NCBI GenBank assembly: GCA_020725385.1
Contig: DYFC01000008.1
Location: 1-52,054, forward strand
Direction: 5' to 3'
Length of the DNA stretch: 52,054 bases
Origin: Nitrospira japonica
Lineage (GTDB): Bacteria; Nitrospirota; Thermodesulfovibrionia; Thermodesulfovibrionales; SM23-35
Positions 1-52,054 of this stretch are shown here, in pieces. Made by a program: the position numbers and the translations under genes. The notes below the pieces were generated by a model, which was not told the origin of the DNA, made no database searches, and saw nothing but the letters and a program-made list of their open reading frames with translations. Every line of letters starts with the position of its first letter. Within the stretch, counting starts at the first letter, position 1.

Positions 1-68
<68 letters not shown>

Positions 69-101
69 AACTCAAAACTATTAACGTGGCCCTGCTTTTT
101 A

Positions 102-114
102 GTTTTCAAAGAAC
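102..114 (-). promoter_or_regulatory. boxA-like rrn leader antitermination element
   Basis: The minus strand reads GTTCTTTGAAAAC about 35 nt upstream of the 16S 5' end, the usual form and position of rrn leader boxA. Confidence 0.6.
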
Positions 115-267
115 AACTTAAGTAATTGATAATATAGTTTCGATTACTTAAGAAAAATTTAGGCTATACCAAAACATATAGCATAGCCTGCTAATTTTCA
201 AATAACCTAAAGTAAGATTAAGACAATAATTCTATAAATTAAATCCTTTTTCTTACCCCTTAATTAT

Positions 268-295
268 AGAATAGCATTTTTTTTTAGTTAGTCAA
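268..295 (-). promoter_or_regulatory. Probable sigma70 rrn promoter
   Basis: Minus strand TTGACT (295-290), 16-nt spacer, TATTCT (273-268) preceded by TGn. An overlapping TATAAT lies at 268-263 and an AT-rich tract lies upstream. Confidence 0.55.
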
Positions 296-455
296 TACTA
301 AAAATACAAAGAAATTAGAAATTTAAACAAAATAATATCTATTTTTTGATAATAAGATTAAAAATCTCTATTTTTTATTGTTTTTTACAAAACAAAACCC
401 TTTTGGTAAAATTTTTTACCAATATACTATCACGCTTTAATTTCTAACATTATAA

Positions 456-1073
456 TCAAAAACTAAAGAAATTATCAACTTTTTCTTTACCAATAGTAGT
501 TTCTGGTCCATGCCCGGGCATAACTATTGTTTCTTCTGGAAGTTTCATAAGCTCTTTGAAAGATTTTTTAAGTTTTTCAATATCTCCACCCGGCAGATCC
601 GTTCTTCCTACAGAACCGTAAAATAATGTATCCCCGGAAAATAATACCCCTTCACCTAAAAGACATATTCCACCCGGGCTATGTCCCGGGGTATGTATTG
701 CTTTAAATTCAATTTCCCCAATTGTAAAAATATCACCATTTGAAACAAATTTATCCGGCACAGGTAACGGGTCCAGTTCAAATCCCCACATAACTCCTTG
801 TTTTTGGATGTTATTATATAAATTAAGGTCATCTTTATGGATAACAATACTTGCTCCTGTTGCTTTTTTAATATCAGATATTACTGCTATATGATCAAAA
901 TGGCAATGAGTACAAACAATATATTTCAGAATTAAATTATTTCCCTTGATATAATCAATAAGCAAATCCGGTTCATCACCCGGGTCTATTATTAATGCTT
1001 CTTTTGATTTTTCATCTGAAACAATATAACAATTAGTTTCAAGCGGACCAACAGCAAATTTCTCGATTAACAT
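456..1073 (-). CDS. MBL-fold metallo-hydrolase (glyoxalase II/YcbL-like)
   Basis: THCHFDH (HxHxDH), TPGHSPG, FSGDTLF, GRTDLPGG and PGHG motifs; 205 aa. Confidence 0.9.
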   Translation of the reverse strand: MLIEKFAVGPLETNCYIVSDEKSKEALIIDPGDEPDLLIDYIKGNNLILKYIVCTHCHFDHIAVISDIKKATGASIVIHKDDLNLYNNIQKQGVMWGFELDPLPVPDKFVSNGDIFTIGEIEFKAIHTPGHSPGGICLLGEGVLFSGDTLFYGSVGRTDLPGGDIEKLKKSFKELMKLPEETIVMPGHGPETTIGKEKVDNFFSF

Positions 1074-1087
1074 TTTTCCCCCTTGAA

Positions 1088-2662
1088 TTATTTTTTTACC
1101 CGCTTTCTAATCATACCATATAGATAATAAAATTCATCGCTTTTAAATAACCTCGTTATTATTAAATAGATTGTAAAGCAAATAAAAACTGTACCAAATA
1201 ATAATAAAGTCTTTATAAAAGTATTTCCTGATGTCTTCCATAAAGTTCCATGAAGCAACATCCATCCTGTTAGCCCCATTAATATAGAAGCAAAAAGAGA
1301 TTTCATGAATGATAAAGATATCTTCTGCCAATCGATTCTGCCAAGTTTTTTGTTTAAAAAATAAGATAGAACAGATATATTAACCCATGATGCTAAAGAA
1401 TTTGCTAAGGCAAGCCCCATATAACTTAGGAAATTCATTAATACAATGCTTAATAAAATATTTACTGATACTGCAAGAATAGCGACTTTAACAGGCGTTC
1501 TGGTATCCTGCATTGAATAGAAGCAGGATGTAATTACTCTCACGCCGACTATCGACCATATGCCAAGTGAATAGAACATAAGGGCATAAGAAGTACCCAA
1601 AGTTGCAGCATAATCAAATTGTCCTCTTTGAAACAATAAATTCACGATTGGTTCATTAAGAGCAATAAGTCCTGTCATCGCAGGGATTGTAATAAAAAAA
1701 AGCAATCTTAATGCAAAAGAAAAATCCTCTCCAAGTTTTTTGTAATCTCCTCTTACAGAATGTTCGGATAGAGTGGGTAAGACAGCCATCCCCATTGCAA
1801 CACCAAAAATCCCTATCGGGAATTGAATTAATCTCATTGAATAGTAAAGATATGTAATACTTCCTTCTGAAAGATAAGAAGCAAGAATAGTACTTATAAA
1901 AATATTAATCTGAGCCACAGCCATTCCTGCTGTTGCAGGTAATATTAACAAAGCCATTTTCTTTAATCCCGGATTCCTAAAATCAAAATTAAATTTGAGT
2001 GAATATCCATTCTTAAAAAAAGAGGGCAACTGAAATACAAATTGAACAAAACCACCGAGAGCAACTCCTATGGCAACAGCAACAATTGGCTGGGACATTC
2101 TCTGTACAAGAGTTAATACTGTTATGATTACTGTTATATTCAGCATTGCAGGAGCTAAGGACGGGATGAAAAAAATATGTTTCGTATTCAAAGCACCCAT
2201 TATTAAAGAAGCAAGGCTTATAAATAATAAAAATGGCAACATAATTCTTGTAAGAATTACTGTTAAAGAAAATTTGCTGGCAATAGGGATAAAACCTGGA
2301 GCTATAATTGAAACGATCGATGGCGAGAAAATAACGCCAATAAAACATATAAGACCGACAAATACCAAAATGAAAGTAAAAGTTGTTCTGACAAGGCGTT
2401 TTGCTTCTTCCTCGCCATGCTTTGTATGATATTCTGTTAGTACAGGGATAAAAGCTGAAGACATGGAACCTTCAGCAAATAATTCTCTTAATAAGTTTGG
2501 TATTCTAAAAGCTACAAAAAACGCATCAGCAGTTCCTGTTGCACCGAATATTCCTGCAAGAATCATGTCCTTAACATAGCCAAGAATCCTGCTTATAAAA
2601 GTGGCGATGGACATAAGTCCTGCAGCTTTTATTATGTGGCCTTTTCTTTCAGTTGAAGTCAT
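1088..2662 (-). CDS. murJ: Lipid II flippase MurJ (MviN)
   Basis: SRILGYVKD, ADAFFVAFRIPNLLRELFAEG, RLIQFPIG and DTRTPVK motifs; many TM segments; 524 aa. Confidence 0.95.
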   Translation of the reverse strand: MTSTERKGHIIKAAGLMSIATFISRILGYVKDMILAGIFGATGTADAFFVAFRIPNLLRELFAEGSMSSAFIPVLTEYHTKHGEEEAKRLVRTTFTFILVFVGLICFIGVIFSPSIVSIIAPGFIPIASKFSLTVILTRIMLPFLLFISLASLIMGALNTKHIFFIPSLAPAMLNITVIITVLTLVQRMSQPIVAVAIGVALGGFVQFVFQLPSFFKNGYSLKFNFDFRNPGLKKMALLILPATAGMAVAQINIFISTILASYLSEGSITYLYYSMRLIQFPIGIFGVAMGMAVLPTLSEHSVRGDYKKLGEDFSFALRLLFFITIPAMTGLIALNEPIVNLLFQRGQFDYAATLGTSYALMFYSLGIWSIVGVRVITSCFYSMQDTRTPVKVAILAVSVNILLSIVLMNFLSYMGLALANSLASWVNISVLSYFLNKKLGRIDWQKISLSFMKSLFASILMGLTGWMLLHGTLWKTSGNTFIKTLLLFGTVFICFTIYLIITRLFKSDEFYYLYGMIRKRVKK

Positions 2663-2676
2663 TAGATATGAATATT

Positions 2677-3663
2677 CTAAACAATATTTTTGATCTTTCT
2701 GATGCTTTCGGTTTCTCCTATCAGTATTACAGCATCTCCAGAGTTAATTAGTTCTTCATTAGAAGGATTAAATAAATATTTATCACCTTTTCTTAATGCT
2801 ACCACAGCAACTCCTCTCTGGGTAAGGAGTCCGGAATCCTTTAAACTTTTTCCACAATAAATAGAATCATCTGAAATAATAATATCTTCAACCCTGTAAA
2901 CCTGGTCATATTCTTTCAGCATTTTATCAAGAAAATTTACAGCAGCAGGTCTTACCATCTCGGAAGCCATCCTTAACCCTCCAATAAATAATGGCCTTAC
3001 AACTCCATCAGCACCTGCTTTTCTCATTTTGTGCTCTGATTCTCTTTCATTTGCTTTTGAAATTATTCTCATTTTAGGATTTATTTCTCTTGCAGATAAT
3101 ATAAGGAGAAGATTATCTGCGTCATTTGGAAGTGCACAAAATAATCCTTTTGCATGTTCTACATTTGCTGCTTTTAGAACCTCATAACTCGTTGCATCAC
3201 CTTTTATATGTAATATTTCTTTTTCTAATAATTCTCTACAGGCTTCCTCGTCCTTTTCGATAGCGACATGGGGTCTTTTTGTATTTCGCATTTCATAAAT
3301 TATATGTTTACCGATTCTTCCTGTACCACATATTATATAATGGTCTTTTAATTTCGCTATCTGTTTTTCCATCTTTCGCCTCCTTAATAATTCATTAAGT
3401 TCGCCTTCAACTAAAAAAGCTGTAAAAGTTGAAATGCCGAACATCAGTACACCTGCTCCAAATATGATTAAAAAAATAGTAAAAATCCTGCCATGCGTTG
3501 AGAGCGGATAAACTTCCATATAACCAACTGAAGCAATTGTGATTACTGTCATATAAAGAGAATCGAGGAAACCCCAGTGCTCTATAAGCATATATCCCAA
3601 CACACCGGTACTAAAAACACACATCAACAAAAAAAAAGCTATTAAAAGTCTTCTGGTTCTCAT
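2677..3663 (-). CDS. Potassium channel with RCK (TrkA-N/TrkA-C) domains
   Basis: Two TM helices flank a pore loop with a filter-like ITIASVGY; Rossmann GTGRIG; GDAT motif; C-terminal TrkA-C. Confidence 0.88.
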   Translation of the reverse strand: MRTRRLLIAFFLLMCVFSTGVLGYMLIEHWGFLDSLYMTVITIASVGYMEVYPLSTHGRIFTIFLIIFGAGVLMFGISTFTAFLVEGELNELLRRRKMEKQIAKLKDHYIICGTGRIGKHIIYEMRNTKRPHVAIEKDEEACRELLEKEILHIKGDATSYEVLKAANVEHAKGLFCALPNDADNLLLILSAREINPKMRIISKANERESEHKMRKAGADGVVRPLFIGGLRMASEMVRPAAVNFLDKMLKEYDQVYRVEDIIISDDSIYCGKSLKDSGLLTQRGVAVVALRKGDKYLFNPSNEELINSGDAVILIGETESIRKIKNIV

Positions 3664-3670
3664 TATGAGG

Positions 3671-3679
3671 ATTATAACA
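3671..3679 (-). promoter_or_regulatory. Extended -10 promoter, probably giving a leaderless K+ channel mRNA
   Basis: Minus strand TGTTATAAT, then 7 nt, then ATG (3663); no SD. Confidence 0.55.
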
Positions 3680-3734
3680 GAAAAAATATGGGAATTTATA
3701 AATTATCTAACTTTTTTTTCTCCTAATATTTTCA

Positions 3735-3764
3735 TTGACAACATCCTGTCTATTGAATTAAACT
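3735..3764 (+). promoter_or_regulatory. Sigma70 promoter of the tetR-efflux operon
   Basis: TTGACA (3735-3740), 18-nt spacer, TAAACT (3759-3764). Confidence 0.6.
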
Positions 3765-3794
3765 GAACATAGGTTCATATGAACAAGCGTTCAG
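3763..3794. promoter_or_regulatory. Tandem palindromic operator (2 x TGAAC-N4-GTTCA), probable TetR site
   Basis: TGAACatagGTTCA (3764-3777) and TGAACaagcGTTCA (3780-3793) overlap the -10 end, the likely TSS and the tetR start codon. Confidence 0.7.
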
Positions 3795-4363
3795 GTATAG
3801 AAACAAAAAAACGTATCCTTGAGGCATCAATGGATGTATTCTCACGTAAAGGGTATGCCGCAGCCAATATTAGAGAAATCGCGAAAACCGCTCAAATAAG
3901 CATCGGGACTATTTATATATATTTTAAAAACAAGGAAGAACTTTACCAAAATCTTATAGAAAATAAAAAAAAGGAACTTACGGACAGAATCGTTGCAATG
4001 TCTCCTGGAAAAAAATCCGCCTCTGAAGCCTTAAAGGAATTTATCAGAGTTCATCTCGAATATGCTGTTAGACACAGGGAATTTATTCTTTTACATATCA
4101 GGGAACATGGGTTTTCTTTCGGGATTGAAAAAAAGAGGGCTTTTTTTAATCAGCAAATCGAGATTATAGAAAGAATAATTAAAAATGGGATTAAATCCGG
4201 TGAGTTCAGGAAGTCTAATTCAGTAGATGTTGCAAGAATTATTATGGCAACGCTAAGAGGAATAATTCTGACAATAGCTCTGGATAATGTAAACATAAAG
4301 CCAGAAGCATTGAGTGATTTTATCTTATGTGCACTTCTGAAGAAAGAATATGGTAAGAAATAA
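3779..4363 (+). CDS. TetR/AcrR family transcriptional regulator
   Basis: N-terminal HTH RILEASMDVFSRKGY..IREIAKTAQISIGTIYIYFKNKEEL; first gene of the efflux operon. Confidence 0.95.
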   Translation: MNKRSGIETKKRILEASMDVFSRKGYAAANIREIAKTAQISIGTIYIYFKNKEELYQNLIENKKKELTDRIVAMSPGKKSASEALKEFIRVHLEYAVRHREFILLHIREHGFSFGIEKKRAFFNQQIEIIERIIKNGIKSGEFRKSNSVDVARIIMATLRGIILTIALDNVNIKPEALSDFILCALLKKEYGKK

Positions 4364-4387
4364 TATCTTTTAACGAGGTTCAATAAA

Positions 4388-5515
4388 ATGCAAAGAGTAT
4401 CGCAGAAGAGTTTATATTTAATTTCAATATCTTTAATTTTATTTATATTTCTGCCTTCTTGTAAAAGCAAACAACCTCCACCCCAAAAACCGCCTGTAGC
4501 AGTTACTGCATTCTACGTAGAGCAAAAACCAATGCCTGTTCAGATAAAGGCAATTGGGAATGTTGAAGCTTATTCTCAAGTTTCGGTTAAATCACAGATT
4601 GGTGGCATTCTGACCAGAGTACATTTTAAAGAAGGTCAGTTTGTAAAGAAAGGTGAATTGCTTTTTACCATTGACCCAGCACCATATGAAGCAGCACTTA
4701 AGCAGGCTAAGGCAAATCTTGCCCGTGATATTGCACAATTGCAAAATGCACGAACTGAAGTGGCACGTTATGGAGAACTTGTAAAAAAAGGATATATAGC
4801 AGCCTCGCAATTTGACCAAATAAAAACAAATGCTGATGCACTTGAAGCAGCAGTTAAAGCTGATGAAGCAATAGTAGAAAATGCAACTCTTCAATTAAAG
4901 TATTGCTATATCCATTCACCAATTTCGGGGAAAGCAGGAAGTTTAATTGTTCATGAAGGAAATCTTATAAAAGCGAATGCAGATACTCCGATGGTAATAA
5001 TAAATCAGATACAACCTGTTTATGTTACTTTCAGCGTTCCCGAACAATTTCTTCCCGAGATAAAAAAATATATGTCTGCGGGGAAAGTTAAGACGCAGGT
5101 ATTTATAAATAAAGATACCGAACATCCTGTTGAAGGCATTTTGACTTTTATTGAAAATGCTGTTGACCCGGATACCGGAACAATAAAACTCAAATCAATT
5201 TTCAATAACAATGATAATCGGCTCTGGCCCGGACAATTTGTTGATATTTTAATTCAGCTAACAATACAAAAAGATGCTTTGGTAATTCCTTCAAAAGCAG
5301 TTATGACAGGACAAAGCGGGCAGTTTGTTTATGTTATAAAAAATGATCTAACAGTTGAAAACAGACCTGTTATTATTTCGAGAACCATCGGAGATGAATC
5401 TGTTATAGAAAAGGGCTTAGAGCCAGGAGAAAAAGTTGTTACAGATGGACAAATGAGACTTGTACCGGGTTCAAAGGTACAGGAAAAAGAATCCACTGAA
5501 AGCATTAAACAATGA
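4388..5515 (+). CDS. RND efflux periplasmic adaptor (MdtA-like lipoprotein)
   Basis: Lipobox-like LPSC; FKEGQFVKKGELLFTIDP; coiled-coil hairpin; LWPGQFV; GEKVVTDG. Confidence 0.92.
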   Translation: MQRVSQKSLYLISISLILFIFLPSCKSKQPPPQKPPVAVTAFYVEQKPMPVQIKAIGNVEAYSQVSVKSQIGGILTRVHFKEGQFVKKGELLFTIDPAPYEAALKQAKANLARDIAQLQNARTEVARYGELVKKGYIAASQFDQIKTNADALEAAVKADEAIVENATLQLKYCYIHSPISGKAGSLIVHEGNLIKANADTPMVIINQIQPVYVTFSVPEQFLPEIKKYMSAGKVKTQVFINKDTEHPVEGILTFIENAVDPDTGTIKLKSIFNNNDNRLWPGQFVDILIQLTIQKDALVIPSKAVMTGQSGQFVYVIKNDLTVENRPVIISRTIGDESVIEKGLEPGEKVVTDGQMRLVPGSKVQEKESTESIKQ

Positions 5516-8500
5516 ATATTTCTGAAATCTTTATTCGCAGACCTGTAATGACAACACTTGTAATGCTGGCATTATTGCTTGCCGGCATAGCTGGCTATAG
5601 ACTTCTTCCTGTTAGTGACCTGCCAAATGTTGATTTTCCTACAATACAGGTGAGTGCAAATCTTCCAGGAGCAAGCCCCGAGACAATGGCTTCTGCTGTG
5701 GCAACCCCTCTTGAAAGAGAGTTTTCGACAATAGCAGGACTTGATTCAATGACATCCACAAACGCTCTCGGTATAACTAACATAACTTTGCAATTTGACC
5801 TTAGCAGAGATATTGACGCTGCTGCCCAGGATGTTCAGGCAATGATTGCTAAGGCACAGAGGCAACTGCCGCGTGATATGCCAAGTCCGCCCTCATATAG
5901 AAAAGTTAATCCTGCTGACCAGCCTGTTCTATATCTTGCACTCAGTTCTCCAACTCTGCCTTTATCAACAGTCAATGAATATGCTGATACATTTATTGCA
6001 CAACGTATTTCAATGATAAATGGAGTAGCACAGGTGCAAATATTTGGTTCACAGAAATATGCTGTTAGAGCTCAACTTGATCCAAAAGCTCTTGCATCAC
6101 GGAAAATAGGTATTGATGAAGTAGCAGATGCAATTGATAAAGGAAATGTTAATCTTCCAACAGGAACATTGTACGGTCCGGATAAGGCATTTGTAATTCA
6201 AGCTTCCGGTCAATTATACAACGCCGCAGATTTTAGGCCATTAATAGTAGCATATCGTAATGGTTCACCTGTACGGCTTGAAGAGATAGGGAATGTTATT
6301 GATAGTGTTGAAAATGACAAAATAGCAAGCTGGTATAATGATACAAGAGCAATTGTACTTGCTATACAAAGGCAGCCAGGAACAAATACTGTTGAAGTAG
6401 TAGATTCAATTAAAAAACTTTTGCCTGTTTTCCGTAGCCAGATGCCTGAATCTGTTAATCTCAATATACTTTATGATCGTTCAGTATCTATAAGAAATTC
6501 AGTTAATGACGTTAAATTTACTCTTATTCTTTCTATATCTCTTGTTGTAATGGTTATATTTCTTTTCCTCAGAAATCTTTCTGCTACTATAATTCCGAGT
6601 CTTGCACTTCCTTTGTCTATAGTTTTTACTTTTGCTGTAATGTATGTGCTTGGATTCAGTCTTGATAATCTTTCTTTAATGGCTTTGGTTCTTGCAGTAG
6701 GTTTTATTGTTGATGATGCAATTGTAATGCTTGAAAATATTGTAAGACATATCGAAAAAGGAGAAGGCGTTTTTGAAGCTGCGCTTAAAGGTTCAAAAGA
6801 AATATGGTTTACGATTCTTTCAATGACAATCTCGCTTGTAGCGGTTTTTATCCCTGTTTTTTTTATGAGCGGTTTGCTCGGAAGGCTTCTTCATGAATTT
6901 GCAGTTACAATCGGTGTTTCTATTCTTGTCTCGGGTTTTGTTTCATTGAGTTTAACTCCAATGCTTTGCAGCAGATTCTTAAGACCTGCTTCTTCTGAAA
7001 AACATGGGAAATTGTATATTGTTTTAGAACACTTCTTTAACTCAATGCTATCAGCATATCAGAGAAGCTTGAAATTTGTTCTCAGGCACAAATTAGCTAC
7101 GATGATTATTACTTTGATAACTTTAATTATTACAATATATATGTTTGCAGTTATTCCAAAAGGTTTTCTTCCGAGTGAGGATACAGGGCAGATTTTTGCT
7201 TTTACTGAGGCACAACAGGGAATATCATTTGACTCAATGGTAAAGCATCAAAAAGAGCTTGCATCAGTCGTTAAACAAGACCCAAATGTTGATTCATTTA
7301 TGTCATCTGTTGGTGCAGGAGGACCAAGTGTTGCAAGTAATTCAGGTAGAATTTTTATAAGACTCAAACCCCGTTCGGAGCGAGAATTGAGTGCTGATGA
7401 AATAATTCAGGAATTAAGGAAAAAAGTATCAAAGGTGATAGGAATAAATATGTATATGCAGAATTTGCCACCAATTCGTATAGGAGGGCAGCTAACTAAA
7501 AGTCAGTACCAATTCACTTTACAAAGTCCTGATACCGAAGAGTTATATAAATATGCAGCAATATTTGAAGCAAAATTGAGAGAACTTCCCCAGTTCCAGG
7601 ATGTTACAACTGATTTGCAAATAAGCAATCCACAGGTAAATGTTGAAATTGACCGTGACAGGGCATCTGCATTGGGTATTACAGCAGGACAAATAGAACT
7701 CGCTTTGAGCGCAGCATATGCTTCAAGGCAGGCATCAACAATATATGCTCCCAATAATCAATACAGGGTTATTACTGAAGTTGAACCCCAATATCAGACA
7801 GATCCGGCATCATTATCTTTACTTTATGTAAGATCTTCTACCGGAAATCTTGTCCCATTAAATACAGTTGTAAGACCTGTAGAAAGCACAGGTCCTCTGA
7901 CTGTTAATCACCTCGGACAATTACCGGCTGTAACAATCTCGTACAATTTGAAACCAGGTGTTTCACTCGGAGAATCAACAGAAATAATTGAAAAATTAGC
8001 CCCTACTATTTTACCAACATCTATAACAACGAGCTTTCAGGGCACTGCACAAGCTTTTCAGGCTTCTACTGAAGGTTTATGGATCTTGCTTATAACATCT
8101 ATACTTGTTATTTATATCATTCTTGGTATTCTTTATGAAAGCTTCATACACCCATTGACTATACTTTCAGGATTGCCTTCGGCAGGATTTGGAGCTTTGC
8201 TTTTATTATTTCTTTTAAAAATGGAACTGAATGTATATGCATTTGTTGGAGTTATTATGCTTGTTGGTATAGTAAAGAAAAACGGTATCATGATGATAGA
8301 TTTTGCTTTATCAGCTCAGAGGAATCAAGGGATGAAACCGCTTGATGCAATTTACAATGGTTGCATTATAAGATTCAGGCCAATAATGATGACAACGATG
8401 TCAGCATTATTGGGTACTCTTCCAATCGCACTTGGTTTTGGTGCTGGTGCAGAAGCAAGAAGACCGCTTGGTATTGCAGTTGTTGGCGGATTGCTCGTAT

Positions 8501-8604
8501 CACAGGTTTTAACACTTTATGTTACTCCTGTTTTTTATATTTATATGGACAAACTGCAGGAGAAAATAAAAGCTCTTACAGGTGGAAACAAAACATCGAG
8601 CTAA
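5512..8604 (+). CDS. RND efflux permease (MdtB/MdtC-like, HAE1)
   Basis: FIRRPVMTT, LPNVDFPTI, TM4 IVDDAIVMLEN, TM10 GIVKKNG, RFRPIMMTT; 1030 aa; ATGA overlap with the adaptor gene. Confidence 0.95.
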   Translation: MNISEIFIRRPVMTTLVMLALLLAGIAGYRLLPVSDLPNVDFPTIQVSANLPGASPETMASAVATPLEREFSTIAGLDSMTSTNALGITNITLQFDLSRDIDAAAQDVQAMIAKAQRQLPRDMPSPPSYRKVNPADQPVLYLALSSPTLPLSTVNEYADTFIAQRISMINGVAQVQIFGSQKYAVRAQLDPKALASRKIGIDEVADAIDKGNVNLPTGTLYGPDKAFVIQASGQLYNAADFRPLIVAYRNGSPVRLEEIGNVIDSVENDKIASWYNDTRAIVLAIQRQPGTNTVEVVDSIKKLLPVFRSQMPESVNLNILYDRSVSIRNSVNDVKFTLILSISLVVMVIFLFLRNLSATIIPSLALPLSIVFTFAVMYVLGFSLDNLSLMALVLAVGFIVDDAIVMLENIVRHIEKGEGVFEAALKGSKEIWFTILSMTISLVAVFIPVFFMSGLLGRLLHEFAVTIGVSILVSGFVSLSLTPMLCSRFLRPASSEKHGKLYIVLEHFFNSMLSAYQRSLKFVLRHKLATMIITLITLIITIYMFAVIPKGFLPSEDTGQIFAFTEAQQGISFDSMVKHQKELASVVKQDPNVDSFMSSVGAGGPSVASNSGRIFIRLKPRSERELSADEIIQELRKKVSKVIGINMYMQNLPPIRIGGQLTKSQYQFTLQSPDTEELYKYAAIFEAKLRELPQFQDVTTDLQISNPQVNVEIDRDRASALGITAGQIELALSAAYASRQASTIYAPNNQYRVITEVEPQYQTDPASLSLLYVRSSTGNLVPLNTVVRPVESTGPLTVNHLGQLPAVTISYNLKPGVSLGESTEIIEKLAPTILPTSITTSFQGTAQAFQASTEGLWILLITSILVIYIILGILYESFIHPLTILSGLPSAGFGALLLLFLLKMELNVYAFVGVIMLVGIVKKNGIMMIDFALSAQRNQGMKPLDAIYNGCIIRFRPIMMTTMSALLGTLPIALGFGAGAEARRPLGIAVVGGLLVSQVLTLYVTPVFYIYMDKLQEKIKALTGGNKTSS

Positions 8605-8618
8605 TGAAGGAGGGTTAA

Positions 8619-9890
8619 ATGATATACAAACATATAACTTTTACACTTTTATTTTTGTTCATTCTACCTTTTAATTTAAAAGCAGAGGAAGTTATAAAAA
8701 AAGGTGAAGTTTTAAATCTTCAAAGATGTGTCGAGATAGCCTTAAAGAAACATCCTGATATTATTGCTGCAACTAATAATGTTAATGCGTATATGAATAA
8801 AGTAGGTCAATCCCGTGCTGATTATTATCCACAAATAAATTTATACTCCGGTTACAGTAGAATTTCTCCTGCAACCGGCATAAATGGTTCATATGATAAT
8901 TATTCAACCGGAATTAATATCAATCAAATCATATATGATTTTGGTAAAACTTCTGCACAGGTAAATATACAAAATCTTAATCTCAATGCAGTTAGAACAG
9001 ATCTTGAGAGCATATCTGATAGAATAATATTTAATGTTAAGCAGAAATATTTTGCTTTGCTTCAGTCAAAGAGAAATAAAGAAGTTGCAGAGGAAACTGT
9101 TAAACAATATCAGCAACATCTTGAACAGGCTAAGGGATTCTTTGAGGTTGGAGTAAAACCAAAGTTTGATGTTACAAAAGCAGAAGTTGATCTCGGAACC
9201 GCGAGATTGAACTTAATAATTGCTGAAAATGCCTTAAAAACTGCAAAAGCAAATCTTGATAATGCAATGGGTATTTATGATGCATCTGAATATATTGTTG
9301 AGGATAATTTGAAGTTGGAAAAATATACAATTACTTTCGATGATGCTATTTCGAACGCATATAGGAATAGACCTGAACTCAAATCTATTATTTCAAGAAA
9401 AGAGGCTGCTGCCGGAACTGTAGAACTCGCAAAAAAAGGATTCTATCCTGTCTTAACAGGAAGTGCCTCATATAACTGGTCAGGCGATAATTTTCCTCTT
9501 GATGATGGCTGGAATGCTGGAATAACTCTTTCTTTCCCTCTATTCAGCGGTTTTCTTACAAAATATCAGGTCGAAGAAGCAAAGGCTAATTTAAATGTGC
9601 AGAAAGCAAATGAAGAATCTTTAAGGCAATCAATTTTTCTTGAAGTGCAGCAGGCATATCTAAATTTCAAAGAAGCAGAAGAAAGAATACCTGTCGCAGA
9701 ACTTAATGTTAAACAGGCTCAGGAAAATTTTGAGATAGCAGATGGAAGATATGCCGCAGGTGTTGGAAGCCCTATTGAAGTGACTGATGCGAGTGTTGCT
9801 TTAACTAATGCAAAAACAGCCTTTATTCAAGCATTATATGATTATAAGATTGCGATAGCAAGTCTTGAAAAGGCTATGGGGGTAAGATGA
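8619..9890 (+). CDS. TolC-family outer membrane efflux channel
   Basis: Signal peptide; two outer membrane efflux repeats (ADYYPQI / KGFYPVL; RYAAGVGSPIEVTDA); SD AAGGAGG. Confidence 0.92.
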   Translation: MIYKHITFTLLFLFILPFNLKAEEVIKKGEVLNLQRCVEIALKKHPDIIAATNNVNAYMNKVGQSRADYYPQINLYSGYSRISPATGINGSYDNYSTGININQIIYDFGKTSAQVNIQNLNLNAVRTDLESISDRIIFNVKQKYFALLQSKRNKEVAEETVKQYQQHLEQAKGFFEVGVKPKFDVTKAEVDLGTARLNLIIAENALKTAKANLDNAMGIYDASEYIVEDNLKLEKYTITFDDAISNAYRNRPELKSIISRKEAAAGTVELAKKGFYPVLTGSASYNWSGDNFPLDDGWNAGITLSFPLFSGFLTKYQVEEAKANLNVQKANEESLRQSIFLEVQQAYLNFKEAEERIPVAELNVKQAQENFEIADGRYAAGVGSPIEVTDASVALTNAKTAFIQALYDYKIAIASLEKAMGVR

Positions 9891-11053
9891 AAAAATTATT
9901 AATTATTATTTTTTCACTAATTGCAATTGCCTTAGTTGCATACTTTATGCTCAGAAGTAAAAATGGAGATACAACTTATCGCACAGAAAAAATTTCAACA
10001 GGTGATATTGAAATGTCAATTACAGCAACAGGAACAGTTAATGCTGTTACTACTGTTCAGGTAGGCACACAGGTCTCGGGAACAATAAAAGAGATATTCG
10101 TTGATTTCAATTCTCCTGTAAGAAAGGGACAGATTATCGCAAAAATAGACCCTGCATTATTTGAAGCTCAGGAAGAACAGGCAAATGCGAATCTTCAGGT
10201 AGCAAGAGCAAATCTCTTGAAAGCAGAAGCTACTCTTACAGATGCAAAAAGAAATCTTGATAGAACCAGGCAACTCTTTTCAAAAAATCTAATTGCCCAA
10301 AGTGAAGTCGATACAGCGGAAACAAATTATGATACAGCAAAAGCTTCTGTTAATGCTGCAAAATCACAAATATCACAGGCAGAGGCATCCCTTAAGCTTG
10401 CAAGGACAAATCTTAGATATACTAATATATTATCGCCAGTTGACGGAATAGTTATTTCAAGAAATGTAGATGTTGGACAGACAGTTGCTGCAAGTTTTCA
10501 GACACCCACGCTTTTTTCTATTGCTCAGGATCTAACCAAAATGCAGATTGATGCAAATGTTGATGAGGCAGACATAGGAAAAATAAAAATCGGGCAGGAT
10601 GTTGAATTCACTGTTGATGCCTATCCTGATTCTCCTTTTAAAGGCAAAGTCTGGCAGATAAGAAGTTCTCCTCAGACAGTTCAGAATGTCGTTACATATG
10701 ATGTTGTAATAAAAGTTGACAACCCTGAATATAAATTAAAACCCGGGATGACCGCAAATGTATCGGTAATTATTGAAACAAAAGAAAATGTGCTTAGAGT
10801 TCCAAATGCTGCTTTAAGATTTAAGATGGACGAAAAAGTGAAAAAGACTTCCGAGAAAAGAGAGGCTGGAACAACAGGTGTATGGATACTTGAGCAGAAG
10901 AAACCGAGAAGAGTACAGATTACCACAGGAATTAGCGATGGTCAATATACAGAAATTGTTTCAGGTGATATTAAAGAAGGACAGGAAATAATTATAGAAT
11001 CATTGGCTAAGAAAAATTCTTCTTCTCCATCTCCGGGACCGAGGTTCATGTAA
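9887..11053 (+). CDS. macA: MacA-like periplasmic adaptor of ABC efflux pump
   Basis: N-terminal TM anchor; VQVGTQVSG, VDFNSPV, GQTVAASFQTPTLF, VDEADIG, LKPGMTA. Confidence 0.85.
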   Translation: MKKLLIIIFSLIAIALVAYFMLRSKNGDTTYRTEKISTGDIEMSITATGTVNAVTTVQVGTQVSGTIKEIFVDFNSPVRKGQIIAKIDPALFEAQEEQANANLQVARANLLKAEATLTDAKRNLDRTRQLFSKNLIAQSEVDTAETNYDTAKASVNAAKSQISQAEASLKLARTNLRYTNILSPVDGIVISRNVDVGQTVAASFQTPTLFSIAQDLTKMQIDANVDEADIGKIKIGQDVEFTVDAYPDSPFKGKVWQIRSSPQTVQNVVTYDVVIKVDNPEYKLKPGMTANVSVIIETKENVLRVPNAALRFKMDEKVKKTSEKREAGTTGVWILEQKKPRRVQITTGISDGQYTEIVSGDIKEGQEIIIESLAKKNSSSPSPGPRFM

Positions 11054-11055
11054 AA

Positions 11056-11751
11056 ATGTCTTTAATAGAAGTAAAAGATATTTGCAGAACTTATGACCTT
11101 GGCGATGTCAAAGTGAGCGCATTATGTGGGGTTTCACTTGAGATAGAAAAAGGTGAATTTGTTTCAATTATGGGTCCATCCGGATCCGGGAAATCCACAT
11201 TTATGAATATACTTGGTTGTCTTGATAAACCAACATCCGGTAATTATTTTCTGGAAGGAACTAATGTCTCAAAATTAAGCAGAGATGAACTTGCAGGCAT
11301 AAGAAACAAAAAAATCGGATTTGTTTTTCAAGGTTTTAACCTTCTTCCACGCACAACTGCCTTAGAAAATGTTGAATTGCCTCTACTATATGATGGAATG
11401 AATGCAAAACAAAGAAAAGAACTTGCGATCGAAGCTCTTAGAAAAGTCGGGCTTGAAGAAAGAATTGATCATTATCCGAATCAGCTTTCAGGAGGCCAGC
11501 AGCAGAGAGTCGCGATAGCAAGAGCACTTGTCAACAATGCTTCTTTAATTCTTGCGGATGAACCAACAGGAAATCTTGATTCAAAAACAAGTTTCGAGAT
11601 TATGGAACTCTTCGTTAAGTTGAACGCTGAAAAAAATATTACAATAGTTATTGTTACCCATGAAAATGATATAGCTGCATTTAGTAGAAGAATGATTAGA
11701 TTCCTTGATGGTTCTGTTGTAAATGATATGAAGGTTGTTAAAAATGGTTAA
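11056..11751 (+). CDS. ABC transporter ATP-binding subunit (MacB/LolD type)
   Basis: Walker A GPSGSGKST, LSGGQQQRVAIARAL signature, Walker B ILADEPTGNLD. Confidence 0.95.
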   Translation: MSLIEVKDICRTYDLGDVKVSALCGVSLEIEKGEFVSIMGPSGSGKSTFMNILGCLDKPTSGNYFLEGTNVSKLSRDELAGIRNKKIGFVFQGFNLLPRTTALENVELPLLYDGMNAKQRKELAIEALRKVGLEERIDHYPNQLSGGQQQRVAIARALVNNASLILADEPTGNLDSKTSFEIMELFVKLNAEKNITIVIVTHENDIAAFSRRMIRFLDGSVVNDMKVVKNG

Positions 11752-12973
11752 TATTTCATCAACTTTGAAAATAGCTTTTAGAGCATTGAAAGTAAATAAG
11801 ATGCGCTCTGCCTTAACAATGCTGGGAATAATAATCGGTGTGGGAGCAGTTATTGCAATGCTTGCAGTCGGCACAGGAGCAAGCAAAAAAATTGCTGACC
11901 AGATATCAAGCATAGGCAGTAATCTTATCATGATACTTCCAGGCTCAACAACAGCAGGAGGAGTGAGGATGGGTGCAGGAACACAGCCAACTCTTACAAC
12001 TTTTGATGCAGAAGCAATACAAAGAGAATGCTCCGCGGTCTTAGAGGCTGCACCTGTTTTAAATGGAGTTGCACAGGTTGTTTATGGAAATCTCAACTGG
12101 TCAACAGGAATCATAGGAACCACGCCAAATATGCTTGATGTAAGGGATTGGCCTATCTCATCAGGCAGGCCATTTACCCAACAGGATGTAAAGAGTTCTA
12201 CTAAGGTCTGCCTATTAGGGCAGACAGTTGTTGATAATTTATTCGGAGACAACAACCCAATTGGTCATGTTGTAAGAATCAAAAAAGTTCCTTTTACTGT
12301 TATAGGTGTTCTTTCACCTAAAGGACAATCTCCAAATGGACAAGACCAGGATGATACTATATATGTTCCTGTAACAACAGCACAGAAAAAATTATTTGGC
12401 ACATCTTTCCCTGGCATGGTTAGAATAATAATGGTTAAAGCTAAAAGCACTCAGGAATTGAGTCTTGCTGAAAAACAGATAACAGAACTTCTCAGACAGA
12501 GACATAGAATTGGACCTAAACAGGATAATGATTTCACAGTGCGTAATCTCACACAAATCATGCAGACACAGGAGCAGTCAGCAAAAATAATGTCGATTTT
12601 ACTTGGAGCAATAGCATCTATTTCGCTTATAGTTGGTGGAATTGGCATAATGAATATTATGCTCGTCTCTGTAACAGAAAGAACCCGTGAAATAGGAATT
12701 CGCATGGCAATAGGTGCAAAAACCTGGGATATAAGGCTTCAGTTTATCATAGAAGCAATGATTCTCTCACTTGTTGGTGGAGCAGTTGGAACAATTACAG
12801 GATTAATAAGTTCAGAGATACTTGCAAAAGCGACTGGCTGGTCAGTTGTAATATCTCCAATTTCAATATTAGTAGCATTTGGATTTTCAGGAATTGTAGG
12901 GATATTTTTCGGTTTTTATCCAGCATATAAAGCATCGCTTCTTGACCCTATAGAAGCATTGAGATACGAGTAA
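11744..12973 (+). CDS. macB: MacB-type ABC permease (split macB, membrane part)
   Basis: RSALTMLGIIIGV, GGIGIMNIMLVSVTERTREIGIR, FGFYPA..LDPIEALRYE. ATG 11744 preferred over the TTG at 11735. Confidence 0.88.
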   Translation: MVNISSTLKIAFRALKVNKMRSALTMLGIIIGVGAVIAMLAVGTGASKKIADQISSIGSNLIMILPGSTTAGGVRMGAGTQPTLTTFDAEAIQRECSAVLEAAPVLNGVAQVVYGNLNWSTGIIGTTPNMLDVRDWPISSGRPFTQQDVKSSTKVCLLGQTVVDNLFGDNNPIGHVVRIKKVPFTVIGVLSPKGQSPNGQDQDDTIYVPVTTAQKKLFGTSFPGMVRIIMVKAKSTQELSLAEKQITELLRQRHRIGPKQDNDFTVRNLTQIMQTQEQSAKIMSILLGAIASISLIVGGIGIMNIMLVSVTERTREIGIRMAIGAKTWDIRLQFIIEAMILSLVGGAVGTITGLISSEILAKATGWSVVISPISILVAFGFSGIVGIFFGFYPAYKASLLDPIEALRYE

Positions 12974-13141
12974 TACATTATCTCCATCAGCGCTCACTAT
13001 TTGCTCTCATTTACCCTTCTTTTCATTATAGTATGACATTATTTCTTATTGGGAGCTCAGTAAAAACTGCCGGAAAAATCAGATGCTCTCTTGACTACTC
13101 GTTTCTTTACTTCAATCCGGTTTTCAAACAAGACTTCCTGT

Positions 13142-14005
13142 CTATTTCTTCACCAACTCTACTCTACGGTTCTTGGCCCGGCCTTCTTCTGTTTTGTTAT
13201 CAGCAATGGGTTTTTCCTGACCATGCCCCAAGGCACTCAGACGTTTTGCGTCAATTCCCTGAGCCACAATCGCTGAAACAACTGATTTTGCCCGGTCATC
13301 GGATAGCGTCTTATTCGATTTAGGATTCCCCACATTGTCTGTATGCCCTTCCACACTTATCTCCAGTGAAGGATTGGCCTTCATCATCTGGACAATCTGC
13401 TCGATAATGGGTTTGGACTCTGGTTTAATGGTCGATTTACCTATATCAAAGTTTATGTAAAGCGCGACATGACCATCACGATTCAAGGCGTCAAGCATTG
13501 CGCTTGCCGTAACATCCTGCTTCATCGCTTGTTTTTCAAGCAACGTTATAACATACGTCCCGTTATATTCATGGTAGCCGACTTCAATCCAGAGCTCTTT
13601 CCCGTCATTGGCAACTCTTCCATTTACTTGCCGGGCATAACCTTCCCCTTCTGGACAGACCTTCTCTAATTCTTGTCTGGTACCCTCGAAAAGTATTGTT
13701 CCACCAATATTATTTATGGCATTTGAATAATTACGGATTATCTGAAGGCCGCTTGCTTCTTCCCCGTCATTCTTCAAGCCATATTCCCTTCTCCACAGTT
13801 TCCCTTCTAATTTTACAGGTTTCTTTCCATCACAAAACGTATACTCATCAAACTCCTTGTCATAAGCACCCCATATTTCATAGCTCGGCATTCCGGTAAA
13901 ATAGGGTGTGTCCTTAAATTCAGATTCCGCTCCTGTTGTAGAAAAAACTCCCAAAACAATAAGAAACATAATACAGAACAACCATATGTGTCTGAATCTG
14001 TTCAT
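13142..14005 (-). CDS. OmpA-family peptidoglycan-binding protein with an uncharacterised N-terminal domain
   Basis: Signal peptide; C-terminal OmpA_C: INFDIGKS, VEGHTDNVG, NKTLSDDRA, GRAKNRRVE; SD GAGGAGG. Confidence 0.88.
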   Translation of the reverse strand: MNRFRHIWLFCIMFLIVLGVFSTTGAESEFKDTPYFTGMPSYEIWGAYDKEFDEYTFCDGKKPVKLEGKLWRREYGLKNDGEEASGLQIIRNYSNAINNIGGTILFEGTRQELEKVCPEGEGYARQVNGRVANDGKELWIEVGYHEYNGTYVITLLEKQAMKQDVTASAMLDALNRDGHVALYINFDIGKSTIKPESKPIIEQIVQMMKANPSLEISVEGHTDNVGNPKSNKTLSDDRAKSVVSAIVAQGIDAKRLSALGHGQEKPIADNKTEEGRAKNRRVELVKK

Positions 14006-14038
14006 ATTACCCTCCTCAATTTATTATTTCTATCCTTC

Positions 14039-14180
14039 GCCCAATTGCCCGGGTTGATCTGTCGTTCTCAGGGCTGTCTGCTCGAACGGATTGTCCACGA
14101 GCACAAAAAACCGGTTTTTATTCCGTCTGAGTTCAGCTTAACTTGGGCTGTTCCTAAAACGCTCAGCGCTTCGGGAACAT
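14039..14180 (-). ncRNA. Candidate structured RNA in the ~200-nt leader of the OmpA-family gene (family unassigned; strand uncertain)
   Basis: GC-rich segment in an AT-rich spacer with nested complementary arms: TGTTCC/GGAACA hairpin, GCCCAA/TTGGGC closing stem, CTCAG/CTGAG, TGCTCG/CGAGCA and the AAAAACCGGTTTTT palindrome. Confidence 0.45.
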
Positions 14181-14209
14181 TGATTTTTAAATTTATTCTA
14201 TTATCGAAA

Positions 14210-14238
14210 ATAATATACAGTTATATAGGATATGTCAA
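14210..14238 (-). promoter_or_regulatory. Sigma70 promoter upstream of the OmpA-gene leader
   Basis: Minus strand TTGACA (14238-14233), 17 nt, TATTAT (14215-14210). Confidence 0.6.
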
Positions 14239-14501
14239 ATAATTTTCTCAATCAGGTTAAGACATCACCAACAGGTTAAGGGGAACAAAACATTGGGAAG
14301 GGGAAAAAAGAGATGCATCACTTGGCTCTATGATTATTATCTTTTAAGGGAATTTGAGGAATTTAGTCATGTAAATCAAAATGAAGAAAATATCTGGATT
14401 ACTCTAGAAGAAAAAATTCTTTATGATACGGCTAAAACACACGTCTTACAGCTTAGAAAAAAATATATCTCCTGTGGGTACGGAAGTTCAGTGCTTTTCT
14501 T

Positions 14502-14531
14502 AAAGAAAAGAACCCTGCATTGGGTGGGTTC
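14502..14531 (-). terminator. Probable intrinsic terminator after rfaE2
   Basis: Minus strand GAACCC-10 nt loop-GGGTTC followed by TTTTCTTT, 45 nt after the stop codon. Confidence 0.5.
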
Positions 14532-14576
14532 CTTCAGAATCTCCAACTGCATTTTTAGATGAGACAATATTCCTTT

Positions 14577-15032
14577 TTATAGTTTTTTTATTTTTTCTAT
14601 TATTGAAGTAGTTGATATGCCTTCTATGTAGGGGAGGCTATAAGTCTCACCAGCAATGTCAGAGCCCACAATGTCTTCTTTTTTCCAGTCCCCGCCTTTT
14701 ACAAGTACATCGGGTTTTATTGATTTAATAAGATCATATGGTGTGTCTTCATCAAATATGACTATATAATCTACCATTTCAAGCGAGGAGAGCACTTCTG
14801 CTCTATGTTGTTCGGAATTAACAGGCCTTCCCGGTTTTATTCTGGATACGGATTTATCTGAATTCATGCCAATTACCAAAACATCACCAAGTTTTTTTGC
14901 TTCTTTTAAATAGCGGACATGTCCAACATGAATCATATCAAAGCAACCATTCGTAAAAATAATTCGCTTGCCTTCTGATTTAAGCCTGTCTATTTTGTTT
15001 ATCAAATCAGCCTTATTTAATATCTTTCCCAT
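14577..15032 (-). CDS. rfaE2: D-glycero-beta-D-manno-heptose 1-phosphate adenylyltransferase (stand-alone HldE C-terminal domain)
   Basis: FTNGCFDMIHVGH (HxGH), NSDKSV, FDEDTP, PDVLVKGGDW, STTSII. Confidence 0.92.
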   Translation of the reverse strand: MGKILNKADLINKIDRLKSEGKRIIFTNGCFDMIHVGHVRYLKEAKKLGDVLVIGMNSDKSVSRIKPGRPVNSEQHRAEVLSSLEMVDYIVIFDEDTPYDLIKSIKPDVLVKGGDWKKEDIVGSDIAGETYSLPYIEGISTTSIIEKIKKL

Positions 15033-15110
15033 ATATATTTATCATCTTTTTTATTGGTTTTATTATTTGTGGCAGAGTTACAATCAAACATTGGAAACCA
15101 AGAAAAGACG

Positions 15111-15189
15111 CTGGATTCTCTGGTCAAGTTTATCCTCTGGCTTGCTTGTCCGCCATTTGTTTGGCGGAACCAGGGAGCCAGAGCATAAC
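15111..15189. repeat. Nested palindromic REP-like element
   Basis: The CTGGATTCTCTGGTCAAG arm is followed by CTCTGGCT(15135-42)...AGCCAGAG(15176-83), which encloses TCCGCCA-6nt-TGGCGGA (15149-15168). Confidence 0.55.
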
Positions 15190-15243
15190 AATAAAAAAGT
15201 CCAGAATTTAATTTTACGTTTAGTAACTCCTGCATTCTTCGGT

Positions 15244-16314
15244 TTATGGAAGTTGTTTGCCTGTTATCAGACGCAATATGTCGTAATAAAAAACCACTAC
15301 CATAAGGGTAAGCAGTATAGCAAGACCTACTTTCTGGCTGTTTGCTATAAATTTTTCGCTCAGGGGTTTTTTCCTTATTGCTTCTATTCCAAAAAATAGT
15401 ATATGGCCGCCATCAAGTATTGGAATAGGGAACAAATTTATTACACCAAGATTAATATTAATAATCGCCATGAAAATAAAGAAATTCAGAACCCCTCTCG
15501 ATGCCTGTTCTCCAGCCATCTGGACTATCATAATAGGTCCGCCTATTGTATTCATAGGTAGTACCCTTTGTATAAGTTTGATAACAGATACTACTGTGAG
15601 TTCTGCAATTTCATAAGTTCTGACAACACTATTTTTCAATGCCCCGGCAATTGATTCCTTTTTTATCATAGTGTTGCCCGAAGGCTGTATTCCAATTAGT
15701 CCTATTTCTTTTTCTTCACCAAAAATATTTTGTGTTTTTTTCTTCTCGGGTACTATATCTATTTGCAACTTCTCATTTGCTCTTAATATTTTCAAAGCCA
15801 GAGCTTTGCCCGGGCTATTATGAATTATTTCTGTCATTTCATCCCATTGTGATATTGATTTCCCGTTAATTTCAATAATCCTGTCGCCTTTTGTAAGCCC
15901 TGCTCTTTGGGCCGGTGTGTCAGGCATCACATTTCCAATTTCTGGCAAAAGTACAGGCAACCCGTTAATAAAACTAAAGAAAAAGATAATAGCTGCAAAT
16001 GCTATATTGAAAAAAGGTCCGGCAAAAACAATTATGAACCTTTTCCAGACAGGCTGGAAATTGAATGAAAAAGGTTTTTCCTCCTCTGTAAGTTCGGTCT
16101 CCGTGTTTTCGCCAAGCATCTTGACATATCCGCCAAAAGGAACTGCGGATATAAGATATTCTGTATCTCCGTATTTTTTACCTATAATTTTGGGGCCAAA
16201 GCCGAGAGAAAATTTTAAGACTTTTACTTTAAGTAATTTTGCAAATAGAAAATGTCCGAGCTCGTGAACAAAAATTATAATTCCAAGCAATACAATAGCT
16301 GATAAAAGTGACAT
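15244..16314 (-). CDS. rseP: RIP metalloprotease RseP
   Basis: HELGH zinc motif, GGYVKM, PDZ domain, NLFPIPILDGG. Confidence 0.96.
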   Translation of the reverse strand: MSLLSAIVLLGIIIFVHELGHFLFAKLLKVKVLKFSLGFGPKIIGKKYGDTEYLISAVPFGGYVKMLGENTETELTEEEKPFSFNFQPVWKRFIIVFAGPFFNIAFAAIIFFFSFINGLPVLLPEIGNVMPDTPAQRAGLTKGDRIIEINGKSISQWDEMTEIIHNSPGKALALKILRANEKLQIDIVPEKKKTQNIFGEEKEIGLIGIQPSGNTMIKKESIAGALKNSVVRTYEIAELTVVSVIKLIQRVLPMNTIGGPIMIVQMAGEQASRGVLNFFIFMAIININLGVINLFPIPILDGGHILFFGIEAIRKKPLSEKFIANSQKVGLAILLTLMVVVFYYDILRLITGKQLP

Positions 16315-16318
16315 CTAA

Positions 16319-17485
16319 TTAACCTCTTTTTTTATGTATTATTTCAGACGCTGTCTTTCTTGCCCATCTGTCGGATTCAATAATATTCTCGATATTTTGA
16401 TCGGACAGGGTAGTATGAAGTTCCATTGTCTTTTTTATTATAACTGGAATATCGCAGAATCCGATAGCTCCCCTTAAAAAAGCATTGACAGCTATTTCAT
16501 TTGAAGCATTAAGAACCGAAGGCATTGTGCCGCCTTCTTTGAGAGCTTGATAAGCATAGGATAAGCACGGGAATTTTTTGTTATCAGGTTCCATAAAAGT
16601 TAACGTGCCGATTTTTTGTAATGGAAGGTTTTCTATTACATCATCAAGACGTTGAGGATAATTCATGGCATATGCAATAGGGCCTTTCATATCAGGAACA
16701 GAAAGCTGTGCCAATATGCTGCTGTCATTAAATTCCACCATTGAATGAACTATACTTTGGGGATGTATAAGGACTTCAATTCTTTCCGGAGAAAGGTTAA
16801 AAAGATGATGTGCTTCTATTACTTCAAGACCCTTATTCATTAATGTCGCTGAATCAATCGTTATTTTTTTACCCATCTTCCAGTTTGGATGCTCGAGAGC
16901 TTCTTCTGGCTTTATTTTTTTTAAATCTTTACCGGAACAACATGCAAATGGACCACCTGATGCTGTAAGAATAATCTTTCTTAGAGATTTTTTCTTTTGC
17001 CCCTGAAGACACTGAAACACAGCGCTATGTTCGCTATCAACAGGCAATATTTTGGATTTATATTTTCTTGCCTCCTTAAAAACAATGCTTCCTGCCATTA
17101 CAAGCGATTCCTTGTTTGCAAGGCCAATTATTCTTCCTTTACGTACAGCAGAGAGTGTTGGCATAAGCCCTGCTGCACCAACAATAGCAGATAAAACAAA
17201 ATCTATATTCTCAAGGGAAGCAACTTCTGATATGCCTTTCTGACCGTAAAGTATTTGTAAATGTTTGAATTTCTTCCCGAGTCTTTTCTTCAGTTCGACA
17301 GCACCTTCAACATCCGAAACTGCGACTACTTCAGGCGTAAAAGTCTTGATTTGCTTTTCAAGAAGGGAAACGTTTTTTCCGGCTGTAAGCGCAATTACAT
17401 TAAATTTATCCTTGTGTAAAAGGACAATATCAAGAGCGCTCCTTCCTATAGAGCCTGTCGAGCCAAGAATTGATATGCGTTTCAA
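16319..17485 (-). CDS. dxr: 1-deoxy-D-xylulose 5-phosphate reductoisomerase
   Basis: LGSTGSIG, LANKESLV, PVDSEHSA, HPNWKMGKKITIDSATLMNKGLEVIEA. Confidence 0.97.
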   Translation of the reverse strand: MKRISILGSTGSIGRSALDIVLLHKDKFNVIALTAGKNVSLLEKQIKTFTPEVVAVSDVEGAVELKKRLGKKFKHLQILYGQKGISEVASLENIDFVLSAIVGAAGLMPTLSAVRKGRIIGLANKESLVMAGSIVFKEARKYKSKILPVDSEHSAVFQCLQGQKKKSLRKIILTASGGPFACCSGKDLKKIKPEEALEHPNWKMGKKITIDSATLMNKGLEVIEAHHLFNLSPERIEVLIHPQSIVHSMVEFNDSSILAQLSVPDMKGPIAYAMNYPQRLDDVIENLPLQKIGTLTFMEPDNKKFPCLSYAYQALKEGGTMPSVLNASNEIAVNAFLRGAIGFCDIPVIIKKTMELHTTLSDQNIENIIESDRWARKTASEIIHKKRG

Positions 17486-18264
17486 CTTATTTGTCTCAAA
17501 ATCCAGTAAAGTACAGGGCCCGCAAACAATGCACCATCAAGTTTATCGAGAATACCCCCGTGTCCCGGCACAATGATTCCTGAGTCCTTAACTCCTGCAT
17601 CGCGTTTAAACATTGATTCTACAAGATCACCGATAATTGTTATAGTTCCTATTATTATACCAGCAATAATTGTATTATAAATACTTAATGGTACAAGCAG
17701 GGTATACTTTATTAATAATGCGCCAAGAATTCCACCCAAAACAGAACCCCATGCTCCAGCGATGGTTTTATTCGGACTCATTTCTCTGTAAAGTTTTGCC
17801 TTGCCAAAAGATTTGCCAATATAATATGCAAGTGAATCAGCAGACCAGACAGTTGTATATAAGAAGATAATCCAGACAGGGCTTATTTCTCTCAATTGTA
17901 TCTGAAAAGAAATAAAGCATGGTATGTAAATGATTCCCAGTATAGGCGCTGAAATATCCTGCAATGAGTAAAGAGGTGTTTTCTTGAATAACAATCTGAT
18001 TACCATAATAACCATGACTGAAACTACAATAACTGAAATTATTTCTTCCCGGGAAAAGCTCATTGTAGTTATTATCGTAATACATGAAATAATCCCTATA
18101 TATTTAATTAGTCCATGAACTTTATACATTGAATAAAACTCAAGAATAGCGACAACAGAAATGACAGCAATTAAGAAAAAGAACCAATTTTTGTCGAGAA
18201 ACATTATATATAGATAAAGCAGGGGTAAAACAATAGCTGCAACACCAATTCTCTTAAAATGCAT
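17482..18264 (-). CDS. cdsA: Phosphatidate cytidylyltransferase
   Basis: SPNKT, GDLVESMFKRDAGVKDSG..PGHGGILDKLD; sits in uppS-cdsA-dxr-rseP synteny. Confidence 0.96.
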   Translation of the reverse strand: MHFKRIGVAAIVLPLLYLYIMFLDKNWFFFLIAVISVVAILEFYSMYKVHGLIKYIGIISCITIITTMSFSREEIISVIVVSVMVIMVIRLLFKKTPLYSLQDISAPILGIIYIPCFISFQIQLREISPVWIIFLYTTVWSADSLAYYIGKSFGKAKLYREMSPNKTIAGAWGSVLGGILGALLIKYTLLVPLSIYNTIIAGIIIGTITIIGDLVESMFKRDAGVKDSGIIVPGHGGILDKLDGALFAGPVLYWILRQIS

Positions 18265-18973
18265 TAGCCCTCACATTGACAGCTCCAAATCTTCTGTCTC
18301 TGCGTTGATAATCCTGTATCGCAAGAAGCAATTCTTCTTTCCCGAAATCAGGCCATAAAGTATCTGTAAAGTAAAATTCTGAATATGCTGATTGCCATAA
18401 CAAGAAATTGCTTATACGCATTTCCCCACTTGTCCTGATAATGAGGTCCGGCGAAGGAATTCCTGCTGTATCAAGGTATGATTCAAAAATCTCTTCTGTT
18501 AGTTCTTCTGCTTTTCTGCCTGAAGAGATTATTCTTTTTACTGCTCTTAAAATCTCATTCCTGCCGCTGTAACTTAAAGCAGTAACAAGCATCATTCCTT
18601 TATTTTTAGATGTTTTGATTTCCGCATCTTTGAGAATTGATTGTATGTTTTCGGGAAGTCTTTCGATTTCACCTATTGTCTTGAATATCACATCATTCTT
18701 TATGAGTTTTTCGAGTTCTTTTTTCAAGTATATTTCGAGAAGCTTCATCAGGGTTGACACCTCTGAAGTTGGTCTCCGCCAGTTTTCTGTGGAGAACGTA
18801 TAAAGTGTTAAAGCTTTAAGTCCGAGTTCAATGGAAAATTCAATGATCTCTTTTGAACGTTCCACCCCTCTTCTATGTCCTTCATTTCTTGGAAGTCCTC
18901 TTTGTTCAGCCCATCTACCGTTACCATCCATGATGATTCCTATATGCTTTGGAATTCTTCCAGACTTTAACAT
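18254..18973 (-). CDS. uppS: Undecaprenyl diphosphate synthase
   Basis: HIGIIMDGNGRWA, FSTENWRRP, IRTSGEMRISNFLLWQ, RRFG. Confidence 0.97.
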   Translation of the reverse strand: MLKSGRIPKHIGIIMDGNGRWAEQRGLPRNEGHRRGVERSKEIIEFSIELGLKALTLYTFSTENWRRPTSEVSTLMKLLEIYLKKELEKLIKNDVIFKTIGEIERLPENIQSILKDAEIKTSKNKGMMLVTALSYSGRNEILRAVKRIISSGRKAEELTEEIFESYLDTAGIPSPDLIIRTSGEMRISNFLLWQSAYSEFYFTDTLWPDFGKEELLLAIQDYQRRDRRFGAVNVRANAF

Positions 18974-18981
18974 TTTGTTTA

Positions 18982-20661
18982 TTAAATCCTTTTGAGGGAA
19001 TAAACGTATAATTCTGTTTTAAGAGGATTTTCACCTTTAAAGATATTTCCAGGTTTTACGCCAAACATAGGACTTGCTACTACAAGTAAAGTATCTCCAG
19101 AGATTGCATAATCGAAAATAGTACCTTTGATATTATCAATCAATATTCTTTCTTCCATTGACATCCCGTTCCAGAGATAGCTTTTAATCATCGATTTTCT
19201 AACCCCGAGTCCTTTAATCATATTTAAAAAAGGCAGCCTCTCAACTGAAAAAATATTTGCATTCCGAACGAAAATCCTGTCCTTTACTGACCATTCACCT
19301 TTATCAACCATAATAGAGGGTGAAGACTTTTTAAATGTTGCCAAAAAACCTCCGTTGGAACTCTTGCTTTTCCAGAGTTTCATTGCTTTATTGTCATAAA
19401 CACTTAAATATCCTTTTTCATCATATGCAATTGTAAGTTTTCCAAGACGGGTATCATCAAGAAAAACAAAGTCATAGATATTAACACCCTGAGGCAGAGA
19501 TAAGTCACCGGATTTTTTATAACCATTATCCCAGATAATCTGAAAAACAGGACCTACAAAACCATCGGCTTTAGAGAACGCCTGTCCTGCAAGGAAGTTT
19601 TGAATCTTCCTGATGAAAATATTATCTTTATATAAAAGCTTGAATTCAGAACCATTGAATTCATAAATATATGAGACAATTTCATCAGAAGCCATTGAAG
19701 TAACTATTACTTCGGCCTTACCATTATTATTCAGGTCAATTGTATCAACCCAGATGAAATCATCTACTTTCGAACCTTCGATTTTTAAGCCACCGTGTGC
19801 AGGGTTGAGATCTATTTCGAGATTATAAAATCTTACATCTTTATCGGTGATTAAAACGATTTCTTCTTTACCATCACCATCAATATCACCTGTCGAAAGT
19901 AATTTTGCATTAAACGGCAGTTCAATACGTAATGTTTCTTCCTTTTTGCTAAAACTAAAATAGTCTTCTCCAATCTTGAGTTCTTTTGCAAAGGAAGGCG
20001 GGATCACTATTTCTTTTTCTGAAAACAAAATTCCATCAGGAACATAGAACAATTTTTGAATTATTGTTCCTCCTGTATCTCCGGGCTTTTTCGTAAGCAA
20101 CAATGCAACATCAGCATTCTGCTTTCTACCTTCTTCGAGTATTTTTGAAGTATCATCTGTTTCAATGTCAGTATCAATCATATTGAATCTTCCTGTATCC
20201 CTGAGTTTTTTATAATAAGAATCAGAAAGACTCCAGTCAATTCCTTTTGACTGACAGAATAAAAGATTTATTTTAATCTCCGAAATTCTTACTTTATCGC
20301 CTTCACCGGCAGTACCTTGAATAATAATAGCAGTTGAAGTATCATTACCGATTTCTTTTATCTCTATCTTTCCTACAAGAGATTCGAGTCTTCCAAGAAG
20401 TTGTTTGGTAACAGGATGTCTGAAAGGAGCTTCTTCTCTTAAAACATTCAAACGCATTCCAGGGTGCATTGAGTCCTTAGCTCCGATATCTATAGTAACT
20501 TTTCCTTCCCGGACACTAAGAACCTTTCCGCTAACAGGCATAAACATTCCTGCTGTAAAATCTCTTAATGTATCAAGAGGGTTCTTTTCTTCGGAATATA
20601 CAGAATATGGAATTCCAAAAAATAGAATTAATATTAAAAAGAAGCGACATAATAAATTCAT
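18982..20661 (-). CDS. Exported protein with FG-GAP/VCBS-like repeats (probable beta-propeller), function unknown
   Basis: Signal peptide; GDIDGDGKEEIV and IDLNNNGKAEVIV repeats; the N-terminal VTIDIG..HPVTKQLLG segment resembles FlgT C-terminal-like domains (inference); 559 aa. Confidence 0.7.
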   Translation of the reverse strand: MNLLCRFFLILILFFGIPYSVYSEEKNPLDTLRDFTAGMFMPVSGKVLSVREGKVTIDIGAKDSMHPGMRLNVLREEAPFRHPVTKQLLGRLESLVGKIEIKEIGNDTSTAIIIQGTAGEGDKVRISEIKINLLFCQSKGIDWSLSDSYYKKLRDTGRFNMIDTDIETDDTSKILEEGRKQNADVALLLTKKPGDTGGTIIQKLFYVPDGILFSEKEIVIPPSFAKELKIGEDYFSFSKKEETLRIELPFNAKLLSTGDIDGDGKEEIVLITDKDVRFYNLEIDLNPAHGGLKIEGSKVDDFIWVDTIDLNNNGKAEVIVTSMASDEIVSYIYEFNGSEFKLLYKDNIFIRKIQNFLAGQAFSKADGFVGPVFQIIWDNGYKKSGDLSLPQGVNIYDFVFLDDTRLGKLTIAYDEKGYLSVYDNKAMKLWKSKSSNGGFLATFKKSSPSIMVDKGEWSVKDRIFVRNANIFSVERLPFLNMIKGLGVRKSMIKSYLWNGMSMEERILIDNIKGTIFDYAISGDTLLVVASPMFGVKPGNIFKGENPLKTELYVYSLKRI

Positions 20662-20690
20662 AGTTTTCCGTTCCCTCTTTTCTTCACAAT

Positions 20691-21416
20691 TTATCTTCCT
20701 GCTGCAAGCCTTTCAATAAGATATACAGATATGTTATTCATTCGCATTTTTTCCTGAACCCTTTCAATATCATATGGAATTCTTACAATATCTATTCTAT
20801 CATCCTCAACAAAAATACAACATGCCATCGGATTTCCATCCCTTGGCTGTCCAACACTTCCAGCATTAATTATATATCTACTGGCTTTCTTAATAACAGT
20901 ACTATTTTTATAGACTAAAAGTTCACCGGATGGAGTTTTTTCTATAATAAATGGCTGGTGTGAGTGTCCTAAAAAACAAATTTTATTATCAAATGAATAA
21001 AAAGCAATTTCTGCGTCCCTGAGATTTAATATATAATTCCATTCCTGTGGTCGTGAAGGAGTTGAGTGAACAAAAAAACAGTCTTTTTCTGTATCTTCGT
21101 GTACAAGCGGGAATTCTCTCAGAATATTTTTATTATTTTCAGTTACAACATTTTTAGTCCATTCAATCGCTAATCGTGCATAGTCGTTAAAATATGAAAC
21201 ATCGGTCAGCCCTAAAACTGCCCAATCATGATTCCCTGCAAGAAGAACCTTGCAATTATTTGATAATGTCTCAATGCATTCATTCGGGTCAGGACCATAA
21301 CCAACAGCATCACCGATAAAATAAATTTCTTTTATACCTTTTCGTTCTATTTCAGAAAGAACAGATTTGAGGGCTTCGAGATTTCCGTGTACATCTGATA
21401 TTACAGCAAAGCGCAT
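20691..21416 (-). CDS. Calcineurin-like metallophosphoesterase
   Basis: ISDVHGN, GDAVGYG, GNHD, GHSH, NAGSVGQPRDG; TAATG overlap with nusB. Confidence 0.9.
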   Translation of the reverse strand: MRFAVISDVHGNLEALKSVLSEIERKGIKEIYFIGDAVGYGPDPNECIETLSNNCKVLLAGNHDWAVLGLTDVSYFNDYARLAIEWTKNVVTENNKNILREFPLVHEDTEKDCFFVHSTPSRPQEWNYILNLRDAEIAFYSFDNKICFLGHSHQPFIIEKTPSGELLVYKNSTVIKKASRYIINAGSVGQPRDGNPMACCIFVEDDRIDIVRIPYDIERVQEKMRMNNISVYLIERLAAGR

Positions 21417-21826
21417 TAAGTCTTCCCAGCCTCTTTTGCAAGTTTGTCGAGAACTCCGTTCAGAAAAGATATTGATTCAGCAGAGGAATATTTCTTTGCT
21501 ATCTCAAGAGCCTCATTTATAGTAACAGCAGGGGGTATATCCCTGCGAAAAAGCAACTCATATGTTGCGAATCTTAAGATATTTCTATCAACAGCTGCCA
21601 TCCGTTCTATAAACCAATTCTCGGCAACTTTTTCTATCATATTATCGATCTCTCTCAGTTTATCTATTGTGCCTTTAACGAGTTTTTCTGTAAAAACCCG
21701 GACATCGGCCGGCTCATCTTTGTCAGACCAGAACTCTTCGAAATCTTTTTTCTCGAGTGCTCTGTTAATAAACTCTGTTTGAAAAAGTAATTGAAGTGCA
21801 TACTCACGGGCTTTCCTGCGTTTCAT
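21416..21826 (-). CDS. nusB: Transcription antitermination factor NusB
   Basis: RRKAREYALQLLF, DRNILR, INEALEIAKKY, FLNGVLD; follows ribH. Confidence 0.96.
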   Translation of the reverse strand: MKRRKAREYALQLLFQTEFINRALEKKDFEEFWSDKDEPADVRVFTEKLVKGTIDKLREIDNMIEKVAENWFIERMAAVDRNILRFATYELLFRRDIPPAVTINEALEIAKKYSSAESISFLNGVLDKLAKEAGKT

Positions 21827-21837
21827 GATAAATATGA

Positions 21838-22299
21838 TTAAAGCTTTTTTAAAAGCTGTGCCATTTCAATAGCAGTCATAGCAGCATCCCATCCTTTATT
21901 TCCGCTTTTTGTTCCTGCTCTTTCTACAGCCTGCTCGATAGTATCACATGTAAGAACTCCAAAGACAACCGGAACTCCTGTTTCCATTGATGCCATTGCA
22001 ATTCCTTTTGATACTTCTGCCGCGATATATTCAAAATGGGGTGTAGCACCTCTAATTACAGTCCCGAGGCAGATTACTGCATTGAATGTTCCTTTCAAAG
22101 CCATTTTTTTTGCAACCATTGGAATCTCAAAAGAGCCCGGAACTTTTACAACTTCAATGTCTTCATCTTTTGCACCGTGTCTTAACAGAGCATCTTTTGC
22201 TCCTTCAAGGAGCTTACCCGTTATAAATTCGTTAAATCTGCTAAGAACCACCGCAAACTTTAAACCTTTTGCCTGAAGTTCACCTTCAATTATTCTCAT
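21838..22299 (-). CDS. ribH: 6,7-dimethyl-8-ribityllumazine synthase
   Basis: [36 protein letters not shown]. Confidence 0.97.
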
Positions 22300-22311
22300 T
22301 TATCCCTCCTC

Positions 22312-23526
22312 TTATACATTCTCAAGCATGTGTCCCATTTTTTTCTTTTTTGTTTTTAAATATGTAATATTTTTTTCATTTGGATTTATCTCAATAGGAA
22401 CTCTTTCGACTACTTTCAGTCCATATCCCTCGAGTCCTATAATTTTCTTGGGATTATTCGTCATTAATCTCATTTTTCTGACACCAATATCAACAAGCAT
22501 CTGTGCACCTATTCCATAATCTCTTAAATCAGGTTTGAATCCGAGTTTTAAGTTTGCTTCCACTGTATCAAGACCTTTATCCTGAAGTTCATATGCTTTT
22601 AATTTATTTAAAAGACCTATCCCTCTTCCCTCTTGCTTCATATATAGAATTACACCTTTGCCTTCGTTTTTTATCATCTCCATTGCTTTTTGAAGCTGAT
22701 CTCCACAATCGCATCTTTTTGAACCAAAGACATCTCCTGTGAAACATTGTGAATGAACTCTCACAAGCACCTCATCATCTGGTTTTATTTGTCCTTTGAC
22801 TAATGCTATATGGACATTGTCATCAAGTATATTCCCATAAGCTATTGCAGTAAATTCGCCACCAAATTTTGTGGGCATCTTTACTTCCGCAAGTCTTCTT
22901 ACAAAAAGTTCTGTGCGCATTCTGTATTTAATAAGATCTTTAATTGTCACTATCTTTAGATTATGCTTTTTCGCAAATTCCATAAGTTCGGGCACTCTTG
23001 CCATTGTTCCATCGTCACTCATTATTTCACATATAACTCCGGAAGGATTAAGTCTTGCAAGCCGGGCTAAATCCACAGAGCCTTCTGTCTGCCCTGCTCT
23101 CTGAAGAACACCACCGGGCTTTGCTCTAAGAGGGAAAACATGACCTGGACGTGCAAGATCTTCGGGTTTTGTTTTTGGATCGATAGCAGTTAAAATGGTT
23201 CTTGCTCTGTCAGCTGCTGAAATTCCTGTTGTAACACCTTTTTTTGCTTCAATGGAAATAGTGAAAGCTGTGCCAAAAGGTGAAGTGTTATCTTCTGTCA
23301 TCATCGGGAGTTTTAATTCTTCGACTCTCTCTGGAGTAAGTGAAAGACATATCAGACCTCTCCCGTGTTTTGCCATAAAATTTATAGCTTCGGGTGTAAC
23401 TTTTTCTGCTGCCATACATAAATCACCCTCGTTTTCCCTGTCTTCATCATCAACAAGGATAATCATCTTGCCTTTTTCTATATCTTCTATTGCTTCATCA
23501 ATTGTATTGAATTTATATTTTTCCAT
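22312..23526 (-). CDS. ribBA: Bifunctional DHBP synthase / GTP cyclohydrolase II
   Basis: [47 protein letters not shown]. Confidence 0.97.
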
Positions 23527-23635
23527 AAAACCAACTCCCTTTTATGATTTTGCTTAAAAGCCAACAAGCTCACAAGTTTGAATACTTAAAAGCTGGCTAA
23601 TTTAAACAATTTACCCAAACAGTGCATTATTATGT

Positions 23636-24286
23636 TCATATATACCCCTCTTTTAATAAAGCTTGCTTTAAGCTTGTGTCCTTTTTATTATCCAATGTTT
23701 CTTTATTTAAAAATTTTGCTACATACTTACCGAGAATATCTGTCTCAAGATTAACTGTATCTCCGGGATTTTTAAATCCAAGTGTTGTAAGTTTAGCTGT
23801 ATGAGGTATTATAATTAATGTGAAACTTTCCTTTAGTATATCAACAACCGTAAGACTTATTCCATCTACAGCAATAGAGCCTTTTCTCACAAGATATTTA
23901 AGAATATCAGGTTCTGCCTGAATCTCAAATTTCAGCATATCACCAAGATTTTCTTTTGATTTTATCTTCCCTGTTGAATCTACATGGCCTGTGACAAAAT
24001 GCCCGCCAATTCTACTGTCCGGAGTCAGTGAAGGCTCAAGATTAACCCTGTCACCTGCTTTAAGGCTACCAAGATTGGTAGCGCGGAGAGTCTCATCAGA
24101 CAGGTCAAATGAAAGTTCATTATTATTGATAGAAACTACTGTAAGGCAGACTCCGTTTATTGCGATGCTGTCTCCTATCTTAGCAGTACCTGCAATAGTT
24201 GGGGTCTTGAGTGAAAGAATCGCTCCGCCTCTTCTTTTCTTAAGAGAAGTTATCTGTCCCATCTCTATTATAATTCCGGTGAACAT
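23636..24286 (-). CDS. ribE: Riboflavin synthase (alpha chain)
   Basis: MFTGII N-terminus, GDSIAINGVCLT, GGHFVTGHVD, KGSIAVDGISLT. Confidence 0.96.
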   Translation of the reverse strand: MFTGIIIEMGQITSLKKRRGGAILSLKTPTIAGTAKIGDSIAINGVCLTVVSINNNELSFDLSDETLRATNLGSLKAGDRVNLEPSLTPDSRIGGHFVTGHVDSTGKIKSKENLGDMLKFEIQAEPDILKYLVRKGSIAVDGISLTVVDILKESFTLIIIPHTAKLTTLGFKNPGDTVNLETDILGKYVAKFLNKETLDNKKDTSLKQALLKEGYI

Positions 24287-24634
24287 TTATTCTTCTATAT
24301 CAATATTAAAAGAAAAATCCTTTTGATATATTCCCAAAAAATCTACCGTTTCATTCCATGAGGTACTTACCTGAACAGTTTTCTCTTTCCTTATGACCGA
24401 GATTGCATCCTCTTCAATCGGAATTTTAAGTTCGTGTGCCCTTTCAAGCAACATTGTTTTTGTTCTTTCAACCTCTCCAAGACCTATTCTCGCTATTTCT
24501 TTTGCATCAGCTTTGAAAGCAGAATAACGATAGTATGGCATACCAACTTTGTAACCTACATACGAACATAGAATAAGAATTATAAGGATTAAGGCAACTT
24601 TTACAAAACCTTTTTCATTTACATTTCTTTTCAT
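24287..24634 (-). CDS. Small membrane-anchored protein (DUF4845-like, pilin-like N-terminus)
   Basis: NEKG-F followed by a hydrophobic helix; ATGA overlap with lepB, a position often held by DUF4845-type genes. Confidence 0.6.
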   Translation of the reverse strand: MKRNVNEKGFVKVALILIILILCSYVGYKVGMPYYRYSAFKADAKEIARIGLGEVERTKTMLLERAHELKIPIEEDAISVIRKEKTVQVSTSWNETVDFLGIYQKDFSFNIDIEE

Positions 24635-25260
24635 TCGATTAACCTCCCTATTCTCTCAAATCTTACTTTATCAAGCCTAAAGAGTGAATAAGAAATATCT
24701 CTCGAAAAATATATAATAAGTGCCTTGCCTTTTATATCCTTCATATCAACAAAACCCCATTCCCTGCTATCCCTGCTATTATCACGATTATCTCCCATAA
24801 CAAAAAATTTATTTCGAGGAACAGTTATAGGGCCAAAATTATCCCTGTTCGGAAAGACAAAATTATCAAAATGTCTTATGTATGGTTCATTCAAAGGTTG
24901 ACCGTTAACATATATTATTTTATCCCTTCCCTCAATAGTATCTCCTTCAATAGCAATAACCCTTTTTATGAAATCCTTCGAAGGGTCAACCGGAAATTTA
25001 AATACAATAATTTCACCCCTATGGGGTTTTCTTATGCCCGGCATCCTGAAAATATTTACATTTGTAAAAGGCACATCTATAGGAGAGCCGAACAGAAATT
25101 TATTTACAAGTATATAATCTCCAACGAGCAAAGTCGGTATCATTGAACCTGAAGGAATTGTAAAAGCCTGTACAACAAAGGCCCTGATAATCAAAGCAAG
25201 AATCAAAGCAGTAAATATAGCTTTTACATATTCCCATAAAAGATTTTTTTTACTTTCCAC
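24631..25260 (-). CDS. lepB: Signal peptidase I
   Basis: IPSGSMIPTL (catalytic Ser), FIKRV (catalytic Lys), MGDNRDNSRDSR. Start placed at GTG 25260, behind SD GGAGG (25272-25268). Confidence 0.95.
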   Translation of the reverse strand: MESKKNLLWEYVKAIFTALILALIIRAFVVQAFTIPSGSMIPTLLVGDYILVNKFLFGSPIDVPFTNVNIFRMPGIRKPHRGEIIVFKFPVDPSKDFIKRVIAIEGDTIEGRDKIIYVNGQPLNEPYIRHFDNFVFPNRDNFGPITVPRNKFFVMGDNRDNSRDSREWGFVDMKDIKGKALIIYFSRDISYSLFRLDKVRFERIGRLIE

Positions 25261-25291
25261 TAAATATCCTCCTGAACATAATATTTTAACA

Positions 25292-26206
25292 CTATCTGTT
25301 AAATACAAGACCCGCAGCGCCTATTATTCCAGCATCATCCATAAGTTCTGATTTTATAATCTCTGTTCTTTTAAATAAATGCTTAAAAGCTCTTTCCGAA
25401 GCAACAGTTATCGCCTCCTTCACATATATATTCCATGCTCCTATCAGACCACCTGTTAAAATAACAGCTTCAGGGCTTAGAATATTTATTATATTCGAAA
25501 TGCCAATCCCGAGAAATTTTCCAGCATTTTTAAATACATCAATTGAAAGCAAATCACCTTCTTTTGCTGCTTTGAATATTTCTTCAGCAGTAATATTTTT
25601 GTAATTATTATTCCGCTCTTTTAAAATGCTATTTCTGCCATTTTCGAGAAAATCAATTGCTGATGAAATAATAGCTGTTGCCGATGCATATGACTCAAGG
25701 CAGCCATAATTTCCACACAAGCACTTTTTACCTTCTGCATTTATACTCATATGTCCGATTTCTGCAGATACATTCATGAGTTTTTTATTATATATAATGC
25801 CTCCGCCAATCCCTGTGCCAAGAGTTAAAAGTACAAAATTAGAAAAATTTCTGCCAGCTCCGGAGCATAACTCTCCATATGCAGCAGCATTTGCATCATT
25901 TTCTATAATGACAGGCACATTAAATCTTGCACCCAGTTTATTTACAAAATCTTCCCCTTCTACTGAAGGCAAATTCGGGGAAACAAGAACAGAACCTTTC
26001 TGATAGTCAATCAATCCCGCTAAAGAAAACCCTATACCTGCTACTTTTTCTGAAAAGAGATTCCCTATGATTTTATAAATTATTGAAATAATATCTCCAG
26101 ATGACTTTTCTTTTATTTTCTGTATTATTTCACCTTTGTTAGAAACTATTGCTGCCCTGATATTTGTGCCGCCAATGTCTATTCCAATAGCATATTTATT
26201 CTTCAT
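25292..26206 (-). CDS. ROK-family sugar kinase (glucokinase-like)
   Basis: GIDIGGT, ENDANAAA, TLGTGIGGG, EIGH..CLCGNYGCLE zinc motif. Start placed at ATG 26206 (MKNKYAIG). Confidence 0.9.
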   Translation of the reverse strand: MKNKYAIGIDIGGTNIRAAIVSNKGEIIQKIKEKSSGDIISIIYKIIGNLFSEKVAGIGFSLAGLIDYQKGSVLVSPNLPSVEGEDFVNKLGARFNVPVIIENDANAAAYGELCSGAGRNFSNFVLLTLGTGIGGGIIYNKKLMNVSAEIGHMSINAEGKKCLCGNYGCLESYASATAIISSAIDFLENGRNSILKERNNNYKNITAEEIFKAAKEGDLLSIDVFKNAGKFLGIGISNIINILSPEAVILTGGLIGAWNIYVKEAITVASERAFKHLFKRTEIIKSELMDDAGIIGAAGLVFNR

Positions 26207-26417
26207 TATTCTCTCTATACACCTCAATAGCAATTTCAGGACACATTCTTGCACACATCGAGCAGCCGGTACATTTTTCCGGGTCAACACAAACAGCAGG
26301 AATAAATCCCTTTCTATTGAAATTTTCTTCCATTAAAATAATTCCAAGAGGACATGCAATCATACAATATTTGCAACCTTTACATAATTCTCTATCAATA
26401 ACTATTTTGCCCTTCAT
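26196..26417 (-). CDS. 2x[4Fe-4S] ferredoxin (KorD/oxoacid oxidoreductase delta-like)
   Basis: CKGCKYCMIACP and CTGCSMCARMCP motifs. Start placed at ATG 26417, 1 nt after the recN stop; 73 aa. Confidence 0.88.
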   Translation of the reverse strand: MKGKIVIDRELCKGCKYCMIACPLGIILMEENFNRKGFIPAVCVDPEKCTGCSMCARMCPEIAIEVYRENNEE

Positions 26418-26418
26418 G

Positions 26419-28104
26419 TTACCCGAATAATCCCGTGTTATTATTTTCTGTAACAACCTTTTTTTCTGTGACTTCAATAAGTTCTCTTACATGTTTCAAG
26501 GATGTTTCGGTTATCTTTCCGCTGAGCATCCTTGCAATCTCATGAAGTCTTTCAGTACCCTCAAGTGTTTTTGTACCGACGAAAATTCTGTTATTTCTTT
26601 CTTTTTTTTCGACTTTAATATGGAAGTCAGCCTTTGCAGCTATCTGGGCAAGATGGGTTGCGCAAAGAACCTGATGTTTCTGAGACAATCTTTTTAGTTT
26701 TCTGGCTACCATCTCAGCGGTCTTGCCACCAATGCCGGCATCAACTTCATCAAAAATTAGAACAGGTATGCGGTCAAAATCAGCAAGCATTGCTTTTAAT
26801 GCAAGCATTACTCTTGAAAGTTCACCTCCTGAAGCTATTTTTGTCAAAGGCTTTGGAGGCTCTCCTATATTTGCTGAAAATAAGTATTCAACCCTATCGA
26901 TTCCGGATGGTGAAATGCTATCTTCTTTAATATCAATTTTAAAAATTGAATTATTAAAAGCAAGGGCTTTCATTTCTTCCATAATTAATCTTGACATTTC
27001 ATCTGCAAACTTCCTTCTTTTTTCAGAAAGAGTTCTTGCTTTTTCCATAAGTATTTTTTCTTTTTTTAAGACTTCTGCCTCATAAAAATCCAATTGTTCA
27101 CTTATCGATTCAAGTTCTTGAAGTTCTCTAATAGCGTTATCTTTGAAACTAAGCGCAGAATCTATTCCTTCACCATATTTCTTTTCAATTTTCTTAATTG
27201 TTTCGAGTCTTTCTTCTACTTCATTAAGACGTTCGGGGTTAATATAATATTTTTCCTTAAAACTTCTGAGTGAAATTACAGCATCATCAATTAAAGGAAT
27301 CGCTGACTCAAGCAGACTCAAAATCTCTTTTGCCTCATTATCTATTGAACTTATCTCTTTTATTTTATTCAGTATAGATGAAAGCTTTTCAGTGCATGAA
27401 CCTTCAGAACCGTAAATCTCATAATAAGCTGCCTCTGATAGTTCTTTTAGTTTGCCTACATTTGATAATATTTGTTTTTCATTTAAAAGCTCTTCTTTTT
27501 CCCCGGGCAATAACCTGGCAGACTCGATTTCCTGTATTTGATATTTTAGAAAATCTATTCTATGTGCCCTGTCCTTTGTTCTTTCTTTGATATCATTAAG
27601 TTTTTCTTTTAAATCTTTGACATCAAAATAAAGCCTTTCAATCTCTTTAACATCTTCACTCAGTCTTCCAAAAGAATCAAGGAAAAAACAGTGTCTTTCA
27701 ATATTCATAAGACTCTGATGTTCATGCTGTCCGTGAATATCAACAATCATCTTGCCAATTTCAGAAAGAGTCTGGAGGCTTACAATTGAATCATTTATAT
27801 AAGCTCTATTCTTGCCGGAGGACGATATATTTCGTCTTATTACAATTCCCTCTGAAAAATCTATTCCTATGTCAGGAAGATTTCTCATGTCAGGATATTC
27901 AAAGAAAGCTTCAACAAAAGCTTCTTTTTCTCCTGTTCTGATTAAGTCAGGTTGTGCTCTGCTGCCAAGAATAAGATTTAAGGAATCAATCAATATTGAT
28001 TTCCCTGCACCTGTTTCTCCTGTCAGAACATTAAGTCCATGATCAAAACTGACTTTAATATCATCAATTATGGCGAGATTTTTTATGTGGAGTTCCTTCA
28101 GCAT
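26419..28104 (-). CDS. recN: DNA repair protein RecN
   Basis: TGETGAGKS, DIHGQHEHQ, ASGGELSR, FDEVDAGIGG, EIARMLSG. Confidence 0.97.
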   Translation of the reverse strand: MLKELHIKNLAIIDDIKVSFDHGLNVLTGETGAGKSILIDSLNLILGSRAQPDLIRTGEKEAFVEAFFEYPDMRNLPDIGIDFSEGIVIRRNISSSGKNRAYINDSIVSLQTLSEIGKMIVDIHGQHEHQSLMNIERHCFFLDSFGRLSEDVKEIERLYFDVKDLKEKLNDIKERTKDRAHRIDFLKYQIQEIESARLLPGEKEELLNEKQILSNVGKLKELSEAAYYEIYGSEGSCTEKLSSILNKIKEISSIDNEAKEILSLLESAIPLIDDAVISLRSFKEKYYINPERLNEVEERLETIKKIEKKYGEGIDSALSFKDNAIRELQELESISEQLDFYEAEVLKKEKILMEKARTLSEKRRKFADEMSRLIMEEMKALAFNNSIFKIDIKEDSISPSGIDRVEYLFSANIGEPPKPLTKIASGGELSRVMLALKAMLADFDRIPVLIFDEVDAGIGGKTAEMVARKLKRLSQKHQVLCATHLAQIAAKADFHIKVEKKERNNRIFVGTKTLEGTERLHEIARMLSGKITETSLKHVRELIEVTEKKVVTENNNTGLFG

Positions 28105-28389
28105 TCATATTGTATGTTTTACAGTAAATTCTTTTTCTTCACCTGTATATTGTTGCCAGTTAACTTCGATATTAGTAACCCTTGATGCCGGCGGGCCTAT
28201 ATAACATTGTTTTATTGCCATTTCAATAACTTTTTTATCACCTTCAAAAACAGCTTCAACTCTACCATCCCTAAGATTTCTCACCCAGCCTTTTAGTCCG
28301 AGAGATTCTGCAAGGTCCTGCGTAAATCCTCTAAAAAATACTCCTTGCACCCTTCCATCAATATATAAATGTGCTCTCGCTTTCTCCAT
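28105..28389 (-). CDS. acyP: Acylphosphatase
   Basis: GRVQGVFFR and GWVRN motifs; GPP; 94 aa. Confidence 0.95.
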   Translation of the reverse strand: MEKARAHLYIDGRVQGVFFRGFTQDLAESLGLKGWVRNLRDGRVEAVFEGDKKVIEMAIKQCYIGPPASRVTNIEVNWQQYTGEEKEFTVKHTI

Positions 28390-28397
28390 AATCTAAA

Positions 28398-28406
28398 ATT
28401 ATAGCA
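28398..28406 (-). promoter_or_regulatory. Extended -10 promoter for acyP (near-leaderless)
   Basis: Minus strand TGCTATAAT, 8 nt, then ATG (28389); no SD. Confidence 0.55.
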
Positions 28407-28432
28407 TATTATTATTTTATCCAAAAACAGGT

Positions 28433-29725
28433 TTAATGTTTGAATGCACGTTGTCCTGTGAAAACCATGGTCACTTTTGGATTTGCTTCATTGCATGCAA
28501 TAATCGACTCGAAATCCCTCTCAGAACCTCCTGGATTTACAATGCCTGTAATTCCTTCTTTTATTCCTACATCAACTCCGTCTCTAAAAGGGAAAAAAGC
28601 ATCGGATACCATAATTGAACCGATAAGACCACCTTTATTTTTCCTTGTCTCCTCATCTATTTCAAGTAGCTCTTCTTTTTTCCTTTTGCCATTTTTGACA
28701 TCGAGTTCAAAAGTTTTATACGGAACACCATATTTTCTAAAACAGAGAGCATCAGCATATTTTGTATACGCCTTGAAAATCGCAATCTCTGCTGCGCCGA
28801 CTCTATCCTGTTCACCTGTTCCAATACCAACTGTAACCCCGTCTTTAACATAAATAACTGAATTTGAAGTAATCCCCTGCTCAACATTCCAGCCAAAAAG
28901 CATATCTTCATATTCCTTTTCAGTCGGCTGTCTCTCTATTGCATATTCCTGTCCTTTATAAATTGTCTTCGCAGGAAGGAAATCCTCTTTTCTTCTTATC
29001 TTGTTTATCGGAGATTGCTGGACAATTATTCCACCATCTATTAATGATTTAAAATCGACAAATCTAAGATCTCTATATTTTTCAAGTTCAGTCATTCTGC
29101 TTACTCTTATTATTCTTAGATTTTTTCTTTTTGCCAAAATAGGAATTACTCCTTCTTCATAATCAGGCGCTGCAACAACTTCAAGATAATTATTGCTCAC
29201 CATCCCGGCAGTCTCTTTATCCATAGAACGATTTACTACAAGACATCCTCCGAATGCTGCTATCCGGTCAGCCATATTTGCTTTATCATATGCATCAGCA
29301 ATGTTCTTTCCATATGCTGCACCACATGGATTATTATGTTTCAATATTACTGCAGCAGGTTTATCCATTAAGAATTTAATTATATTAAGTCCATTATCAA
29401 GGTCTGTCAGATTGGTCTTCCCTGGATGTTTACCGGCTTGAATCATATCCTCTTCGGTAATACTGCTTACAAGACCATTCCCGGGCAAAATAAATTGACA
29501 ATTTCCAAGAAGGAGATTACCGTTAAATAGTTCATATAGAGCAGCTTCCTGTTCAGGGTTTTCTCCATATCTTAGACCTTTCTCAATAAGTTCGCCTGTT
29601 TTTTCATCGGGTATTTTCCATGTCCTTTTCTTGTAAATAAGTGTTTGATTTCCAAAACTGATCTTCATCTCATCAGGAAAATGGTCAGCCATTATCGTAC
29701 GATACATTTTTTTAATATCTGACAT
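28433..29725 (-). CDS. purH: PurH-family AICAR transformylase-domain protein lacking the canonical N-terminal IMP cyclohydrolase domain
   Basis: LRYGENP, KHNNPCG, SNS..GIGTGEQDRV, SDAFFPFRDG, PGGS, RAFKH; no ALISVSDK-type N-terminal domain. Confidence 0.8.
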   Translation of the reverse strand: MSDIKKMYRTIMADHFPDEMKISFGNQTLIYKKRTWKIPDEKTGELIEKGLRYGENPEQEAALYELFNGNLLLGNCQFILPGNGLVSSITEEDMIQAGKHPGKTNLTDLDNGLNIIKFLMDKPAAVILKHNNPCGAAYGKNIADAYDKANMADRIAAFGGCLVVNRSMDKETAGMVSNNYLEVVAAPDYEEGVIPILAKRKNLRIIRVSRMTELEKYRDLRFVDFKSLIDGGIIVQQSPINKIRRKEDFLPAKTIYKGQEYAIERQPTEKEYEDMLFGWNVEQGITSNSVIYVKDGVTVGIGTGEQDRVGAAEIAIFKAYTKYADALCFRKYGVPYKTFELDVKNGKRKKEELLEIDEETRKNKGGLIGSIMVSDAFFPFRDGVDVGIKEGITGIVNPGGSERDFESIIACNEANPKVTMVFTGQRAFKH

Positions 29726-29759
29726 AAACCCCTCCTAATTTAAAATCATTTTACTAAAA

Positions 29760-30530
29760 TTATTTCTTTTTTAATTTAAATGTTTCCTCAATCAGCAAAA
29801 TATATTTTATATACTTGAAACCAAATTTCATTAAAGCAATTTCATCGGTTTTGATTTTTTCGAGTTCATCATCAGGAATATCAAAGACATCGAGAAATTT
29901 ACTTTCAAAAATAAATTTTTTAAACGTATCGAGGTCATAGCTTGCAAGATAAATTTGTGATTGCTGACCTGGGTCAAGTGGTTTCCCTGTAGGGTCTTTT
30001 CTTAACTGAATTTCTTTCCATTCTTTATTTAATTCATCACAAAGGTCAACCCCCTGATCTTTTCTCCATGATTCTACTGTCCATTCTGTATCTTCCTGAT
30101 AACCGAGACAATATGATTCTTTTATAAAAAAATAAAATTCTTCATTAACTATTCCTTTTTCTGTTGATTTTCTCCATGTACCCTGTCCTATAGGATAATA
30201 ACGGCAATTCGCGGGTCTGTCTGAATAAATCGTACAACCATCAGGTGTAACAAAAGGGCAGCTTTTATTTTCATCCTTGAGCATCTTAATTAATGCAATA
30301 GGATGGGATGTTCTCGGGTCAATGTCCATATGAGTATATTTATCAAGAAATTCTGACGAAGTCATACCGAGTCTGTTTTTCATTCTGATAATATCATAAG
30401 GTGTAAGCATTATATTTATATTGCTGCAACATTTTGTAAAGCATTTAACACCCGGATGACACCTGAATTTAAATCTTGACTTCAAAGTCAATTGTGCTGG
30501 CTCAACATCTTTCATACTTGGTAAAGGCAT
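29760..30530 (-). CDS. YkgJ-family (UPF0153) cysteine-cluster protein, putative Fe-S/Zn binding
   Basis: FRCHPGVKCFTKCC and CPFV..GCTIYSDRPANCRYYP motifs. Confidence 0.82.
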   Translation of the reverse strand: MPLPSMKDVEPAQLTLKSRFKFRCHPGVKCFTKCCSNINIMLTPYDIIRMKNRLGMTSSEFLDKYTHMDIDPRTSHPIALIKMLKDENKSCPFVTPDGCTIYSDRPANCRYYPIGQGTWRKSTEKGIVNEEFYFFIKESYCLGYQEDTEWTVESWRKDQGVDLCDELNKEWKEIQLRKDPTGKPLDPGQQSQIYLASYDLDTFKKFIFESKFLDVFDIPDDELEKIKTDEIALMKFGFKYIKYILLIEETFKLKKK

Positions 30531-30630
30531 TTTCTTAATCCTCTCTTTTCCTGTTTATTATGTTTTATATTTTAAATGACACAATATATTTTTCACATAA
30601 ATTTTAATTAATCTAAAATATGCAATTAAA

Positions 30631-30708
30631 GATTCTGAAATAAGTTCAGAATGACAATTTTCAAGGTTGTTGCGCATAAACAGTGTCATGCTGAATTCAT
30701 TTCAGCAT
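30631..30708. repeat. Inverted pair of GTCA-type REP-like palindromes
   Basis: GATTCTGAAATAAGTTCAGAATGAC (30631-30655; reverse complement GTCATTCTGAACTTATTTCAGAATC) and GTCATGCTGAATTCATTTCAGCAT (30685-30708), 29 nt apart. Confidence 0.7.
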
Positions 30709-30782
30709 TTCAGGTCTTTAAAGGCTTTACAACATTGACTGCACTTCTAAGGTCGTAATAGCAATATCTATATCCAATGAAT

Positions 30783-30817
30783 AAAAAAGGCCGACAGTTT
30801 TATACCGCCGGCCTTTT
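30783..30817 (-). terminator. Intrinsic (potentially bidirectional) terminator after hppA
   Basis: AAAAGGCCG...CGGCCTTTT stem flanked by A and T runs, 14 nt after the hppA stop. Confidence 0.75.
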
Positions 30818-30831
30818 CTTATAAATAAAAA

Positions 30832-32904
30832 TTACAGTAACGGTACTATCAAAAGTGCGACAATATTGATAACCTTAATCATCGGGTTAATTGCCGGGCC
30901 TGCTGTATCTTTGTACGGGTCGCCGACTGTATCACCTGTAACAGATGCTTTATGTCCGTCGCTACCTTTCTTATGCAATACACCCTTATCGTCTGTAACT
31001 CCATCCTCAAAAGATTTCTTTGCATTATCCCATGCACCGCCGCCACTTGTCATTGCAATTGCCTGGAAAAGACCGGTAACAATGCTTCCGATAAGAACAC
31101 CACCAAGTGCTTTTGGTCCGAGTATGAAACCTACAAGCAAAGGTGCAGCAACAGGAAGTAATGCTGGAATCATCATTTCTTTAATAGCTGATTTTGTAAC
31201 TATATCAACGCATTTACCATACTCGGGCTTCCCTGTTCCTTCCATAATACCTTTAATCTCGCGGAACTGTCTGCGGACCTCAACAACAACACCACCTGCT
31301 GCTTTACCAACTGCAAGCATTAGTCTTGCACCGAAATAGTATGGTATCAGACCTCCTATGAAAAGACCTGCAATAACATATGGGTCTGAAAGATCGAATT
31401 GAACACCACCCATTTTCTTAATTAACTCTCTTGAATATTCGGCGAAAAGAACAAGTGCTGCAAGTGCTGCTGAACCAATTGCATAACCTTTTGTAACTGC
31501 TTTTGTTGTATTACCAACTGCATCGAGAGGGTCGGTAACACCGCGTACATTTTCAGGAAGTTCTGCCATCTCGGCAATACCACCTGCATTATCTGTAATT
31601 GGTCCATATGAGTCAATTGCAACAACAATACCTGTCATTGAAAGCATTGAAACAGCAGCAAGAGCGATTGTAAATAATCCGCCACCTACATTTCCTGCAA
31701 ATCCACCACCAAGTGCGTAAGAGGACATAATTGCTGCAACAATAACAATTGCCGGCAATGCTGTTGCTTCCATACTAACAGCAAGTCCTGCTATAACATT
31801 TGTAGCATGACCCGTAAAACTTGCTCTTGCTATTGTTTTAACAGGTCTGAATGATTTTGATGTATAGTACTCTGTAATCCAGACAATTAAACCGGTAAGA
31901 ACAAGTCCGATAACTGCTGCAAGGAATATACTCATCGGGCTGAATCCACCTGTATCAGAACCAAGCTGTCCCATAAACCACACGGTCACGCCATAGAAAG
32001 CAATTGCAGCAAGAATACCCGCTACCGCCAATGCTTTATATAGTGCGCCCATTATATACTGGCTTGCACCAAGTCTTACAAAATAAGTTCCAATTACTGA
32101 AGCAACAATTGAAACACCACCGAGAAGAATAGGAAATTCAACCCAGGGGCTTTCAGGCCCAAAAATTGATTTTGCAAGAAGCATTGCTGCAACAAGTGTA
32201 ACTGTGTATGTTTCGTAAAGGTCAGCAGCCATTCCAGCGCAGTCACCGACGTTGTCACCAACGTTATCAGCAATAACAGCAGGGTTTCTCGGATCGTCTT
32301 CCGGAATTCCTGCCTCAACTTTACCAACAAGGTCTGCTCCAACGTCAGCAGCTTTTGTATAAATACCACCTGCAATACGTGCAAAAACACTCATTAATGA
32401 GCAGCCAAAACCCAGACCAACGAGAGCGTGGAATGCGCCTTCGCCAACTACTGATTTTGCTATAGCATAGTATCCTGCGATACCAATAATTCCAAGTCCA
32501 ACAACCATAAGGCCAGTAACCGAACCACCTTTGAATGATAGTGTAAGAGCTTGCTGTAAGCCTCTTGAAGCAGCCTGTGTTGTTCTAACATTTGCACGAA
32601 CAGTAACAAACATACCTACAAAACCTGCAAATGCAGAACCACATGTTCCAATAAGAAAACCTATTGCTGTCCAAATACCAAGAGCCGGCACAGCAGCAAT
32701 AATTATAAACAATATAACAGCAACAATCGCTACAGTTTTATACTCACGGGCAAGAAATGCATAAGCACCTTCTTTAACAGCATTTGAAATCTGCTGCATT
32801 CTATCAGAGCCTGCATCTTGCTTCGAAACCCATGCTGCGGTTATCAGGGCATACAAAACTCCCAAAACACCGCAGGCTAAACCAAACAAAATAATAGTAC
32901 TCAT
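30832..32904 (-). CDS. hppA: Membrane-bound H+-translocating pyrophosphatase, K+-independent type
   Basis: [45 protein letters not shown] has Lys at the Ala/Lys determinant, which marks K+-independent enzymes. Confidence 0.95.
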
Positions 32905-32917
32905 TTACTATCCCTCC

Positions 32918-32980
32918 TTAATTAAACTTTCCTTTAGTTAAGTGAAAAGTGAATACTTTAGTAATTTTTTTACCTTTCAC
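32918..32980 (-). other. Candidate 20-aa upstream mini-ORF (MKGKKITKVFTFHLTKGKFN) or SD-pairing RNA element before hppA
   Basis: AAGGAGGGAG directly precedes GTG 32980. The frame is open to TAA 32918, which overlaps the hppA SD (TAAGGAGG). Confidence 0.35.
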
Positions 32981-33010
32981 CTCCCTCCTTTTTTTATAAT
33001 AAAATCCACT

Positions 33011-34261
33011 TTATTTTACCCCTGTGTCTCTTGCTGTAGCCTTTGCAAATACCATAGCGGTCGCCCTGTACAGCATATGTGCCATCTTCGAGAAAGGCGC
33101 ATATGCAAACAGGAAAAAGACCACTACAAGATGGGCAAAATATACAAGATATGAAAGAATAGCTATATTAGCGAGTCTAAACAATTCAGAAAGAATACCT
33201 GTAGCCATTACGGCAAATACTATATATATAAACAACCAATCGTAATATCCGCCTTTACCAGCTTTTGCTTCGTTCTTTTTTCTGTTGTTTATAACCATAA
33301 CTATACCAATCAATAGAGCGAGTGCGCTAACATTCGCAAGCCATTTAAGAGGATCTGTTAAAGGATATGGTGATGGTCCAAGTAAAAATGAAGGCGGAGT
33401 TTTACCCATTGCATGTAAAATTTCATAGCCATACAAATAAAGAACAGCCCATGCTGTTGTAATCGCAAGACCTATAAAACTAAAGAAAACAAGCATATGG
33501 GCAAGTTTTCTATCAATTGTTACATTACATTTTTCGAAGCGTTTATGTGTAAGTATTTCACCTATAGTTTCACTTATTGCCGGCCAGATACTTCCTTGCG
33601 GTTTCAGTCCTGTATATTGAATCATTGCTTTCCAGTATTTTCTAACACCGATAAAAAGTGAAGCAACAGCAAAGAAAAATATTGGTACAAAAACACCATC
33701 AATAAAATATGATGGTAGTAAAGCTGAATAAGCGATTTTACCAGCTTGATTTCTTATTGATTCAAGATTTAGGTGACCGAGCGCAGCAAGAATTATAAGG
33801 AATATTACAGCAGGCACTGCAAGTAAAGGAACCAATCCTCCGGGACTACCTACTAATTTTCCAAGTGCCCGGGGAACTGAATAGTTTTCGATAGACATTT
33901 TTCTGACGACATTAAGAACTTCACCGGGTTTAGCTCCTCTCGGGCAGTAAGCAGTACAGTCGCTACATTGATGACATAACCAGATGTCAGGATTCGCGAT
34001 CAGTTTATCCTTAAGACCCCATTGAGCATTGATCATCTCTTTTCTCGGGAACGGCTTATCCGCTGGTGTAAGATTACAAACTACCGAGCATGTTGCACAT
34101 TGATAACATTTCTTTAGAGATTCTCCACCGCCTTGTATTATAGCATTTACAAACTCCAAGTCAGGAGAGACAATTACTGAGTCATCCTTTGCAGGAACCG
34201 GAGCCTCAGCAACAGCCTCCTCAACTTTTACTTCAGATACCTGAGTTTTTTCTTGTTCCAT
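33011..34261 (-). CDS. qmoC: Quinone-interacting membrane oxidoreductase subunit QmoC
   Basis: HdrC-like CYQCATCSVVC and CHQCSDCTAYCP, followed by a cytochrome b-type membrane domain with candidate heme His (LAHML, FAHLV, KMAHML). Confidence 0.93.
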   Translation of the reverse strand: MEQEKTQVSEVKVEEAVAEAPVPAKDDSVIVSPDLEFVNAIIQGGGESLKKCYQCATCSVVCNLTPADKPFPRKEMINAQWGLKDKLIANPDIWLCHQCSDCTAYCPRGAKPGEVLNVVRKMSIENYSVPRALGKLVGSPGGLVPLLAVPAVIFLIILAALGHLNLESIRNQAGKIAYSALLPSYFIDGVFVPIFFFAVASLFIGVRKYWKAMIQYTGLKPQGSIWPAISETIGEILTHKRFEKCNVTIDRKLAHMLVFFSFIGLAITTAWAVLYLYGYEILHAMGKTPPSFLLGPSPYPLTDPLKWLANVSALALLIGIVMVINNRKKNEAKAGKGGYYDWLFIYIVFAVMATGILSELFRLANIAILSYLVYFAHLVVVFFLFAYAPFSKMAHMLYRATAMVFAKATARDTGVK

Positions 34262-34296
34262 ATATATCCTCCCTACACTTATAGGTCCCTATATTA

Positions 34297-36522
34297 TTAG
34301 AATTCCTTAAATGGATTATGTCCTATTTCCTTAACCTTTTCTGCAAATTCATTTATCATATCCGGGAGCTTATGATATTCATCAATCGCCACCTGCAACA
34401 TCTTAACACGGTCAGCCTCAAGTTGCAACTTATTCAAAGTTTCACCAACTTTGCTGAAACGCGTATTGGCAAGTTCACTGCCCTTTACAAAGTGACATTG
34501 ATAATTTTCACCAAACTTGCAACCTAATAATAAAAACCCGTCTATACCTTTTGAAAATGCATCGGCAATCCAGACAAGATGCATACCGCCAAGACATCTT
34601 AATGGAATAAATCGTACACTTGGGTCTATCTGTCTTCTTTGCATTGCAAGTGTATCAAGTGCCGGATATGCATCATTTTCGCATACAAGACATACTATCC
34701 TGAATTCTTCTTCTTCTACTTCAATTGATTTTATTGCCGAGCCGATTATGTCTATGCTGTAATCTTTAAATGACACAATTCTTTCAGGGCACGCACCCAT
34801 ACATGTTCCGCAACGTCTGCATCTGTTGACTTTATAAAATGGAATTCCTTTTTCATCTTCATCGATTGCTCCAAAAGGACATTCTTCAGTACATCTCTTG
34901 CATGCTGTGCATCTGATTAGCTGCGGGTCCGGAAAAGTTAAATCCCATGCCCTCGGGTGCACTGCAACACCTTTTGAGACATGATCAATACATTGTATTG
35001 CTTTAAAAGCAGCACCTGCTGCATCTTCCTGAGAATCAGTCATATTCATAGGTTGTCTAACAGGACCAGCTGCATATACTCCGGTTCTTCTTGTTTCATA
35101 CTGGAAACAGATAAAGTTTGAATCTGCAAATCCCAGAGCACCCGGTAATGACGGTATTTCAGGTCCCTGTCTATATGTAAGATTAAGAATAAATTCGGGT
35201 TTTGGAGTAGAATCAAGATATGCTTTCTTTGCTTCATCACCTTTTGTTGCTGCTTCTGCAAGTCCGTCAAGATATTCCTGCGGTGCGCGTGTCGTAGGAA
35301 CCATTCCTGTTGCAAGAACAACAAGGTCAGCTTCAACTTTAACTTTTTCTCCGAGCAAAGAATTCTCCATCATTACATATAAATTGCCATTCCCTGCATC
35401 AGCAACCCCTGTTACTTCGCCTTTTGTTAACATTACACCGGGATCATTTTGAGCTTCTTTGTAAAATGCTTCAAGCCTTCCGGGTGTTCTCATATCTTTA
35501 TATAAAATCATCGCAATTGCATCTGATTTTTGCCTGACATATCTTGCCTGCTTTAAAGATGTTGCACAGCACATAGATGAACAGTACGGAAGATGATTCG
35601 GGTCCCTGCTTCCTGCACACTGAATGAAAGCAACTTTCTTTGCTTCCCTACCATCAGATGGTCTTGTAATAGCCCCTGATTTTGCAATCTGTTCAAATTC
35701 AATATTGGTGACAACATCTTTATATTTACCATAGCCGAGATGGTCTAATTTAGTTGCATCATAAGGTATCCAGCCTGTAGCTAAAACAATCGCACCTATT
35801 TTTTCCGTAACAGGCCCGTCAGAAGATGCTATAGTAACATCGAATAAACCGGGCTGTCCCTCTGTTTTTTCAACTTTGGCAGATTTAAAAACTTTTATAT
35901 TCGGATGGCTTTCAACTTCTTTTATAATCTTATCTATTTCAGTATCAACAATAACTGGCTCTTTATAATCTCTTGTTGGTATCTTTTTATAAAGTTTATT
36001 AGCGAATCCTCCGAGTTGTGCTTCTTTTTCAACCAGCACAACTTTATAGCCTGCTTTAGCTGATTCAAGGGCTGCTGTCATTCCTGAAATTCCACCGCCT
36101 ATTACAAGTATGTTATTGCTGAGGTTTTCAAGAATATTTGGAGCAGGCAATTCAGATTTCTGTGCTTTGACAGCTCCTATTGTTAAATAATCTTCTGCAA
36201 GAGCCTGTGTATCATCTGTTTTTGGAGGCTGGGTCCACGCAACAAATTCACGTATATTAACTCTTTCCACAAGACATCCTGGGAAATCAAATTCATCATA
36301 TTTTACACGCGGGGAACATGCTGCAATTATTAATGTATTGACTCCCTTTTTAATATCTCCCTTTATCATCTGCAATCCTTCAGGACTGCAAAGAATATCA
36401 TGGGTTTTTATGTCTTCTTCCTTGATTGTTGCTGATTTGGCGGATTTTGCAAGTTTCTCTGTATCAATGGAATCACCGATTCCGCATCCTTTACATATAT
36501 ATACGCCGTATTTTTTTTCCAT
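34297..36522 (-). CDS. qmoB: QmoB (HdrA-like flavoprotein fused to ferredoxin and MvhD-like domains)
   Basis: GGGISG FAD motif, QCAGSRD..YCSSMCC, CTACKRCTEECP/CRRCGTCMGACP, C-terminal CENDAYPA..RCLG..GC..CH. Confidence 0.95.
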   Translation of the reverse strand: MEKKYGVYICKGCGIGDSIDTEKLAKSAKSATIKEEDIKTHDILCSPEGLQMIKGDIKKGVNTLIIAACSPRVKYDEFDFPGCLVERVNIREFVAWTQPPKTDDTQALAEDYLTIGAVKAQKSELPAPNILENLSNNILVIGGGISGMTAALESAKAGYKVVLVEKEAQLGGFANKLYKKIPTRDYKEPVIVDTEIDKIIKEVESHPNIKVFKSAKVEKTEGQPGLFDVTIASSDGPVTEKIGAIVLATGWIPYDATKLDHLGYGKYKDVVTNIEFEQIAKSGAITRPSDGREAKKVAFIQCAGSRDPNHLPYCSSMCCATSLKQARYVRQKSDAIAMILYKDMRTPGRLEAFYKEAQNDPGVMLTKGEVTGVADAGNGNLYVMMENSLLGEKVKVEADLVVLATGMVPTTRAPQEYLDGLAEAATKGDEAKKAYLDSTPKPEFILNLTYRQGPEIPSLPGALGFADSNFICFQYETRRTGVYAAGPVRQPMNMTDSQEDAAGAAFKAIQCIDHVSKGVAVHPRAWDLTFPDPQLIRCTACKRCTEECPFGAIDEDEKGIPFYKVNRCRRCGTCMGACPERIVSFKDYSIDIIGSAIKSIEVEEEEFRIVCLVCENDAYPALDTLAMQRRQIDPSVRFIPLRCLGGMHLVWIADAFSKGIDGFLLLGCKFGENYQCHFVKGSELANTRFSKVGETLNKLQLEADRVKMLQVAIDEYHKLPDMINEFAEKVKEIGHNPFKEF

Positions 36523-36526
36523 AACC

Positions 36527-37786
36527 CTACCTCCTATTCACGCTCTGGATGCATTTTATTACAGCACCTGTTGCATCCTGTACTGATCTCGCAACATCAG
36601 CAGGGCTTCTTAATGTCCCCACTGCGTATATTCCTTTCTTAAGAGCCGCATCATCAACAAGTCCATCTGGTGTATATGAAAGGCTTGTGCCGACATTTGA
36701 GCCTTTTGTAGCAAGGTCCATTCCGGTTGCAAGCACAACCATATCAAACTTAGCTTTAATTTTTCCTCCTCCGAGAGTATCTTCGACATCGACAATCACA
36801 TCATTAGTTCCTGCTTCTTCAGTTATTCCCGCTACCTTGCCTTTGGTAAAAATTACCTTCGGATCATCCTTAATTTTCCAATAGAATCTATTTTCATATA
36901 ATCCTGGCGTTCTTATATCAATGTAAAATATTTGGATTGTTGCTTCAGGATATTGTTCCCTAATATACATTGCATGTTTTAATGTCGCAAGACAACAAAT
37001 ATACGAGCAATACGGAAGGTGATTTTCATCCCTCGAACCAGCACATTGAACAAACGCTATATTTTTTATCTCCTTACCATCTGATGGTCGAACTATTTTG
37101 CCAGCAGTCGGCCCATCTTCAGAAGCAAGTCTTTCCATCATCATATTTGTTATAACATTCTTAACTTTACCGGAGCCCAGTATGTCGAGCTTATTAACAT
37201 CATATGGATTCCAGCCTGTTGCAAGTACTACTGCCCCAACTTTTAGATTAACAGTCTCGGTTTTCATGTTAAAATCTATAGCACTATATTTACAGGCCTC
37301 AAGACACGGTTTTGAACAATCTTTTGGACAAGCTGTAGCATCAATTACATATTGAAAAGGAAATGCCTGCGCATGTGGTAGATATGCTGCTTTTGTTCTG
37401 TCCATCCCAAAATTAAAATCATTGTTTCGATAGGATGGGCATGCTTGCGCGCAAGCATCGCAGCCAACGCATTTGTCATTAACATATCTTGGATTAAGTT
37501 TGACAGTTACATCAAAATTTCCTTCTTCACCCTTAATTTCTGTTACTTCTGCAAGAGTATAAATTGTTACCCGCGGACTATTTTTTATTCTTTTGAATTG
37601 AATTTCCAATCCGCAGTTAGGTGGACAAAGCTTCCAGAAATATTTGTTTATCTGGGCTACCCTGCCACCAAGATAGGGGTTCTTTTCTACGATATAAGCA
37701 TCAAGTCCTGCTTCTGCTGCTTCTATAGCAGCAGTAAGTCCGCTCATACCGCCTCCTACTACAAGAACTTTCTTATTTTCCGCCAT
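36527..37786 (-). CDS. qmoA: QmoA (HdrA-like flavoprotein)
   Basis: GGGMSG, KLCPPNCGLE, CVGCDACAQACP, QCAGSRDENHLPYCSYICC; directly downstream of aprA. Confidence 0.95.
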   Translation of the reverse strand: MAENKKVLVVGGGMSGLTAAIEAAEAGLDAYIVEKNPYLGGRVAQINKYFWKLCPPNCGLEIQFKRIKNSPRVTIYTLAEVTEIKGEEGNFDVTVKLNPRYVNDKCVGCDACAQACPSYRNNDFNFGMDRTKAAYLPHAQAFPFQYVIDATACPKDCSKPCLEACKYSAIDFNMKTETVNLKVGAVVLATGWNPYDVNKLDILGSGKVKNVITNMMMERLASEDGPTAGKIVRPSDGKEIKNIAFVQCAGSRDENHLPYCSYICCLATLKHAMYIREQYPEATIQIFYIDIRTPGLYENRFYWKIKDDPKVIFTKGKVAGITEEAGTNDVIVDVEDTLGGGKIKAKFDMVVLATGMDLATKGSNVGTSLSYTPDGLVDDAALKKGIYAVGTLRSPADVARSVQDATGAVIKCIQSVNRR

Positions 37787-37806
37787 AATAACCCTCCTTC
37801 ATAGGC

Positions 37807-37866
37807 AGTAAGTCACAAAGAGCGGGTTATACGTTAATTAATATAACCATCTCTTTTTAACTTACT
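37807..37866 (-). promoter_or_regulatory. Long imperfect hairpin in the qmoA 5' leader
   Basis: Minus strand arms AGTAAGTTA/TGACTTACT, AAAGAG/CTCTTT and GGTTATAT/GTATAACC; the G-U pairs fit the mRNA strand. Confidence 0.55.
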
Positions 37867-37883
37867 TTCAGTAAACGGCTGCT

Positions 37884-37892
37884 ATTATAGCA
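37884..37892 (-). promoter_or_regulatory. Extended -10 promoter for qmoABC
   Basis: Minus strand TGCTATAAT about 100 nt upstream of the qmoA ATG and downstream of the aprA terminator. Confidence 0.55.
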
Positions 37893-38011
37893 TAAATAGA
37901 AACAAAAAATAAAAATATACTTCATGGAAAAGAAGTAATTTTGAAACAACCCTTTAAAAGGCACTTTGTACACGGGTAATATTTATATATTTTTGAAGCT
38001 TTGTTTTGAAT

Positions 38012-38045
38012 TAAAATGAAAGGGAGGGCTAAAGCCCTCCCTTTC
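38012..38045 (-). terminator. Intrinsic terminator/stabilising hairpin after aprA
   Basis: Perfect 12-bp stem GAAAGGGAGGGC/GCCCTCCCTTTC (38018-38045) with a U-rich tail on the minus strand, 9 nt after the stop. Confidence 0.85.
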
Positions 38046-38054
38046 GAACTCTAA

Positions 38055-40058
38055 TTATGGGAACATCTGGACATATGGTACTTTCTTGAATTCCCATGTA
38101 TTTGTTTCAGCATTATATTTGGAATTTGTAAAGCATTTCCAGTTAGCGTCATCGATCTTGTTGAAGTCGCCTCTGTAATAATAGCCGGGATATCTTGACT
38201 CTTCTCTAAAGAGAATGTGTCTTGCATGTGCTTCAACAGAAAGAATTCTGTGATAGTTCTCAAAGCATCTGAGAAGCTCATGTAGATCTTTTGCTGCCAT
38301 ATGGTTGCAATCCTCTTTAAGAAGTTCGAGTTTCTTGAGTCCTTCTTCGAGCATTGTCTTTGAGGTCATATACCATGTTGCACATCCACCGAAGTATTCA
38401 TCAGCAATTTTCATGAGTCTTAACTGAATTGCTTTTGGTCCGATGTAATAAGGATTGATTTCAGGTGCAGTTGTGTAAGTTTTGTATTTCTCATATATCT
38501 CAAATGGCAGATAGAGTTCGGCTGCTATTTCATCAAGGGTCATCTTAGGATCTGGTTTATAATCTGCGTGGTCAAGAATATAGGCTATTGCAGCTTTTGC
38601 AGCAAGTCTTCCCTCTGCGTGTGAGCCGGATGAGAACTTATGTCCTGATGCGCCGACAACGTCACCAGCCATAAAGAGTCCGGGAACTGTTGACATTCTG
38701 TTGTAACCCCATGTATAGTGCTCGGGTGTTCCAGGTATATCGCCAGGACCACTTACCCAGAAGCCTGCGCAACCGGCATGTGAACCGAGAAGATAAGGCT
38801 CTGTTGGCATAATTTCTGAAGGAACTTTTTCCGGTTCAACGTTGTTAGCTGCCCAGAGAGATGCCTGTCCGATAGCCATGTCAAGGAAGTCTTCCCATGC
38901 TTCTGCTTCAAGGTGTTTTAGTTTCTTTGCACCGGCTTTTTCGCCAAGTTGCTCAATAATTCTCTTTGAGAATTCTGCCATCGCTGTATGGGTATTCATG
39001 AGAATCGGTCCCTTACCATCTTTCATGGCTCTCATCATAAGATGGTTTCTGATTGCTGTACCGAGATTCTTTGCATAATCTCCATATCTTGCAACTGCAT
39101 CATCAAAATATTCTTTATTTGCGCAATAATCTTCTCCATAACTATCTGTTGCTTTTGCTTTGAAGAAGAGGAACCATGCGCCAACAGGACCGTACCCATC
39201 TTTAAATCTTGCTGGTACGAATCTGTTTTCCATAAGTGTCATTTCAGCTCCGGCCTGCATACCGAATGCATAGCCTGAACCTGCGCAGAAAACCGGGTAC
39301 CATGTTCTGCCCATACCTTCACCAACTGATCTCGGTCTGAAGCAGTTAACAGCACCAGCTGTTGCGCAAACCATTGCTTTTGCTTTAAATGAATAGATCT
39401 TGTTTTCTCTTGTGCTGAATCCAACTGCTGCTGCAACATTCTTACCGTTTTTATCCATAACAGCTTTAACGATAAATACTCTCTCGAAATGGTTCTGTGC
39501 CATTCCTGTTGCAGCTCTGTTGGTCTCAAGAGCTTTCTTTGCAGCTTCTGCAACCACGACTTTATATGATTCACCATTGATCATTATCTGCCATTTACCC
39601 GAACGGCATGGTGTTCCACCGTCTTTCAACATCTTATGGCCTTTTTCTTTTGCCTCATGACCATCTATTGAGAATCCGTCTTCACCTTTTTTCCAGATTG
39701 GGAGACCCCATTCTTCAAAATGATGAACCGAGTCGTCAACATGTCTGCCGAGGTCATAAACAAGGTCTTCTCTGATTATGCCCATAAGGTCATTTCTTAC
39801 ATATTTAACATAATCAGCAACTTTGTTCTCGCCTACGTATGTGTTAATAGCTGACAAACCCATTGCAACCGCACCGCTTCTATCTGTTGCTGCTTTGTCA
39901 ACCAATACAACTTTAAGACCTTTTGCATTTGCCCAGCGGCATGCCTCAAATGCTGCTCCGCAGCCTGCCATACCACCGCCCATTATTAAAAGATCGCATT
40001 CAACTTCTGTAACTTCCGGTCTCTTACAGTATGAAAACGTGCAAGTTTCTTTTTCCAT
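38055..40058 (-). CDS. aprA: Dissimilatory adenylylsulfate (APS) reductase alpha subunit
   Basis: GGGMAGCG, RSGAVAMGLSAIN, WQIMINGESYK, RFKDGYGPVGAWF, EPYLLGSH, GHKFSSGSHAEGR, REESRYPG. Confidence 0.97.
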   Translation of the reverse strand: MEKETCTFSYCKRPEVTEVECDLLIMGGGMAGCGAAFEACRWANAKGLKVVLVDKAATDRSGAVAMGLSAINTYVGENKVADYVKYVRNDLMGIIREDLVYDLGRHVDDSVHHFEEWGLPIWKKGEDGFSIDGHEAKEKGHKMLKDGGTPCRSGKWQIMINGESYKVVVAEAAKKALETNRAATGMAQNHFERVFIVKAVMDKNGKNVAAAVGFSTRENKIYSFKAKAMVCATAGAVNCFRPRSVGEGMGRTWYPVFCAGSGYAFGMQAGAEMTLMENRFVPARFKDGYGPVGAWFLFFKAKATDSYGEDYCANKEYFDDAVARYGDYAKNLGTAIRNHLMMRAMKDGKGPILMNTHTAMAEFSKRIIEQLGEKAGAKKLKHLEAEAWEDFLDMAIGQASLWAANNVEPEKVPSEIMPTEPYLLGSHAGCAGFWVSGPGDIPGTPEHYTWGYNRMSTVPGLFMAGDVVGASGHKFSSGSHAEGRLAAKAAIAYILDHADYKPDPKMTLDEIAAELYLPFEIYEKYKTYTTAPEINPYYIGPKAIQLRLMKIADEYFGGCATWYMTSKTMLEEGLKKLELLKEDCNHMAAKDLHELLRCFENYHRILSVEAHARHILFREESRYPGYYYRGDFNKIDDANWKCFTNSKYNAETNTWEFKKVPYVQMFP

Positions 40059-40076
40059 TTATATTCACCTCCTTAA

Positions 40077-40496
40077 TTATTCAGTTCTTGCAGGGCCAGT
40101 GAAAAAGCCCGGCTCTTTTATTTTTGAGAAATCAGGCTCCGGTTTTCCGGCATATGGATCAACTGTGCCTTCAACAGTTGTCCTTATCGGGAATTTGAAT
40201 CTCTTTGTGAGTCCGTTTCTAAATTTAATTGTCCACATAATTGAATCTGAGCTTCTCATTGGAATAGTCTGTGAGCCCAATGGAACAAAGTCTGAATAAC
40301 CTCTTACTTCAATAGCCTGCTGAGGGCAGATTTTTACACAGTTAAAGCACTCCCAGCACTGCTCGGGCTCCTGGTTGTAAGCCTTCATTTTTTCTCTGTC
40401 AAGAATCATAAGGTCATGAGGACAAATATACTGACATGCAGTCTTGTCCCCGGCTTTGCAGCCGTCACATTTTTCAGTAATTACAAAACTTGGCAT
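40077..40496 (-). CDS. aprB: APS reductase beta subunit
   Basis: CDGCKAGDKTACQYICP and QCWECFNCVKICP clusters; IMWTIKFRNG..RFKFPIRTT tail. Confidence 0.97.
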   Translation of the reverse strand: MPSFVITEKCDGCKAGDKTACQYICPHDLMILDREKMKAYNQEPEQCWECFNCVKICPQQAIEVRGYSDFVPLGSQTIPMRSSDSIMWTIKFRNGLTKRFKFPIRTTVEGTVDPYAGKPEPDFSKIKEPGFFTGPARTE

Positions 40497-40577
40497 TTAA
40501 CTACACCTCCTTTTAGAGTTTAATTTGAAAGTGAAAATAAAGCGACAACTTCTAATTAAGCGAGTCTCTTCTTCCAC
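40497..40577 (-). other. Candidate 26-aa upstream mini-ORF (MEEETRLIRSCRFIFTFKLNSKRRCS) or SD-pairing RNA element before aprB
   Basis: AAGGAAAGGAG precedes GTG 40577. The frame is open and in frame with aprB, and its TAA (40499-40497) abuts the aprB ATG. Confidence 0.4.
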
Positions 40578-40597
40578 CTCCTTTCCTTGTTAACTTG

Positions 40598-40631
40598 ATG
40601 TGCGGGTAACAATATAATTGCTACCCGACAT
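40598..40631 (-). other. Intercistronic hairpin between sat and aprB
   Basis: Minus strand ATGT-CGGGTAGCAAT-tat-ATTGTTACCCG-c-ACAT; no U-tract follows it on the mRNA strand. Confidence 0.6.
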
Positions 40632-40676
40632 ACTTTTTGTAACCAAAAAACATTAAACTAAAATTTAAGGTAAAAA

Positions 40677-41897
40677 TTACTTCTTTTCACCTTCAGCATA
40701 TTTATGTAATTTAATCTCTACTTTTTCAGTTAGACCCTGATAGTACTCTTTAAGAATCTCGGCTACCTCGGGACGGCTAAACTTAGATGATACTTCCTCA
40801 CCCTCGGAAAGCATTTTCCTGAGTTTTGTTCCGCTGAGAAGAACTCTATCGTCTTTTCCATGCGGGCATGTTCTCATTGATGCCATACCATCGCATTTAT
40901 TGCAATAGAATGTCCAGTCTATCTTTAATGGTTTTGTTTCAAGAGAACCTTCTGGAATCTCATCAAATATTTTCTGTGCATCGAAAGGACCATAGTATTC
41001 ACCAACACCTGCATGGTCACGTCCGATAATCATATAATAACAACCATAATTCTGCCTAAAGGTTGCATGTAATAGTGCTTCTCTTGGTCCGGCATATCTC
41101 ATATCAAGAGGATAACCAGCCTGAATGCATGTATTTTTGACAAAATATAATTCAACAAGCTTGTCTATTGCTCTAACTCTAACTTCTGCAGGTATATCAC
41201 CGGGCTTTAATTTTCCGAGCAATTGATGGATAAGAACACCGTCACAAATTTCAATAGCAATTTTTGCGAGGAATTCATGTGAACGGTGCATCGGGTTTCT
41301 TAATTGTAATGCAGCAACTGTATTCCAGCCTTTTTCTTGAAACATTTTTCTTGTTTCAGCAGGTGTAAGGAATAGTCCAGGATATTGTGCGGGAAATCCT
41401 CCCTGGCTCAAAACTTTTACAGGACCGGCAAGGTTTACTTCTGCCTGCTCCATAACCATCTTAACACCCGGATGCTCCATATCGGTAGTTTTATAAATAT
41501 TCTTGCATTCAAAATCTTTGTCAATGGTGTACTTTTCGGTCACTTTCATAGTAGCCATAAATTTACTATACTCATCGGACCAGAGTGCGATTTCATCTCC
41601 TATCTTAATTCCATCGGCATCTGATTTTGAAGCTGATAATGTTATAGGAATCGGCCAGAATGTTCCATCTGCCATTTTAAAATCAGCGCAAACACCTTTC
41701 CAGTCAGCCTCTGTCATGAAACCTGTAAGTGGTGTAAAACCACCGATTCCCATCATAATGAGGTCACCAGCTTCACGGGAAGTTATGCTGATTTTTTTCA
41801 GTTTTTCAGCTTTTTTCTTCTCCTCTTCCAATTCCGCCCCGGTTAGAAGAAGGGGTTTGAGTTTTTTCTCTTTTCCATGTGGATTTGGTAATGCCAT
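40677..41897 (-). CDS. sat: Sulfate adenylyltransferase (ATP sulfurylase)
   Basis: [29 protein letters not shown], zinc ligands CNKC..CPH, LSGTKLR. Confidence 0.97.
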
Positions 41898-41950
41898 AAT
41901 GCTTCCTCCTTAAAAATATATTTTCAAGACCAAGCTTGAATTCATAAAAA

Positions 41951-42598
41951 TTAGCTAAGACCTAAAAGCTCACAGACCTTCTTAAATATATCATCAATAT
42001 TCCCTGTACCCTGAACAGTTTTCAAAATACCTTTTTTGCCATAGTAATCAATTAAAGGTGCTGTTTGGGCGTTATATACATCCAGTCTCTTTTTAATTGT
42101 TTCCTCTTTGTCATCATCTCTCTGGAAGAGTTCGCCGTTGCATTTGTCGCAGACACCTTCTTTTGCAGGTGGCTTGAAATAAATATTGTACATTTGTCCG
42201 CACGATTTGCATGTCCTTCTTCCTGTAAGTCTTTTCATAAGGTCATCGAATGGAACATCTACGCTGAGAGCAGCTGTAAGTGACATATTCAAAGAGGCGA
42301 GCATTTTGTCGAGTGCTTCTGCCTGAGCAGTATTTCTCGGGAATCCGTCCAGAATATATCCCTTTTTGCAGTCATCCTGTTTGAGTCTTTCTTCAACCAT
42401 TCCAAGAACAACACTATCAGGAACGAGTTCACCTTTGTCCATGTAGGATTTTGCTTCTTTGCCTAAAGCAGTTCCAGCTGCTACCGCTGCTCTGAGCAGG
42501 TCGCCTGTTGATATTTGAGGGATGCTATACTTCTCGATAAGTTTCTTCGCCTGCGTCCCTTTTCCAGCTCCTGGTGCACCAAGCAATACTAATCTCAT
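41951..42598 (-). CDS. adk: Adenylate kinase (Zn-lid type)
   Basis: GAPGAGKGTQ, STGDLLR, LDGFPR, lid CKSC..CDKC, QRDDD. Confidence 0.97.
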   Translation of the reverse strand: MRLVLLGAPGAGKGTQAKKLIEKYSIPQISTGDLLRAAVAAGTALGKEAKSYMDKGELVPDSVVLGMVEERLKQDDCKKGYILDGFPRNTAQAEALDKMLASLNMSLTAALSVDVPFDDLMKRLTGRRTCKSCGQMYNIYFKPPAKEGVCDKCNGELFQRDDDKEETIKKRLDVYNAQTAPLIDYYGKKGILKTVQGTGNIDDIFKKVCELLGLS

Positions 42599-42759
42599 GT
42601 TAATACCCCCGTATTAATTTATTCAGAAATTTACAAAACAAACAGCTTCTATCTTACGTAGCTAAAAATATAAACCGTTAAAAATCAAAACAAATTTGCT
42701 TAGTACTAAAAATAAATTATGTGGCAGAAATAAAAAATAAAACAAAAATGAGACATATA

Positions 42760-42788
42760 ACTATATTATTAGTAGTCTTTTAAGTCAA
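42760..42788 (-). promoter_or_regulatory. Sigma70 promoter for adk-sat(-apr)
   Basis: Minus strand TTGACT (42788-42783), 17 nt, TATAGT (42765-42760). Confidence 0.6.
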
Positions 42789-42846
42789 ATTCATATTTTT
42801 GATAAATCGATAAAAATTACTTATCACTCAATTTTTAATCTATAAT

Positions 42847-43443
42847 TTACTTAACAATTCCGGCTTTAAGGAATTCTCTTAACTTGAAAAGTGCGCTGCC
42901 CCTATGGCTTATAGCATCTTTTTCGAGATCTGACATTTCTGCAAAAGTTTTAAGTTTTCCCTCCGGGACAAAAACAGGGTCATAACCAAAACCATTTACT
43001 CCTCTTGGTTCTCTGATAATACTTCCATTAACTGTTCCCTCGAAAAAATATGTTTTAAAATCATGGGTTGTCAGAGCAATACAGCATACAAAACGCGCTT
43101 TTCTGTCTTTATCATCAATATCCTTCATCTTATCAAGAAGCTTTTTAACATTTTCACTATCAGTTGCTCCTTCTCCTGCAAATCTTGCAGAGAAAACACC
43201 CGGTTTTCCTCCCAATGCATAAACTTCAAGCCCTGAGTCATCGGATAGAGAAGCTTTACCTGTGTATTTAGCTGCAGCTAATGATTTTTTAGCAGCATTC
43301 TCACTGAAAGATAATCCGTCTTCTATAACATCAGGAAATTCGGGAAAATCATCAGGAGTTAAAATCTTGATATTCATATCTGATGTTATTCTTCTGATTT
43401 CTTCAATTTTTTTCTTATTTTTAGTTGCTATTACAAGTTCCAT
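42847..43443 (-). CDS. rdgB: XTP/dITP diphosphatase (HAM1 family)
   Basis: ATKNKKKIEE, DDSGL, PGVFSARF, GFGYDPVF, SHRG. Confidence 0.95.
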   Translation of the reverse strand: MELVIATKNKKKIEEIRRITSDMNIKILTPDDFPEFPDVIEDGLSFSENAAKKSLAAAKYTGKASLSDDSGLEVYALGGKPGVFSARFAGEGATDSENVKKLLDKMKDIDDKDRKARFVCCIALTTHDFKTYFFEGTVNGSIIREPRGVNGFGYDPVFVPEGKLKTFAEMSDLEKDAISHRGSALFKLREFLKAGIVK

Positions 43444-43579
43444 ATCTTAAATTTGGTTATATGAGAAATAACACAGTTTATATAAAAAACTATCAAACTT
43501 GCAAGCCGGGAAACAAAACACTTAATGGGTTCTAATTTTTCTTTCTTGCCAGAAAAACAAAAATGTGTTAAAAAAGCAT

Positions 43580-44566
43580 ATGAAAGAATCATTTGATGGC
43601 TATAGTATAAGTGAATTAAAAGATTTAATTTCTGAACACATTGGAGCAGAACGTGTTCCTAAAAATTTAAATGTTTATACCGATACTTCGGATTTTTACA
43701 GGGTAGATTATGATGATGTTGTTATACTCGGAGGCAAACCCTATTTAATCAGAAATAATGAAAGAGAAGGACGTTTCGGTATTGATGAGCAACAGAAGTT
43801 CTGGGTAAAACGTGCAAGAGATCTTACGGATGGAAGCGTAAAAATAATTAAGTTTGTTTTTCACGAAAGATTTGAGGCTAAAGTGGGTGGAATAGTTTTC
43901 GAGTGCTTCAGGAGCCCCAGAAAAGAAGCAAGAATACTTGATCTTACAAAAGACCATCCGAGATTCATGCACGGGTTTTCGGTAACCGATGTATCTAATA
44001 ACATTATCAGAATAATAGACTTTATAAAAGGAAAAACCTTTGCTGATTTCGTACTTACTCTCGGTAAGAATCATGAAGATTATTATTATAATCATTTTCC
44101 ATCGGTACTTGATGAATTCATCGAACTAACAATGGCAATAAAATTCCTTCATGAACATGGCGAAAAACATGGTGACATAAGGCGTGATCATATATTGAAA
44201 GATTCCAGTTCAGAGATTAGCAGATGGATTGATTTTGATTTTAATTATCTTCATAAAGAGAACTTTTACGGTTATGACCTTTTTGGACTTGGTAATATTC
44301 TGGTATATCTTGCTGGCAGAGGCGATGTTACAATACAAGCACTGAAGCAAAACAATTCTTCTGTTGTTTCCAGTTTAGTTTCGGATGATATGAATATAAT
44401 ATTTAATAACAGGGTAGTAAATTTAAGAAAAGTTTATCCATATATAGACGAAAGTTTAAATTATATCATGAAACACTTTTCTCTCGGAGCTGAAACTTTT
44501 TATGACAATACCGAGCAGTTTTTACACGATTTAATGGAAGCAAGGACAAATATCGGTAAAACTTAA
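43580..44566 (+). CDS. Atypical protein kinase-like protein
   Basis: EGRFG loop, VKIIK Lys, catalytic-loop-like LHEHGEKHGDIRRDHIL, WIDFD (DFG variant), YDLFGLG. ATG 43580 chosen; GTG 43565 is possible. Confidence 0.72.
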   Translation: MKESFDGYSISELKDLISEHIGAERVPKNLNVYTDTSDFYRVDYDDVVILGGKPYLIRNNEREGRFGIDEQQKFWVKRARDLTDGSVKIIKFVFHERFEAKVGGIVFECFRSPRKEARILDLTKDHPRFMHGFSVTDVSNNIIRIIDFIKGKTFADFVLTLGKNHEDYYYNHFPSVLDEFIELTMAIKFLHEHGEKHGDIRRDHILKDSSSEISRWIDFDFNYLHKENFYGYDLFGLGNILVYLAGRGDVTIQALKQNNSSVVSSLVSDDMNIIFNNRVVNLRKVYPYIDESLNYIMKHFSLGAETFYDNTEQFLHDLMEARTNIGKT

Positions 44567-44590
44567 CTTTAATAACAAAAGGTGAAAGTC

Positions 44591-45058
44591 ATGAATAAAA
44601 AATTAAACAAAAATAGAAACATTCTTATTGCTGTTGATGGTTCGGAAAATTCAAAAAGGGCAGTTCTTTACGTAAGTGAAATTATTAACGGCATGGAGGG
44701 ATTTCATGTAACTATCGTCCATATAATTTCAATACCTCCGGATGATTATTTTGTTTCAGAAGTTGAAAAAGCTTCGTGGATCGGGACTAAATCACTTGAA
44801 GGCAACAAAATTCTACAGGAACATCTCAATCTATTATTAATTTCAGGGTATTATAAAGAAGATGTGGAAACAAAACTTATAGTAAAAGAATGTATTTCTA
44901 TTGCAGAATGTATAATTGAAGAGCAAAAAAATCTCAACTGCGGCACCATTGTAATCGGTCGTCGCGGTATTTCAAAGAAAGAAGAATTTATTTTTGGAAG
45001 CACATCTAATAAACTTCTGCACGAATCAAAAGATTGCTCCGTGTGGGTTATAAATTAA
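44591..45058 (+). CDS. Universal stress protein (ATP-binding type)
   Basis: ILIAVDGS and the G-2x-G-9x-GS motif (GRRGISKKEEFIFGS); ATG 44591 follows AAAAGGTG. Confidence 0.9.
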   Translation: MNKKLNKNRNILIAVDGSENSKRAVLYVSEIINGMEGFHVTIVHIISIPPDDYFVSEVEKASWIGTKSLEGNKILQEHLNLLLISGYYKEDVETKLIVKECISIAECIIEEQKNLNCGTIVIGRRGISKKEEFIFGSTSNKLLHESKDCSVWVIN

Positions 45059-45138
45059 CATTAGATTTTCTAAGTATTTTGGGACAGCAAAAAATACATC
45101 TCTTGAAAAAACAGGGAAATGTCTGCTAAGATTTTGAA

Positions 45139-46597
<1,459 letters not shown>

Positions 46598-46598
<1 letters not shown>

Positions 46599-47380
46599 TG
46601 TTTAGAAAGCGCATCCTGGTTTTAATCTTCATAATAATTACTCTGGGTTTGATGACTTTTCAGAGCAATAGACAAAGAATTTTGCCGTTTTCCTTTTTAG
46701 ACTCCCCGCTAAACAGCATTCATTATGCTCTAACCTCTGTAACCGATTATATTTCCGCTCCCTTCAAACGTATGATGATAAGAGAAGAAGAGAACTTAAG
46801 ATTAAAAACCGAACGCGACAATCTTTTACAAGAATTACAATCCTGCAGAGAAATTTTCATTGAAAATAAAAAACTCAGGGAAATTCTTGCTATTAAGGAA
46901 CATGGATACAAATATGTTGCTACTGCAAGAATTATTGGAAGAAGTACAGATCAATGGTCCAATATATTGATTCTTGACAAGGGCAGAAATAATGGCATCG
47001 CAAAAGATATGATTACAGTTACAGAGAAAGGTCTAACCGGAAAAATTACAGGTGTCTCGGATTCATATTCATATATGCTTTTAATCGGTGATATGAGTTT
47101 TTCGGTTGCTGCACGTCTTCAGGAATCAAGAACAGAAGGGGTCATTTCAGGAACAGGGTTCAAAAAGTGTCAGTTAAAATATATTCCTTATGAGGAAGAA
47201 GTTAAAAAAGATGATATTGTTATAACATCAGGACTTGACATGCTTTTCCCGAAAGGGATACCTATTGGTTATGTATCAAGGGTCAATAAAAAAGATATGG
47301 GATTTTTTCAGGACATCGAGGTTATTCCTTTTGTTGATACCTCAAAAATAGAGTTCGTTGCAATAATTAAGGGAGAATGA
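46598..47380 (+). CDS. mreC: Rod shape-determining protein MreC
   Basis: N-terminal TM helix, coiled coil (EEENLRLK..ENKKLREIL), LDKG, ITSGLD..FPKGIPIG. Confidence 0.93.
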
Positions 47381-47832
47381 AATATTTTTTATGGGCGATT
47401 GCCCTTTTTTTAACGCTTATATTTCAAGGTTATTTTTCATTTTTTAATATAATACCCAACCTTACTATCGTCTTTGCATTTTATGCAGGCTTAAGGCATG
47501 GTGATATAAAAGGCCTGGCAATTGGAGCATTAATAGGAGCGATAGAGGATAGCATTTCAAGCATGTTTCTGGGGCCTAATATGCTCAGCAAAGGCATTGC
47601 TGGCTTTATTGCTTCACATCTTTATACAAGATTCTTTATATGGACACCTTTAATCGGCATGATCACAATTGTTGTATTTACTTTCACTGATAGCCTTATG
47701 GTTTTTATGATGAAAAGCGTTTTTGACCGGATGCCAACGGACGCAATAACAGGATTATCTATTATATTTATTCGTTCTTTGATTAATGCGCCTTTTGGAT
47801 ATTTCTTGAAACCAAAGGAAATACATTCATGA
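47377..47832 (+). CDS. mreD: Rod shape-determining protein MreD
   Basis: Small hydrophobic protein (IPNL, GAIEDS) between mreC and mrdA with ATGA overlaps. Confidence 0.82.
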   Translation: MKYFLWAIALFLTLIFQGYFSFFNIIPNLTIVFAFYAGLRHGDIKGLAIGALIGAIEDSISSMFLGPNMLSKGIAGFIASHLYTRFFIWTPLIGMITIVVFTFTDSLMVFMMKSVFDRMPTDAITGLSIIFIRSLINAPFGYFLKPKEIHS

Positions 47833-49643
47833 CATCTTCGCAGAAAAACGATTCCGAAAAATTTGGCTTTATCGGCTATTTAATAATTGCAATATTTATC
47901 CTTCTGGCACTTAGATTATGGCAGTTGCAAATACTTCAGGGAAAGGAATACAGAAGACTTTCCGAAGCAAATCGTTTAAGAATAGTAAACATACCGGCGC
48001 CAAGAGGCATTATCTTTGATAGGAATGAAATTCCTTTAGTTAAAAATTCACCTTATTTTTTTGCCTCGGTAATTCCTGATGAGTTTGATGAAACAAAAAC
48101 ACATTTATTTTCAAAAATACTTAATATCCCGGAAGAAGAAATTCTTGAAAAAGTAAAAAAATCGAGGAACAGTCCGTTTATTCCCGTTAAATTAAAATAC
48201 GGGATAAATTTCAATGAAATCGCATTTCTTGAAGCAAGAAAATCAGATCTTCCTGGGCTTATAATCGAAGTCGAGATAAGTAGAAATTACATCCATAATG
48301 ATTCAGCCTCACATATTATAGGCTATCTTGGCAGGCTTACTCCTACACAAATAAAAGACCCTGCATATAAGGATATTCCTGCCGATATATTCATCGGGCA
48401 GTGGGGTGTCGAAAAAATGTTCGACAACAAATTAAGGGGCTCTCCCGGGAAAAGAATAATTGAAGTAAATGCACTCGGGAAAGAAATCAGACTATTACAG
48501 GAAACCTCGCCTGTCAAAGGTGAAGACATTACTTTGAGCATTGATATAAATTTTCAGAAAGCTGCAGAAAAGGCCTTTGGAGAAAAAGTCGGAGCATTAG
48601 TTGCATTAAAACCTGATACAGGAGAGATTCTCAGCCTTGTTAGCAATCCACGTTTTGATCCCAATCTTTTTACAAAAGGGATGACTTCAGAACAATGGCT
48701 CGCTATCTCGAACGATAAAAGAAATCCACTGTTAAACAGAACAATTCAAAGTCAGTATCCACCCGGTTCAATATTTAAAATAGTAACTGCGGTAGCAGGG
48801 CTCGAGGAAAGATTAATTTCACCTGACTTAAAAATAGATTGTAGAGGTGAGATTAAATACGGATCGCAAAAATTTGGTTGCTGGAAAAATGGAGGTCATG
48901 GAAATGTAAATCTCCACAGGGCAATAGTTGAATCATGCGATGTATATTTTTATGAAGTCGGCAGGCGTCTTGGTATTGACAGACTTGCCAGTTATGCAAA
49001 AAACTTCGGTCTCGGTGAAAAAACAGGGATTGAACTTGCCAAAGAAAAATCTGGAGTTATTCCCGATACTCAGTGGAAACTTAAAAATAAAAAACAATCA
49101 TGGTATCTCGGAGATACATTTAATGCAGCTATCGGTCAGGGATATGTTGCTTTGACACCTCTACAAGCAGCAACAATGATTAATACTTTTGCAAACGGTG
49201 GCATTTTATACAAACCAACTCTAATCAAAGATGTTCAACCAATTGCACTTGGAAAAATCAATATGGATAAAGAGACTTTCAATATCGTAAAAAGCGGCCT
49301 TTTTGGTGTTGTGAATGGGCCCGGAGGTACAGGGGCAAGCGCAAGGTCTTATTATAAAATTGCTGGCAAAACAGGGACAGCCCAGGTTATTGCAAACAGA
49401 AGCAGACTTAAATACTTACCAGAAAAATACCAGGACCATGCATGGTTTGTTGCTTTTGCACCGGTTGAAAAACCCGAGATTTCTCTTTCAGTACTCGTTG
49501 AACACGGAGGACATGGAGGAGGAGCAGCAGCACCAATAGCAAAAACAGTTATAGAAGAGTATATGAGAATAATCCATCCACCATCTGTAACTAAAAATGA
49601 AGAAATTATATCCGGAGAGGAAAATTCTCAGATAGCACAATAA
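47829..49643 (+). CDS. mrdA: Penicillin-binding protein 2 (class B transpeptidase)
   Basis: PAPRGIIFDRN, active-site SIFK (SxxK), SCD, KTGTAQ, DHAWF, EHGGHG. Confidence 0.95.
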   Translation: MTSSQKNDSEKFGFIGYLIIAIFILLALRLWQLQILQGKEYRRLSEANRLRIVNIPAPRGIIFDRNEIPLVKNSPYFFASVIPDEFDETKTHLFSKILNIPEEEILEKVKKSRNSPFIPVKLKYGINFNEIAFLEARKSDLPGLIIEVEISRNYIHNDSASHIIGYLGRLTPTQIKDPAYKDIPADIFIGQWGVEKMFDNKLRGSPGKRIIEVNALGKEIRLLQETSPVKGEDITLSIDINFQKAAEKAFGEKVGALVALKPDTGEILSLVSNPRFDPNLFTKGMTSEQWLAISNDKRNPLLNRTIQSQYPPGSIFKIVTAVAGLEERLISPDLKIDCRGEIKYGSQKFGCWKNGGHGNVNLHRAIVESCDVYFYEVGRRLGIDRLASYAKNFGLGEKTGIELAKEKSGVIPDTQWKLKNKKQSWYLGDTFNAAIGQGYVALTPLQAATMINTFANGGILYKPTLIKDVQPIALGKINMDKETFNIVKSGLFGVVNGPGGTGASARSYYKIAGKTGTAQVIANRSRLKYLPEKYQDHAWFVAFAPVEKPEISLSVLVEHGGHGGGAAAPIAKTVIEEYMRIIHPPSVTKNEEIISGEENSQIAQ

Positions 49644-49714
49644 CGTAGAAAAATTGATTCAACAATACATTCTTCATGTTAACTTAAACCTTGTTTTGTA
49701 AGATTAAGGTAAAT

Positions 49715-49720
49715 TATAAT
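49715..49720 (+). promoter_or_regulatory. -10 element giving a probable leaderless cysteine synthase mRNA
   Basis: TATAAT 5 nt before ATG 49726; TTGTTT 18 nt upstream; no SD at normal spacing. Confidence 0.45.
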
Positions 49721-49725
49721 TAAAA

Positions 49726-50631
49726 ATGGGCATCTTAAAATGTATTGGCAATACACCTTTAACCGAGATAGATTTAAACCCGAATCCAAACGTCAAGCTT
49801 CTTGCTAAGCTCGAAGGGAATAACCCCGGAGGTTCGGTAAAGGATAGAATCGCCCTTTATATGATTGAATCCGCAGAAAAACAGGGGATATTAACAAAAG
49901 ATAAAATTATTCTTGAGGCTACTTCAGGAAATACGGGCATAGGACTTGCGATGGTTGCCTCTGCAAAAAAATACAGGGTAAAATTGACAATGCCTGCCTG
50001 CGTTAGTGTTGAGAGAAGAAGAATACTTGAGGCATTTGGAGCAGAGCTTATTCTTACACCATCAAGTGAAGGAACAGATGGTGCAATCAGGCTTGCTCAT
50101 AAAATACTCGAAGAAGAACCGCAGAGATACTTTATGCCAAACCAATTTGATAATGAAGCAAATTTTATTGCTCATTATGAGACTACAGGGAAAGAAATCA
50201 TTGAACAGACCGGTGGCAAAGTAACACATTTTGTTGCAGGCATGGGGACAACAGGTACCTTAATGGGTGTCAGCATGAGATTAAAAGAATTCAATAAAGA
50301 TATTAAAATTATAGGCGTTGAGCCTGTAAAAAACCACCGAATTCAGGGGCTTAAAAATATGACCGAGTCTATTAAACCAAAGATATTCAATCCGTCCAGG
50401 CTCGATGAACATTATTTTGTAAATGATGATGAAGCATTTGACACAACAAGAATGCTGGCAATAAAAGAAGGTTTATTTGTTGGTATGTCAAGTGGAGCAG
50501 CTATGCATATAGCTCTGAGAATATCCAGTGAATTAAAAACCGGCGTAATTGTTGTACTTCTTCCTGACAGAGGAGACCGGTATCTTTCTACATCACTCTT
50601 TACTTCTGTTTGTGCAAAATGTCCGCCATAA
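49726..50631 (+). CDS. cysM: PLP-dependent cysteine synthase (CysM/CysK family)
   Basis: IGNTPL, NPGGSVKDR (PLP Lys), TSGNTG, GTTGT, GMSSGA, DRGDRYLS; C-terminal CAKCPP. CysM versus CysK is tentative. Confidence 0.85.
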   Translation: MGILKCIGNTPLTEIDLNPNPNVKLLAKLEGNNPGGSVKDRIALYMIESAEKQGILTKDKIILEATSGNTGIGLAMVASAKKYRVKLTMPACVSVERRRILEAFGAELILTPSSEGTDGAIRLAHKILEEEPQRYFMPNQFDNEANFIAHYETTGKEIIEQTGGKVTHFVAGMGTTGTLMGVSMRLKEFNKDIKIIGVEPVKNHRIQGLKNMTESIKPKIFNPSRLDEHYFVNDDEAFDTTRMLAIKEGLFVGMSSGAAMHIALRISSELKTGVIVVLLPDRGDRYLSTSLFTSVCAKCPP

Positions 50632-50634
50632 ATA

Positions 50635-51756
50635 ATGTTTAATATTGATCGCCGGCTCTTAAAAAATTTTGACATCATTATACTTGCAACTGTATTAATT
50701 ATCTCCCTAATCGGCATAATGACAATTTACAGCGCTACAAGGCCGATAGGAGATGAAGCACAGCCGGCTTTTTACATTAAACAGGGGACATGGCTTGCAC
50801 TTGGAATCGCTGTCATGTTCCTGTCTGTAACTTTTGACTACATATGGCTCGGCAGATTATCCTTTGCATTGTACATTTTTGGCGTCGCTCTTCTTGTCAT
50901 TGTTTTTATTGCCGGCAGAATCGGATTAGGTGCCCAGAGATGGCTAAGCATAGGACCGCTATCTTTTCAGCCATCAGAATTCTTTAAGCTTTTCTACATA
51001 ATATACTTATCTTTTAAATTTAGTACAATAAGAGGACAACTCGATGCAGTATTACTTTTTAAATTATTTTTCACCACTACTTTTTTCCCTTTTCTGCTAT
51101 TAATTGAACAACCTGATCTTGGAACAGCAATTATAATAACAACTTTATTTTTTTTGATTGCCATAGCAAAAGGTATTCAGCGTAAGATAGCAATACTTTT
51201 AATAATCATAACCCTTATTTCAATGCCATTTCTTGGAAATATTTTCTGGGGAGGATTAAAAGAATACCAAAAAAGCAGATTGATTGCTTTTATGTATCCT
51301 GAATCAACACATTCAACAATTGGTTATCAAATAAATCAATCAAAAATTACAGTTGGTTCCGGAGAGATTTTCGGGAAAGGATATATTCACGGGACACAGG
51401 GACCTTTTAGATTTTTACCTGAAAAACATACGGATTTTATTTTTGCAATCTTTGCTGAGGAATGGGGTTTCACGGGATCCTTCATCCTCTTTTTTCTCTA
51501 CTTTGTTTTTCTAATGCGGGGTCTGGAAACAGCACTTAAAGCAAGGGAAGATTTTGGGAAACTGCTTGCTCTTGGAATTACATTTATGTTTCTAATTTAT
51601 TTTACAATAAACGTCGGCATGACTCTTGGTTTGATGCCTGTTGTTGGTATTCCACTTCCTTTTATGAGCTACGGGGGCACAGCGCTTCTTTCCAATCTTA
51701 TTGCTGTTGGAATATTAATAAACATAAAAAGCCGGAGATTTGAACTCTTCCATTAA
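50635..51756 (+). CDS. rodA: Peptidoglycan glycosyltransferase RodA (SEDS)
   Basis: GAQRWL, QPSEF, QPDLGT, LPEKHTDFIF, GIPLPFMSYGG. Confidence 0.95.
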   Translation: MFNIDRRLLKNFDIIILATVLIISLIGIMTIYSATRPIGDEAQPAFYIKQGTWLALGIAVMFLSVTFDYIWLGRLSFALYIFGVALLVIVFIAGRIGLGAQRWLSIGPLSFQPSEFFKLFYIIYLSFKFSTIRGQLDAVLLFKLFFTTTFFPFLLLIEQPDLGTAIIITTLFFLIAIAKGIQRKIAILLIIITLISMPFLGNIFWGGLKEYQKSRLIAFMYPESTHSTIGYQINQSKITVGSGEIFGKGYIHGTQGPFRFLPEKHTDFIFAIFAEEWGFTGSFILFFLYFVFLMRGLETALKAREDFGKLLALGITFMFLIYFTINVGMTLGLMPVVGIPLPFMSYGGTALLSNLIAVGILINIKSRRFELFH

Positions 51757-51768
51757 AATTCTGTTTTT

Positions 51769-51777
51769 TGTTATAAT
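51769..51777 (+). promoter_or_regulatory. Possible extended -10 promoter for the tRNA
   Basis: TGTTATAAT 12 nt after the rodA stop and about 90 nt upstream of the tRNA. Confidence 0.4.
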
Positions 51778-51868
51778 TTGATTTTAAATTTATTTTACGG
51801 GTCATCAATCTGCTTTTTCTTAAGTATTTTTTACTATACAATAGCATTCAATGCAATTCACTATTGAT

Positions 51869-51945
51869 GGCGGCGTAGCTCAGTCGGTTAGAGCATGCGG
51901 CTCATATCCGCAGTGTCCGGGGTTCAAATCCCTGCACCGCCACCA
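51869..51945 (+). tRNA. tRNA-Met (CAT), elongator type
   Basis: 77-nt cloverleaf GGCGGCG..TAGCTCAG; anticodon arm TGCGG-CTCATAT-CCGCA; T loop TTCAAAT; encoded CCA. G1-C72 is paired and the three consecutive G-C anticodon-stem pairs of initiators are absent. Confidence 0.93.
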
Positions 51946-51972
51946 CTTATTATTTTTTGGAGGATGGGCCTT

Positions 51973-52054
51973 ATGAAAAAGTTGTTGACCTGGGTTGTAG
52001 GGGGAGCCTTTCTTTTGAGCCTGCCTGCCATGGGGCTGGCCCAGAAGGAAGAGA
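51973..52054 (+). CDS. 5' fragment of a secreted protein (signal peptide), truncated by the window end
   Basis: GGAGGA SD, then MKKLLTWVVGGAFLLSLPAMGLAQKEE, a Sec signal peptide with a GLA-Q cleavage site. Confidence 0.7.
   Translation, partial: MKKLLTWVVGGAFLLSLPAMGLAQKEE

Follow-up and report, generated by a model that had tools for sequence, protein, structure and literature searches.

An orphan Shine-Dalgarno box conserved in the aprBA leader, a proposed member of the STAB-SD kind

AprBA is a core enzyme of dissimilatory sulfate reduction. In the stretch of 52,054 nucleotides that we analyzed (the window, taken at its full length), the leader of its genes carries a purine-rich box that is a Shine-Dalgarno (SD) motif to judge by its sequence and an orphan to judge by its context. 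The pattern of substitutions in relatives indicates that the box is real and under selection, its flanks having diverged. The best reading makes it an orphan SD of the STAB-SD kind, lying outside Bacillota and conserved with a core energy-metabolism operon. We give an even chance to the reading in which a ribosome docked on the box would protect, and perhaps also feed, the aprBA mRNA; ribosome binding, nearness to the mature 5′ end and an effect on mRNA stability are the parts of it that we infer. A post-transcriptional role, as the initial annotation had supposed, is the best reading of a start-less, conserved SD-like box. A literature search, judged on titles and abstract openings, found no description of this element and no paper on aprBA leaders.

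Every gene of the sat-aprBA-qmo-hppA locus lies on the minus strand. The features had been described accurately in the initial annotation, except that the strand was left unstated; they are, from higher to lower coordinates:

41951-42598, minus strand: adk (Pfam)
40677-41897, minus strand: sat, ATP sulfurylase, the gene upstream of aprB (Pfam PF01747, E = 6.9e-88)
40497-40676, minus strand: sat-aprB spacer, 180 nt
40598-40631, minus strand: stem-loop past the sat stop, with about 15 pairs and without a U tract; its end is 12 nt short of the orphan SD
40573-40585, minus strand: orphan SD element GAAAGGAGGTG(GA), the conserved core of the finding, with GAAAGGAGGTG at 40575-40585
40497-40577, minus strand: 26-codon GTG frame VEEETRLIRSCRFIFTFKLNSKRRCS, judged a chance open frame (GTG at 40575-40577, TAA at 40497-40499)
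40527-40537, minus strand: U-rich stretch TTTTCACTTTC, able to pair with the orphan SD through G-U pairs (a helix drawn by RNAfold; a candidate only)
40504-40513, minus strand: functional SD of aprB, AAAGGAGGTG, 9 nt before the ATG
40077-40496, minus strand: aprB, APS reductase beta subunit (Pfam PF12139, E = 3.9e-29)
38055-40058, minus strand: aprA, APS reductase alpha subunit (Pfam FAD_binding_2 and Succ_DH_flav_C)
38018-38045, minus strand: GC-rich hairpin after aprA, GAAAGGGAGGGC-TTTA-GCCCTCCCTTTC, then ATTTTAATT
36527-37786 and 34297-36522, minus strand: two Qmo-like flavoproteins (Pfam)
33011-34261, minus strand: Fe-S (QmoC-like) protein gene, upstream of hppA (Pfam)
32978-32988, minus strand: GGAGGGAGGTG in the leader of hppA, a second SD-like element that is an orphan, about 75-85 nt upstream of the ATG
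30832-32904, minus strand: hppA (PF03030, E = 6e-261)

Along the minus strand the sat-aprB spacer runs through a small stem-loop, the long stem-loop (40598-40631), GAAAGGAGGTG, a 61-nt AT-rich stretch, AAAGGAGGTG and the aprB ATG. Only 18 nt separate aprB from aprA, which has a strong SD of its own. The two strong boxes of the spacer, initially placed about 72 nt apart, are real and lie 71 nt apart: the 52 kb window has two copies of the 10-mer AAAGGAGGTG and no more, one at 40504-40513 and the other at 40575-40584 (minus strand). This paired occurrence is beyond chance, with two copies against 0.18 expected and two or more in none of 100 shuffles. When the 25 nt before each of 47 gene starts were compared, aprB and aprA proved to have the two strongest true SDs of the window, and the 11-mer GAAAGGAGGTG of the upstream box was the longest SD-type run in the window; the longest run in common with it is 10 nt for aprB, 9 nt for one further gene and at most 7 nt for the other 45. 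Intergenic ARGGRGG sites that serve no gene number three in the whole window, namely those in the aprB leader, in the hppA leader and in the rising arm of the aprA hairpin.

Conservation bears out the upstream box as a genuine second SD-like module. The homologues of aprB number 2981, and the relatives compared here are 80 loci encoding an AprB of 72-96% identity, 79 of which have the zone from −140 to −60 relative to the aprB ATG. In that zone RGGRGGTG is present in 48 of the 79 relatives, at 69-131 nt from the ATG (median 91, interquartile range 84-98). Its density there is 7.5 per kb versus 0.058 per kb elsewhere on the coding strand, an enrichment of about 130-fold; the opposite strand of the same zone holds a single match, no locus has more than one box, and most of the other 34 matches on the coding strand belong to genuine SDs, whether of aprB, of aprA or of other genes. 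When 7-mers between −160 and −30 were counted in 78 loci with no pattern given, GGAGGTG (26 loci) and GGGGGTG (22 loci) again came out on top. In an alignment of the 14 closest leaders, the two SD boxes are the sole conserved parts. The strict motif is missing in 31 of the 79 relatives, so the orphan SD is dispensable. Among these 31, L067 and L068 have degenerate copies of the box that score above the 95th percentile of the coding null; the box-less relatives include two Thermodesulfovibrio sp. loci, Magnetobacterium-like rows and a clade, at least 10 loci strong, whose spacer is about 60 nt. L014, labelled Thermodesulfovibrio yellowstonii, does have the box, at −99. A FastTree phylogeny of AprB and AprA, comprising 59 rows after 21 loci with no complete gene pair were left out, has the box in 36 rows, scattered in a way that requires at least 8-10 changes; the rows with the box are labelled Nitrospirota, Actinomycetota and Thermodesulfobacteriota.

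The pattern of the box is that of a sequence facing the anti-SD. Its consensus is GARAGGRGGTG (11 nt; GARAGGRGGUG in RNA), and the logo of 49 rows reads G46 A44 R A42 G G R G G T G N A40. At the positions outside the search pattern (G46/A3, A44/G5 and A30/G19), pyrimidines fill none of the 147 cells. Indeed, every change in the box is an exchange between A and G, at sites that would face U in the 16S anti-SD, and A-U and G-U both pair opposite U. The flanks stay below 0.35 bit at 27 of the 28 listed positions, the sole exception being an A two bases past the box (1.09 bit, 40 of 49 rows). The core of the orphan box is GGGGG in 23 of the 48 relatives, versus none of the 79 true aprB SDs, of which 78 have GGAGG. 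The GGGGG core points to constraints that a working SD does not share; a duplex of 11 nt would tolerate a G-U at its centre. The box matches the anti-SD stretches listed in Table 1 of PMC10783764, ACCUCCUUU for Thermodesulfovibrionia and UCACCUCCUU for Thermoleophilia; the host's own 16S tail lies outside the window. Judged on these published stretches, GAAAGGAGGTG has the extended complementarity to the 16S 3′ end that marks a STAB-SD. Its place in a leader where, by sequence, it does not direct initiation agrees with this as well: an ATG, GTG or TTG 4-13 nt past the core is absent from the window and from 46 of the 48 relatives, two having one.

A similar module before hppA, also proposed initially, was found again in the window. 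The element GGAGGGAGGTG (32978-32988, minus strand) begins about 22 nt past the stop of the Fe-S (QmoC-like) gene and serves no gene, hppA having its own SD. A GTG frame of 20 codons starts from it, and TTTTCACTT comes after it, as after the box in the aprB leader; the window has three copies of TTTTCACTT versus 1.8 expected, and 27 of 100 shuffles have at least three, which is not significant.

The STAB-SD of Bacillus thuringiensis cry3A, in the account given in PMC4113751 (where Agaisse & Lereclus 1996 and Mathy et al. 2007 are cited as sources), is an SD-like sequence of the 5′ UTR that pairs with 16S rRNA and does not direct initiation; the 30S subunit held there blocks RNase J1, which trims a long primary transcript to a stable one. 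The aprBA leader resembles it in the extended complementarity to the 16S 3′ end, in having no start codon after the box and in a 3′ stem-loop that closes the message. It differs in its hosts, which are Nitrospirota and rows labelled Actinomycetota and Thermodesulfobacteriota, not Bacillota, and in that half of its copies read GGGGG, not GGAGG. Furthermore, cry3A rests on experiment, whereas the present case is one of deep conservation with one gene family, seen in sequence alone. On the model of STAB-SD, a 30S subunit or ribosome would dock on GARAGGRGGUG in the aprBA leader and not initiate, and would shield the downstream message from decay starting at its 5′ end. The strong hairpin after aprA would close the aprBA segment at the 3′ end, and the segment would then accumulate above its neighbours sat and qmo. 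The order of the parts, with a stem-loop after sat, the orphan SD, the strong SDs of aprB and aprA and the hairpin after aprA, fits such a stable aprBA module. We propose that this hairpin may be a terminator or 3′ stabiliser closing the aprBA unit; of the 59 rows in which aprA is complete, nearly all have a comparable one within the first 90 nt past this gene.

Several observations count against a stabiliser. The window has no RNase J gene, and for Nitrospirae passages of the review PMC3071783 name RNase E/G-type proteins only. No convincing promoter or processing site lies near the element: promoter scans of the window spacer and of L024, L016 and L003, which have no sat directly upstream, gave counts not above those of shuffles, with no site between the box and aprB and none within about 150 nt upstream of the box. 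The predicted accessibility of the box is only moderate (unpaired probability 0.36 in the window and 0.485 on average), and the relatives lacking the strict motif (31/79) or having a GGGGG core (23/48) also weigh against it. As to the stem-loop before the box, that it is a conserved part of the arrangement is a visual impression. The 70 nt before the box have a minimum free energy of −17.9 kcal/mol, versus −17.9 kcal/mol in coding controls that are more GC-rich, and energies of −20 kcal/mol or lower occur in 20 of 48 leaders versus 97 of 288 of these more GC-rich controls, which is not significant. Many relatives have equally long stems of unrelated sequence at the same place before the box.

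If the box does stabilise the message, a start-less ribosome-docking element would have been kept before aprBA while the surrounding leader diverged. The STAB-SD principle, described mainly in Bacillus so far, would then extend to Nitrospirota and other anaerobes, and there would be a concrete explanation for an aprBA output uncoupled from those of sat and qmo.

An alternative that we regard as unlikely, though worth keeping in view, is that the orphan SD is a ribosome standby site or translational enhancer that hands a 30S subunit to the true aprB SD about 70 nt downstream, raising translation and not mRNA stability; the two effects may coexist. The conservation and pattern of the box speak for such a site as they do for a stabiliser, and sequence cannot separate the two. 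The fairly narrow distance of the box to the ATG (interquartile range 84-98 nt) would suit a hand-over, and the rank of aprB and aprA as the strongest true SDs in the window would suit selection for maximal ribosome loading. However, direct hand-over would have to bridge a long gap, 70-130 nt of variable sequence with local hairpins, and in the precedent described in PMC4113751 the effect of a start-less extended SD in a leader is stabilisation.

A more far-reaching idea, which we put forward as speculation and consider improbable, is that the box is a dedicated ancient cis-element of dissimilatory sulfate-activation genes, kept with aprBA in lineages bearing three phylum labels and recurring before hppA, part of a shared post-transcriptional programme that would set the stoichiometry of Sat, AprBA, Qmo and pyrophosphatase, perhaps with a CU-rich RNA or protein partner. 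Such a partner is hinted at because the GGGGG variant never occurs in true aprB SDs. In a related and slightly more doubtful explanation, the ribosome would not be what reads the box; a small RNA whose seed is CU-rich, a protein that binds RNA or a DNA-binding regulator would do so, at a control site shared by aprBA and hppA. The GGGGG core of the orphans (23/48 versus 0/79 true aprB SDs) and the like element before hppA are in agreement with this, as is the conserved A two bases past the box (40/49), which the anti-SD stretches in Table 1 of PMC10783764 leave unexplained. Nevertheless, a box that matches the anti-SD over 11 nt and varies only between A and G opposite U is most simply accounted for by pairing with 16S rRNA; dimeric DNA-binding regulators do not typically recognise one asymmetric run of purines, and the box is not followed by any fixed −10-like signal. 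In 23 of the 48 relatives the 8-mer is AGGGGGTG, which lacks a GGA site of the CsrA type. Two-site leaders of the CsrA/RsmA type have a GGA motif upstream and a GGA within the SD. The aprB leader is like them in having two purine-rich, GGA-containing sites, one over the true SD and one tens of nucleotides upstream, and unlike them in that its conserved positions match the anti-SD over 11 nt and not an A(N)GGA loop. A CsrA-type two-site leader was rejected, the upstream GGA core being wanting wherever AGGGGGTG stands.

Still less probable is an SD/anti-SD switch, in which pairing of the orphan SD with the downstream U-rich stretch would be one of several alternative folds that govern how accessible the ribosome-binding site of aprB is. 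That the upstream box can pair with a downstream stretch through G-U pairs, as initially noted, is correct: GGAGGUGGAAG and UUUUCACUUUC (40527-40537) form 11 pairs, 4 of them G-U, in a helix that is part of the minimum-energy structure given by RNAfold. Taken whole, the 211-nt spacer has a more stable fold than its shuffles (z = −4.08), TTTTCACTT likewise follows the orphan SD of the hppA leader, and in L076 and L079 the box is paired more than in 93% of their own shuffles. However, part of the folding energy of the spacer comes from the stem-loop after sat, and the pairing does not exceed chance across leaders. Sequestration was gauged in 49 leaders by the partition-function probability that the 11-nt box is unpaired, against 30 controls per leader in which the stretch from the box to the true SD had been dinucleotide-shuffled, at two 5′ boundaries. 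In the window the box has an unpaired probability of 0.36 versus 0.43 in shuffles, 27% of which pair it at least as much. Over the 49 leaders there was no shift, the mean being 0.485 versus 0.467 for shuffles with the 5′ end just before the box and 0.399 versus 0.386 with 60 nt more upstream. With the shorter 5′ end, 3 of 49 leaders fall in the most-paired tenth relative to their own shuffles and 7 in the least-paired; with the longer, the numbers are 6 and 9.

RNAalifold found 0 pairs in the 14 closest leaders, which are divergent and poorly alignable, such that a weak structure could escape. A permissive Rfam scan of 40000-41000 gave no relevant family, the best hit having E = 1.3 and all lying far below gathering scores, and a scan of the whole window at gathering scores matched only a tRNA and the first 68 nt of a 16S gene. 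These two lie at the edges of the window: positions 1-68 (minus strand) contain no more of a 16S rRNA gene than its 5′ end (model positions 1-68), and a tRNA gene stands near the other end of the window (51869-51942, plus strand). The conserved SD/anti-SD switch of the initial annotation is thus not upheld, and a structured RNA switch or riboswitch found no support, on three grounds: pairing at shuffle level, no consensus structure in 14 leaders and no family match. Any U-rich leader will offer G-U partners to a purine box, and in the best reading the G-U pairing with the U-rich stretch is a by-product of a purine-rich box in an AT-rich leader.

The reading that survives least well, and to which we give hardly any credence, is a translated leader peptide that starts at the GTG of the box and is coupled to aprB or senses cysteine or sulfur. 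The frame itself is exactly as had been described: its GTG lies in the upstream box, it has 26 codons with two Cys and five Arg (VEEETRLIRSCRFIFTFKLNSKRRCS), it is in phase with aprB, and its TAA touches the aprB ATG. The hppA leader likewise has a GTG frame, of 20 codons, opening from its box. But the G that begins the GTG is the last G of GGAGG, and the SD-to-start spacing is therefore zero, versus 9 nt for the true aprB SD; with the GTG inside the box at zero spacing, the box cannot serve it at a working distance. A GTG frame of at least 26 codons also arises in 11.7% of 300 shuffled leaders. In the 48 relatives the embedded frame has 1-39 codons, with one reading through into aprB; it has at most 10 codons in 22, is in phase with aprB in 18, near the one-third expected by chance, ends exactly at the aprB ATG in none and is longer than 90% of its own shuffles in only 3. 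The closest relative, L001 (95% identity in AprB and AprA), has a small length difference and meets a stop after 8 codons (VEEETRLV), before either Cys codon, and L002 and L031 have unrelated peptides in their embedded frames.

Leader-peptide attenuators and translational coupling ORFs include the trp, erm and cat leaders. The likeness of the aprB leader to these is a short leader frame that ends next to the downstream start codon; the differences are the want of a working SD-to-start spacing, the unconserved frame, length and residues, and the absence of alternative terminator and antiterminator helices. A leader peptide or attenuator was accordingly rejected, its start having no SD at a working distance and its frame, length and regulatory codons not being conserved. 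Of the second SD, the frame and the pairing, which the initial annotation had singled out for comparison with relatives, the second SD is conserved (48/79) and the other two are not (18/48 in phase; no gain over shuffles). We judge the 26-codon frame, from its sequence, to be probably a chance open frame, a by-product of a purine-rich box in an AT-rich leader. For annotation this carries a warning, as strong SD boxes in leaders can yield plausible but spurious mini-ORFs.

Some further features of these loci were noted. In most loci, whether or not the orphan SD is present, the hairpin after aprA is alike in sequence too (GGGAGGG...CCCTCCC type), its rising arm being SD-like and its falling arm anti-SD-like. 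Between aprA and the first qmo-like gene lies an AT-rich spacer of 268 nt (37787-38054, minus strand) with a TATAAT hexamer at about 37885-37890, which suggests a promoter of its own for qmo. A Nitrospirota clade of higher GC content, which has no orphan SD and whose sat-aprB spacer is about 60 nt long (L021-L023, L026, L030, L032 and L033, with L037, L039, L045-L047, L051 and L054 as further members), keeps a small conserved hairpin, GACTGC-loop-GCAGTT, just before the aprB SD, at about −45 to −25. Some relatives have a gene for a DUF6955 protein of 101 residues between sat and aprB, where the window has none; it lies at 2607-2912 in L008 and is also found upstream of aprB in L012, L013, L015, L025, L027, L036, L061 and L077. 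The orphan SD is missing where the spacer to aprB is shorter than 50 nt, and in L008 the orphan SD begins about 4-5 nt past the stop of the DUF6955 gene.
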